From: Pseudogymnoascus verrucosus | Taxonomy: Eukaryota | DNA length: 64,000 bases | NCBI GenBank assembly: GCA_001662655.1 | Contig: KV460252.1 | Reading direction: 5' to 3' (one strand) | Shown: piece by piece, positions 1-64,000 of the stretch | Layout: the number at the start of each line of letters is the position of its first letter | How positions within the stretch are numbered: the first letter of the stretch is position 1 | Notes under the pieces: model-generated | The model's input: only the letters and a program-made list of their open reading frames with translations | Database searches by the model: none | What the model was told of the DNA's origin: nothing | Program-made: the position numbers and the translations under genes

Positions 1-673
1 TCTTCCAAATATCATCCGCTGCCCCTTCCTCCCTACTGTCCGTATATTCCTTCTCTAATCTCTCCATCCACGCCTCCTGTGCCTTCTTCACGCCCGCTTC
101 ATCCTCACACGCAGCGTAGCGCTTCAGAATACTGCTATTAATTTCCAAGAACGCGCTACCATAGCTAAATGGCGCCAATATCTCCTCTGCCCACTCAGGA
201 TGTCCACAGATATAAAACGCTGCCGCTAGGGCCTCCACGCAGTTTAGGCGCCATGGCTTTCCGTAGTTCACCGAGTTCGCCGCCACAAGATATGGTAGCA
301 GACGCTCGCACTTCCCGCCGATGCGCGCCCACGGCACTTCACTCGTGCGCGCCCATGAGCACTCTACCACCGCTGCGCCGTAGGCCTCCATTATCTCGCG
401 GTCTGCGGGGGAGACGGTCGCCTTGCCGTTGGGGGTGATGATGACGCCGGAATGCTTCTGGCCGATCGCGAGCTCGCGCATCAGGCCTTGCTTCATAAGT
501 TTGCGGCCAGAGCAGCGCTTCGGATCGCAGTGACCGAGATCCCAACATGCGGCGCGGAAAGAGGGGCGGGCGTGGGGGACTTCGGAATCGTCATCTCTGG
601 GGCCGCGTTGGCGGGGGGCGTTGGCGTATTTCTTGCCTTTGGGGCCGAAGCCGTCCTTCTTGTGGCGAACCAT
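1..673 (-). CDS. TSR3: 18S rRNA aminocarboxypropyltransferase Tsr3 (3' end runs off the window)
   Basis: Manual translation from ATG 673 gives MVRHKKDGFGPKGKKY...ACWDLGHCDPKRCSGRKL...VVECSWAR...ERLLPYLVAANSVNYGKPWRLNCVEALAAA, the Tsr3 signature motifs. It is absent from the ORF track because there is no stop inside the window. Confidence 0.93.
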   Translation of the reverse strand, partial: MVRHKKDGFGPKGKKYANAPRQRGPRDDDSEVPHARPSFRAACWDLGHCDPKRCSGRKLMKQGLMRELAIGQKHSGVIITPNGKATVSPADREIMEAYGAAVVECSWARTSEVPWARIGGKCERLLPYLVAANSVNYGKPWRLNCVEALAAAFYICGHPEWAEEILAPFSYGSAFLEINSSILKRYAACEDEAGVKKAQEAWMERLEKEYTDSREEGAADDIWK

Positions 674-1029
674 AGCCGGAGAAATAAATTAGGTATTTGT
701 AGTATTTGATTTCTGAGATCGTTGCGGGATATAAAGCGTAAATGTGGCCTGCTTCGTCTTTTGTGAGTCGTATGTGTGGTTTGGGGGAGGTTGATATGCT
801 GCCCCGCCAAATTCTACAATCACGATAATAACATTGTGCCGCTCCACACCGCCCAGTGCCTTCCCCCCGACCCTCCGACATGGCCGCGCAGTGCCAAGCT
901 ATATCTAGGTGGAGTATCGACATCACCACACCACATCATAGCTCCAGCTTCCTTCTATTGCCCAATTTCTTTGCATGCCCTCTCCCCGAACTAGCTCACA
1001 CCGGGCTTCATAACCACCCAAACCCGCCC

Positions 1030-3118
1030 ATGGAAGCTGCCTCAGCGCGTATGGCTGCGCGCGACCGCTTCTCACAAGCCGGCGACTCGGGTCCCACCCC
1101 GCTCCAGCGCTTCATCCAGCAAGCCTGCTCGCCCGAGTACTTTGAGCCGAACCTGTCGCTCAATCTCGAGATCGCGGACCTCATAAACTCCAAGAAGGGT
1201 AATGCGCCGCGCGAGGCCGCCGTTGCGATCGTCAACTATATCAACCACCGGAACCCCAACGTGGCCTTGCTGGCGCTCAGCCTCCTCGACATCTGCGTGA
1301 AGAACTGCGGATACCCGTTCCAGCTGCAGGTCGGCACGAAGGAATTTCTCAATGAGCTTGTTAGGAGGTTCCCGGAGAGGCCGCCGGTGAGGGCCACGAG
1401 GGTCCAGTTGAGGATTTTGGAGGCGATTGAGGAGTGGAAGAGCACTATTTGCCAGACAAGTCGGTATAAAGAGGACTTGGGGTTCATACGGGATATGCAT
1501 AGGCTGCTCAGTTATAAGGGCTATACGTTTCCGCAGGTTAGGAGGGAGGATGCCGCCGTATTGAATCCGAGTGATGTAAGTGCTTTGGTTCCTTGTTGTT
1601 TAGTTCCCAACAGCTGGCGGAAACTGACACGTAATAGAACCTCAAGTCGGCAGAGGAGATGGAGGAGGAAGAGAGGTCTGCGCAATCGGCAAAGCTGCAG
1701 GAGCTGATCCGGAGAAGTGGGCCGGAAGATTTGCAGGAGGCGAATCGGTTGATGAAGATAATGGCTGGATATGATACCCGATCGAAAACTGATTATAGAG
1801 CGAAGGCAGCTGAGGAGGTGGGCAAAATTCAACAAAAGGCGAGGCTGCTAGAGGAGCGGCTTGAGGCTTTCCAACCCGGAGAGACAATGACCGAAGGTGA
1901 TGTGTACGAGGAGCTTGCCGCATCACTGCAAAGTGCCCACCCCAAAATACAGAAGATGTGCGAGGAAGAGTCGGATGACCATGAAGCCGTGGCGAAACTC
2001 TTCGAGATCAATGATAGCATAAATCGCACGGTCGAGCGGTATAAGCTAATGAAGAAGGGCGATATTGAGGCGGCATCGAAAATCGCTAAAGGGACTCTGG
2101 GAACAACTACTGGGGTGGCAAAAAACGCTGCGAATGAGCTCTCATTAATCGACTTTGATGCCGATGGAGAGGGTGTGGGGGAAGCTTCTTCAAGTGCGCC
2201 ACCGTCAAAGCCAGGTGGACTCGAAGACGACCTTCTTGGGTTATCAATGGGTGAAAGTACTATTAGCGACGCTCCCTTTGGACAGTCTGGTGCAATTGGA
2301 CTTGGTTTTGGTGCAAACACAAGTATGTCATTTGGCCACACCCTATATGGCAAAGCTAACATATTTAGACATCCCTGGGCCATCATTGATATCCTCAACC
2401 ACGCAAAACAACAGTGCGCGAGCTCCGACTCCTGCGGCGTCAACACCATCCCCAGCATTGACACAGCCAAATTATGCCGGATTCCAGCCGCCTGCACACC
2501 AACGACCCTCTGATCCATTTGCAGCTCTGACTCAACCACTCAGACAGTCAACGCCACAACTTACTTCCAATACTCCTTCCATGTTTGACTTCCGTTCCAA
2601 TACATCTACTCCAAATCCAAGCGCCACAAATCCGCCAGTGTCCACAGATGATGATGAATGGGAGTTTGAATCTGCACTACCAAAAAACAATGGGTTGCCA
2701 TCGTCGAATGTGATCACTTTGACCGACTCTGTTATAAATATCACAGCTGAAGCAAGTCGTAAATCGAATTCAGATACGGCTATCACGATATCTCTGAAGT
2801 ATTCCAACAAGACCCCCATGCCAGTCTCAGATCTCGAACTCAAAGTAGCAGTGCCGAAGGTATGCTCTCCACGCTCATGTTATCCAGTACCTCACTAACT
2901 AGATACAGAAATTGCAGGGAATTTCACTCAAATGGGAAACTCTGACAGGGACAACTCTGCAGCCACTTCAGAAAGACGGAATCTCACAAGTGGTACATCT
3001 CAATGGCGTAGCACTTGGACAAGGAAACAATGTTAAACTGCGGTGGCAGCTATTGTACAAGCTTGGTGGCGACTCTAAGCAAGAACAGGGCGAGATACCA
3101 ACTCTTGGTGTTGCCTAA
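1030..3118 (+). CDS. GGA2: GGA clathrin adaptor (VHS-GAT-GAE), 4 exons
   Basis: VHS domain (EPNLSLNLEIADLINSKKGNAPREAA...CVKNCGYPFQLQ), GAT domain (AKLQELIRRSGPEDLQEANRLMK), clathrin-box-like LIDFD and C-terminal ear domain. GT-AG introns at about 1576-1638, 2323-2368 and 2859-2917 join ORFs 856, 1659, 2155 and 2912. Confidence 0.92.
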
Positions 3119-3319
3119 AAAGCTGATATTATAGTAGGGGTAGGGAAAGCGTTTTAGACTTGAATCTATGTAGCGGCATTGCCAGCGTCTTGATTTTCAA
3201 GAACATAACCATGTCCCAACTGCAGTTTGTGAGGTGTCCATATGTACCATCGTTAATTACCCAAATACTGGGTACTCTATGCGAATATATATTCTATGTT
3301 GTCTAATATCATAATCCCA

Positions 3320-4369
3320 TTATGCCAAATCCATGCCAGGCATCCCTTGCATTCCACCCACCCTCTCCCAGAATGCCTCGAAGTCTACTCCCTCCCTTTC
3401 AAACAATTCGTTCGCCTTTTTCATTGTTTCCTGTTGCCTCTCGGCGGTAAACCCACCTTCCCTCGCACTCTCATACTGTACAAGCTCAATCCAGCGGAAG
3501 AACAAACTCTCTTTTCCCATCAATGTTAGCTCATCCTTAAATAGTACAATCTTCTTTCGCGCCTCTTCTTCCTTGTTGCTACCCTGCACGTTCTCATCCC
3601 AGGTCACCCATCCATAAGCTGGGCTATGCACCAAGGCCTGTGTCTTGAAATCTGGTAGCACAGCATCCTTGGCATCTATCATCTCCGTAGCATATATCAT
3701 GAGCTTCCAATCCAAATCCCACTTCGCATTTAGAAGCATGTATCCAGTCTTTTCGTGCATGGCCGTCACGCTCGTTGCGCGTCTGACCTCTTCATCAAAC
3801 AGCTTTCTTGCCGGTTCCTCCGTTTCTAGTACAATGTCGACACTGGGAATTATCGCTTCGACGTCCCAAGCCTTTGATCTTCGGACTATGACCTCGCTAT
3901 TCCGGAAACCGATGTTGGTTCGCCATAGGACCGGCGATCCGTTATTCGTGCCCACAAGAAATTCGCGCGGCCATGTGAGTAAGAAGTAGTGGAAGTAATC
4001 AATCAAAAAACCGAGGAACCGGTTTAATATGGACGAGAGTGTGAGAGGCGCGGTGGTGTCGTGCCTGGCGAAGGAGGTCGCGAGTGAGATGTAGAGAGGT
4101 AGCGTGTAGCTGATCCGCCACGCGATAAGGGCAATTATGGCTAGGTTCGTGAGGACGGGTACGGCGAAAACTTTCTTTTTGAATGGTTGAGGGGACGCAT
4201 CGAGGGAGAGTATATAGATGTGCTTCTGGGAAAGCTGGGATAGTAGAGGTTCGAGTTGAGGGGGTGGGAGGGAGAATGGCGATGGGGGCGTTGAAGAGCG
4301 CGGCTTCTTGGGGGTGGAAGACGACTTGAATAATGCCTTTGAAGGCTTGCCTTTGGATTTCGGCGGCAT
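3320..4369 (-). CDS. Hypothetical membrane protein, 349 aa, two hydrophobic segments
   Basis: Long single-exon ORF with a basic, Pro-rich N-terminus, TM-like segments (FAVPVLTNLAIIALIAW; FLGFLIDYFHYFLL) and an ordered C-terminal domain (LFFRWIELVQYE). Function not recognised. Confidence 0.8.
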   Translation of the reverse strand: MPPKSKGKPSKALFKSSSTPKKPRSSTPPSPFSLPPPQLEPLLSQLSQKHIYILSLDASPQPFKKKVFAVPVLTNLAIIALIAWRISYTLPLYISLATSFARHDTTAPLTLSSILNRFLGFLIDYFHYFLLTWPREFLVGTNNGSPVLWRTNIGFRNSEVIVRRSKAWDVEAIIPSVDIVLETEEPARKLFDEEVRRATSVTAMHEKTGYMLLNAKWDLDWKLMIYATEMIDAKDAVLPDFKTQALVHSPAYGWVTWDENVQGSNKEEEARKKIVLFKDELTLMGKESLFFRWIELVQYESAREGGFTAERQQETMKKANELFEREGVDFEAFWERVGGMQGMPGMDLA

Positions 4370-4557
4370 TGCGAGGATGATAAGTGATTCAATTGTTTAT
4401 AATTCAAGACCTAAATCAGTGTTCGAGTGGGTGGCGATGCCGTCAGCGGCTGTCACCGGAACATTTCCGCGCCGACTTTGGTTGGACCTGGATGTGCCAT
4501 AATAAATTTTGGGAATCAACGTCGCTTTCAGACGCTGAACTCCGACGTATCGCAAAA

Positions 4558-7500
4558 ATGAGAGTCGGAAGGATATGGGGCGTAAGTTTACGTATTTAAA
4601 GCGTGATATAGTCAATGCTGATGCTTAATAGGAATCCCCTCGCTCTTCGATTTGCGCGTTTTGCGCCCATGGGCTGGGACCAGCCAGGGCACCGTCACAT
4701 ACCGCACGACGCTTCCTACAAACATCGAACTCGAAACTGAATTCATCGGCGGCTGCGGAAGCGCGCCAATCTCAGGGTTCTGATGATAGGCCACAGCTGC
4801 CCACGTCTCAATCCGCAGGAGCAGCCTTCTCAACAGGGGGGGGGTTCGGTCGGCCTGCGTTCGGCAGCCGGCCAGCATTTGGAAACACAGGCGGCGGCGG
4901 GGGTGGCGCGGTTGCCGGATCTGGACGTCCTGCATTTGGCTCGGGGCAGATTGAGTTGACTGAGGATGAAAAGAGGTTGAGGGATGCGCTGAAGACACAA
5001 GGAGAGGCTGAGGCGCAAACCCAAGCCCAGTCCAAACCGTCAAAAATACGAAGACCACTCAAGATATACGGTGGGGCTGGTCCTGAAGCATCAAGGGCAG
5101 GGCGCCCAGAGCCCCTCGATCGTGTACAGAATGCGACAGTTATGGCGAAGGAGGCACGACTGGAAAGGGCGAGGCAAATGAGTGCTGGGAGGCGAAAACG
5201 TAATGAGGCTTTACCTAAAGATACCGCAGATGGTACACCACGGTCCTGGAACCAGCTGAACAGGCGTGTTTTAACCCAAGGTGAAGGCTCCGATAACATC
5301 CCCAAAGCCGGATTACAGGATGGCGATCACCACGAGTCAAGGGGATATACGTCGCCCTCTGCAAGAAACCCATATACGCGCCAACAGCAGCAACCCGAAT
5401 TTTCTTCCCACAGGCAAATCTCTATAAATAAGTCGTCCTCAGACGCGTCTACACCAGGACCTGCACCGGAACCCCAGTTGACTACTTGGCGAGCTGCACC
5501 CCAGAAGGTCGAACCTGAGCTTAGCCCGGCGGTGCTAAGGTTACGACAAGAGGAGATAGAAAGAGCAGCGGAACTAGAGCAACGGCAGAAACTACGTGAG
5601 CAACGCCCACTACAGCGCTCGGCCGAACACTCGGCGTCGTCCTCCCGTGAAAGCGAAAACCTAGGCTTCAAGGGCCGTGGTAAAGACAAGAAGAAAGATC
5701 GCCGAAGAGAAGAATTTGCCACAGAAGAGGACGACCACGTAAACGCTGTCGTCGATCGAAAGGGAGAACTAAAGAAGGAAAGGAAAGCGGCGAAGGCGGC
5801 GAAGAAGGCTGCTGCGCCTACCCCGGTGCTATTGCCGGAATATATCAGCGTTGCGAATCTGGCCACGGTGCTTAAGGTTCGCTTGGAACATTTCGTCGAG
5901 AAGATGGAGGAGTTGGGCTTTGAGGAGACGGGAACAGATTACGTTCTCAATGGCGAAACTGCTGGACTCATCGCCCAAGAGTATAACTTTGAGCCGCTCA
6001 TTGACCGCAGCGAGTCGGAAGACTTGAAGGCTAGACCAGCTGCTGAAGATCCGTCAATTTTCCCTCAAAGAGCCCCTGTCGTGACGATTATGGGACATGT
6101 TGATCATGGGAAGACTACGATCCTAGATTACCTGCGAAAATCGTCAGTTGCGGCAGGTGAAGCAGGAGGTATCACTCAGCATATTGGAGCCTTTTCAGTG
6201 CCTATGCCATCCGGAAAGGTCATCACATTTTTAGATACCCCAGGTCACGCGGCATTCCTCAATATGAGACAGCGAGGTGCAAACGTCACAGATATTGTCG
6301 TCCTCGTCGTTGCAGCTGACGACAGTGTCAAACCCCAGACGATTGAGGCCATTAACCACGCCAAGGGCGCTCGCGTCCCCATAATCGTCGCCATTAACAA
6401 GATAGACAAGGAAGATACCAACATAGATCGCGTGAAGCAGGATCTCGCTCGTCACGGCGTGGATATTGAAGATTATGGAGGCGATACCCAGGTTGTATGC
6501 GTGAGCGGGAAAACGGGACAGGGCATGGATGAGCTTGAAGAAGCTGCCCTCACTCTCTCAGATGTCCTCGATATGCGGGCCGACACTAAAGGTGCAGCTG
6601 AAGGCTGGGTCCTAGAAGCTAGCATCAAATCAATGGGCAAGGTTGCCACGGTTCTGGTCCGGTGCGGCACCATGCGCCCGGGCGACTTCATCGTCGCAGG
6701 CAAGACCTGGGCACGCATCAGGTGCATGCGCAATGAAGCGGGGATTGAGATTACAGAAGCTGGTCCGGGAACCCCAGTCGAGATTGACGGGTGGAAAGAG
6801 CAGCCGCTTGCTGGTGACGAGGTTCTCCAGGCACCTACGGAACAGAAAGCAAAGAACGTGGTGGATTACCGAGTTGAGAAGGAGGAGCGCGATCGCTTGG
6901 CAGAGGATATGGAGGCTATTAATGAAGACCGCAAGATTACGCATGAGAAGAGAACGAAGGAGAAATTGGAACTAGAAGCCTCGAAGAAGCGCACCGCTGA
7001 AGAGAATGCCGAGCATGATGCCCTAGAGGAGGTTGATAAGGAAGAGCATGGGCCAAAGCAGGTCTATTTCATCCTTAAAGGCGACGTCTCTGGATCCGTG
7101 GAAGCGGTTACTGACAGCATCGCTGCGATCGGCAGCAGCGAGATCCGGCCGGTAATACTGCGTTCGGGTGTTGGCAACCTCTCCGAGTTCGACGTTGAGC
7201 ACGCGGCGGTTGCAAAGGGATTTTTGATCTCGTTCAACAATACCATTGACCCTATGATCCAAAAGAAGGCCGATGCGGCGAAGGTCAAAATTCTAGACCA
7301 CAACATTATATACCGACTTGTGGACGACGTGAAGGGAACGTTATCGGAGTTCTTGCCTCCGATTGTAAGCCATAAGGTCTTGGGAGAGGCCGAGGTTGCG
7401 CAAGTGTTTAATATTACGATTAAAGGGCGCAAACAGAAGCCGATTGCAGGGTGCAAGGTACGCAATGGAGTTATAGGACGGAACACCAAGGTACGGGTGT

Positions 7501-7739
7501 TCAGACACGGCAAAAAGGTCTTTGATGGTGAGTTGATATACCCGGCTTCTTTATTTTCTATCCAGCGGGAACACTAACGAAATGCAGGTGACCTTGAGAG
7601 TTTGAAGAATGTCAAGAAGGACGTCGCCGAAGCTAGAAAGGGTGGGGAGTGCGGTATGGGCTTCGAGGGCTGGGATGAGTTCGAGGTTGGTGACCAGGTT
7701 CAGTGCTATGAGGTAAAGGAGGAGAAGAGGTTTTTGTAG
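4558..7739 (+). CDS. IFM1: Mitochondrial translation initiation factor IF-2
   Basis: GTPase motifs [31 protein letters not shown] and C-terminal GGECGMGF. Predicted first exon 4558-4581 (MRVGRIWG) and intron 4582-4631 give an Arg-rich presequence-like N-terminus. Last intron about 7529-7587. Confidence 0.93.
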
Positions 7740-8014
7740 TATAAGAGGATGCTGTACGATGCGCTGTAACAGATGGAGTCGCTATAATTTGTGCAAGTAG
7801 AAACGAAACGATAGGCACGGGGTAGATTTGGAAGACAATCCACAGCATAAGGGCACGGGAGGAGTTTGGGAAACATACTGTACATATAGATATAGACTGA
7901 GATAATTCTCCGCTACCAAAAGAGACCATTTCCAAGAGCCAATGGAAAATTCCAACCCAGCTGCCGTTCCCACCCTATTTGCCCGCCCTGGGGATCGCAT
8001 ATCCATTCATGTCC

Positions 8015-8530
8015 CTAGCTTGTTCTCGGCGGCCCCCAAATACCACAAAACTCATTCAAAGCCTCCCTAATCCCGGCATCCCTCTCCCGCTCTTTAGCAC
8101 TCTTTTGGTCTATCGCCACGGCCAGTGCAATTTTCATTCCGTCAACCTCGATGTCCGATGCTATGTAGTCCCTTATCTGCAGTATTCTACTCTCTAGCTC
8201 CGCGACAGGGTTCACGTGCGTTGGCGGCGGGAACTCTGCAAAGTAGGCGGCCCTTTCGGCATTGACCTTATCGCATTGAAAGCAACGGGGGACTGAGCGG
8301 TCAACTGAACTGGGAGAGACCGAAGGGAACACATATTCCAGGGTTTCGATTGACGGAGGAAGATAGAGTGTGTCGGAGCATCTTGGGCATCTGCTTGAGG
8401 TTGAGGCGAGGGGAATGGATGATAGAGATGCAGAGGATGAGGAGCTTGATGAGCCCTCTGGAGGTTGCAGTTGGCCGATAGACATGCTGGGTAGATACTC
8501 TTCGGGAAATGAGTACCGTATATGCCACAT
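8015..8530 (-). CDS. Hypothetical 171-aa protein with two CxxC motifs and a helical C-terminus
   Basis: Single ORF with RCPRCSD...RCFQCDK followed by a predicted helical region (VAELESRILQIRDY). No family recognised. Confidence 0.55.
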   Translation of the reverse strand: MWHIRYSFPEEYLPSMSIGQLQPPEGSSSSSSSASLSSIPLASTSSRCPRCSDTLYLPPSIETLEYVFPSVSPSSVDRSVPRCFQCDKVNAERAAYFAEFPPPTHVNPVAELESRILQIRDYIASDIEVDGMKIALAVAIDQKSAKERERDAGIREALNEFCGIWGPPRTS

Positions 8531-9802
8531 AGGGACGAGAAGGGGGTTGTTTGACGAAAGGAAAGGGCGATAATTTATAGAAACTACAGATTATCGAACA
8601 ATAGAGATACAACAAAGAGGTTCCAACGAGGCGGAGTGAATCGAATAATTGTAAATGGGTCACTAGGGGGATCTTTTGTCAAACAAAAGGCCATCGTCCA
8701 ACAAAGGGATACAGGCAAACAAAAGAAGCCCCAACTTGGACAACTTCTGTTGACTGGTACTTCCTTCCCTGCCGATGTTGGTAATTGCTAGCCACCTGGG
8801 CAGCCAAGTTTGTCCCGTAGTTCTTGCCTCAAACTATATAACTTGCCTTTTTGCTGAGTTTATTCATACTGCCTTTCGTTTATGAAGTAGTCAGCGTTGT
8901 CTGACGCTGACTGTATTGGTTGTCAGTGGTCAAGAAGCCCAGCTGAAGAACCCCCATCAGACATAAAGAAGTCACGGTCTTACCCTCTGCATCTCACTCA
9001 GATGGTAAATAAAGATCGAAACAAGAAATACTTTCTCCCTTCATGTCTGTCTAGGGTGTTCGACTAACGTTCCAACAACGGGGGCGCCGGCCACTCGACC
9101 CAAAGTATCAGGTCGGAATGTCTACACTGCCCAGCAGCGACTTTGTTCCCACAAAGCCTAACAACATATCGACAACATCTTTACATCACCCATGCTGTGT
9201 TTTACCTTGAGATAGAGGTCATATTCCCACGCGATGTTGGTAGATACGTGCAGTACATTGTCGTCTAATCCTTGTATTATTCGACCCATCCTGGACAGAG
9301 TTAATGAGGCCTCTTTTCGCTGTTGGGGATAGATAAAGTACCAAGGTTGCCAACACTCATTATATACTACATGAATAGCCCAAAGCCATCTCTGGTCGAT
9401 GTTGTCCTGGCAGGGTCAATAGGCGCTGACGCCTCCGGCCACCAACAATAGTAGTCGGTTCCCAGCTCTGTTGCCAGAATTTGAGAAGAACGAGAAGTAT
9501 TTTGACTCAAGCCCGGTATAGCAAAACATCATAGAGGCGTTGTTTCAGTTTGTATTTGAACCGCGCGCGAGCATAACCCCATGGTGGGCTTCAAACATTC
9601 AAACAACCAACCATGAGGTCTGTCTGATAACTGGCGAGGCTGAGGCGAGGCTGAGTCGTCCTCCCTCTCCAAGCGCTCAACTACCCCTCAAAACACAAGT
9701 CTAACTGTATCTGATTAGCGCATCTCTAGTAAGTTATCAGATTCGATCATGGCCCCATGGGCAAACGCTGAAGGCGGTCTGAAGGCGGTCTGTCGTCTTA
9801 GT

Positions 9803-9846
9803 CGCGCGCCTGGTCTCAAACGCGGTTTCTTCGCCAACGAACGCGT
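9803..9846. promoter_or_regulatory. Clustered CGCG / MCB-like (ACGCGT) elements upstream of ASF1
   Basis: CGCGCG at about 9803, ACGCGG at about 9820 and ACGCGT at 9841-9846, within 180 bp of the ASF1 ATG. MCB elements are known G1/S elements in ascomycetes. Confidence 0.4.
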
Positions 9847-9975
9847 TCGATCTCACACTTTCCCACCCACATCAACCTAAGACACCAATATCAAACTCTG
9901 TTGCACTCATAACTCATCTTCTGCATCCGCAACTTCGTACAAGCCGTACATTTGTACAGCCAGCCGTTCAATACG

Positions 9976-10998
9976 ATGTCTGTGGTTTCATTGCTCGGCG
10001 TTAATGTTCTCAACAACCCCGCCAAATTCGGCGATTCGTATGAGTTCGAGATCACTTTCGAGTGTTTGGAGCAACTCCAGAAGGGTTGGTCTCTCCTATC
10101 CATCAGATACATGCAAAATCAGACGATTTTATTCAGCAAACCCTCACTAACAGTCCACAGACCTAGAATGGAAGCTCACCTACGTCGGTTCAGCCACCTC
10201 GTGCGTTAACCCTTCCCAACTCCACCCTTCGGCCACTAACGTCCTCAGTGACGAGCACGACCAAGAACTCGACTCCCTCCTCGTTGGCCCTATCCCCGTC
10301 GGCGTCAACAAGTTCATCTTCGAAGCCGACCCACCGGACACCAAGCGCATCCCCGACGCTGAGATCCTTGGCGTCACCGTCATCCTCCTCACCTGCGCCT
10401 ACGATGGCCGCGAGTTCGTCCGCGTCGGATACTACGTCAACAACGAATACGACTCCGACGAGCTCAACGCTGACCCGCCCGCGAAGCCACTCCTCGACCG
10501 CGTCCGCAGGAACGTGCTCGCTGAGAAGCCCCGCGTTACTCGCTTTGCAATTAAATGGTTTGTGTACACGTCTCGACGCGTTCGAAACAACAAGCTAACT
10601 AGTGTTGTAGGGACTCGGAGGAATCCGCACCTGCTGAATTCCCACCTGAGCAGCCAGAGGCCGACTTGGTAGCCGATGGTGAGGAGTACGGCGCCGAGGA
10701 GGCTGAGGACGAAGAGGAGGAGGAGGAGGCTGCCGAGAGAGCTGGTGAGGCTAACGGCGCTGCCGAAGGCGATGATGAGGCTATGGCTGGCGTTGAGGGC
10801 GTCGCCCCAGCTGAAGAGGAAGATGATGAGGGAAGCGAGGATCTCGAGGGCGAGAGCAGCGGCAGCGAGGCTGAGGAGGAGGAGGAGGAAGAGGGTGAGG
10901 GTGAGGGCGAGGCTGATGATGGCATGGAAGTTGACGAGCCTGAGAAGGCTGCCAACGGCACCAAGGTGGCTGTGTCTGACGCCGTCATGTCCCATTAG
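9976..10998 (+). CDS. ASF1: Histone H3-H4 chaperone Asf1, 4 exons, acidic tail
   Basis: [91 protein letters not shown], then a Glu-rich tail. Confidence 0.97.
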
Positions 10999-11402
10999 TG
11001 GAGAAGTTACGATACCCCCCTACGCCGTTTACTGGATGAAAGGATGTCATAACTTCTTTAGGGAATCTTGTTCTTTAGATGGGTTCGGATTTACCGCTTG
11101 GAGTATTTCAGCGTAGAGTCTTTAGTTGATGTTCTGAGCACAATTCATCATTCTAAATGTGCTTACTTTACGTGATATTGTGCATGTTCTATTCAGGTCT
11201 ACATTCAAGTTTCATCACCAAGTAAAAGTATAATATAAGTTCAACGTCTGACAAGTTGGCTCCAATGTCATTTTTATTCATAAAATCATTCCCTTAAGGG
11301 CACAGTCAACGCTGGAATCCGCGCAACAATTTTCAGGTTGAGACATGCTCAACTAGTCCCCTGCCAGTCCCCCACTGGCCCCTAGTCCCACAGTCCCTGC
11401 TT

Positions 11403-14400
11403 TTAAAAGAACTTCCCAGCCACAGACTTAAACAAAAGATTCCTCTTCTGCTTGCTCACAAACTTGCTCGCATCATCCGCCCACCCAGCACTGTTCTCCT
11501 GCGTACGCTCCATCGTATCACCCATAACCCCCAGCTGCTCCGTCCGCTCATTGAACTGTCTCGTCATGTAATCGCCCCAGCCCTCCGTCTTGGCACTAGG
11601 TCCTGGCCGTGCTTGGTTCGACGCGCGCTGCTCCTCCGCCGCCGCCGCCATCATACGTTTGCTAGGCGGGCGATCCGGTCCGCCAATGAGCAAGTCTAGG
11701 TCTGTAGGGCTGACGTACATCGTCCCTGAGATCCACTGCATGTTGGAGATTGTCGGTCGCGGCGGGATAAGTGCCTCAATATTGAACAGGCGGTCGTCAG
11801 ACCGCGCGAGTGGCTGCCCGGTGCCCCAAGCGTTCAGCATCGCAAGCTCGGAGGGACCGGCCCAGCCGAATATGTCGCCTGAGGGCGTGACGATGCTACT
11901 TGAGATGCGGGACTTGTCGAGCATCGGCAGGTTCTGCACACCTAGTTCTTTGAGGGCGGGGATAGAGTAGGCACGTGCGGTACCATCACCGAAGACACCA
12001 ACGATGGCGTAGCCATGGAGAAGAAAGTGGGTTACTGATGCGGCGTGGCACATGACTGTTGAATCATCCCAGGTTTTCTGTGCTCCCTTCGCGGTAGCGG
12101 GTTTGAAGACCCGTACTTCAGCTTCGGTGACTGCAAAATAGGGTTAGCCACTTGCAATACTACTATCAAAGAGGTAAATAACGTACCGACTACAAGCATT
12201 CCAGGGATGATGCGCCCTTCACGGAGGGACGCTACTGTGGGGCCATCAGCTACAGCCGGCTGTCCAGAGGTGGCAATAATCGGGCAGATAGAGACAACAC
12301 GGTCATTCAACTGTGCGACTCCCGCAAACTGTGTCGTGTAGCCTCCATTTTGCTGCGGCAGGATCTTAAATGTCGCTACTCGCCCTAGGTTAGTACCAAC
12401 GAAGCAGCATATGCTTGAATATTCGTCGCTGTCGAGGGTCAAGACACCAAAGGCAATCGAGACAGCCCAGTCGGTCTTGGGTCCACCGTGGCTGCTGCTT
12501 CTGTTGAAAAGGCTACCTTTCTTTTCATGCTTCGCGAAGTCATTTACAGAACCGTCAAATATTATTGCTGGGCCCCGAAGATCGATGATCGCGAAAGTGC
12601 CATCTTCAGATCCAACTCCGATGAAGCCCACATCAGACATCTTCAACGCAGAAATAGGCCCATGAGCCATGTTATAAAGAACAAAGGGTTGCAAGCCCTC
12701 TCTCAACCCAGGCTCGGCCCTGTCGCTAATATTCTCGATGGTTCCCGGCCTGACAGCAACAGGAGGGGAAGGCTCAAACCCCTTGAGTTTGTTTCCACCC
12801 CACCTGTAAATGGCAACTTCACCAGACTTTGTGCCAACAGCCATCTCTCCGGTTTGACCAGCCATATTTATGGCCGTAATTTCAATGTTCTCATACCTTC
12901 CAAGTGATCGAGCCACATCAATCTGAAGAACACCGCTATTCTCCAACTTGTCCGAGGTCCCTGCATCCCAGATTCGAACTGTGCCATCACCATGAGCTGT
13001 CTGTATGATTGTCCTGTCTTCGTGTTTGCGGACGTTTTTGCTCCCTCCAACGCCGCCACGTAATAACGGGGGACCTTGCTGCCGTTTCTCCGTCATTCCT
13101 AGCCATCTAGTTCTATTGACGGTTGTGACAGAACATGAAACAACAAATGGATGAACAAATGTCAGCGACGGGTGCAGCTGGTTCGTGGGCGATATAGGGT
13201 GCCCGCTAGGAAATGATAGTGTAATAAGCTCCCCTGATGATAATAAGGCGATGACAGCAATGGGATCTTGTGCGCCGTCAAAATGAGGCGAGGCGCGAGG
13301 AATAAGGCAGTAATCAATAACCTCAGCACCGGCCGGTGTCTCGAGGAGCTTCTGCTGTTTTCCCTTGAAATGGTCGGTCAAAGTTTGCCATGACGAAGTT
13401 GCATAAACCGGTGTAGGACCAAGCTCCAAAAATGTAAGTCCCTTGGTTTGCGCAGACATTGGAATCCCACCGGCGATTAACAATCCCGTGTCATCAGGGT
13501 TGGTCTTCGCGCACCACGAAATCTTAGCATACGGTTCTTTGATAGACAGGCCTCCTTTGGAGCCACCAGGCTTGCTACCTGGCTGGTCTACGTGTAGATC
13601 ATCTAGAGTGCGAGCCATGACGACTCTACCATCCTTTGGATCCCAGAAAACAAGGCTACCATCTTCATGTGCCGTAAGAACGAATGTCCCGGTTGGATGC
13701 CATAAACACTGTGTGAGCCGGGGCCTGCGGGTATCTCCAACGACGTTTGGATCGGAGGCACCCCCTGGGGCGCCGGGCGGAACTTCATATTGAAAGAACT
13801 TCGTAGCTTTTGCCTCTTTAAATGAATAAATCACAGCGCCTTCTGTGTATCCAATAAGAAGCTGGCCAATATCCCTCGGGTGCAATTGCAAGGAAACGAC
13901 AGATAGAATCCGAGACCTCGGACTTCGTTCACGAAAAAAGTTCGGCAGTCGGAGCGGCGCTGCCCTCTCACGGTCAAGATCAAACGCAACAATTTCGCCC
14001 TGTTGTAGTCCCAGGAATGCCCAGTCAAGCATAGGGTCTGTTGCCAGGCACGTAACGATGCCAGGTGCCGTATAGCTGCATATCTTCTTGCCGCCTCCGA
14101 TTAGGTCCCATACCGTCAGCTCGTTCTTCGTGTCAAGGCTCAGCAATTTGTCTGCACAGAACCGTAATTCTTTGACCGATGCTCGCCGAGACAATTTAAT
14201 TGTGACTTGGACTCGGTCCCTGCCGAATATATAGATTTGTCCACTTCCATACTGCGATTCGTTCGTGCCCACTGCCAGCAGTGATTGCACCGGGTCGTAC
14301 GCAAACGTACTGCGGAACGGGTGGGATCAGTTACCAGTCCAGATATGAGCATTATTAAAGCGGATTACCTTATTTGTGAGTTGATGCCATATCGAGCTTC

Positions 14401-14487
14401 ATCGTCAATCGTAAACAGTCCAGGCAAGATAGACGCAGACAGGTCAGTGTGCATGCCAGACTGCTTGGACCGGATAAAGGCGGCCAT
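11403..14487 (-). CDS. SRO7: Lgl/tomosyn-family WD40 SNARE regulator Sro7/Sro77
   Basis: Starts MAAFIRSKQSGMHTDLS..ARYGINSQI, then AYDPVQSLLAVGT, LHPRDIGQLLIGY, WHPTGTFVLTAHEDGSLVFWD, SDVGFIGVG and PPRPTISNMQWISGT. C-terminal SNARE-like helix. Introns near 14308-14368 and 12132-12186. Confidence 0.92.
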
Positions 14488-15339
14488 AGTGGGCTAGTTC
14501 TCTGATATATCGCCCGTATGGCTTTCAAATACTCAGGCCTAGAATCTGTATCCTTATGGGGTGAGGAATCGATTTATTTGCTTGACGCAACGAAGCATAA
14601 AGGGCCAAGGCGACATGTGGTTCTTGGTGATCCGACCATGTACAGTACGTAACTGCCCCGCCGAAACGGCACAAGGCTGGAGCCGTAACCCCCACTGTCT
14701 CAGCCTTGCGCCAAGCGTCATCAGATTTAACGAACTGGTGTGTTGGCGATGTTTGATGATTTAACAGCAAGTCAGAGAATAACTGTGCAAATGGTAAATA
14801 TATATTAATAATAAATCCCTAGACTCGGTCTTTGTATTTTGTGCTGCCTTAACTTATGTCCATATTTACAAGCTAATAGCTTCCGAAAATGTAGAATAAT
14901 TAGATGATTCATAAATGAATTAGCTGCAATTTATTAAATTCAAAAAATCACAACGAATAACTTCTCTCTTGGATTTACAAGACAACAGTGTTTGAAAACA
15001 CCTCAGTATGGCACGGTAACTAGAGGTTAGATATGAAACGAAGGGATATATTCTTAGTCCAAATTAAGAGATGGGATAGGAAGAAATAGGACGAGAAAGC
15101 CAACAACTGGCCGACACGGTCAACCCACGAAACACCAGCACTAAAATCGTCCATCATTATTTGTCATAGTAAATCTCATATAGTATAATCTATGTAAGAG
15201 AACGTATGCGAGATAGTTATCCACTTTCCCACGATGATAATTCCAACAGGCGGCTGGTAAAAGTTCTGTTGAAGATGTCTGGAGGACCCCAGCTTTCGCC
15301 TTGTGGGCCTCTCGAACTAATCCAAGAACAACAGCAAGT

Positions 15340-16236
15340 TTACTTCTTGACAACCTTCTTCTTGGTGGGCCCCATAGCAGCCTCCTTCCTCTTCTGCTCG
15401 CGGGCCTCGACTTCCGCCTTCTTGGCCTTATCGGCCTCTTCACGCTCTTCCTTCTCAGCCTAGGACCGGTTAGTATCGTCGCCATCAAATCGGTATCATG
15501 GTCTATAACGTACCTGCTTCCTCGCAGCCTCAGCCTCTCTCTTCTCCTTAATCAGCTTCAGTCTTGCCAAATCAGCCTTCGCTTCATCGGTCTTGCCAGC
15601 CTCATGCATCTTCTGATATCTCTCCTTGGCTTGTTGCGCTTGTAACGCCTCCCTCTCGCGTCTGCTCAACTCGCCAACTGGCTTTGGCTTGCCCTTGCCA
15701 CCGACGCTAAGGCCCTTGACTCCGTCGGCAGCCTCGTCCACACTGATAGGTGGTGCGCTCGCCTGGTTCCTGGCTGCCTTGCTATGGTTGGGGTTGGCAG
15801 GCATATCATCATCCTCGCTATCCTCCTCTTCCTCCGAGCTGCTTGGAAGATCGCCGGGCTGTGCCACGGTGTTCTTCTTCTTCGCGATAGCAGCCTCTTT
15901 CTTCGCCTTAGCAGCGGCACGGCGCTCCTCACGGGTCATCTCGGGCTTGTTGGCGTCATCCTCGCTCTCCTCTTCGGAGTCGTCCTCCTCTTCTTCCTCA
16001 GAGGATTCGGCAGCCTCAGCGCCTTCACCCCACATTCCGAGCTCGTTTCCATCGGCATCGAGAGGTCGTAGGTTCTTCGAGAAGTGCTTGCCGCCTGCAG
16101 AGAAGGGTGGATGGTTAGCTGGTGAAGAGAGAGGGAGATACAAGCTGAGTTATTAATACTAACCTCCGCGAGTGAACTTCTTGAACTTTCCGCCACGTCC
16201 TCTGCTGCTGCTTCCTGGGGGTCCTCCTGGAGCCAT
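15340..16236 (-). CDS. PP28/PDAP1-like (casein kinase substrate) charged protein, 3 exons
   Basis: [78 protein letters not shown], which matches the PP28 domain pattern. Confidence 0.85.
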
Positions 16237-17129
16237 TTTCGGTCGTTTGAGGAAGTATTTGAAATAGAAAGTGTGTGATAAGTTTCGAACTCGAGAGAAT
16301 AACTGTCAAAGAGCTGGCCGTGTTAGTTTTGAAGTGATAAGTTAGAAATGAAGGTGGTATTGTTTACCTGTTTACTTGCTTTCGCTTTGGCGTGAATCAC
16401 AGTTGCTGCCCAAAAAGGAGGGGTAATTCACCGCCCCTCCAAACCTGAATCCGTGCGTTTTCAAAGCGCCAAGATGCATTTTCACGCTATCCTGAATCAG
16501 GCTCTAGGACACATGCCTCGCGCCAAGACTGTACACGTGACGAGCCGAGTGAAATTTCCGACTATTTAATCTTCGCGAATCTCGCGCTCTTCTTTCCTCT
16601 CCACATAAAACTATCATCCTTCATATTCACTCTGTTCCTTTCTTCTCAGTGGAGGCTTGGAGGGGAAATGACAGGAAAGAATACATTCCATTCTGCGTCG
16701 ACTATCTATCCTTGAGTTTTGGCGTGCAAACGCGTAGGCTGGAGATTGATGGCTGGCGGTACATTCTTGCTACAAGACACCCCTTTTGATATGAGGATTT
16801 GTTGGCTACCAATATTCTGATACGATACGAGTATTATAAGTAAACATCTATAAGTAAACGTATATAATGAAATCCGAAAAGAATACAGAGTGTTCTGTTT
16901 ACATAAATAACTCTTGAGATGCTCAGTGTCTTGCTTGTCCGTTTTTGACATGCTGTTGACCCCAGAACTTCCACGCGTGCTATGCCCTTCAAAGAGGCTC
17001 TGAGATCCGTCTTAACCTGGAGATATTGAACATACACCTGATATATCCATCTATAGAGTACCATCGGATCCAAGTATTATAGCAACGTTCATTCCCTTCT
17101 GTTTGCCCATAAAAAACTTCGTTGGTGGT

Positions 17130-17149
17130 GTTGTTGTTGTTGTTGTTGT
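17130..17149. repeat. (GTT)6 microsatellite
   Basis: Read directly from the sequence: gttgttgttgttgttgttgt. Confidence 0.9.
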
Positions 17150-17536
17150 CCCAGGAGCATTTGTATTGAAAGCATTTGATTGGCTGATTCGATTTGAGCC
17201 TCTCGACGCTTAGTAAGCACCTGTCATTGACTGGAAATGAATGTTGCGCCTCAAATTGCTTCGCGACAACTTTCTTTGACGATATCAACGTCACAGCTAC
17301 TGGACTGAAATAACGAATCTATTCAGTCTTGATTTACCTTGAGCTAACGAACAGAATCTGCGATAAAATCAATTTGCGATGACCGTTGCTGTTATTACGC
17401 GCTTTTAGTTGCCAAACTCCCGTATGATTTCATCTCTTCCTCCAAACCGAGATCATATCAGCTAATGAACAACAGGCCCCTAACTACACACCCTATCTTT
17501 TACATACCCTTTCAAGAACACTTTTCAATTGGCAGT

Positions 17537-20500
17537 ATGGCGGAGGATGATGCGGAGATTGCGCTCTTGCATCAGATGCAGAGTGGGCAAGAGAGCGTGT
17601 CGTGGGGACAAGGCGCAGATGATACAGAAGAGGGTGTTGGTGCTACAAATACAGAAAATAGCGACCAAGCTGTGAAAGAAGAAGAAAAAGATTTCTCCGA
17701 TGATCAAGTCCTTCGTGCTTTATCCCCATCTGATGCTCTGTCTGATGGCGAAGAATATAATCCGGAATCAGCCAATCCAGTTCCAAGTCACACAACTACG
17801 AGTCTAGCTGGCACGGGGCCTCCATCCAGAGCGTCTCCGGCGCGAAAGCCCAAGACCATTGGTGGGTTCTTGGCAGATGACTCTGACGACGAAGATGATG
17901 TTGAGATTGCGACGTCAAAGTCGACTGCACTTCTCCAGCCCCCGACCAGTGGTCCAACTCGCTCCGTGTCAAGATCTCCTCTACACCTCGAAGCTGTGCC
18001 TCAAGACTCTGCAGCTCAAACCCCTGTTCCGACCTTGGAGACTCCTAACCCCCTAGGTGATGGTGAACAAACTAGCGCTAGTGTCTCCAATCAAACTTCT
18101 ACTCCCAACGCCTCAGCAACTGTCACTGCACCAATCGCAGGTACTAGCTTACCCAAAGCACGGCTTCCCCATGATAGAGTAGGTATCTTAGAGGACCGAA
18201 TCAAGGAAGATCCAAGGGGCGACTTGGATGCCTGGCTCTCCCTCATCACAGAACACCGAAATCGCAACAAGCTGGATGATGCTCGGGTTGTTTACGACCG
18301 GTTTTTCAAAGTGTTCCCCATGGCGGTATGAAATCCAACCACCAGCTTCTATTATCCCTAGGACTTTTCGCTGACATCAATGACAGGCTGATATTTGGGT
18401 TGCCTATGCTGAAATGGAGTTGGGCATTGACAACTTCTTCGCTGCGGAGCAGATCTTTGGCAAGTCGCTACTCACAGTACCCCATGTCCAGCTATGGTCC
18501 GTCTATCTCAATTATATTCGCCGCCGCAATGACCTAACCAACGACGTCACTGGATCTGCACGGGCGACCATATCACAGGCATATGATTTTGTGTTGGCAA
18601 ACGTTGGCATTGATAGAGACTCTGGCAAAATTTGGCAAGAATATATTCAATTCATCCGCAGCGCCCCTGGACAGATTGGAGGCAGTAGTTGGCAGGACCA
18701 ACAAAAAATGGATCAAATGCGCAAAGCTTATCAACGTGCCGTTTGTGTTCCAATGTCTAACGTAAATGCTCTATGGAAAGAGTACGACCAGTTTGAGATG
18801 AGCCTGAACAAGATTACTGTGCGTCCAAGTCTATGAAATGGTTAATAATCGCAACTGACATGTGTATAGGGCCGGAAATTCCTTCAGGAAAAGTCTCCAT
18901 CGTACATGACAGCAAGAAGCGCAAACACTGCGATGGAAAATATTACACGCGGCCTTGTGCGTACTAATCTCCCACGCCTCCCTCCGGCACTCGGCTTTGA
19001 AGGGGACAAGGAGTACCTGGAGCAGGTTGGCTTTTGGAGACAGTGGATCAACTGGGAACAAGAAGATCCTTTAGTCTTCCGAGACGAAGATATTCAGGCC
19101 TACAAACAGAGAGTCATTTACGTCTACAAACACGCGGTTATGGCATTGAGGTTCTGGCCAGAGATGTGGGTTGAAGCTGCAGAGTGGTCCTTCAACAACG
19201 GCATGGAGAAAGAAGGCAACGATTTCTTAAGCCAAGGGATTGCTGCGAATCCAGAGAGCTGCCTTCTGGCCTTTAAGCAAGCTGATCGCTTGGAGACCGT
19301 GCTGCCAATGGAGGAAGGGGAAGAAGGCCTTGTCAGCAGAGGAGCTGCCGTCAGGGCTCCATACAATACACTGCTTGACGCGTTGTATGATTTAATAAAG
19401 AAGCTGAAAACCCGCGAAAATGCAGAATTGGCTAGAATTCAAGAGTTTGCGATGCTGGATTCATCCATCAATCCTGCCTTTGATAGGGGGGACGATGATG
19501 AGGATGATACCGACAGATTACTGAAGGAGGCAAAAGAATCCGCACGAGACAACCAACTGAAGGTTGTGAAACAAGGGTATCACATGCAGTCGGAACTGAC
19601 ACAGCGCACGCTGTCATTTGCATGGATTGCTCTTATGAGAGCTATGCGAAGAGTGCAGGGTAAAGGCAAAGTCGGTGCCCCTGTTGGTGGCTCACGCCAG
19701 ATTCTGAGCGATGCCCGTGTCAAAGGGAAGATTACTAGCGATGTATACATCGCCAGTGCTTTGATTGAGCACAACGTATACAAAGACCCGGCTGGGACAA
19801 AGATATTCGAGAAGGGCGCAAAGCTGTTTCCAGAAGATGAACTATTCATATTGGAATATCTCAAACACCTGTTGTCCATTGGCGACACTACAAGTATGTA
19901 TACCAAGAAACCCCAACTGTTCGCATATTCTAACAACTCATAGATGCCAGAGCCGTCTTCGAGACATCCGTGAATCGACTCACCCAGAAACCTGAAAACG
20001 TTGCAAAAGCCAAGCCACTCTACGTGTTTTTCCACAAATACGAGTCAGAATATGGTGAACTTTCTCAAATCAACAGGCTGGAGCAACGAATGGCGGATTT
20101 GTTCCCAGAAGACCAAAGACTCGCGAGGTTCTCATCGCGATACTCCTCTGAAAGATTCGACCCTACTGTTGTCCGTCTAATCATCTCACCAGTGGCACAG
20201 ATGCGTCCAAAGTCTATCATGCAGTCTATCGAAGAGCCGATTTCGGTGCAGCCGAGCCCAAGGCCGCAATACAGGGAGGTTAGCCCCCGTCCACAGCCCC
20301 GACAGGAGGTTAACCCCATCCCGGCTTATTTACAGCCAACAAACTCTCCAAAGCGCCCGCTTGGAGGAGAAGAATCTGACAACGAGTCTGGCCGCCCAAG
20401 GAAACTTGTTCGTGGGGAGTCACCCCTGAAAGGAGCTGCAGGTCGCCGCCTGGACCAACAGAAGAGGATGCAGCAGACTCACGGCGGCGTTCAACAGTGG

Positions 20501-20692
20501 CAATCCAACGGTCCAGCACAGTTCATGATTCCCAGGGATATCACATTTTTGCTCAGCATCATCCCGCGGGCAGAGACATATAACGCCACGCTGTTCAACG
20601 CAGAAGCTATGGTACGACTACTGGACAAAACGCCCATTCCGGATTACAGCACTTGGAAGGCGTCGCGTGACCAGGCGCCAAGATATTATTGA
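17537..20692 (+). CDS. RNA14: mRNA 3'-end processing factor Rna14 (CstF-77 homolog, HAT repeats), 4 exons
   Basis: RLPHDRVGILEDRIKEDPRGDLDAWLSLI, VQLWSVYLNYIRR, WQDQQKMDQMRKAYQRA, ALRFWPEMW, WIALMRAMRRVQG and FHKYESEYGEL. GT-AG introns near 18326-18387, 18820-18869 and 19894-19943. Confidence 0.94.
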
Positions 20693-22004
20693 GGAGGGAC
20701 GGGGCTTGTATGTTGAAAGGATTTACGGTGAATGAGGGTACAGAAGATCTGTGGATTTGTATTATATGAGGGAGATTCGGGACTGAAGATGGCCAGCATG
20801 GAGTTGTGCAGGGAGTTGTTATCTAGGAAAGGTGCATTAGTGGTTCGCATAGCCAAAATGAAATCAGGAACCCTGGTATTGTTCATTTGTTTTGCTTCAT
20901 TTGTGATGGTTTCCTATGCTATTATGTTATGCTACGTCTAAGAGAGCTTACATCAAGAAATTCTCAGATATGAGAAGACAGCCGTGTTCACTTTAGTCCC
21001 GTTGTTCTTATATTTTCATATCTGTTACCTTCATAAGGCCCAAGATAGCAATAAGAACAGATTAAAGCCTCTATTCAAACTGGCTGGTAATATAATTCAG
21101 GTGCTCCTTTTCATATATTCAATATACTTCCTAGAACTGAGTTCTATTTGAAGACTTTCATTACCCTGTGGTATCACATGGTCTCTTGCAATACCTTAGT
21201 TATTTGGCCTCACAGTTCCAGATTAAGCAGGCACGCTATCACACCCGGTCCTTCCTCCCTTCCCTTCTTGTTATCCTCAGGTTTCCTCATTAGTAGAAGG
21301 AGAATAATAAGAAAACTACGCTAGCTTAGCGCCATTGGGGCCGAATATCTTGTTGTTGGGCCCCTTTGTCCACCACCTTTTTCTTCTACAGCTTCCTCTC
21401 TTCCTTTCTTCCTTTCTTCTTTTCTTACTTTCCATATTTCGCTCTTTGCCCTCTACCTCGGGGGGCTCAAACCCAACCAAAGCTCACTGCTCTTCATCAT
21501 ATTTACAAATCTCAGGCAAGATAGGCTCTCCAACTCTCCTCTTGCCTGCTTCAGGCTTCAACTCTCTGTCAAGACTCGTTCAGGCTTGTTGCAATACACA
21601 ACAACCAATACAATAACTCGCACATCAAACCAAACACCTACCCACACAGTAATACGCCGTAGTAGTTCACACGCTCAGCAATTGTAAGATCAGCAACTCT
21701 GCAACTCACTTGCTCCTGACAATATATGCTAACTCAATTGGTGATTTAGGTGATCCAGGCATAGCCTCATCTCAGAACGTACATAACTTCGATCTGAGAG
21801 CTGAAACTCTCATTTTTATTTGATCCAAGTGAGTTTCTATTCCAACTCATAGTCAGGAAACATCACTTGATGTGAATTGGGCCTTACGGCTACTGGAATA
21901 CAATCTTTTCATATCAAGCTGAGACGCATCATCTGATAAACTATTCTAACAAAGGTCACAGGAATATCTGTTTGTCGCCTGACAAATAACTCTGCAAGAT
22001 ATCA

Positions 22005-22619
22005 ATGGCATTTCCAGAGCGTCCCCTTCGTGGGCGAGTCGAGCTCCCTGTTCAATGGATTGTGAATGGAGATGGGACGGTAAGTTTTCAACTTTTATTT
22101 CTATCTTTCATCTGTATCTGCCTTTGATTTGTCTTCGGGATCACCATGCACAAACTGTTTCTATCATTTCTCCATACCGCGTGTTACTCCACACGCATTG
22201 TGTTTTATTTTGGGTTGTTTGCCATACCTGATATGAGCTTTCATACCCGTTTCCCAGTCGCAGAGATGAGGAAGCATGGCACATGCATCATGTGGGACTT
22301 GGGAATTGGCAAGCGCTATTCTCATCTTCTACTGCCGATTCCACTGCCGATTATAGGCGCATATTGCCTTGCCATTCTACCGATTCTAAGTGTCAACCCT
22401 CAGTAGTCGGGCAACTACCCGGCAAATTCGAGGGTATATATTCGTGGCCGAGCCAGACTTCCGACCTTCTTCCTTCTTCCTTTCTACACATCACACTTTG
22501 ACCAAGAACCTGAAGCCTTCGAAGACTTCCTTTCATACATTCATACATTCATACACTCAACCCATTCATCCTTTCAAACATTGCTATACACATCATCAGC
22601 CCAAAAAAATCATCATTAA
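22005..22619 (+). CDS. Putative spliced upstream ORF (95 aa) in the Argonaute leader
   Basis: Exon 22005-22079 (25 codons), intron 22080-22406 (GTAAGT...CTAAG...CAGTAG) and exon 22407-22619 give MAFPERPLRGRVELPVQWIVNGDGT|SGNYPANSRVYIRGRARLPTFFLLPFYTSHFDQEPEAFEDFLSYIHTF...NHH*. Splicing is predicted, not observed. Confidence 0.5.
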
Positions 22620-22725
22620 CCCGTGATATCACTCAGTGATATCACAACTACCACATCTCATATTCATCTCCAGTATCCTTTGCCTCATTCTTATCCAAGT
22701 TATCTTTATTCAACCCGACTTCATC

Positions 22726-25700
22726 ATGGAGCCAGGTCATCTCTGGACGTATAACCGCGAGTCTAACGTGAAGAAGTTCGAGTTCCCACCGGTCCTCCCA
22801 CCCCGGCCCAGCTACAATTCCGACCCCGGAACAAAGAGTGTCACCCTCAGAGTGAACCAGTTCCGAATTTCTGAGTGGTCAGACAAGTCGGTCTGGCAAT
22901 ACGATGTACGTTAACCTCACTCCCAACTGAATCTATTCATATTAACCCCATGCCAGGTGAAGATTGGATCTGGAGCCGAAAACCGCGGTCTCCTCAAGGT
23001 TGTTTGGAACAGCAAACCCGTTCAGGAATTCTTGGCCGGCCATGCGAAATACTGGCTTTGGGATGGGAACAAAATCGCATGGTGCGACAAGCCAACCAAG
23101 AAGATGAACTTTGAGAAGAAGATCACGGTCAACCTGGATGAGCTCAAGGGCAGACAGCCTCGAGTCATCAACGGCGTCCCCAAGCCGGACATAACATTTG
23201 TCACCATCAAGTGCACCACGGAAATCCCAATGGGAGTCATTCGAGCCTACTTGTTCAAGGGAATGGATTTCGACAACACCGTCCTCATGGCAATCAATTT
23301 CTTGGACCACTGCCTTCGCCAATGGCCATCGGAGAACTTCATCCAAGTCAAGCGCTCTTTCTTTCCGAGAGGCACTCAGAGACAGGTTCTTCATGGCCTG
23401 GCCACACTCATCGAGGCACAAAAGGGTGTTTATTCGTCCATCCGCCTTTGCGAATCTCCCAGTACTCCGGGTGCCCTGAGCACAGGTCTTGGTGTCAATG
23501 TTGACGTCGCCAATGGAACATTTTGGGTACCCCAACTTCTCAGTCAAGCAGCTCGCAACTTGACTTACGAGAGAAACTCTGGCTTGAACTGGGATGTGTT
23601 CTCAGAGAGTCTGAGACCTGTCCCAGTGAACGGCAAAAAGACCAGTTCTGGTGCTCAGTACCACATCATGTCGAGGGAATTCAAGGAGCTTCGCAAGCTT
23701 CACAAACTTCGATTCCACGTCAAGCACCGCGGAAAGGAGCAAAATGAGCGAGTCTATCAGGTCAAGAACTTTGTCTTCTCCCCAGATCAGTACGGTTCAT
23801 GGGGTGGCCATGCCAAAGCAGTCACCTTTGAGAAGAAGGACCCTCAGAATCCTAACGCCACCGCAAAGGAGATAACCATCTACGACTACTTTGAGAGGAC
23901 ATACAATGTTACTCTCCAATACTGGAAGCTGCCATTGGTGCAGACAGTCAAGGGTGGAATCTTCCCAATGGAACTCTGTACCATTGCACCAGATCAGCGC
24001 TACATGTTCAAGTTGGATCCCAAACAGACTGCGGATATGATCAACTTCGCAGTCGTTCCACCGAACCAGCGCCTGGAATCCATTAGAAAGGGGGTTGACT
24101 TGCTGAGCTGGGGCAAAGATCCATACCTCAACCACTACGGCATCAAGATCGAGAGCACTCCGACTATCACGACGGCAAAGCAACTGCAGCCCCCGGATAT
24201 CCACTTCGGAAAAACCTCACAGAAAACAATTGTGAAGCCAGGCTTTGCTGGGTTTTGGACCCTCGATAGAAGCCAGCTGCTGTTGGTTCCACCGAAGCCC
24301 TTGAAGAATTGGGGCGTATTCATGGCTGCGGATAGAAATGGAAGACCAATTGTCACCGAGCCAAGATGGGACGAGTTCATTGCCACTTTCAAGCAGCAGT
24401 ACATTGCCCTCGGCCACAAGGGTGCCATTCCGGACCCAAGGAAGTTCTTGTTCAACAGTGACAATATCGAGTCACAGATTGACAGACTGCTGGCGCCGCT
24501 TGCTTCCACCCCAGAGAACATTCCTCAGATTTTGTTGTTCATTGTCCCAGATAAGAACTCTTGGACTTATGACAGGATCAAGAAGCACATGGATTGCAAA
24601 TATGCTCTCGTGTCGCAGGTCATGGTGAAGGGACACATCGAGAAGAACAACCCGAAGTATTGCAAGAACGTCATCATGAAGCTCAATGCCAAGCTCGGTG
24701 GCACGACTAGCAAGGCCTGCAAATCCAATGCGAAGGAGCCTACGTTCTTCAATACGCCTGGTCAGACCGCAAAGAACCTTGTGATGATGATTGGCGCCGA
24801 TGTGAGCCACCCTGCCCCTGGCTCGGAGCAGCCGTCTTTTGCAGCTGTCACCATGTCTCTTGATAGCGACTGCTGCAGATATGCGGCAGCATGCGAAGTC
24901 AATGGCTTCAATAAGGAGATGATCCAAAAGCATGTCTGGGACAAGAAGGTCAAGGCAATGGTCAACTGGTGGCTGGAGACTGTCGGAACTGTCAACGGCC
25001 AAAAGAAGGTTCCATCCCACATCTACTATATGCGCGACGGTGTTTCCGAAGGTCAGTACTTACAAGTGCTCAACGATGAAGTCAAATGGCTCAAAGACAT
25101 GTTGGAAACCGTGAACCCACAGTTCAATCAGACTAAGTTTGCTGTGGTTATTGCATCGAAGCGCCACCACATCCGTTTCTTGCCACGAACTGAAGACCAA
25201 TGCAAAGACAAAGACTTCAATCCTTTGCCAGGAGTTCTGGTTGAGCACGACATCACTCATCCATTCCAGTACGATTTCTACCTCAATGCCCACAAGGCAA
25301 TCAAGGGAACTGCTAGACCAGTTCATTACCACGTCATTCTCGACGAGGTCAAGCACAAGCCCGGCCAGCTTCAGGAGATGATCTACGCACACTCATACCA
25401 GTATATGAGATCCACGACGCCCGTTTCCATTCACCCAGCTGTGTATTACGCACACTTGGCATCCAACAGAGCCCGTTCTCACGAGAACGTTCCAATCGTT
25501 GACGAGCCTCGTGGTGGTCAAAAGGCTATGGAGAGAAGACAGGCAGCCAAGCTTGAGAGCGATTTGAGACTGGAGAACGCGTCTGAGGGTGGATTGACCG
25601 CCAAGCGCTCGTCTGGCAAGTCGCCATCGACTCAATACCAGATGGTGGAGAATGAGGTGATTGGGAAGTTCTGGAGAGAGCAACCGCAGCCGGTGAGATT

Positions 25701-25746
25701 TAAGGCGCTGACCCAGGCGTTCTTGTACGGCATGTGGTACATCTAG
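22726..25746 (+). CDS. ago1: Argonaute (N-PAZ-MID-PIWI) with intact DEDH tetrad; probably SMS-2/S. pombe Ago1-like clade
   Basis: N-domain VNQF..WQYDV; PAZ (TIYDYFERTYNVTLQYWKLPLV..FPMELC); MID (RIKK..VSQV..MKLNAKLGG); PIWI GADVSH, KEMI, YMRDGVSEGQ, KRHHIRF, GTARPVHY, RSTTPVSIHPAVYYAHLA; C-terminal MWYI. Intron about 22906-22956. Clade call is from recalled C-terminal signatures. Confidence 0.96.
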
Positions 25747-26630
25747 GCCCTCGGGCTTACTGGTCAGCTTCGCTGGCATATTATATTTTCACTTCTAGCT
25801 CCATTGTTGGCCATGGACTTTTCGATGGCAGGCATTGGAGCCGCAGCTCTTGGATCACACTCGCTTTGGCCCTTTTTGCCAGAGTGAGTGCCACCTGCTT
25901 GCTTATTACGGACAATTTCTTTCCTTGGGCGCGGTTATCAATTGTACGGGGACAACACTAGAACTTCTTTCGGCCAGCTACAGGAGTAACTCTCGCCTTG
26001 GTGGTGGAGTTTATGGTGTTCAATAGATAGGTCGGATATCTGCCTTCCTTCCCCATGCGCTGGCTTTCATCCATTGTTTTGCTTTTGAGATTGGGGCAGA
26101 CAGGTCCATACAATCAATAAAATTATCTAAAACTTGACAACAGTGATTGTGACCTTGCTTGATATTTGTATGTGACTACGGATTGCAAAGTGTCAATTGT
26201 TCAGTTTGCATCAAAGGCTTGTTCATAAATCACACGGTTCCGTGTGCATGTGGACGAGTGGAGATGTAATATGCATGGATTAGGTATTTACTGGGCCTCA
26301 TGGTTTGGAAAAGCTTGTACGAAACTTGGCGGCCATAAAGTGATCATACGGACTAGGTCATCGACTGTGAAGGTATGAAGGGTGTGGCCCCGAATCTAAT
26401 GCACTGGGGTTTGTGTTGACCACGATATGTATTTACAGGAGACCTGCACTGAACGAAGGCAGGTCATAAACTTCTTGGCTGCATAGAGGAACGTTGATCA
26501 GATCATAAAAGTAAGGGTACTGTAAAACTTCACTGATATTATTGAAAATTGTAAATATAGCAATTAGCGTGGCTCGTTTCATTTCAATTTACGTGTCGTA
26601 GAGAATCATTCCATCGTAACCATAATAAAA

Positions 26631-28058
26631 TCAAGCCTGTGTAGCCTTGGCCTCGGCCTCGGCCTCGGCCTTGAGACCATTATCGATATACTTATGGCAC
26701 TCCTCTGGATCTTTGTATACATGCCACACGCTCTTTGGGACGTCTTTGAATGCCTTCTCGAATCGAGACGCGTCATTCTTCTCTTCAAGTCCTACTTCGG
26801 CGATGTTTTCGACGCGGCGGATAAGAATCAGCTTTACCCAGCCGGGGTATTTGCGATATCTGAGCAAAGTATTAGCAAGCAAGGCAACGGGGACGGGGGG
26901 TGGTTGACTTGCATTTCGCCGTAGGCTTCAGGGTCAGACTGGGTGGAATCGCCGATGCAAATCATCTTGCGGCGCGGCAGCCATGAGTGGATCTTTTCCA
27001 TACGATCAACCTTGTATTCCTGGGTAGCCTGCGTCAAACTCGTGAGCAGACCTGCGAGATTCCTCCAGCTGGCATCGCGGAGAATAAGAGTGCCTTGAGG
27101 GTAGAATTCCTGGATGAACTCGTGGAGGAAGGCGTATAAGTTGTAGGGCGAAGCGGAGAGATAAAACCAGGGCGCGGATTTGGTTAGGACGGTTTGGATA
27201 TATGAATATAACAAAGGCATTCCTGGGACAGGAGCTGCGTCGGCGGCAAATGTGCTTCGGAGAATACCGATCGGGTCGCCAGTTTGGGTGACTTTGATAG
27301 TATCATCAACATCTGAAAGATTCAGTTAGTAGGCGCAAGGTTCACCATGGGTTTCGCAACATACCTGATATGACACTCCATCCGTCAGGCTCTGCGTACA
27401 CGGTTTTCATCTCCAGTATTCCATTTGTACCTTTGGGAACCATGGCAACACTAGTCACCACATCTCCATCCTTGTGTCGCGGGAGCTGTCGTATGTCGCT
27501 GCTGATGCCGTTCCGGCCGCCAGGGCCGAATTTGAGCTGTGTGCGACGCCCAAAATCCACATCCACCACACGCCCTGGTAAGACAGATTGCATGAATGGC
27601 ATCAGGCGGTCCTTGATCCTTTCCTCTGCCTCGTCGCCATGTCCGAGTCCCAGCTTCTCCGCAATATCAGCCACTACCAGACTCACTTTGACGCCTGTCT
27701 CCTTGTCGAAAACGGCAGCGATCACCTCCGCCTCCCAGTTGTTTGTGGTCGGGTTTCGATATGCGGTGTTATCAAACAACCATACGGTATCGTTTGAGGT
27801 GATTGGGTGGGGGCGAGGGTTCCATGCCCCGAGGAATGAGAGGATGTTTGTGGTTATCGAAGGGCGGTCGTCTGGGGCGGGGCTGTTTCTGACGTTGGGA
27901 AGCTTTGCCTCTGTCTCCTCGAAATTGCGCGCCTTTCGTGTGCGGTGCTCCAGGTCTGATTCGTGTCGGGCTGGAGCTGAAGGTGTGGGCTTGGGATCGA
28001 GTTTCGATTCGAGTTTCGATTCGAGGGCCGTGGCGGCTTTTCGGATGAAGCGCGACAT
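26631..28058 (-). CDS. App1-type (DUF2183) phosphatidate phosphatase, HAD-like, 3 exons
   Basis: VWLFDNTAYR, a spliced WSVISDVDDTIK DxDxT motif, FYLSASPYNLY, and ICIGDSTQSDPEAYGEMYRKYPGWV. Confidence 0.88.
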
Positions 28059-29193
28059 GATTCTTCTTTCTATGCCTGGCCGGCGAGCAGAGCTGGGCTC
28101 ACGGGATTCTGGTATCTTTCTGGGTCGCTGAAATCGCTGCAAGTTTTACAGTGGAGCGCAAACAGTGGTATCGATCGCATGTGAACGGGCTGAGCGCGAG
28201 AGCTATACTTCTGACAGTCTGGGAACGAGAGAGAGTCTATAGCGAGCAAGAGCGAAAGGGACGACAGGACGAGAGAAAGAGCAAGGGAAGGAGAGAGGAA
28301 GAGACGATTATAAGGATGTTGGCTGGGATGGGCAGCCAAGGCGGCGGGGGGAGCAAGGCATCGCCATGCGCGTCGATGTAATCGCACGCGCCTTTGGGAT
28401 GCTTCCCCATTTAGCTGGGCGCGACGTCCATCACAGCCATTTTCCAGGGCCATGAGAGGCTGAGCATCCACCCCTTTCAGCCCATCCGGCCCCGCGATCG
28501 TCGCCGCCATCGAGAGAGATAGGCAGTACAGTCAGCGCATACACATGCAAGGTACCTCGCCCAAGCAGTAAAATAACAGGTTGCTGGAAGTACCTGACAT
28601 GACCAGTAGACTCCAGGAGCCACCACAGCTGATACAAAACGTATTGAGGCGGACAACCACCAACGGATCAAAAGTTGGTGCACGAGTACACTTGTCCAAG
28701 GCTCCTTCCTTTCTGTCGCTCAGGCTGTCGAGATCACGGGTTGTCGCGAAGGTTGGTGGTGGTTGGTGACTCGGCCCGTGTTCTAGCTCGCCGTCATCTG
28801 ATCAGAGCTAATGACCCTAGGGGCTCTTGGAACTTTCTTTGGATCCCTTGGAACGTTTTTGGACGGTTTTCAGTGTGGATAATGATGAAGGCGACAATTT
28901 GAGAACTCGACGGCTCTTTGCGACCAGGCTGCCATTCTGTACATCTGTGGTTATTGTCTCGTTGGTGAGTAAGACAGCTACAGGAAGGGATTCTGAAGGG
29001 CGAAGATCTACTACTGTTCAGACCAACGGTTCAGATCCAGGGTCCGCGACAAACAGAATGGATCGAGCTGCTGCATACGTTATCATTACTATACAGTAGC
29101 TGCGATCCCTTCAAATTCTCATTCTATCGCAAGAATTACTTCACTACACATGGTCACACTGCACATGCCCTCCGTTCATAGTTCTCTACTCTC

Positions 29194-29759
29194 CTACCAC
29201 CCCTTCACCGCGTCTGCTGCTTCCAAAGCAACCATAAAGTCCGTCAATATCCCCCGACCCCACCCCCAATCCTCATCTGCGCCGTGCCTAGGCCACAGTA
29301 TCGAGAATTTCCAACTCCTTGGAGTAAAGGATCATCACATATGGGCAAGCAAGTGCCACCGGAGCTCCAAAGTGCGTGCCGGCCTTTATGCACATTGAAG
29401 TTGTCGTAAATGGCAATCGCGTGTTCTTCGGTGCGGAGCTCCACGCTGGAGAGGCATGGAATGGTGTGAATGGCAGGCACCTGGTTTCTGCTGTGACCGA
29501 TGCTTTCCTTCGTATCTCGGGCGGCGAACTTGACGTGTTGTTAGAAGAGCATATCGATACCATGCTGGTAACTGGCCTATCTTTTCTGCCCCTTGTAGAG
29601 AATGATCCGAGGGTGCATGCTCTTCAAGGAGGCCATTAATTCTGGGTCCTGGTCTGCAAATCTCACTAAGTGTGGCCATGTTGGCATATGAGCTCTGAGC
29701 GACTGATAGGAAGACGGTGGAATGGCCTGCCCTAGAGGAGTTTGTATTTTCGGGGACAT
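29194..29759 (-). pseudogene. Internally deleted, frameshifted cystathionine gamma-synthase-like (Cys/Met PLP family) pseudogene
   Basis: N-terminal remnant MSPKIQTPLGQAIPP..HMPTW..LKSMHPRIIL. C-terminal remnants in shifting frames: CLSSVELRTEEHAIAIYDNFNVHKG / HFGAPVALACPYVMILYSKEL / QMRIG / FMVALEAADAVK. The central PLP-binding core is absent. Confidence 0.7.
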
Positions 29760-31520
29760 ATTGAGATTTCTAGATATAGTTTCGGTTCGATTCGTTTGCT
29801 CACATTGCGCACATTTCTGAGGTTTTATTAAAGAGCTGGCAAGATTAGGAGGCTCTGAGCAAACATATACGCATTGTTCAGCTCTTGGTATCAGAGGTAG
29901 TCAATCTTGGTACTTTTTGAAGATATACACTCCCACTAAGACTGAAAACTGCAAGTGAAACCTTCGTGTCTCGTCCACAACACATACATCACACAATGCA
30001 AGGCCATTTTTCATAGGCCCTATTGGAACACAGCCTTTGAAATACGAGCGCAGGTCTTTCGGAAAGTTTATAACTCTTAGTAGAAAGTTGTAGATAGCAC
30101 CATGACACTCCCCACCGGCGGTCATGTTTGATACGTCTCTTAGACGCTGCCTTTTTGTAGGATGATTGGGTGGAATTTTATTCCCATCAGTATATTCATT
30201 CACTGGAAGAAAGCGGCGATAGATCCCATGAGTAACTTCTTGGGAACTGTGGGGGTATGGACGAGAAAATGAATGGAGGGCTGTAGGAAGCCAGACAAAC
30301 TGGACAATGCTCCACGTGTGACGAAAAGAACGCGGAGCACAAAAAACACAAACATGCAGCCTCTAGAAACACAAAGGAAGCTCCGGCTATTATCAAATCC
30401 CTCTAGGTATGGGGCCCACAGCGTGCAGATACGAGTATCTAAAGATATTGGTAAAGAGGAAGAGCCCAATCAATATGAGAGAGAGTATGTTGTTGAACTT
30501 GGGAGGGAGCGTGCCATTCCACGGCAGATACAAAAGGTCGGTAAAATGATTTTCCGATAGCGGGGTTAAAGGAGCAGGGGTTTATGGGTGTGGGTTACCG
30601 ACCACCTTGAGGGATCAAAACAAACAATACTCCGAACATACGCTTACCACACTTTGGGATCATTCGCCAATAATGAAGCCAGCCTCGGGCGTTACTTTAT
30701 GATGCGGAGGATTAGAGATCCTAGTATAGTATACCTATAGCATTAGGTAGCTATTTATTTCTAACGGTATGACAAAGATAACTTCCGAGACTCCGCGGAC
30801 GTGCATCCCAAAGGGGCAGCTGTCGAAACAGTGCCAAGGAAGATATTCAGGCGGTAGTACCGATATTAACACCGGCTGTTTGGTCGTTGCTTAAGCTTAT
30901 TCCTGGTTAAGATTACCTTTGCTTCACAAATGCAAGTGCTCCATCGGAAAAGAAAGCCCCGGAGAACCTGTTTTGCCGGATGGACTGGTCACTGTCGCTG
31001 GCCGAATGCCGAATGCTAGAGCCAAGTGTGGCAAGTAGTCAACGCTTACTTCTCGTTTCACTTTGGCTAAGAACTGACTTTACGTAGCGTCTTGGGACAC
31101 AGCTGGCTTCGGTGATCCTACGCTCATCACCGTTGACATGTCGATCATTCCACCCATTTGAACTTTCCACAGTACCCACGTGCACCCCATACTCTTGGAC
31201 GAAACAAGGTTATGGCGGGGAACGGCTTGGGCTATTCTTCACTAGGGGCAACTTGAATTAGGATTCAATGCGTTTCTTATGCCACCCGGACGGCATTTGT
31301 AGGTGCTGGGGTTAATATAGCTGCCGAAGAAGGGCCGTTTTAATCATCAGGCCGCATATGGCAGTTCAATTCAAAGGATCGTTGTTTCATCAGACTCCTC
31401 GGCATGTCACCTGAACCTACTAATCTACATATTTATGTGTATATATAGCTAAGTGGAACTCTCTTCGTCCGGTTTCTTTTTTGAAGTCATCCCCGATTCT
31501 TTGCTCAATTGGAGACCAAA

Positions 31521-32903
31521 ATGCACTTCAAAGCCCTTGCCGTTCTGTCCTATGGCGCGTTGGTCGCCGCGTGGTTCCCTGGAGAAGACAGAGGCATCAT
31601 CTCCTCGGATGGTGTCGATCTCTTCAACCGCTCTTCATCCGATGTAAGCGGCAAGCGCTGGCTTCCCGCGGGGAAAATACGTGGTGTGAACGTAGGATCT
31701 CTATTCGTAGTTGAGCCTTGGATGATGTCAAATACGTGGGCCAAAATGGGATGCGGCGGGGTAAAGTCTGAGTTCGACTGTGTCCTGAAGCTTGGGCAGG
31801 CAGCCGCAAACACTGCTTTCAAGGGCCATTGGGACACCTGGGTTACCCAGGCCGACCTTCAGGAAATGATCAGCTACGGAATCAACACAATCAGAATCCC
31901 CGTCGGCTACTGGATGAAGGAAGATCTAGTCTATGCTGACAGCGAGCACTTTCCTCAGGGTGGGCTCACTTACTTGACAAGACTCTGCGGCTGGGCGAGT
32001 GATCTGGGAATGTATATCATCATGGATTTACACGCCGCTCCTGGAGCACAGCAACCACACAACGCATTCACTGGACAGGTAAGTAACATTTGTTATCGAA
32101 TACAGTCGCAATTGATCTAATTGTATGCCAGGACGCGCCATCCGCCGGCTTTTACGTGGACTATCAGTTTGAGCGCGCACTCAAATTCCTCGAGTGGATG
32201 GCGAACCTCATTCATACCAACAACAACTACCGAAACGTCGGCATGTTGGAACTGGTTAACGAGCCCATTCAAAATTCTGGCAATGTTGGATCTATGAGAT
32301 CTACTTACTACCCAAACGCATTTTCGGTAAGTCATAAGGCTCGACATTTCCGGCTCCCTCCTAATTTATCACAGCGAATCCGTGCGGCTGAAAGAAAGCT
32401 TAACATCGGTGCCTACGACCTCCTTCACATTCAAATGATGAACCAGAAGTGGGGTTCAGGAGATCCAACTCAATACCTCTCCGATAATTGGTTTGCAGCA
32501 TACGATGACCACCGATATCTGAAATGGGCAAACATTGGCGACGTATCACAGAGCAACTATATATCCACGTCCTGTAGAGACGACCGTGGCGGCAACACAC
32601 CCACCATTGTTGGAGAGTGGAGCTTAAGCGTGCCTGATAATGTGGAGTGGACTTCGGGCTGGGATCCAAGAACCCAGCAAGATTTCTACAAGAAGTGGTT
32701 TGCGGCACAGATTATCTCGTATGAGAAACAACAGGGCTGGACATTTTGGTCGTGGAAGACGGAGCTTGGTGACTACCGATGGGATTACCAAGGTTAGTAC
32801 TTCCTGATATCATTGATGCCCAATACTAACTATCGTAGCCGCCGTCAAAGCAGGGGTTATTCCAAAGAATCTCGATTCGGTATATAATATGGGTGTGTGC
32901 TAG
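31521..32903 (+). CDS. exgB: Secreted GH5 glucanase, probably endo-beta-1,6-glucanase B type
   Basis: Signal peptide [53 protein letters not shown]; acid/base ELVNEP; nucleophile IVGEWS; FWSWKT. Introns about 32079-32131, 32327-32374 and 32793-32838. Confidence 0.88.
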
Positions 32904-33161
32904 GTATACCAAATTGACGTCCCGTCTATGGCTTGTATATAGTTCATCAATATATAAAGCAATAACCTAACCTGTGCGTCTTGCAACGAACTGCCCGAGA
33001 AAAACATCAACGTGAACTAGCTTACTAGACCTGAAGTCATCCACAACTGCTATGCTAGTGATGCTGAGATTCCTCAAATTTGGTGGCTACTGGTGATACA
33101 TAAGGCAGTGTTGCAGTGTTTAGGCTGTCCGCGCAGTATTAAATATTATTATTCATCTATG

Positions 33162-34421
33162 TTATGAGGGCTTGACTTGGGTGGCATGCTTAGTCGCATC
33201 ATCTCCGTGGAGAGATATATTAACCACCCCTCCCGATCCATTATTTACAGCACTCTCTTTCCGTGTTGTCGCTTCTTTTGCTTCTTTCGAAGCCGCAGTA
33301 GCGAGAGTGTCTCGCTGAGCTTCCAAATCTCGCACCGCCTCGTGCGCTAGCTTCGCCTTGTGTGTAATGTCCGAAACAAGATCCTTCAGTGTGTCTCCGA
33401 TATTGTGGTGGTGCAGTTCCGTTTGGCCGACTTGTGCCCTCACGTTTGCTATCGGGGTCTGCAGTCCTCTTGTCGTCACCTGCACCGCTTCCGGCTTGTG
33501 TCCGAGTCCACTCATGACCATATCCTTTGCTCTACCCGCAAGACCTGCCTCAAATTCCTTGAACTTTCCCTTCATGCCTTCAGATGCTTGATTTTTCAAT
33601 TCCGAACCGTGACCTGCAACATGTTGTTTCAACCCCTCGGAGTTTGGCTGGCCGGCAAATTCTGACTGGATGCTTTTAAGCTTCTCGCTCAGGCCACCAG
33701 TTTCAACCCGCGGAAGATTAAATGCTGAATCTTTGGTAGCGCCCTCGACTTGTTTCTTTGAAGAGCCAAAACCAGCAAATCGATCAGGAGTGCTTGCTTC
33801 CAGGTCATTCTTCACCTCCTCGTACATTTTCTCTATCATCCCAATGACTCCATAGACGTCGAGGTCACATCCAGGGCGGCTGAGGTCGCGCTCTCGTTGC
33901 TCAATAAATTCGCGAACCTGCTTCCATTCCGTGTGATAATATTTTAGTCGATTCGGGAGTCCGGATCCTTTGAGGAAAGTTAACACACCAGCGATCACTG
34001 TGTTGATGGCGCCGAAGGCGGTGATAGATGAATGATTGGCGCCAGCTGCGCCCAGTGCGGTCAGAGACGCTGCGACAATGACCTGCACGCCGAGACACCC
34101 GTTGATCAACCAAGAATAGTATTTGTGACCCTTCTTCGACTTCGCTTCATTTGCCACGACGCGTGTGTATATTCCAAGATTTGGTGCTGCTCGAGAATTA
34201 ACCATAGACGGATGGGTTGTAATGCCGGTGAGATGTCGGAAAAGAAATAACCGCTCGTCCGTCGCATAGTCATGTCGTCCGTCATAGCCAACATGATGGA
34301 CTTGGAGCTGCGGGTGGGCAGCGTTACCCGTGTACGATATGCCATTCTCCATGTCCGGCTGGGGAGACGTGCCTCCCCCGAGGTATTTATCCACCAGTCT
34401 CGTAATTATACTTTGACTCAT
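33162..34421 (-). CDS. Fungal SLATT (SMODS/SLOG-associating 2TM effector) domain protein with a long helical C-tail
   Basis: GIYTRVVANE..YSWLINGCLGVQVIVAASLTALGA..ITAFGAINTVIAGVLTFLKGSGLPNRLKYY..WKQVREFIEQRER is the SLATT_fungal pattern. Intronless, 419 aa. Confidence 0.82.
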   Translation of the reverse strand: MSQSIITRLVDKYLGGGTSPQPDMENGISYTGNAAHPQLQVHHVGYDGRHDYATDERLFLFRHLTGITTHPSMVNSRAAPNLGIYTRVVANEAKSKKGHKYYSWLINGCLGVQVIVAASLTALGAAGANHSSITAFGAINTVIAGVLTFLKGSGLPNRLKYYHTEWKQVREFIEQRERDLSRPGCDLDVYGVIGMIEKMYEEVKNDLEASTPDRFAGFGSSKKQVEGATKDSAFNLPRVETGGLSEKLKSIQSEFAGQPNSEGLKQHVAGHGSELKNQASEGMKGKFKEFEAGLAGRAKDMVMSGLGHKPEAVQVTTRGLQTPIANVRAQVGQTELHHHNIGDTLKDLVSDITHKAKLAHEAVRDLEAQRDTLATAASKEAKEATTRKESAVNNGSGGVVNISLHGDDATKHATQVKPS

Positions 34422-35588
34422 TCCTGCGAAGCTTTCGGCTGGTCAACTAACGAAAACGAAAGATAGACGTGAAGGAGCTTTGCAAAAAAAGGAGAGAAAA
34501 AAGGATCGAGATTAGAAGCCATCATTATGATATGCATGTGGCTCTAGGCCCGGCAATTGAGCAAGGGAGTGCTTTTTCTGGTTAGTGAGAATGGTTTATT
34601 GCCATCGGCACGAGGGCTCGTCCCGCCTGAGACAGCTGGAGCCAATTAATAATTGGTTATCTATTGAGTTATCATTTTTGTTTGCCGCTGACTGGCTGGA
34701 ACCGAAGATCGCACCCCGAAATGACTAGCCATGCAGGGTATTAACTTTGCGGCTGTACTCTAATACAGAACCACCTCTGGGGTTAACCGCCTAGGGCTCA
34801 ACATAGCTGCATGGCCACACGGATTGCTTCCAACTAGTACAAATAAATTGATTCTTTGGTCATACAGATAGCCTATAAATTGATAAAGTGCAGTCACACG
34901 GTTCAGTCACCTGGTTCATCGTTGAGACCACGAATCGTGGTCCACGAATCTGGCTATATCTGGCGAATCGCTGTCAAAACTTTGTCTCAGAAGTGAGACC
35001 CCCTACAAAATGATTACCGACGAAAGCTAAGACCCTTAGGGGCAGGATGCGCGCTGCACTAAATGGAGGGTACCAACTATGACAGTATAAGCGATGGCGG
35101 GGACGATCCTAATGAACCTTGGCGGTGATCATACTAAAAAGAGAACTTCAGCTTTGTTGATGCAGAAGCTGCAAGGCGGGATTCGAATGGTATCCACGCT
35201 ACGAGATTACTCAGGACAAATAAGGAGAGACATCCGGTCCAGGAGTTACATCGCTCTATTTCGAAAAGTTGAATGGGCTCGGTCGTGGTGTCTGAGTTGC
35301 TACATGCAGTGTCGAAGCGGGTAAGCCCGCCAAGGGGCCTTCCCGGGAGTTCGAGCCACCGTCGTCAAGCTTCTATTTGTGAACGCGCATTTTTATTTGT
35401 ATAGAAAACAAGAGAAGAGAAGACATTGTAGTATCACATTCGTAGGGATTATCATACCGCTACCCTGTCTATATACGGCGTATTTGGATATATATCATGT
35501 TTCCCCTTTAATAAATACACTTTTAATCTATTCCTGTTTATCGGGGCACTTCATTATTCAAACCATTATCAACCCAATCCTCCCCCAT

Positions 35589-36246
35589 CAGTGTGCGGCA
35601 CGGATACCAATATACCCGTGGTATCCGGGTATATCCTCGAGTATATACCTACCCGGCGATATTTTGGGAGTATCTGGGGTATCCGGATACTCTCGAGTAT
35701 ATATCCGGATACTTGCCAAGAGTTGCCAAGCCTAGTTAAGGCTTCATTTTACAGACGTCATCTCAACGTTATGCTTAAACTATAGCCTTATAAGCATACT
35801 AATACCCTTAATATCTAGTTATTACTTAGGCTATTTAGTAATTCTAGTAAACACTATAGCCTTAGAATAAGAATTTAGTAATATTATAGTATTATTATAA
35901 AAAGGTAAAATAGGTTATTACTACCTATAACATTTACTTTACTTTACTTATAGAATTATATATAAGAGGCTAATAGTAATAGTAATAATGTTAATAATAA
36001 GGTAAATAAATAGGTATAGGGAGTATAAGGAGTATAGGGAGTATAGGGGGTATAGGGAGTATAGGGAATATATAGGGTATAGGGGTTAGGTCGGTTAAGG
36101 TATCTTAAAAGCTTCATTTTATATGCTGCTATTCAGCCTCATGTATACGGATATATACCCTACTCTACCCGTGAGATCTTGGCCGGATACATACCCTACC
36201 CGTCGACATCACGGATACTACCCGGATATGTATCCGCCGAACACTG
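35589..36246. mobile_element. Non-autonomous hAT-type DNA transposon (MITE/deletion derivative), 658 bp, 8-bp TSD TCCCCCAT
   Basis: Left end CAGTGTGCGGCACGGATAC; right end (reverse complement) CAGTGTTCGGCGGATAC. Identical TCCCCCAT at 35581-35588 and 36247-36254. Many subterminal GGATAC/TACCCG motifs and a TpA-rich core. Confidence 0.9.
36014..36085. repeat. 9-bp tandem repeat (GTATAGGGA), about 8 imperfect copies, inside the MITE
   Basis: gtataggga gtataagga gtataggga gtatagggg gtataggga gtataggga atatatagg gtatagggg. Confidence 0.85.
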
Positions 36247-36254
36247 TCCCCCAT

Positions 36255-37936
36255 TTACCTCCCTCCCCTCACATTTGCGCTACACCACCCCTTGGGATTC
36301 CTCCCAGTAGCTGTCCCCGGTATCCTCCCGTCGTCCAGATTCACACTATCATCTACCCTTATAACTACATCGCTTTTAACCTGAATTCCCTTGATTTCTT
36401 CTCTACTCCCCTTCTTTATAATCCGATCCTCACTGCCTACGCTCGCTAGCTCCAAGTCGCTACCCAGTCGATTAAATGAGCCATCCTGGGTACCGTAGTG
36501 CGTTTGTGACGACGCGATATTGCTCTCGTTCTTGCCTTTTGTGCCCGCTGTGCCAGCTTGTCCGCGGCCAGCTGTATTTGATCGCGAGTTCGAGCCGTAA
36601 GGACCTACACCGCGACGCGAGTCGATGAATATGCGGATAAAGAGACGTACGACAGGTGCGCACGTCGCAATAAGGATACAGTAGTTCTCGATTCTGCGAA
36701 ACAATGTTAGCTATAGAAACCGAGGTGATCCCGAAGGGGGGTGCGTGCTGAAGCTGATGAATGTTCAGACACTTACTTGACCCACAGCACGAATGGAGGA
36801 ATGTTATACGTGAAATCCAGGCGATCTCCTAGCGCCTTCAACAGGTAAGTCTTAACGATGCTGGCCACTCCACTGAGCACCAAAGGTCCAGAAAGCGTAG
36901 CAGTCTGCCACAAACGCCGCGATTTTGTCGTGCGGTCGAGTTCTCGAAAGCGAGCAAAGAAGCTGCTGCTGTGATGGGTGCTAGAGCGGAAGAGAATTTG
37001 CCATAGTTCGAAGGCGGAGACGTATGCGAGGGAGAAGTCGATTATGGTATTGAAGGCACCTTGGACGAAGCCGATAGTAGCCTGGACCGAAGGGGCCTGG
37101 CAGATGACCGAGCCGTCGGTAGGGAGGGGATCCCACATGTAGTGGAAATACTTTGTGCGGTCGACCTAGACAAAGAGGATGAGAGAGGACGGGAGATGGA
37201 CTATGTGACACTTACCAATCGATATGGATTGGGTCCGCATTGCAGGACGATTTGGAGGATGGTGAAGGAGTTGACAACAATTTGAATAATCGCACACATT
37301 ATCAGAATGCGCTTCGCTTTCGTGTTGTTGATACCGAAGCACTGGTAGAGAAACCACATCATTCCTGTGCGAGATATCATTGAGGCGGCAACGGCTGCGT
37401 CAGTGATTAGAACTATGCCATAAACGCCAAAGGCTGTTTGTGGCACTTACCAACTGGTTGCGATGCAAAGTCCCACTTCATTGATAGGTTTCTTTCCTCG
37501 TTCGATAGGTAGAAGAAGTGCCTTCCAAGGCCATGATTTGCACTGTAACTGAGTTAGGGGGCTACAAATATGAGGGACTAAGGCCTACCTTTTTTGAATT
37601 AGACACATGTGGAGGATCTCGCAGGCGTATGCAAATAGGAATATCAGGTCTTCAAGTCCCCATACCCTCTCGGGCGAGGAGACCTTGGGAAGAGCCCAGT
37701 AAACCCATGCTTTCACCACAAATCGGAAAAGTAATACGAGAGCGACAACTCCAGTGAGCACCTGCAATGAAGATTAGACAACCGCTTACTTGTAATATCG
37801 AACCTTCCAATTCTTACCCAGCAAGCCTTGAAGATTCCAATTCCTGTAAGTGAAAGTCAACTGCCGCGGTTATTCGAGGAGCCCATCACAACCCACCAAT
37901 ATCTACATCTCCTCCTTCTGGGCGTGGGATGTCCAT
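36255..37936 (-). CDS. PTH11-like / fungal rhodopsin-domain integral membrane protein, multi-exon, no CFEM
   Basis: Spliced translation MDIPRPEGGDVDIGIGIFKACWVLTGVVALVLLFRF..WGLEDLIFLFAY..HGLGRHF..ISRTGMMWFL..QIVLQCGPNP..MWDP..C..FNTIIDF..SGVASIVKT..WVKIENYCILIATCAPVVR. Seven hydrophobic helices carry the family's GLGRH, QC and E..C.P motifs. Confidence 0.82.
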
Positions 37937-39383
37937 GGCCGAAGCCTATCTTCGAGGCCAAACTGTCGCAGCCCTGCAGAACAGATCGGAATTAGAATCC
38001 AACCAGAGCGCGAGCGCACACCGACTTCCGTTTTAGGGTAGGCAGGAGCTCAATTGGATATGAACACATTGATGAGGACGGCGTGTCATTATAACTGACG
38101 AGGTGGATGAAAGGAGTTAAAGTGCATCGCCATGTTACTATATCTGTGAACCGGTGCGCGATTCTCTGAGTTTCAGGAGCACAGATGTGCTGGGAGGTCT
38201 TCTTCCGACATCCCGGGACAATATCCCAGAAGATATTGTGTGCCGCCGTGGGAAGGGGGGTGAGAGGGTGTAAGAAAGATCATTATTGGGCCATCTCGGT
38301 TCGCCAGAAAATCCCACCAGCGATGCGTCTTCAGACTCAATGAGTTGTATACTTGGAGAGTGATTCGGCAGGGTTCATGGGAGGACAAGATACAATGCCT
38401 TGTTTGTACTGGACGCCACCGAAAATCCTTGTCTCACTTCAGTATCGGCGAATATCCAACCCGCTCCCAGTGCCAGCTCGTAGCGGCGCCCATAAAACCT
38501 TGCATACTCTCCCGCGTTCTGTAATATTTATCCGTAATTATGCTTCCTGGACCGCCGGAAGATGCCATGCATCGTAACTTGAGCCTAAGAGATATAGTAA
38601 TGAGTATTAGCTTGCAAAAGTGGCCAGGGCAACACGCGTCGCACAGCTCAGGACAGGTGGTAGTACTGTATGTAATGCTGTTCGCTGAAGAAGTTAGTAA
38701 TTGTGACAAGGATAGGGATGATTATCGACTTTGGCCTATTTTCGTGCATCCTAACCCTCTTCAAGTAACATCCAACCAGTTATCGTGCTCAAGTGGCTAG
38801 ACCATGTGCGCGCGTGTAAGCACTTCCTGACGAACTTGTCATTAACATATAATAACGCAGTAACGTCGGTAACATCGTCGGAGTCGGCCGGTAACCTTCT
38901 AGAAAAGCGTTGCCCCATTTCACTGAGCAGCGCCGGCGACTAAGGGAAGTGGGCGGGCTCCCGTCTATCCGCTGTCAACGAAGGAGCTATAGGGATCGGT
39001 TGCGCTACAATAGTCTCCTATATGGAGTACTTGGCACTTGGAGATCCGCACGCACTGGGTAAATCCACTTGTATTTACCCAGTGATCTGCGCCCAGCCGA
39101 TGCGCACTGGCTTATACTACAGTGTACAGTAGGCCTGTGTTAAGGACGTGCGAGGTGTGGAGACATCCGCCTTGTCCTCGTCATCATCGACTACTGAGTT
39201 TACAGTACAACAGTTTGAGCTTGTGTGTGCATGGAATATACGCGGCCATACCCCGAACTATCCCCAAGTTTAGATGAAGATATGCCTGGTAAAGCAATCT
39301 CTCTTTCCCTCTCCTTTCTGCCAGCCTTCCCACCCCAAAACCTTTCTCTTCGGTTGCTATTGCTGTAATTATCTCTTGCCATT

Positions 39384-40641
39384 ATGACCCCACCCCCAGG
39401 AGCACTCTTAGCGGCTAAGGTCACAGCAGTAAGTCATTTCCAGCGTGTATGGTCGCCATCTAACAATTGCACAAGGCGGGGGCACTGGGCTTCATTCCTG
39501 TGGTTGTCCACTTTCGATTATTTGAGACGCTGGCAAAGATCGGCACGGCCGCCAGTTCAACGGAGATCTTGGAGGCGAATAACATTGAGCGTACCGAGGA
39601 GGAAAAAGCCGCATCGCCACTATGTGAGCCTCTCCCAAGGCAGATTATAGAGAGTAAATACTGACAAGTACTATAGGTTTGAAGTTGGTTGGTATGGCTA
39701 TTTCTCTATCATGAGAATACTGTGGCTATGAGCTGATTGCGTTCCAAGAGGACACACTATTCGTTTTATCAGGACAGGGTCTCGTTGATCTAATCTCAGA
39801 CAATGTCTTCGCCCCAAATGCAATCACGCATCACTGGGCATCACAGCCTTCAGCGCCACATGGCGCTCTACACTTCACCACGGAAGTCCTCCTCGCCTCG
39901 GCCTTTCTGATGCCGAAGCTCCAGGCCACACACTTTGCATACCCCTTAGCTGATGCTGATACGCCGTACCAACACGCGTTCTCTCTCCTCGGCGAAAAGA
40001 GCCTTGCCCAGCAGCACACTTATAGCATCATGGAGGAGATTGGGCGCATGGACTCCTTCAACATTTTCATGGACGGTAAGTTTGGGTCCTTTGGGACACT
40101 GCCCGAACGTCTTCAACGGTTCGGCTATGATCTCGATGCAGCCATCGGAGGGACCGAGTCCGACGTAGTGATGGTTGACATCGGAGGCGGAACCGGAGCT
40201 GCTCTTATTGAGCTGAAGGCCGCGTATCCCCACTTGGCAGCATCATCTCTCGTAGTGCAGGAATTCCAGACAGACCTCCAAACGCTCGACAGCGGCATCA
40301 CGCTCCAGGAATGGAACTTCAAGACTTCCCCCCAGCCTATACGTGGCGCCCTGATATATAGTCTCACACACATCCTCCACAACAACTCTGATCTAGAAGC
40401 ATTGAAGCTACTGAAAAAGCTAGTAGATGCCATGGAGCCGTACTCGCGACTTCTAATCCACGAGTTTTCAAAGAACAGTAACTACGGCAATATGCACGGG
40501 ACGATGGTAGGGCTATATGCTGGCAGATTGAGGAGTGCCGAGGAATGGGCCGCGATGGCGGAGGTCGTTGGGTTAAAAATCACGTTTGAAGTGTATCCGG
40601 AGGCTGGGGAGGGACTTATTGAGATGATGAAGGTTACTTGA
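39384..40641 (+). CDS. SAM-dependent O-methyltransferase (Methyltransf_2 type) with a 15-nt micro-exon
   Basis: Motif I VMVDIGGGTG; LVVQE; WNF..PQPIRGALIYSLTHILHN; RLLIHE; RLRSAEEW. The N-terminal dimerisation region is spread over exons from 39384, with a micro-exon at about 39677-39691. Confidence 0.88.
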
Positions 40642-41852
40642 TGTTACCGTAGGCTCTCTTAGGGAAAGTTGTGCGGTGGAAGGCGCTGAGAGTATTTTTC
40701 TGGTAACGCACACACCGCGTTCCAATGCCTTATACTTTCCTTCAGTCGCTGATCTTGTCCTGTATCTGTCTGAAATCTCGAATCGCCCTTCAGTACTCCT
40801 TCGTCGAAAGTACTGTAACCCGCACTGTCCCCCACACTATAGAGATCGGCGTGCTGTGTATCCATTTGCACGTTGGTGTAGTACTCCGTACAGCAAGCTT
40901 TCCATCGAGCCGCGCACTGTCATTTCCGCCATAGGCCCACATGAAGCAAAGTGGGAGCGAACCGAATCCTTCCTTGTTCTTCTCACAGAAGGTGTCGTGG
41001 ACTAGCTCCTTCCGTGGCCAGCAACGAGAGCGTTTGTTTGAGCATCGCCAGGATTGGCCACGATGCACTATGTGCACTATGTTGGAGAGGTCCGTGAAAT
41101 CAAAAATCATTTAGATGTGGAGCAATATCGACGCACTATAGTCGCACCAAACATGCCATATAGTGGTATGAACCGGGGACTGACTGCGAGCTTACCGGGG
41201 CCTGTCAAATGGACGATGGCGCCGAATCGCGTCCCGAAGACGGGCGGAAGGGACGATGTGGCGGCCATGCGGCCGTGGCCGCGGATTAATTATGGGAGAC
41301 ACGACTTTTCCGTGTGTCCTCATCCCTGTTGCTGCGTCAGCCAGCAATATGCAGTGCTACCAATTACTGGCGACAACGGATCTTTACCCACATATGGCAT
41401 GTGTTTCGGCGGGGATCCTCGACGGCGATAGTCACCAATGCGCCGTGGGGGAGTATCGCACTGATGACACTCATAAATTGAACCTAGTTGTAGAGTTGGA
41501 TCATCTCAACCCCGGCCCCTGCATACAATGTATGATCGTTCTCGCCATGTCTATTCCTCATTTCCTGCGTCTGGTCCAGCCGCGACGTGCGACTGTCCCG
41601 ACTAAACCAACAGGGTGCTCGGAGGTTGTTGATTTGGGCCACTTTCTCCAACTCAACCTCTGCAATATCCGTAAATCTATTCGGTTATCAATATTTGAAG
41701 ACTCCAATCCCTAGCTAGACGTTGGGATATATTCTTTTCTATCACTTTAACTTGCGTGAGCTGCATTCGTCGCCCATCCGTTGAAATCAAGAGGTATAGA
41801 GCCGTAATCTGGCTCGAGTAGCGCGTCTGCGAAAATATTGACTCCGAGAACA

Positions 41853-43547
41853 ATGTCAGAAACCACGCATCATCAGCCCGCTGTCACTGGAGAGGATAGC
41901 AAACCACAAACGCCGGAGGCTAAAGAGGCTCAGATCCTGGAATCAACTACACCGACTGAGGATGTCGTCGAAAAGATCTCCACATTCAGCGGCGACTTTG
42001 ACCCCAATGATCCCAAGAACCCCAAGAACTGGAGCAACACGCGAAAGCACCTCATTTTCGCGGCGCTTATGTCCAGCTCACTCCTATGTGATGGGTAGGT
42101 AGTCGTGGTATTTTCCCCTCTGGGATGGTGAGCTAATGCAGACACAGTGGAATGACATGGGGCGCAACGCTCCTGTTTCCGCAGAGTCTTCAATGGCAGA
42201 TCGAGCTTAACAAGGCAGCCACCAGCATGAATTATGGCATTCTTCTCCAAGGGTTTGGTGGTATATTCGCCGTTCCTCTCATTGAAGCTTATGGGCGGTC
42301 AGTCTCCTCACTCCTACATGCTGACCCCGGACTGATATGTTCTCCAGCCTCCCAGTCTGGTTCTGGACCCAGATTATTGCAATGGGCATGGTGATCGGCT
42401 GTGTGCTATCCCCAACCTTTGAAATCTTCACAACATTCCGCTCCATGCAGGGCCTCTTTGGCACCGTTCCCCAAGTCATCGGTCTTCCAATTATATACGA
42501 CATGTATCACCACCGCGATTGGCCGCGCATGATCAATATTTGGGGCACGACGTTTCTTGTGGGTCCATTCCTTGGCCCGGCCATTGCTGGCTACATTCTG
42601 TATGGGACTGGAAAATGGGAAAGTTCATTTGCCGTTCTTGCTGGTTTGTATGGCGCGAGCACGCTTGCTATTTTGGCTGTGGGAAGGGAGACCTATTATC
42701 AAAAAGGCATGAAAACCCAAGAGACGCCACGATGGAAGTCATTTTTGGGACTTGGAAACACTGGGACGCTGCATAAGCTTTCCGCTGTCGTTGAGCAATC
42801 CAAGGCCCTCGTTATCATGATCTTTACGCCCCCAATGCTCCTCGTTGGTACGTCCCATGCGAATATTTGCTCCGTTTCAACCATGTAGAAGCCCATTCAC
42901 TAATTCTCATAGGTCTTGCAACAATGGTCAACTTTACTTGGCCTATCGGCATAACCGTCACAATATCTTCATTCCTTCTACCACCGCCATACCTCCTCAC
43001 GCCGGTCCAGGATGCCTCTATGCGCTGGGCCGGAATCATCGGCGCCCTCCTCGGATTCGTTTTCGGCTACTTCTTCAACTCTTGGATCTATTTCTCGTCA
43101 TCCGCGTCTGGCGTGTCCCGCCGCGCTAACTGGCGCCCCGAGTACCGCCTGCACGGAGTATGGGGTCCGATATTTAGCATGGCTATAGGGCTCGTAGTAT
43201 ACGGACTCACGCTCAACTTCCAAAAGAGTTGGGTTGGTCTTGCATTTGGTTGGATCCTCGTAAACCTGGGAATGATCGCGTCGACTGTGGCCATTACATC
43301 GTTTGCCCTCGAGAAGTATCCAGCTTATGCAACGATCGTCAGTGCGATTATCAACATGTGGCGCACGTGTGGTGGCTTCTCGGTTGGATACTTCCAGCCT
43401 AGTTGGATTGCGAGGAGTGGGGTGGGTGTCGTATTTGGGTTGCAGGCTGTTGTTGTGAGTGTTTGTATTGTGCTTTTCATTACTCCAGTGATCTGGCTGG
43501 GGAGGAGGGAAGCGGCGAGGAGGATTGTGTCTGTAGGAGTGGCGTAA
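41853..43547 (+). CDS. MFS transporter (DHA1/drug:H+ antiporter-like), 4 exons
   Basis: DPNDPKNPKNWSNTRK, PLIEAYGRLPVW, FRSMQGLFG, IIYDMY, GPFLGPAIAG, RETYY and RPEYRL. About 12 TM segments. Confidence 0.9.
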
Positions 43548-43864
43548 ATGTACTCATGAATGGGAGAGTGTAATAGATTACCATTCGTCTAAAAGCGAGG
43601 AATTTTCGAGGCTCGATTGAAGGAGCGGTATTTTCAGGCGAGATATTATTGTTGCCATGAGATCGGAGATAAAATATACCACTTTTCTCACAAGCAAATG
43701 TAGTACATGTATGTGTAGCTTTGTCGTTCATCTTCAAATGCTATGCCTTATTTGTACTTGTTATGAAATCATTATTGTAAAATTTAAAATTTAAGATACA
43801 CAACGCCATAGAACATACTATGCTACAGTGTAATGCAAACTCGCTACATGCCTCTACTCCACCT

Positions 43865-44872
43865 TTACGATGGTAACTCCACCGGGTGCTGTGCCCCATC
43901 CATCTCAACCGGAGATTTCATCCCATTAACCTCATGCCAGACAGGCGGTAGCGGCTTCTCATTCGGGCTTGCAGGCATCTCATGCCGGGCCCATGGAAAT
44001 ATGCTCGCGCGTGAGCGCGCATCATTACTTGCATTCCCTTCCGTATCCTTATCAACTCGCCTTTTTCGCCGCAAGCACATTAGGCAGGTAACAAGCACCC
44101 CAAGCGCTAAAAGGCAGCCTGTGATGCCGACCCCGAGGCCAATTTTCGTGGCACTTGAAAGGCCTCCCGGCGTAGGTTCATTAGTCGGAGTTGGCGAATC
44201 CGTGGGACCTGGAGTGGATGCTGTAGTGGGAGATGTTCCTGTTGGCGTAGATGTGCTTTTTGGCGGGGACGTTGATTCCGGCAACGTAGTTGGGGGTGTG
44301 GAAGACGGCGGTGAGGTGGATTCCGAGGAAGTCGACTGCGAGGACGAGATTGCCTGTCCTACAACGGCCGCGATCCTGGTTCCAGTTCCATCCTTGCAAC
44401 AGCTATCATTCCCACCACCGCAACACCAAGAGCCATCACTGCATTCAGTCAGCGCAACGTTTTGTGCAGCGGCGCTGCCATCCACGCCGGCATCCTGATA
44501 TCATAATTAGCATCGCCTGGTTTCATTCCTCTAAAGAATAGGCGTACTTACACCATCAGTTGTGCAAAGATTAGACAGACAATTTGGGCTCTTCCACGTA
44601 GGATCGGTGCAGCTTCCGCGCCAGTATAATGGCGCATTTTCGAACGAGTTCAAACAAAGCCCATTCTCCTGACATGTGTCTGGCATAACAACCCCGCCCG
44701 TCCAATTCGTGCCGCAACACATACTAAATTTTCCAACGACCTGGTTGCATGGCTGAAACGCAGGATTGGTGATCTTGCTGCCATCAGGATTATAGCAGGT
44801 TGCCTGCACAATTGCAGGCAGCAATACGCACGCAAAAAGAATAGAAACAAGAAAGGGGCGCTGCCCCGTCAT
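43865..44872 (-). CDS. Single-pass cell-surface protein: signal peptide, Cys-rich domain, Ser/Thr/Pro stalk, TM and short tail (Mid2-like architecture)
   Basis: Signal peptide ending ..IVQA; TCYNPDG..PC..SMCC..DTCQENGLC..WRGSCTDPTWKSPNC..C..WCCG..CC; stalk; GLSSATKIGLGVGITGCLLALGVLVTCLMCLRRKRR; tail PVEMD..PVELP. One intron near 44496-44550. Confidence 0.82.
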
Positions 44873-46222
44873 GATGAACGTAGTTGGAGAGGAAAGAAAA
44901 CTTGCATCTTGAGAAAGATGCGGATGGACAGAAAGACATACTAACTAACCATGGCATATCTTTTTCGGGTTGAGGAACCGGAGATGTACCTGCATCAGGA
45001 GGTTCGTGACATATAATGCCGCGTTTATATTTACGTGAGCGCTAACGGCTTCGATGTTACTGGCTTCGCTTATAATGGATATTCTCAAAGTAGTAATGTT
45101 CGGGGAACCGCCTAGACTAGAGCGGGGAAAGTACTCCAACCTCATCACTCCTAATCCAATCGGTTAAATCGGACTTGAATAATCGCGCGCCACTAAATAG
45201 ACCTGTTATAGACAAGTGCATAACCGCCAAACAGCCTTTACAGGCCTGCGATCCGCTCGCTGTAGCCTCGCGCTATACTGACACATTATTGTCAGGAATT
45301 CTTTGCTACATATTACAGACGAGGAAATATGTCACAATGATAGTGTATACCTACAATACCTACAAGGTAAAAGTGACATGTATATTTCTAAACCAGCGAG
45401 TCATCCCTCGAGGCGTCTGTTTCGCCCTCGAACAAATGAATCTGTTTATTTCTTGCCTCATTATGCTTCTATAGGCTATTGTTCCTGTCTAACACGTGCC
45501 TTAATGCTACATTTTGTGTCTAACGTACTTATATGAATTTCGTACCTAAATGCTCGATTTAGAGCTATGAATTTCGTAAAGTGGCTATCTCCAACGAATG
45601 AAATCAGAGGATATTTTATTGCTAAATTATGTTACTGTTCACCACCGTATTGAATTTTCATTTATATAAATCATATAAAGCAACACTGCCCAGACTCATT
45701 GCTAGCCCGCTAATTTGCTCAATCTTGCTCACCTTAAACAGTCACATTGCTCATCTTTTTCAACCTCAAGGCCTAGAATCCACCGAGTCGTGAAGCTGAC
45801 ATATCGCAGTGTAGGGGTACTCCATTGCTAGACATAACCCCCAAGGTGCCGGCCCGCTATAATCCTAGCCCTACGTTCCCCGCTAGCCACTAACATTACT
45901 ACTGGAGTAGCCCCAACTAGTTAATCAAGCAACTGCCAACGCGCTAATAAGGTTATAAACTTCCCGATCGAGCGCCGCAACAGTCATATCGGCCACTCGG
46001 CGCAGAAGTATAAAATGTAAGCTCCGAGACCACCGCGTCAGCAACCATGCACGAACGATGTGAAGATAATGATTCAATTAACTATCGTAGTCTTCTCTCT
46101 AAAATGTAGTATATAGCATCTAGTTGTTGCCCTCGATGTCTCTCCTCCACAACCTCACCACCAACCTCGTACCCAACTTCTTCACTTCCATAGCCAAAAA
46201 CTTAACAACCACCGCTGCAAAA

Positions 46223-47221
46223 ATGCCTCTCGTAGACGCCCTCATTATCGGCGCTGGCCCTGCCGGCTTGTCAGCGGCCCTTGCCCTCGCGCGCCAGCTT
46301 CACACCGCGATAGTCTTCGACAGCTCGCTCTTCCGCAACGCGCGCTCGGCGCACATGCACACCATCCCGACATGGGATCACAAGGACCCCGCGGCCTTCA
46401 GGGGCGCAACGCGCGCCGAGATCTTGGAGCGATACAACACGATCTCATTTGAGGACTGTGAGGTCGCCAAGATCGAGAAGACGGCCACAGGGGACTTCGC
46501 AGCTACGGCTGCTGACGGGACAGCATTCACAGGCAGGAGAGTCTTGCTTGCCACTGGTGTCACGGATCTGGCGCTTGGTATCAAGGGTTACGATGACTGC
46601 TGGGGTCGATCTATGTGAGTACTCTTATTCCACCTCGGCTTCACTTGATTCTTAGAACTAACATTGCCTAGCTACCACTGCCTCTTCTGCCACGGCTATG
46701 AAGATGCTGGAAAGCCATCCTCTGGTGTCCTTGCTCTCGGCGAGAACTCCGCCCCTGCGGTAGCCGCTGCCCTCGCCCGCAGTGCCAGGCAAATCACCTC
46801 CAAAGTCGTCATCTACACCTCCAACAACCCTACCGTAAAGTCCTCCGTCGATGCCCTCCTCGGCCCCAAAGATAGCGCCATCACGACCGACGACCGAGAG
46901 GTCACCTCCTTCGCTCTCGGCGCTGAAGGCAACGGGATCTCTATCACCTTCGCAGATGGAAGCACAGTCCAAGAGGCCTTCCTCGCGCACAAGCCGCCCA
47001 CAAAGCTCAATGGTCCGTTTGCGGAGCAGTTGGCAGTGGAGCTGGCGCCTGGAGGGGATATCAAGGTGGCGCCACCATTTGGGGCCACGAGTGTCAAGGG
47101 GGTATATGCGGCGGGAGACTGTGCGACGCCGATTAAGAGTGTCATCCAGGCAATGCATATGGGGACATTCGCGGGGGTGGGGATTGCGCATGATTTGCAG
47201 GCCGAGGGGCCGAAGTTGTAG
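46223..47221 (+). CDS. gliT: GliT-like FAD-dependent dithiol oxidase (thioredoxin-reductase fold, CLFC active site)
   Basis: LIIGAGPAGLSAALALARQLHTAIVFDS..RN..HMH..WDH, RVLLATGV.D, spliced WGRSIYHCLFCHGYE, NGPFAEQLA and GVYAAGDCATP. This follows the gliotoxin oxidoreductase GliT pattern as recalled. Intron about 46615-46670; in-frame upstream ATG at 46136. Confidence 0.85.
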
Positions 47222-47566
47222 TGCGACGACCGCCGAAGGAAGATATAACTTGGTCGTCCATTGTATAGGCCATTGAGAGTGGTAAATTGCGATGAGTTCA
47301 TGGTGGATAGTTCAGAGAACAATACCTAGCACATTCGTTCCCATTAGAGAAAACACTTCGATTCCACACCATATTCACTGCCCATAAATTCCGTTCATGT
47401 TAAATTTTAATTCGTATTTCGCTTCTGATTTCTACAGGTAACCCTATGCAATCCGCACGTAAACTCTTTCATCCAAAACATGGTATGATACTCCAAACAG
47501 TACTTACAATAACCAACCCACTGGAAATACCAATATGCATATAACCCCAATACCCTCTTATCAGAT

Positions 47567-49069
47567 CTATGCAACCCACCCATCAGGCCCAACCATGAAC
47601 CACACCGCTACACCAACGAGAGCGCACATGCCTGCCGTTAGCATACCAGCCGCCGCTCTCCCCGCAGTTGTCACCTCGATCGACCCTCGAACCTTGGCCG
47701 CAGTATCCACCGAGTCACCATAATCACCTATCGATGTGCCACCCGTCTTGTTAGTAACCAGGTCTCTTGCGCCAGTCACCAGCAGCGAACCCATAACATC
47801 CATGGCACCCATCTGCTGGCCGACTCCCTCACGGCCGTCCGTGGTACCCTCGTACCAGCGCAGGCCGCATGCAGCCCCAACGGCCCCAGGTATGCATTGG
47901 TTTGCAGCGGCGACGGCTGATGAGGTGAGGAGGGCCATGATTCTCGGGGCGAGGGAGGGGATGAGACGGGAGGTGGCGCCCATCCAGCGGGAGAGGTAGG
48001 CCTTGAAGGACATTTGATCGATGTTACAGAGGGGCTCGCCAGGGCTGGCCTCACAGGGCTCGTACATAATACCTGTGTCCTTCCAGAAGAACTGGGTGCT
48101 TGCCTTGTTGAAGATGCGAGTAGAGCGCTCGAGCCACAACTCCGAGTTGTTGGTCTGCGTGTATGTGTTAGCGGGGATGTTCGGTGGGTGAGGACAGGGA
48201 TAAATGCGGGACATACAAATTTATACATATTCGCAGCGCCGTGCAGCCAGATGCCTGCGTTATAGGACCACTGGGTGTGATCCAGCTCCGTGCAATTCAA
48301 GAGATCGCTGCTACCATCAAACACGTCTCCCTTCTCGTTGATGAGACCGACCGACTCGACCCAATCCCACGTCTTCTCCGCCCACTCCGCATATGTCGCG
48401 TTGCCGGTGTAGACCGCGAGCCTGCTCGCAATGTTGAACATGGCACCGTTACTGATGCTGTTCTTATAGTCGTACCCCTTGTTGAAGACATAGACCTGCC
48501 ACTTCAGGCCGCCACCGCACGTTTCCGTGTCCCAGCGACCCGACTGCAAGCTGAAGACGGCCTGTGCTAGCGCGAGCCACTGCGGCTGGTCCTTGGGAGG
48601 GTTCTGAAAGTTGCGCTCAGCGGCCATCATGGCTGTCATACCCCAGAAACCTTGATCGTCATTACCCATAGATTTGGATGCGTTGATGGGCATGTAGTTG
48701 CGGTCGTCGCCGGCCTGGTGCACCAAGGCTTGCTCGACAATGTCGTTATAGGTCGTGTCGTTTGTGTAGTACCAGTAGTCTATCATGGCTCCGAACATAG
48801 CTCCTGCTTCCCACCAGTAGTATGGATCCGGCAGGTAGCCTGGCGTGTCGCCGGGCTTGTAACCGGTGTAGAATGACATCAACTTCTTAGCCACCTCGCC
48901 CGTGGCAGCTTTGATGGAAGCTGGAAGAACCGTTAGCACTGCGCAAGATATGAGAGACGTAGGAAAGAGCAGTACCAGGAGAGGCGGGGTCAAATTCAAT
49001 GGCAGTGGCCAGTTGAGCGCCACCAAGGCAAGCTGCTGCCGCAAAGCGCGCGACGCTCCATAACTTCAT
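47567..49069 (-). CDS. DCW1: GH76 alpha-1,6-mannanase/transglycosidase, Dcw1/Dfg5 family, GPI-anchored
   Basis: Signal peptide; [12 protein letters not shown]; catalytic [43 protein letters not shown]-terminal GPI-type signal [13 protein letters not shown]. 3 exons. Confidence 0.93.
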
Positions 49070-50585
49070 GATGGGCGGATGCGCGAGTATGTATGTTGAG
49101 AAGAAGAGCTAATAGGTACAGGAAGATCGAGGCCGTATGGGTCGGAAGATTCGGGTTCACAGGCAGCTTCGGTCAACACAGCATTGTCGTCACAACAGAG
49201 TCTTGGGGCAAATGTCGCAAAGATATCGTACAGCGAGCGAGTTCACGTAGTCGCAGGAGCAAGAGCCCAAAGGAGCCAGGGTATAAAGGAATGAGAAAAC
49301 ACAGCGAAAGTCAGGAACGAGCGAGAGATGAGATGACGTTGGTATGGCAGTATGAAGGAACAGAGAGTAAGAGAGGTCCAAGTCCAAACCTGACGACGAC
49401 GACACAAACACACACCCTCGATCGCCAAGGCGCGGCATTGCTGGGCTGGTGGTTGTGCCGCGTATGGATAGGGTACTGTATCGCAAATAGCGATACGGCC
49501 TCGTATGGGCTGCACATTTGGGGCACTAGAAGGCCAGCCAAGAGGCACAAGATGAACCATGGGAGTCTTGTGCACACGCACTGGAGTAAGGGGATGGGGT
49601 TGGGAGTTTGATGAGTGTGCAGGAATAGCGAGTGTGGATACTTGCCCTTGGTGGAAGTAATAGGAGTAATTGGTCTCACGGAGAGTAGCCAAGAAGGCCA
49701 AGAGAAAGGGTGGACATTCGCTGGCCGAGACGGGTTAGAAGAGAGGATGCTTATGAAGAGAAGAAACAGAAGAAGATGAGTTTTAGCATGAGTCGGTTGA
49801 GAGTAGATGCGTGGTTGTTATATTCTCTATAGAGTCGAATATAGATAAAGAGTTGACCGATTGACGTCTGGAGAAGATCTCTGGCTCGCTGTCAGAAGAA
49901 AAGATGTGCGGTCGCGACTTCCATAAACGCTCGCTTGGCGCTAATTGCCCAAAGCTTGGCTGTTCCATATCTGCACCCATGGACATGTAAAACAACCAGA
50001 GCATCAGCACAGAGTCGAAGATTCCAGGCGGTAAAGGTAGGAAGTTCAGTGGAGTCCAGTGCATAATCAGCGGAGAGCAGTGTATTCCGGTGCCAAGATC
50101 AAGATTATCACCGAGTCGTCGTGGGCAGCGAGGCTGAGCTGATAGTACGAACCACTACTTTGTGTGAACCGAGCACGTTAGAGGAGGCTGAGCCTCGTGT
50201 TGTGTGTAGTTAGCGCTTAGTGCGTGTCTCCAACACGAATAGGGACATTGGCATCGCTTCAGTCTGGAATAGATGGTATGGTCGTGTGTGGTTCATTCAG
50301 TGAAGTATTATATTACAGTTTATCATCGCCGGTGTTCCGTCTATTGCAAACTGCCCAGGTTGCTGGAGAGAAGTGATGGGGGATCACGTGGTCACCTGTC
50401 GAGCACTCCCCGAGAGGAGCTTCAGCGAACACAGAACACTGATTACAAACATAGGCTTCGAATAGGCTTCATAGAATGCAGAGCGGAGATTCTACAGATC
50501 ACATCATACTTCCCATGCCGACGTTGTGCTCATACCTCCGCCAAGGTCGCTGAGAGACACCCATTTGAGACCAAAATGATCACGG

Positions 50586-50620
50586 CACAACACAACACAA
50601 ACACAACACAACACAAACAC
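50586..50620. repeat. (ACACA)n low-complexity pentanucleotide repeat
   Basis: cacaacacaacacaaacacaacacaacacaaacac. Confidence 0.8.
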
Positions 50621-50786
50621 GCCAAATTAAATATAAGATAGTAATGTCATTTAGATACTATAAACCTGCCAACATACATACACATCCATGCATATAATTA
50701 CAGATACCCTCTCGCTTTTAATCCGGGTATCACCAGAACCTCCTCCCGCTGCCCAGTCCCCCCCTTTCCAGCCGACTCTAACCAGT

Positions 50787-52534
50787 CTACAACTTCATTC
50801 CCAGAATCTCGTGCACCTTCAGTGCCTGCCTGATGCTTAGATCCAACATGATCTCCTCGCTACCACCTGGGATGGCGTACGCACGCACATCACGGTACAG
50901 ACGCTCGATCTTGCCGCCCTGGCCACCACGGCTGTACGACAGACCACCGAAGATCTGACTGGCCTCGCGGGCGCAGTACTCGAAAGTGACGGTGCTCTGG
51001 GCCTTGAGACTGGCAATGGCGCCACCAAGCTTGAGCATGGCCTCGGTCTGGTCCATGCGCTGGCACTGGAAGATGAGGTTCTCGAGCCACGCGTACGAGG
51101 CCTCGATCTGGCGCGCCATGTGCGCGAGCTTGAGGCGGATGACGGGGTGCTTGATGAGGGGCACGCCGAAGGTGCGGCGCTTGTGGGCGTACGAGACACA
51201 CTCGGAGTAGCAGACACGCGAGAAGCGGATGCACTGGATGATGATGCCGATGCGCTCGTGGTTGAAGTTGGTCATGATGACCTTGAAGCCCTGGTTCTCC
51301 TTGCCGATCAGGTTCTCGACGGGGACCTTGACGTCCTCGAAGGTGATGTAGGTAGTTCCCGAGGACCAGACACCCTGGCAGTCCATGCGGCGAGTTGTAA
51401 CGCCACCAGCCTCGCGCTCAATGAGCAGCACACTGAGTCCGTTCATGCCGGGTTTGCCGGTACGGACGGCAACGGTGAAGTAGTCGGACCAGATACCGTT
51501 GGTGATCCACTTCTTCTCACCGTTGACGATGTAGTGCTTGCCATCCTCGGAGAGCTTGGCCTCGCAGCCCAAGCTTGCAACGTCGGATCCTGCGTCGGGC
51601 TCGGTGATGGCGAGGCAGACGCGCTTGTCACCGTTGAGGATGCCAGGGAGAATGCGCTTCTTCAGGGCTTCTGAGCCGAAGTGCATGATAGGTGGGCAAC
51701 CGATACCGAAACCTCCAATGACGTTCCAGACGAAACCTCCGGAAGCGGCACGAGACAACTCGTCGGTGACAATCAGCTCGTGGAAGAGATCCCACTGCTC
51801 AGGGGCAACGGAGGCGACGCGGTTGTTAGTGTATTCGGTAGGGAAGTTGTCCGAACCCATCAGGCCGGCCAGGTATCCGCGAGTGCCCATCTCCTTGTAG
51901 ATGGCCTCAGGGACCTCCTTGGCCTCGTCCCATTCAGTCACGAATGGCTCAATCTTCTCCTCAACGAAGGCGCGGATCTCGGCGCGCAGAGCAACGTGGG
52001 TCTCGTTGTGGTATGGGGAGTGGTACTGTAAATTTCGTTAGTGTGATGTTTGGGATTGGTTGGTGAGCTGCGACTACGTACAGTCTGATACCACGATGGG
52101 TCAGCGTATGGGATCATGTCGCCAAACTCCTCCAAAGGCTCGAATTGCGATTTGTCGGCCTTGGCGATGGGAGCGGATGTGGCAACCGGCGCAGCTGCTG
52201 GTGCTGGTGCTGGAGGAGGTGGTGGAGGTGCTTCGGACTTCTTGGTATCCAAAGATCCAACCTGGAGCTTGGCCTTGTACTTCTTGAGAATACCGGCTGT
52301 TATTCGTCAGTATTTGCACGATAGTGAAGAGGTGAGCTGTGCCATCATACCATTGTGATACTTCCAGAACTGCTTGGAGGCGTCCTTTCCGGCGACCCTG
52401 GTGAGGATCTTCTTTCCACCTGGGTGGTCGTCCTGGAACTTGGTCAGGTCGTAGACATCCTCGTCGACGATGATGAACAGGTCGCTGGGGGAGTTATGCG
52501 CCGCAACATCGGCGGTGGTGAAGGTTTTCGACAT
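50787..52534 (-). CDS. Cytochrome b5-domain / acyl-CoA dehydrogenase fusion protein, 3 exons
   Basis: Cyt b5 part: VYDLTKFQDDHPGG..GKDASKQFWKYH. ACAD part: CLAITEPDAGSDVA, NGEKKWITNG, NFNHERIG, QIFGGLSYSRGG and AIPGGSEEIM. Ends ..GMKL. Confidence 0.93.
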
Positions 52535-52685
52535 TTTGTCGTTGTGTGGTATAATCGCTACAGGTCTAACAAAAAAAAACTTTCCCGAAATGAAGGAAAG
52601 TCTATTAGAGAACAGATAGCGGTATAGAGAGAGAAGAAAGGAAAAAAAGAAGCGGTCCGGAATGGGGTTTATTCATATATGAGGG

Positions 52686-52691
52686 CCTCGG
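52686..52691. promoter_or_regulatory. FarA/FarB-type CCTCGG element upstream of the acyl-CoA dehydrogenase
   Basis: CCTCGG about 150 bp upstream of the ATG, with a second copy at about 53084. CCTCGG is the established fatty-acid induction element in Aspergillus. A hexamer can also occur by chance. Confidence 0.45.
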
Positions 52692-53658
52692 CGGAAACAC
52701 AAGGTAATCGTCAGCGCTGGTGTGGCTTTCACATGCTCTCATGACCCCACAGTGCGGAGTTTATAACAGGGATTCCCCCCCGCATTTAAGTTTTGCCGTC
52801 CCCGGATTCTGGTTGCATCACATGGCGGATTACGTCGTTATGTTCACAGTATCGTCATCATGTGATCAGGATTGGCTTGTGGGCTGCATAAAAGTGAAAA
52901 TCGAGTGTAATCACGTGTAATAGCAGGCTTCTTATTGGCGCAGGATGAGTTTCATAAATAGAAATTTGATGTTTATGCTTTATTGGGACCCTCCGACACA
53001 ATTCTGGCATGTGAATGCTTCTCTTCATACTTAGGCCCGTATGGACTACACTAAAGCTGATGCGGACTAGTCCATCATCAATGCCTCGGCAGACGGTGTA
53101 TTTTCCAATACCTTTCCTCTCAAATGTTAACAAATGCCAACAAGTCTCACTGAATCGTGCAGACGAGGCTACGACTAAATCAAGCAACTCCCGCGAAATA
53201 TATGGGGATTGTCTCCAGTCTTCATTTCCGTTAGAGTACTTCGAACAATGCGTGCGGGGGAATAGCCAGTTACCCCATCTCCCCCAGCTTCCATCGCGGA
53301 AAGGGGCATAGCGTCACTGAGTCCAGAGTTCGACGCGAAGCTCAACGCGTCTAAATGGTGTCTATTTTCTGTCTATTTAGGTTACTCCCCATCACGACTT
53401 GCGGTTAACAACGCGAACCCTATCACCGCCACCACGAACAGGAGATGCCCCATCATGGCCCCAAAATTTAGCCAGCTGCGCGTCCCCGCCCTTCCCATCC
53501 CCACACCGCGCGCCGTCCTACGGGCCTCGCCGCCTCTTGCCGCACTCACGAAAGCCTCCCTCTCGAACCGTCACCATATCCGCGTGCTGCTCTCGCTGTT
53601 CGCGTCGCGGAACCTGCTGAAGTCGCTGCTCACGTTTCGGCCGGTTAATCGCAAGACT

Positions 53659-54805
53659 CTAAAACCAGGAGTTCCAATCTGGAAAATGCTTCTCCAGGCG
53701 CTCTGGGTGGCTGTCTGGCCAGGTCTGTTCCAGGGTCTGGCGAAGCTCATCATAAAGGACCCGATAGGCGGGAGGGTTGAAGTGGAGGCCTGTCAGGAGG
53801 TTGTTAGCGATGGGGATTGGGATGGTGGTGTTGAGGTGGAGGTTCCGGCGGGATGACGGGATGAGCAGGAAGGACAAAATTATACACACCATCGGAGAGC
53901 AACTCAGCAAAGGCGGGATTCTTATCCGTTTTCAAACTGCCGGGGAGCACGCCCTCGCCGCTCCACCCTGTCCGCGCCATCAACGCGCTCCACAGGTCAC
54001 AAACGACAACTTCTCGCCCTTCTGCTCTCAGCGCCTCTCCGACGGCCTTTCCAGCTTCGGCGTACGCCCGGGCTTTCTCGGCACTGCGACCGCGGTCAAC
54101 ACGTCCGTCAGAGCGCGTCTCCTCGGCGAGCTGATACTCGTCCACGGGTGGGGTGGTGATAATGACAATGCGTGGGTTGTGCGCGAGAAGGAGGGGGTGG
54201 GAGAGAATGGCAAGGAGGTTCTCGCGGTAGGTTTGGAGGGGAACGTGTTGGTGGCTGACGCCGCCGAGGTGACAGGAGTCGTTGGCACCGAAGAAGAGGG
54301 TCTAGTTGGGGGTTAGTGGGGGTTTGAATGGATGGCGGGAGAAATACCATGTAGTCGATTTTGGCGGTGGTGGGGGGAGGGAAGATGTATTCGATTATGG
54401 CAAGAGCTTGGTCGGTGTTGTATCCACTGGAGGGGTTGGCAACGGACGTGCTGGTGATTGGGAGACATACCTAAGCCCGCGGTCCACAACGTCTAGGCGG
54501 CGCATATAGTCTGTAGCATACAAGTCAGCTGGACTGATGAAAGCAATGTCTACTCGAGCGTCCAAGTTTGCTCCCACGCGTGACTAGATTATGGATGCGT
54601 ACCATGAGCCAGCTGAGCGCCCAGAGCAAATCCTTTGTTCTGGTCAAAGGCGCCCTGGGTGATGGAGTCACCAAAGAGGAGGAATTGCTTGTACGGGAGC
54701 TGGATATTATTAGCTTGTTAATTTAATTCTATATGAGAATGGCCTCGAACGAACCGTAGGAGCCGCAGCAAGAATTTCCTTTGCAGGAGCCTTGAAAGCG
54801 ACCAT
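53659..54805 (-). CDS. IAH1: SGNH/GDSL esterase, Iah1 (isoamyl acetate-hydrolysing) family, 6 exons
   Basis: Manual splicing gives MVAFKAPAKEILAAAPT|LPYKQFLLFGDSITQ..|DYMRRLDVVDRGL|SGYNT..|TLFFGANDS..ITTPPVDE..LLSD|GLHFNP..FPDW. GDS, G, GAND and DGLH blocks are intact. Confidence 0.88.
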
Positions 54806-56880
54806 GTTGGCGATCTCAGATATGAGTGCGGGGAAAGGGATAGATTAGCCGTGGGTTTCTTCAACGATACCAGAGGGCGAGGGGGAATTATTGAAGAGGA
54901 GTAAGTGATAGGGTTCTGGGAATAGGAAGCAGAGATATATGTACAGCCAGTATGTTTGCTGGCCAGAAGTTTGAGAGAAATGTTTGTCAGAGAAGGTGTG
55001 CACACAGTATCACAGTTATCGGTCTGGAGGTTAGAAGGTAGAGGGGTTGATTGATACTCGCTCGCCATTTCGGACCAAGTTGGTCCGCCAAACGGAGGAA
55101 TAGTGCATCCGACATCGCATTAATCCATCTTCACATTCCCCATACGCACAAATTATACTATAAGAATTGTGATCTTATAAAGCATAAGATTACAATTCCC
55201 CATTTCCACAAAAAGGAGGCTTAGGAGGCTTTCCCACAAAGATCATCGCTGGATCCGCAATGTTTCTTCCATCTCGCGTGCGCCGACAGGGGTAAATTGT
55301 TCCATTGGCCTTCTTTTTTGGCTTTTTTGGAAGGGTCTCAGGTGGGCTGAGTAAGCGATATTAGCAAAGTCTGAAAAAAGGGCGAAAAGGGAAAAAGGGA
55401 CGGTTTGATCGGCAGCGTGGACCCCTATACGGTACGCTGAAACCGACGCCTTGGGGCCTTTTAAGCCCTTCAAGATCCCTATAATTTCGGGCCACAGAAG
55501 GTAATTGGGGAAATGACTTGGCGCGTCTGTTTTGGGGACGGGATTGAACTAGATGCGGCTTCTAGAGCGACCAAATGGGTCTGCGACTGCGACGAAGCTC
55601 CATGTGGATATGCACTCCGGCGAGTTTGAAGCTGACTGACGGGTGAGTTGACAGGACAGCAGCTAGTCCTGCCGTCGAGCACAAAAGACAGAAGAGAGGA
55701 CAGGACTGTGCTTTTTCTGCTCCGAGACAGCAAGGCGACGCACGGCGATAGGGTAGTTGTGGTAGTCCTGCTTGTTGTGTTAGTCCTGCTAGTTGAGCTG
55801 GTGCTGTATCGCACCTGTCATGGCATTGCAAATCATCGCGACAGGCTCTAAGACCGGACACCCCGAATGTCTCACAAAAGGGGCATATATATGAATAGCT
55901 ATGGAGACTGAGACTCTAGAAAATGACGCCGGCGGGACAAGCTCTGTATAACATCCGTATAACATCCGGTAGTAAATGGTAAACAAATAGATAAAATAGC
56001 TGAGCTAGGCCCAGAGCTGAACCCAGAGCCTAAACCAACACAGCAATTGTCATCAACATAGCATATATTACCATACCCAGGTCTTATGCACATGCAGCCT
56101 CACATTCCTCATCACAATCACATTCTTCTCCTCTCGTCCCCCAATCCCCCACGCTCATCTCCGGGGACGCACGTTCTTATCCCCTACATTCCTTTCCACA
56201 TCGCCTTCGATTGTGGGCGTCGTTCCCCCCTGTGTGACGACCCTTACTACTACCCCCTCTATCCCGTCTCCAACGCGACCAGTCAACTCTCCCACCTCTT
56301 GAATCCCACGATCTCCATCACACCTTTCACTTCGCATTTTACCCGCCCTGCTGCACACAATCGCACGGCCACCAACAAATATACCACAGGACGAAACGCG
56401 ACAAACACACCCGAATTAGCCAGCCCAACGAGGATCTGGCCAGCCTAACTAACCAAGGCGCCACTGTCAGCTGCTTGTCTGTGGTCATAAGCTCGGCATA
56501 CTGCAGCGACCGGCGCCACGCTACTGCACTGCACGCACAGTACCTGACAGAAACCCCTTCGACGACGATCTCAGCGCGCGGCCAACACACATCGCGAGAA
56601 CGACGGCGACGAGCCATTGATCGAGACGAGTGTCTGTGATTGCGACCGCAGTGGCTACGATTTGGCCTGTCGACTGTTTACACGACTGTCACGAGCCAGC
56701 GCGGAACGAGCTACATATATAGCCGGCACAGGCTACGACCACAACAACACGATCTTTCGCCCATAAACACCACGAAATACTCGAACATTGAACAGCCAGC
56801 GCCGCCCACAACGCGGGCGGTTCGCCCAGCACCTCCATCCTCACGCCCATCTCGGTAGCAGCCTGTAATCTCGACCCACG

Positions 56881-57912
56881 ATGACCGGCCCGGCCCCCTC
56901 CCCACAACCCATCGCCATAACACTGTTCGGCGCGGGCGGGAGCGGCAAGTCGTCGCTAACGCTATCACTCGTCCGCAATGCCTTCACCTCGACATACGAC
57001 CCGACGATCGAAGACAGCTACAGCATAACACGGCGGGTGGACGGCGTGGAGTATGTGATTACCATCACGGACACGGCAGGGCAGGAGGAATACCGCGGGC
57101 TGTGGGCGCAGGAGGCGCTGCATGCGGATGGGTTCGTGCTGGTGTACGACATTACGAGCCGACGGAGTCTGGAGGCGTTGGGGTGGTTTGAGGCGCTGGT
57201 GCGGGTGGAAGGGGAGTGTCGGGAGGAGAGGGCAGAGACGGCGCTTCGGCGGCGGATCGAGGGCAGTGAGCCGCTGACAAGGAGTACAACGCGGGTGGGT
57301 CGGTCGAGGCGTGGCACCGGGACGACGATCGTGAGCGAGGCGTCGGAGTTGAAGCCCGTCAAGATTGTGGCGGGGAACAAGGTTGACCTGGCGAGTTCTC
57401 GGCGGGTGCCGGCTCGAGAGGGTCTGGAATGGGCGCGGCGGCATGGGTGCGGGTTCATGGAGACGAGCGCGCGGGAGCGAGTGAATGTTGAGGAGACGTT
57501 TGGACTGATTGTGCGAAGAGTGGTGGAGGCGCGGAGGGAGGAAGAGCAGCAACGACTGGAGGAGGAGTATGCGAGGGCTACTCAAGAGAGGGAGATCCGC
57601 GGGGATAACAGACGATATACAGTCGACTGGACGGAAGAGAGTCTACGTTATCAGCGCGAGCAGGCGAGGCGACATGAGAAGGAGAAGATGGAGCAAATGC
57701 CGAGGAGGGATGCCGGGAGGAGCGGGCAGAGTCAAGAGCAGCGCGAGAAGAAGGTGCGGAGGAGGAAGTCGGAGGCAGGTGTTGGTGTGAGACATGCCGT
57801 GACGGCGCCGTTGAGCCCTCTTGAGATTGAAGGAAAGCGGATGAGGCTGCCAATACCACAAGGGGATATTGGGCCCCCGAAGAAGGGCTGGGCTTGGTTA
57901 AGGTGTTGGTGA
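56881..57912 (+). CDS. Ras-family small GTPase with inserts and a C-terminal -RCW (non-CAAX)
   Basis: G1 GAGGSGKS, G2 YDPTIEDSY, G3 DTAGQEEY, G4 NKVD, G5 ETSA. Intronless, 343 aa. Confidence 0.92.
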   Translation: MTGPAPSPQPIAITLFGAGGSGKSSLTLSLVRNAFTSTYDPTIEDSYSITRRVDGVEYVITITDTAGQEEYRGLWAQEALHADGFVLVYDITSRRSLEALGWFEALVRVEGECREERAETALRRRIEGSEPLTRSTTRVGRSRRGTGTTIVSEASELKPVKIVAGNKVDLASSRRVPAREGLEWARRHGCGFMETSARERVNVEETFGLIVRRVVEARREEEQQRLEEEYARATQEREIRGDNRRYTVDWTEESLRYQREQARRHEKEKMEQMPRRDAGRSGQSQEQREKKVRRRKSEAGVGVRHAVTAPLSPLEIEGKRMRLPIPQGDIGPPKKGWAWLRCW

Positions 57913-58321
57913 GCCGGAGTTGATTTTTGCACCATTTACTTTCTGTTGTATACCATGAGCCGGACGACCAGTGGCATTGAGCGTTTTACGAGCGTAGCGG
58001 CTGGTGTCTGATTCCACCTTTTACTGATCTAGGCATCGTTTTATTTTATTTTGGGGGTTTCATGTTGGATAAGCGGGTTTGTCGGGAAGGCATGGTTGTG
58101 TAAGAATTACTTGGATATTTTGGATTGAAGGAAAAGGAAAGGGAGTTTGTTGGCTGTCTTTTGCAGGGTGTACGAAAAAAAAGTTGGGAAGATATGACAG
58201 GCGAAACAGGACGATGTAGAAGGTAAATAGATATGAGTCAGGGCTTCAAGGCCATTAGAGAGAGAGAAAGGCATTTGCGGATTAATATGAAAACATTGAC
58301 TTCATAGGTATAACTGCCAGT

Positions 58322-60499
58322 CTATCTACTCTTGATCATCCCAGCATTCGCACCGGTTCCCTTGCCACGCACAACTTTCATGTCTCCCTTTGTTTTTCCT
58401 GCAGCAAACTTTTCTCTCGCAAGCTGAATGGCAGACTTTCCATCTCCGCCTTTTCCTTTGACTGGTCCCTTCTTTGCAGGGAATGGCTTCTTCGCCTCTG
58501 CAGCGTCACCTTCATCTTCCTTCGGCGCAACAGCCACCGTCGTTCCCCCTTCTCCCTCCTTAACCTTTCCAATCCACTCTACCTTCCTCCTGACGAAGAG
58601 CTCCACCATCCAATTTCTTAATACTACTCTGCCAACCCAGTCTTCGCGTAGCTCAGCCATCGAGCTGGCGAGGATACTGCAGATGCGCTCCTTCAGCATC
58701 ATGAGTCCCTGCGTGCCATCCCAGAACGCGTCGAGGGCATGCGATCCCGACTTTGACGTTGCGAGCGTGATGATCGACGCTGGGTCTGCGAGGAAGATGT
58801 TGACCAGCTTGCGGCGGAACGGTGCGTTGTTGGCACTGCCCGGGTTGCTGGGGGACGAGGGGTCCGTGGGGATCAGAGCCACCTGGAGGATGTGAGAGGT
58901 CGTCGTGGTGCAGGCGAGGTGGATGAGGGTGGGGAGGTCGAGGCACAGGAGGGAATCCTGGATCAGGGTGGCTGGGAGGCCTGGGATCGCAAGCATGGCT
59001 TGTGCGAGGAGGGAGCCGTGAAGGGTTGTGAGATCTTGGCGGGGTTCGACTTTCTCATCGGTTTCGGCTTCTGGGGCGGTTTGGGGGGTTGTGTTGGTCA
59101 TCTTGAGGAGGAGAGTCGCGGGGTCATTGCCGTATGCCTCTGCGATCGCGGTTGTGATTGCGGCAGTGCTTTTCTCGGCGCGTCGTGCGGATGTGCGCTC
59201 GAGGAGGGTCTTGAGGATGGTGGTTCGGGAGCGTTCGATAAGGTTGGGGATTTGCGGGGTGATGGAGGTGGCCGCTTCCTCGAGATCTTCACGAGAAACG
59301 CGCTCCAGGACTTTGATGACGACGTAGGTGGCAATCTCGTTGCGAGCCAATGCGCCGATGCGGTCTTTGAAGGTGGAGCGGTAGATTTGCTTGAACAGTT
59401 TTCCTGGAGCGTATGTGACGAGCGTTTCCAGAAGGCGGGATCCGATGGACTCGTAGATGAGGCCACTGACGAATGCTGCGGACTTGGAGCCCTCCGTTTC
59501 AATGTTATCGGGAAGAAGTTTTCTCAGGATGGAGCCGGACGCTTCTGGGGCGAGATCTTTTGTCTTTGTCGGGCGCGTGAGCTCCAATTCGAGGAGGAGT
59601 TGAAGAGCGGGGTTGGCAGTTTGGTGGCAAGACAGAACCGGGATAGAGGTCTCGTCAAGGATTTCAGAAGTGTCGGAGATGAACTTGTTGACTGCATCTT
59701 GGAAGGAGGATGGGACGGCGCGCGCTTCCAGGCTGAGCTCTTCGGCGGACGACTTGAAGCCGGGGGTCGTGATGTTTTCCTTCTTTCTGCTTTGGAGGAG
59801 GGTTTTTGTAGAAGATTTCGCGAGTGGTTTTCCAGAGAGAACGACGAGGAGGACGCGAAGGGCGTGCGACGCGAATCGGTCGTTGAGGAGGAACCCAATT
59901 TGTCCTTCGAGTTCGTTCAGGGTGTAGAGGAAGGAGTTCTCCATCGACACGTAGACTTCGTCGGTTGGCGCAGGCTCATCTTCGGTGAGTTCTTGGGTGA
60001 CGATAGGCGCAGAATGGATGAAGAGCGTCTCGCAGCAATGACTGGCGAATCGATGCTGTATGAGGTGCAGGAACTGTCCACTGAACTTTTGGAACAGCGT
60101 CTTCTTTTGTGTAGGCGTGCTCAGCAGGATGAGCCTCTCCATCAGCCGCGAACATGACTGGCTGTTCGCAATTTTCAGTTCCTTGCCCTCTGCCTCCTTG
60201 AAGACATTGGCGAGGAACAGCGACCGGTCTTCGTCGGACGGGAAGTCGTTCAGCTCGAGCAATTCGTCTGCGCGTCGGAAGTATTCTTGTTCTTCCTCGG
60301 CGAGTAGGCCGTAGAAGGGTCGTCCATCCGCTTCTTCGGTGAATGGTGGTGGGACGAAGGTGTCGGTGGTGTCCCCCACGAAGGATATGCCGCCAACATC
60401 GAGAGCGGGCCTCTTGCCCACGGGTTCTTCATTCGCATTCGCCTCTCTCTTGCGCTTGCCCTCGCCGCGGCGACCACGTTGTTTGTTTTCTTTCGGCAT
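58322..60499 (-). CDS. NOP9: Nucleolar protein 9 (Pumilio-like repeat, 18S rRNA maturation)
   Basis: MPKENKQRGRR..FYGLLAEEEQEYFRRADELLELNDF..KELKIANSQSCSRLMERLI..HRFASHCCETL..FASHALRVLL..GSRLLE..KSAIQLAREKFA. Confidence 0.93.
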   Translation of the reverse strand: MPKENKQRGRRGEGKRKREANANEEPVGKRPALDVGGISFVGDTTDTFVPPPFTEEADGRPFYGLLAEEEQEYFRRADELLELNDFPSDEDRSLFLANVFKEAEGKELKIANSQSCSRLMERLILLSTPTQKKTLFQKFSGQFLHLIQHRFASHCCETLFIHSAPIVTQELTEDEPAPTDEVYVSMENSFLYTLNELEGQIGFLLNDRFASHALRVLLVVLSGKPLAKSSTKTLLQSRKKENITTPGFKSSAEELSLEARAVPSSFQDAVNKFISDTSEILDETSIPVLSCHQTANPALQLLLELELTRPTKTKDLAPEASGSILRKLLPDNIETEGSKSAAFVSGLIYESIGSRLLETLVTYAPGKLFKQIYRSTFKDRIGALARNEIATYVVIKVLERVSREDLEEAATSITPQIPNLIERSRTTILKTLLERTSARRAEKSTAAITTAIAEAYGNDPATLLLKMTNTTPQTAPEAETDEKVEPRQDLTTLHGSLLAQAMLAIPGLPATLIQDSLLCLDLPTLIHLACTTTTSHILQVALIPTDPSSPSNPGSANNAPFRRKLVNIFLADPASIITLATSKSGSHALDAFWDGTQGLMMLKERICSILASSMAELREDWVGRVVLRNWMVELFVRRKVEWIGKVKEGEGGTTVAVAPKEDEGDAAEAKKPFPAKKGPVKGKGGDGKSAIQLAREKFAAGKTKGDMKVVRGKGTGANAGMIKSR

Positions 60500-60745
60500 C
60501 GTTGGTGGGAATCGTGGTTTGCAGAGGTTGATTGCACTTATCTTGCGATTGGAACTTTTCTGCCGGGCGGTGGGGGGAGGGATTACGATCACGTGGTAGG
60601 CAATAGTTTGTGTGTGATTCTGGCCTTAGGAATTAGCCTTAAGAATTAGGCATTTACATAGTAAGACTTAGTAATTAGATAGTTCTATACAAAGGGGGCT
60701 GGCATAACCCTAACCGTTATAAGATGTTCATAACCTATCCTACTC

Positions 60746-63700
60746 CTATATAGGCTTCAACCCTTCCTTAAATCTAAGAATAGATATTTTCCCTGTTGAG
60801 TGTCCTAATACGATAGTTCCGTTCCAGACTGCCATTTCTTCCGGTCGATATTCACGAGGAAGCCAGAGAATCTTCTCCTTCCCTTCTATTACCCAATCAT
60901 CTAACACAAATAAACCTGGCTCCACCTTACTATCATGTAAGAAGGCTTCTGGCGTGAGAAATTTCGAATGGCCCTTGAGCGTCTCCAGCACTGTGCCCGT
61001 GACGGCGTCCCAGAGCCGTGTTTTATCACCTGACCTAGCCGCCACCCGCTTGCCGTCCGGCGAGAAGGCAACTGACGAGACTGTCTCTGAATACCACTCG
61101 AGTGTCTGCAGTGGTGCGCCTGTCAGGCAGTCCCAGATCCGTACCGTATTATCCTGTGACCCAGATGCCACGTGCTTGCCGTCCGGCGAGAAGACCACCG
61201 ATGTAACCGAGCTCAAATGGCCCTCGAGCGTCTGCAGTGCTGTGCCCGTCACAGTGTTCCAGAGGTGTACCATGTCACCTGACCCAAACACCACCCCCTT
61301 GCCGTCTGGCGAGAAGGCCACTGACGCGACAGAACGTGAACGGTACGGGCCCTCGAGCGGCGGGAGCGCCGTGCCTGTCACAACGTCCCAGAGCCGTACT
61401 GTGTAATCACCTGACCCAGACGCCACACGCTTGCCGTCTAGCGAGAAGGCCACTGACGAGATCTTCCTTGAATGGCCCTCGAGTATCTGCAGTACTGCAC
61501 CTGTCATGGCGTCCCAAAGCCATACTGTTAGATCATGTGACCCAGAAGCTAGGCGCTTACTGTCCGGTGAGAAGGCTAATGATGTAATTGGACCCCAATG
61601 GCCCTTAAGTGTCTGTAGTGCCTCGCCTGTCATAGCGTCCCAGAGCTGTACTGATTGACCATCTGACCCAGACGCCCACCGCTTGCCGTCTAGCGCGAAG
61701 GCCACAGGCGTGAGAAAGCTTTGGCCCTCAATCGTCTGTAGCACTGCGCCCGTCTCAGCGTCCCAGAGCTGTACCGTTTGATCATGTGACCCAGATGCTA
61801 TACACTTGCTGTCTGGCGAGAAGGCTACTGATGTGATAAATTTCGAATGGCCCTCAAGTGTCTGCAGTACTGCACCTGTCTCAGCGTCCCAGAGCCGTAC
61901 TGTTAGATCATGTGACCCAGATGCTATACGCTTGCCGTCTGGCGAGAAGGCTACTGACTCGACTAAACTCGAATGGTCCTCGAGCTTCTGTAGCGCTACA
62001 CCTGTCATAGCGTCCCAGAGCTGTATTGAGCCATTAAGTGACCCAGACACTATGCGCTTGCTGTCTGGGGAGAAATCCACTGACGTGACCGGGCTGGAAC
62101 CCTCGAGCACCTGTAGCGCCGCGCCAGTCACGGCGTCCCAGAGCCGTACCGTTTTATCATGCGACCCAGACGCCATGTGCTTGCCATCTCGCGAGAAGGC
62201 CACAGACTCGACTGAGTCCGAATGGCCCTCGAGCGTCTGCAGCGCAGCGTTCCAATTTTCTTGCGCTCTCGTCTTCAATTGGATCCAAGGTGGGATAAAT
62301 TTCTCAAATTGCCTCCGAACAATGCTTTTCTTCGGGGCGAAAACAAGCGCCGAACAGTATAGCTGTAGGGGTGCCTTTTCAATCACCAATCGGTTATACA
62401 AGGCGAATCGCATTGCATCATAGATAAATGCGTGTAAATCGGGGCTTTCATTAACCTATGACATGTTAATTAGAGTCTTGTAAGTAATAGATATATAGAT
62501 TACCAGAACGTAAGCCTCTAGGGACAATATTGCCTGAATCCCTTCTGACGTCTTGCCCATCCACCCGAGTGCCTCGAGCCAGTGCAGTAGATGATCCTGT
62601 AGAAACCGGTGAGCTTCTCTGCCACTATGAACCTGAGAATCACCCCTTTGTATATGCTGGACCCAGTAAAGACATGCATATTGAACTTCAGGTGGAAGGC
62701 ATTCCTCAATCCAACTGCTCTTAACCTGGCTAGCTTGGCTACCAGGAGTATGCATTTTGCAAATGTCCTTCTTAAGTGTCTGGGACATTAGCTTTATGCA
62801 GCCAGCAGCTAATATCTGGTGCGCCTCCTTTTCATTCACCTAAAACTCCCTACATCGATCTTTGCTAAGGAGGAAGTCGCGAAATGAAGGATGGTGTAGG
62901 CAGAGCGGGCGAGTCGGCTCCTTTGGAATATTAAGGATCGCATAAAGGTCCTCAAATGTATTGTCGATATCTTCTTTTGGAATGTGTAATAGCTTGCTTA
63001 ATGACAAGGTAGAAAGAGGTGAGAGCAACACTACTATACTTCCAAGAATATGCTTTAACATATCGCATACCTCTTCTTTCTCTTCGTCTGAATATTCTGA
63101 GGAGATCGAGTTCTTAAGGACAGCAAGATAGATCTCGTTGAGGTGTTTCTCTAGTGCGGTAATAGCGCTGCTACTGACCTTGAGAATTGTATCTAGTCTC
63201 TTGCGTGCGAATCGCCTCCCTTGATGGATAAACTGACATGCTGTTGCTGCCCAAATGAAGAGGCCACAAGCGTGTAGAACTAGCTGTCTCAGAATCGCCT
63301 CGCCTGGCCAGTCTGCGCCGAGAGTCCACTGCTGCCTGATTGTCTCTAGATTGTATTCTAGGAATAGAGAGATATCATGGTTAATAGTCTCTAGTGGTAT
63401 ATCATGGAGTATGAAGTCCTGGTGCTTAGCTTGTGGGATACGGTATATGCTGTGTCGGATTGGAATTTCGGGTCTACTAGTTAGAAAGACTTGAAGTCGT
63501 ACCGTCGTTAGTGACCGAGCCTCGGCTAAGAGCCCCAGAATGTTCTGGACGTTGATATCACCCTCACACTCGTCGAGCGCATCAACAACGAGGACGTACG
63601 GCTGGTGAGATTTCTCTAGCCTTGATAGGGGGCCGAGAACAAGCTGGCGCCACTGGTCTAAGAGGGACAGATTCGCAATATCACTCCGCTTGGTAACAGC

Positions 63701-64000
63701 CTCACAGATATACTGTCGAAGAGACGGCACATTGAAAGCGAGCTGCACTGCTAGACTTGTAAAGAACTTGCCGGCATGGCTCACATCTCCGTCACCCTTT
63801 GAGAAGAAGAAGCTGGCTCCAAGACGCTTCTGCTGATTATACCTGTGGGCGACGGTACGGGTGATTGTTGACTTTCCCGTTCCAGCTAGGCCATTCAACC
63901 AGAAGATGCATCGCTCACCTTGTCCATCTTTTCCATCAGCCCAGCCATATATGTCTTTTAAAAGGTCGACGCGGGTGTTAGGGAGGCAGGCAGGTTCGTG
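60746..64000 (-). pseudogene. HET-E-like NACHT-WD40 NLR (5' end outside the window), interrupted by one in-frame TAG
   Basis: CLPNTRVDLL, Walker A IFWLNGLAGTGKST, GASFFF, Walker B VVDALDEC, FLTSRPE, GLFIWAATAC, HPSFRDFL, YACLYWVQH, LHWLEAL and APLQLYCSALVFAP, then WD40 repeats. TAG at 62840-62842; intron 62456-62503. Confidence 0.85.
60955..62242 (-). repeat. About 10.5 tandem ~126-bp WD40-coding repeats
   Basis: Unit LQTLEGHxxxVxSVAFSPDGKRxASGSxDxTVRLWDAxTGxx, with DNA-level similarity visible (recurring ggcgagaaggc, gacccaga, gtcccagagc). Confidence 0.92.

Follow-up and report, generated by a model that had tools for sequence, protein, structure and literature searches.

Alternative promoters can equip one gene with mutually exclusive 5' coding exons, each carrying its own ATG and joined in frame to a common body, and the proximal start can lie inside an intron of the distal isoform (PMC13082882). 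LUTIs are extended at the 5' end from a distal promoter across the proximal one and are poorly translated because of uORFs in the extension (PMC8153250). The arginine attenuator uORFs of fungi encode a short conserved peptide upstream of the main ORF (PMC6755093 and PMC5487733), and NAGNAG tandem acceptors place two AGs three bases apart (PMC2699507). Among the papers listed by our literature search, we found no report of alternative first exons in fungal Argonaute genes.

Here we analyse the 5' region of an Argonaute gene in a 64,000-nt stretch of Pseudogymnoascus verrucosus contig KV460252.1 (assembly GCA_001662655.1), which we call the window. A first-pass annotation of this DNA had read the leader as a hidden, spliced uORF of 95 residues, gated by a tandem acceptor and potentially tuning Argonaute levels. 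Its coordinates are correct: ATG 22005-22007 opens 25 codons to 22079, followed in phase 0 by GTAAGT (22080-22085); CTAAG lies at 22386-22390, CAG at 22401-22403 and TAG at 22404-22406; 70 open codons (22407-22616) end in TAA 22617-22619, which leaves 106 nt to the Argonaute ATG at 22726, a start in a different frame. We hold with moderate confidence that the Argonaute gene instead has in 22005-22079 (exon 1a) an alternative, distal first coding exon and with it a second N-terminus, and that the 70-codon stretch is promoter and leader DNA.

Results

The Argonaute gene and its proximal start

The features of the locus are collected in Table 1. The protein carries ArgoN, ArgoL1, PAZ, ArgoL2 and Piwi, the order of the eukaryotic AGO clade, with all five above the Pfam cut-offs, and it has 142 homologues at E <= 1e-20, with only 45-49% identity between its body and named proteins. 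Our DNA-level comparisons use L001, a related contig from a metagenome scan and the sole one found, which shares ~88-90% nucleotide identity in the Argonaute exons and ends short of exon 1a; it contains the 51-nt Argonaute intron and is therefore unspliced DNA. Related DNA was also sought in genome contigs and viral contigs, with no matches.

Against L001, substitutions at the three codon positions number 4/0/18 in exon 1b and 4/1/39 in the main exon, with dN/dS of 0.04 and 0.02, respectively, and dS of 0.57-0.73. At the start of exon 1b (22726-22776), 7 of 8 substitutions fall at codon position 3 and 1 of 17 residues is changed. Judged by this codon-position pattern and by the dN/dS of exon 1b, the proximal start at ATG 22726 is also coding. 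The short-form N-terminus that it gives is common to about 20 orthologues, and exon 1b aligns with residues 31-69 of P0006 (E 3e-08).

Table 1. Features of the Argonaute locus, with positions in the window
Feature	Position	Strand	Basis or remark
CT-rich tract, 8-nt period	21390..21445	+	direct-repeat families D1, D2
Candidate 5'-leader intron 1	21684..21749	+	66 nt, GTAAGA ... GCTAAC ... TAG
Candidate 5'-leader intron 2	21829..21961	+	133 nt, GTGAGT ... TCTAAC ... CAG
Exon 1a, proposed alternative (distal) first coding exon	22005..22079	+	ATG, 25 codons
GTAAGT splice donor, phase 0	22080..22085	+	V-S-F in relatives
Proposed distal-isoform intron	22080..22776	+	697 nt; phase, branch/AG position, cross-junction homology
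ATG-free stretch before proximal Argonaute start	22291..22725	+	proximal leader within
CAGTAG, tandem acceptor of the first-pass annotation	22401..22406	+	TAG is the upstream stop of the 70-codon frame
70-codon open frame and stop	22407..22619	+	chance ORF over putative promoter/leader DNA
Invariant block CGGGCAACTACCCGGCAAA	22408..22426	.	19/19 identical in L001
TATA-like TATATATT	22435..22442	+	~290 nt before ATG 22726; TATATAT kept in L001
CT-rich tract after TATA-like box	22457..22486	+	repeat family members
Argonaute exon 1b	22726..22905	+	proximal start and 60 codons
TCTAAC branch-like site (22762-22767) and in-frame AG (22775-22776)	22762..22776	+	proposed 3' splice site
Argonaute intron	22906..22956	+	51 nt, phase 0, GTACGT ... 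ATTAAC ... CAG
Argonaute main exon including stop codon	22957..25746	+	five Pfam domains, homologues

Exon 1a is conserved up to its donor

A search with exon 1a gave four proteins at E <= 10 among nine candidates (P0125-P0128), a biased sample because only proteins over 70 aa were taken. These relatives keep 24, 24, 24 and 25 of the 25 residues, against 19, 11, 6 and 6 in the 25 codons that follow, and in the protein alignment the break in conservation coincides exactly with the GTAAGT donor. All four read V-S-F at the donor, which is consistent with GTAAGTTT as seen in protein, not in DNA; the conservation was measured at the protein level, and coding selection and a conserved DNA element are not separable by it. 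From the exon 1a methionine the frame of the relatives continues for 131 to 245 residues, and the unspliced ORF from ATG 22005 has 40 codons in the window. An in-frame stop (21987-21989) lies just upstream, and the G content of the exon is 0.33 against 0.16-0.19 in its flanks. The ATG has T at -3, which is a weak start-codon context. Exon 1a with its GTAAGT is most likely a conserved coding exon. What survives of the hidden ORF is thus a spliced, ATG-initiated coding piece upstream of Argonaute, its exon and donor conserved in four relatives; the ORF had also been called invisible in the six-frame track, which does not apply to the 70-codon piece, listed there as an ordinary stop-to-stop ORF (22407..22619).

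Exon 1a resembles long-form Argonaute N-termini

The pattern R[MVIC]ELP occurs once in the 118,675 six-frame residues of the window, as R-V-E-L-P in exon 1a, and in 20 Leotiomycete orthologues with a long-form N-terminus the motif stands at its head. A profile built from 19 long forms gives 26.5 bits to the downstream piece by itself and 27.7 to the short form, compared with 33.0 for exon 1a joined at 22777 and 36.7 for exon 1a joined at 22783; the alignment of exon 1a and body spans the junction. Joining at 22777 adds 6.5 bits. A score of at least 33.0 was obtained with only 2 of 3000 25-mers drawn at random from the window, an empirical p of ~0.001 that is partly post hoc because the resemblance was sought only after a BLASTP suggestion. 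That suggestion was a single pairing of exon 1a with an Argonaute N-terminus at E 0.49. On its own, exon 1a does not match the long-form profile significantly (rank 14 of 3235, E 13; rank 4 of 3235, E 2.3), and its homology to the Argonaute N-terminus rests on the five-residue motif.

Exon 1a combines its own ATG with a donor phase that matches an in-frame acceptor in the common body: exons starting at 22774, 22777, 22783 or 22957 are all in the Argonaute frame when joined to the phase-0 donor at 22080. The AG at 22775-22776, which we propose as the 3' splice site, lies 9-10 nt after TCTAAC, and the common exon would start at 22777. L001 retains TCTAAC; of the in-frame AGs at 22772-73, 22775-76 and 22781-82, it has just the middle one. 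The acceptor reads AAG, not the usual YAG, and the proposed intron of 697 nt would be far longer than the clear introns of the window (50-83 nt). Other partners were tried and rejected: from the 22080 donor, acceptors 22257 and 22263 lead to a stop within 3 codons and acceptor 22356 to a stop after 10, and an in-frame N-terminal extension of exon 1b finds every AG examined between 22627 and 22726 (22635-36, 22672-73, 22698-99) out of frame.

Among the orthologues, P0017 and P0041 share the same body past the junction and have different N-termini, and in the models P0029 and P0072 a long-type piece reads through into a short-type piece; the long and short classes are automatic gene models, to which annotation differences or paralogues could contribute. 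The column before the junction holds K or Q in 13 of 22 short or read-through forms, against a background K+Q share of 0.08, a count that hinges on hand selection because the automatic classes misassigned several forms, which were re-sorted by hand. The K and Q codons AAG and CAG end in AG.

The tandem acceptor and the 70-codon frame are not conserved

CTAAG, which had been taken for a branch site, lies outside the CTRAY motif of the window's short introns and is replaced by CCAAA in L001. The same contig has CAACAT in place of CAGTAG, with the loss of both AGs. Read from protein translations, not DNA, the relatives behind P0127 and P0128 apparently lack both AGs, the one behind P0125 apparently keeps TAG alone, and both are apparently kept only in the one behind P0126. 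Across L001 and these four relatives, CAGTAG therefore lacks the conservation expected of a functional NAGNAG tandem acceptor. As typical we took introns with a GTRNGT donor, a CTRAY branch 8-30 nt before YAG and a length near 50-83 nt, the reference introns (50-83 nt, CTRAY) being chosen by eye from noisy candidates, among those listed. The intron 22080-22403/22406 has such a donor but departs from the others in its branch and in its length of 324/327 nt, and a signal scan for full intron sets does not pick it up.

Codon-level conservation, whose absence the first-pass annotation had itself named as a refuting outcome, is missing from the 70 codons. The segment 22407-22619 is 80.3% identical to L001, with indels of +1, +2 and -5 within 213 nt and 15/13/13 substitutions by codon position, that is, without codon periodicity, and dN/dS over the 35 gap-free codons is 1.68. 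The proteins of the four further relatives (P0125-P0128) traverse the stretch in hopping frames, and its GC3 is 0.41 against 0.64 for Argonaute. With acceptors, branch and frame all unconserved, the proposal of a tandem-acceptor-gated 95-residue microprotein or uORF that tunes Argonaute is not borne out.

A homologue of the 70 codons was sought among proteins of 38-123 aa and not found. A phmmer search of 1.84 billion representatives with the 70 residues returned two matches, P0123 (1142 aa), a tandem-repeat protein, and P0124 (1882 aa); both were rejected as homologues, their similarity being weak and summed over repeats (16 and 20 matched stretches, 31% identity). The homologous frame in L001 is open for 92 codons, which we do not take as coding evidence since frames persist in neutral simulations: the open frame survives in 3224 of 5000 simulations of neutral evolution.

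Open frames of this size are also readily produced by chance. Of 1000 dinucleotide shuffles of 21200-22725, 24 contain a plus-strand spliced ORF that reaches 95 codons or more and has a GTRAGT donor and CTRAN branch; the number rises to 52 of 1000 with any AG and to 313 of 1000 with relaxed donors, and by these shuffles the 95-codon spliced construct is within chance expectation. The 22080 donor joined to other AGs likewise yields ORFs of 112 and 101 codons. Of 5000 random sequences with the composition of 22293-22725, 2442 hold a stop-to-stop frame of 70 codons or longer, and an in-frame AG at the start of the 70-codon frame costs nothing, because the TAG named as distal acceptor is the stop that bounds this frame. 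On these comparisons, the 70 codons and CAGTAG are not a coding exon, and the open frame is a chance one in G-poor DNA.

Leader and promoter signals

The CT-rich tract at 21390-21445 lies within a 548-nt ATG-free stretch (21178-21726) and is possibly a distal promoter or the start zone of a long transcript. Between 21178 and 22005 there are just two ATGs, one in each candidate leader intron. Complete intron signal sets number two on the plus strand and none on the minus strand; two or more occur in 92 of 2000 shuffles. The branch and acceptor of leader intron 2 are kept, as translated residues, in the relative of P0126. The exon-like leader segments, 925 nt in all, contain no ATG, against 7.4 expected.

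Closer to the gene, the 436-nt gap between ATGs 22290 and 22726 is the fourth longest on the plus strand. The 19-nt block CGGGCAACTACCCGGCAAA is translated as GNYPAK or GQLPGK in L001, P0125, P0127 and P0128, and P0126 stops before it; the block is likely a cis-regulatory site. TATATATT presumably acts as a TATA box, and in the CT-rich tract that follows it an 18-nt run (22457-22474) is identical in L001. From these signals, 22407-22619 appears to serve Argonaute as proximal promoter and leader. An Rfam scan of 20600-23000 at E <= 1 gave no match, and therefore no known RNA or intron-hosted snoRNA in this interval.

Discussion

If exon 1a is a distal first coding exon, its transcript would begin at a more distant point upstream, perhaps close to the CT-rich tract at ~21400, and would lose the two small leader introns. 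Splicing from 22079 to the AG at 22775-22776 would skip both the promoter and the start codon of the proximal form and join the 25 exon 1a residues in frame to the common Argonaute body from 22777, leaving the proximal promoter, leader and start codon inside the 697-nt intron of the distal isoform. To the proximal transcript would belong the 19-nt block, the TATA-like box, the CT tract, the ATG-free leader and the start ATG 22726. The outcome would be two Argonaute proteins that differ at the N-terminal tip alone, the distal tip being of the N-T-R-(M/V)-E-L-P type of long-form Leotiomycete Argonautes and the proximal tip (M-E-P...) being the short-form N-terminus of other orthologues. We infer the splice partner, the two promoters and a functional difference between the tips.

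The 25 residues might instead be a conserved uORF peptide, made from a long Argonaute leader or from a separate upstream transcript, that damps Argonaute translation in cis and terminates a short way past the exon, such as at the TAG that a splice to CAG 22403 brings at once. The conservation of the residues in four relatives and the lack of ATGs in the leader upstream would suit such a peptide, and uORFs of this kind are known in fungi (PMC6755093 and PMC5487733). We consider this quite unlikely, however, since the stop position is not conserved (40 codons unspliced here, 131 to 245 residues in the relatives), the first 25 residues are kept and the remaining 70 are not, CAGTAG is absent in L001 and, by inference, in the relatives of P0127 and P0128, and both the R-V-E-L-P motif and the in-frame Argonaute junction would go unexplained. 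Far less credible still is the mechanism first proposed, in which splicing from 22079 to 22407 and a choice between CAG and TAG would set a uORF of 25 or 95 codons and so tune reinitiation. The sequence allows it, and the closest relative, that of P0126, seems to keep S-Q-stop at the site, but unconserved acceptors, branch and frame, a dN/dS of 1.68, the lack of a homologue and an open frame expected from composition make it extremely improbable. The upstream CAG of a NAGNAG pair usually dominates, so the 95-codon form would be a minor product even in this genome.

It is also unlikely that 22005-22079 is non-coding, whether a conserved enhancer, an RNA element or a relic first exon, with all Argonaute made from ATG 22726 and the spliced ORF due to chance. 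Strong non-coding constraint does exist here, because upstream non-coding divergence from L001 (13-20%) is far below the Argonaute dS of 0.57-0.73; nearby non-coding blocks are also perfectly conserved, in runs of 11-19 nt, and exon 1a was compared as protein alone, its stand-alone profile match not being significant. An intact ATG, an uninterrupted frame, a consensus donor at the exact end and the family's N-terminal motif, all within 75 nt, would nevertheless be improbable in a non-coding element, and the G content of the block is unlike that of all flanks. As for the coding alternative that exon 1a is spliced to the known acceptor 22956^22957, skipping exon 1b, the two sites share phase 0 and the CAG acceptor with its ATTAAC branch already serves the gene's intron, yet the resulting protein would be without L-P-x-R-P ... 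V-N-Q-F, a segment conserved in every aligned orthologue, and cross-junction homology favours 22777 or 22783, which leaves this reading very improbable.

A 95-residue uORF that tunes Argonaute through a splice choice would have counted as a novel regulatory device, but the evidence indicates that none exists here. What remains is that this fungal Argonaute gene likely has a second promoter and a first coding exon that is absent from its annotation. This carries a hint that, in annotated Argonautes of Leotiomycetes, Lecanoromycetes and Dothideomycetes, the long and short N-termini reflect two isoforms sharing one gene architecture and not annotation noise; if true, gene models would be corrected and a testable handle gained on the control of Argonaute expression and of its N-terminal tip. 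We also raise, tentatively and with some doubt, the idea that QDE-2-type Argonautes across Pezizomycotina may have two mutually exclusive, separately conserved starts, a distal exon with the N-T-R-(M/V)-E-L-P motif and a proximal start within the distal intron, the last K/Q codon of the proximal piece (AAG/CAG) doubling as a 3' splice site, and that a switch of promoter, in development or on virus infection for instance, would change the N-terminal tip of the silencing effector. The window would then exemplify this design, its proximal promoter lying in a 697-nt intron.

Among proteins, exon 1a shares R-(M/V)-E-L-P with the long-form Leotiomycete QDE-2-like Argonautes (P0005, P0006, P0014, P0017, P0018), in which the motif stands, as here, 7-12 residues before the junction to (Y/F)-x-F ... 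L-P-x-R-P; P0006 likewise has just 16 residues ahead of it. Unlike the long forms, exon 1a is without the flanking I-T-N-T and A-Y residues and, unlike most of them, without a long Gly/Arg-rich extension. As in the arginine attenuator uORFs of fungi (PMC6755093 and PMC5487733), a short conserved peptide lies upstream of the main ORF, but at this locus the stop is not conserved, conservation breaks off at the donor and the frame fits the main ORF. CAGTAG has the three-base spacing of NAGNAG acceptors (PMC2699507) but is a putative acceptor and is lost in L001. The proposed distal transcript would resemble the LUTIs of PMC8153250 in its 5' extension from a distal promoter across the proximal one. 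Unlike a LUTI, it would be decoded, since the exon-like segments of its extension carry no ATG before 22005 and this first ATG opens a frame that can continue into the main ORF. The proposed arrangement also has the form of the alternative promoters and first exons of PMC13082882, with exclusive 5' coding exons, their own ATGs and an in-frame common body, and with the proximal start inside the intron of the distal isoform.

Locus layout and the spliced open frame

The first-pass annotation had proposed a spliced, 95-codon upstream ORF (22005–22619) gated by a CAGTAG tandem acceptor and tuning the Argonaute gene; reading 21400–23400 and translating both pieces showed that all its coordinates are correct. 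The Argonaute carries ArgoN, L1, PAZ, L2 and Piwi domains downstream, and its 5' neighbour, on the same strand across a 2 kb intergenic gap, is a Suf/Rna14-type mRNA 3'-end processing gene (seen over 18326–20692, stop 20690–20692). The best named proteins are merely 45–49% identical to the Argonaute (22957–25743), all from Leotiomycetes, and P0003, an unnamed Logan protein, is 80% identical; the gene would be either a divergent paralogue or a member of a poorly sampled lineage.

Features of the Argonaute locus and its 5' neighbour
Feature	Position	Strand	Remark
Suf/Rna14-type gene, short introns	~18326–18386, 18819–18869, 19894–19943
CT-rich tract	~21390–21445		8-nt period
Candidate leader intron	21684–21749	+	GTAAGA, GCTAAC, TAG
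Candidate leader intron	21829–21961	+	GTGAGT, TCTAAC, CAG
Exon 1a, ATG + 25 codons	22005–22079	+	then GTAAGT at 22080
CTAAG	22386–22390	+
CAG, then TAG	22401–22403, 22404–22406	+
Invariant run CGGGCAACTACCCGGCAAA	22408–22426		identical in L001
70 open codons	stop TAA 22617–22619	+	frame differs from Argonaute; 106 nt upstream of ATG 22726
Argonaute exon 1b	22726–22905	+
Argonaute intron	22906–22956	+	51 nt, phase 0
Argonaute main exon	to 25746	+

The 95-codon spliced ORF is not more than chance. Stop codons are rare in the gap because it is poor in G (16% across its length, 10% in 22407–22725). Among 1000 dinucleotide shuffles of 21200–22725, + strand spliced ORFs of at least 95 codons arose in 24 with a GTRAGT donor and CTRAN branch, in 52 with any AG and in 313 with a relaxed donor, and the donor at 22080 makes further ORFs of 112 and 101 codons with other AGs. 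Stop-to-stop frames of at least 70 codons occurred in 2442 of 5000 random sequences of matching composition. The 70-codon frame appears in the ORF list as a plain ORF, and the in-frame AG at its start comes free, since the TAG of the 'distal acceptor' is its bounding stop.

The second half compared with a relative

L001, a relative's metagenome contig spanning window ~22293–23410, is unspliced DNA because it retains the Argonaute intron; its two ends (1–47 and 1149–1187) do not align to the window and resemble what we take to be sequencing-adapter sequence. In L001, CAGTAG is replaced by CAACAT and CTAAG by CCAAA. The 213-nt second half of the proposed ORF is 80.3% identical, below the Argonaute intron (86.3%) and the last 106 nt of the leader (86.8%), and has indels of +1, +2 and –5. 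Its substitutions fall 15/13/13 across codon positions, where the two Argonaute exons give 4/0/18 and 4/1/39, and its dN/dS is 1.68 (35 gap-free codons) as against 0.04 and 0.02; GC3 is 0.41 in the 70-codon frame and 0.64 in the Argonaute. The codon-level conservation on which the coding claim had been staked beforehand is thus absent here. L001 also holds an open frame, 92 codons long and delimited by another TAG, which is uninformative because 3224 of 5000 neutral simulations retained a frame at least 70 codons long. Among proteins of 38–123 aa none shared words with the 70 residues, and the sole matches in an exhaustive search were two long tandem-repeat proteins.

We interpret the second half instead as part of the proximal promoter and leader of the Argonaute, held under constraint, the promoter role being putative. 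By sequence comparison this putative promoter and leader are unusually constrained: the upstream non-coding DNA (22293–22725) diverges from L001 by 13–20%, versus an Argonaute dS of 0.57–0.73 (22726–23410). Runs of 11–19 nt that match L001 perfectly lie in the second half and nearby, TATATAT is kept near 22435, an 18-nt identical run lies inside a CT tract (22457–22474), and no ATG occurs across the 436 nt ahead of ATG 22726. The palindrome GTGATATCAC occurs twice in this leader, 3 nt apart (22623–22632 and 22636–22645), with just the second copy intact in L001. A 12-nt tandem duplication, TTCTACTGCCGA / TTCCACTGCCGA (22327–22350), is single-copy in L001, which has a 12-nt gap after 22330.

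Conservation of the first 25 codons and their leader

Searching longer proteins with the unspliced 40-codon ORF from ATG 22005 gave four matches among nine candidates, P0125–P0128, which are ORF calls of 166–247 aa on relatives' contigs, a sample biased by the restriction to proteins >70 aa. They are collinear with window 21885–22751, yet in hopping frames. All four contain the exon 1a peptide (24, 24, 24 and 25 of 25 residues identical) and retain V-S-F, the translation of GTAAGTTT, whereas identity over the next 25 codons is 19, 11, 6 and 6 of 25; at the protein level, therefore, conservation ends at the donor. Of the coding piece proposed ahead of the Argonaute, then, the first 25 codons are conserved and the 70 behind CAGTAG are not. 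The relatives behind P0126 and P0128 carry an additional ATG in frame, two codons ahead (M-S-M-A-F-P...), at a codon that is ATA in the window, and the start codon of exon 1a may thus vary among relatives.

Just two ATGs lie between 21178 and 22005, each within a complete intron signal set. At least two such sets arose in 92 of 2000 shuffles, and the same scan of the minus strand found none. The exon-like segments (925 nt in total) hold no ATG versus 7.4 expected, and because TAA 21987–21989 is in frame, translation would begin at ATG 22005. A candidate leader that is long, spliced and devoid of ATGs, leading into ATG 22005, would suit these features. The two longest ATG-free + strand stretches, 56092–56881 (789 nt) and 5320–5904 (584 nt), could represent further long leaders, or else promoters rich in CT.

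Exon 1a and Argonaute N-termini

Annotated QDE-2-like Argonautes of Pezizomycotina (P0005–P0122) share a body and fall into two N-terminal classes. Long forms read ...I-T-N-T-R-(M/V)-E-L-P-x-x-A-Y... and, 7–12 residues later, (Y/F)-x-F ... L-P-x-R-P; short forms, including that from ATG 22726, read M-E-P-x-N-F-R ... K and then the identical (Y/F)-x-F ... L-P-x-R-P. Related species can differ in class over the same body (P0017 versus P0041, P0018 versus P0012), and gene models P0029 and P0072 run from the long-type piece straight through the short-type piece, which suggests either that a two-start gene architecture is widespread or that annotation is systematically inconsistent.

Exon 1a holds the single R[MVIC]ELP among the window's 118,675 six-frame residues. 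Pairwise BLASTP of the 40 residues against the orthologue P0006 gave a weak best match (E 0.49, residues 17–33), directly N-terminal to the part aligned by exon 1b (residues 31–69, E 3e-08). Profiles of the motif region alone were not significant (exon 1a ranked 14 of 3235 at E 13, and 4 of 3235 at E 2.3 when the profile was confined to Leotiomycetes). A 19-sequence long-form profile anchored downstream rose from 26.5 bits to 33.0 with exon 1a joined at 22777, and to 36.7 at 22783; random window 25-mers reached 33.0 bits in 2 of 3000 cases, and the exon 1a alignment spans the junction. Donor 22080 is in phase 0 and 22777 in the Argonaute frame, with TCTAAC (22762–22767) 9–10 nt upstream of AG 22775–22776; L001 retains TCTAAC and, among three in-frame AGs, just this one. 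Exon 1b itself is, on its substitution pattern, evidently coding, with 7 of 8 substitutions in 22726–22776 at position 3 and 1 of 17 residues changed. K or Q fills the column ahead of the junction in 13 of 22 hand-selected short or read-through forms (background 0.08), an excess, read from proteins, that an AG-ending codon would give.

Discussion

This locus probably has a pair of promoters, each with its own first coding exon (1a or 1b), that share a single Argonaute body, an explanation we hold with somewhat better than even confidence. The distal isoform would join exon 1a to the common body, presumably at 22777, and the former 'exon 2' would be the proximal promoter and leader inside its intron. 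The splice partner of exon 1a, the transcript starts and any difference in function between the two N-terminal tips are matters of inference.

Exon 1a might instead be a conserved non-coding element or an unused relic, for which the non-significant motif profiles leave room and the profile gain across the junction does not speak; we consider this unlikely. A conserved-peptide uORF of 25 residues, consistent with the conservation of those residues in four relatives and leaving the likeness to long forms unexplained, seems a little less probable still. Splicing of exon 1a to 22957 would also yield an Argonaute with a distal tip, and is very improbable, the homology across the junction favouring 22777 or 22783. 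The original 95-codon splice-gated uORF keeps its conserved first exon and lacks a conserved second; we find it scarcely credible. An Argonaute with two alternative first coding exons remains our preferred reading.

At abstract level, the literature searched yielded no fungal Argonaute gene reported to have a uORF or alternative first exons. Established kinds include NAGNAG acceptors, conserved-peptide uORFs, LUTIs and N-terminal proteoforms, and an Argonaute with two first coding exons, if true, would be a further case of the last.
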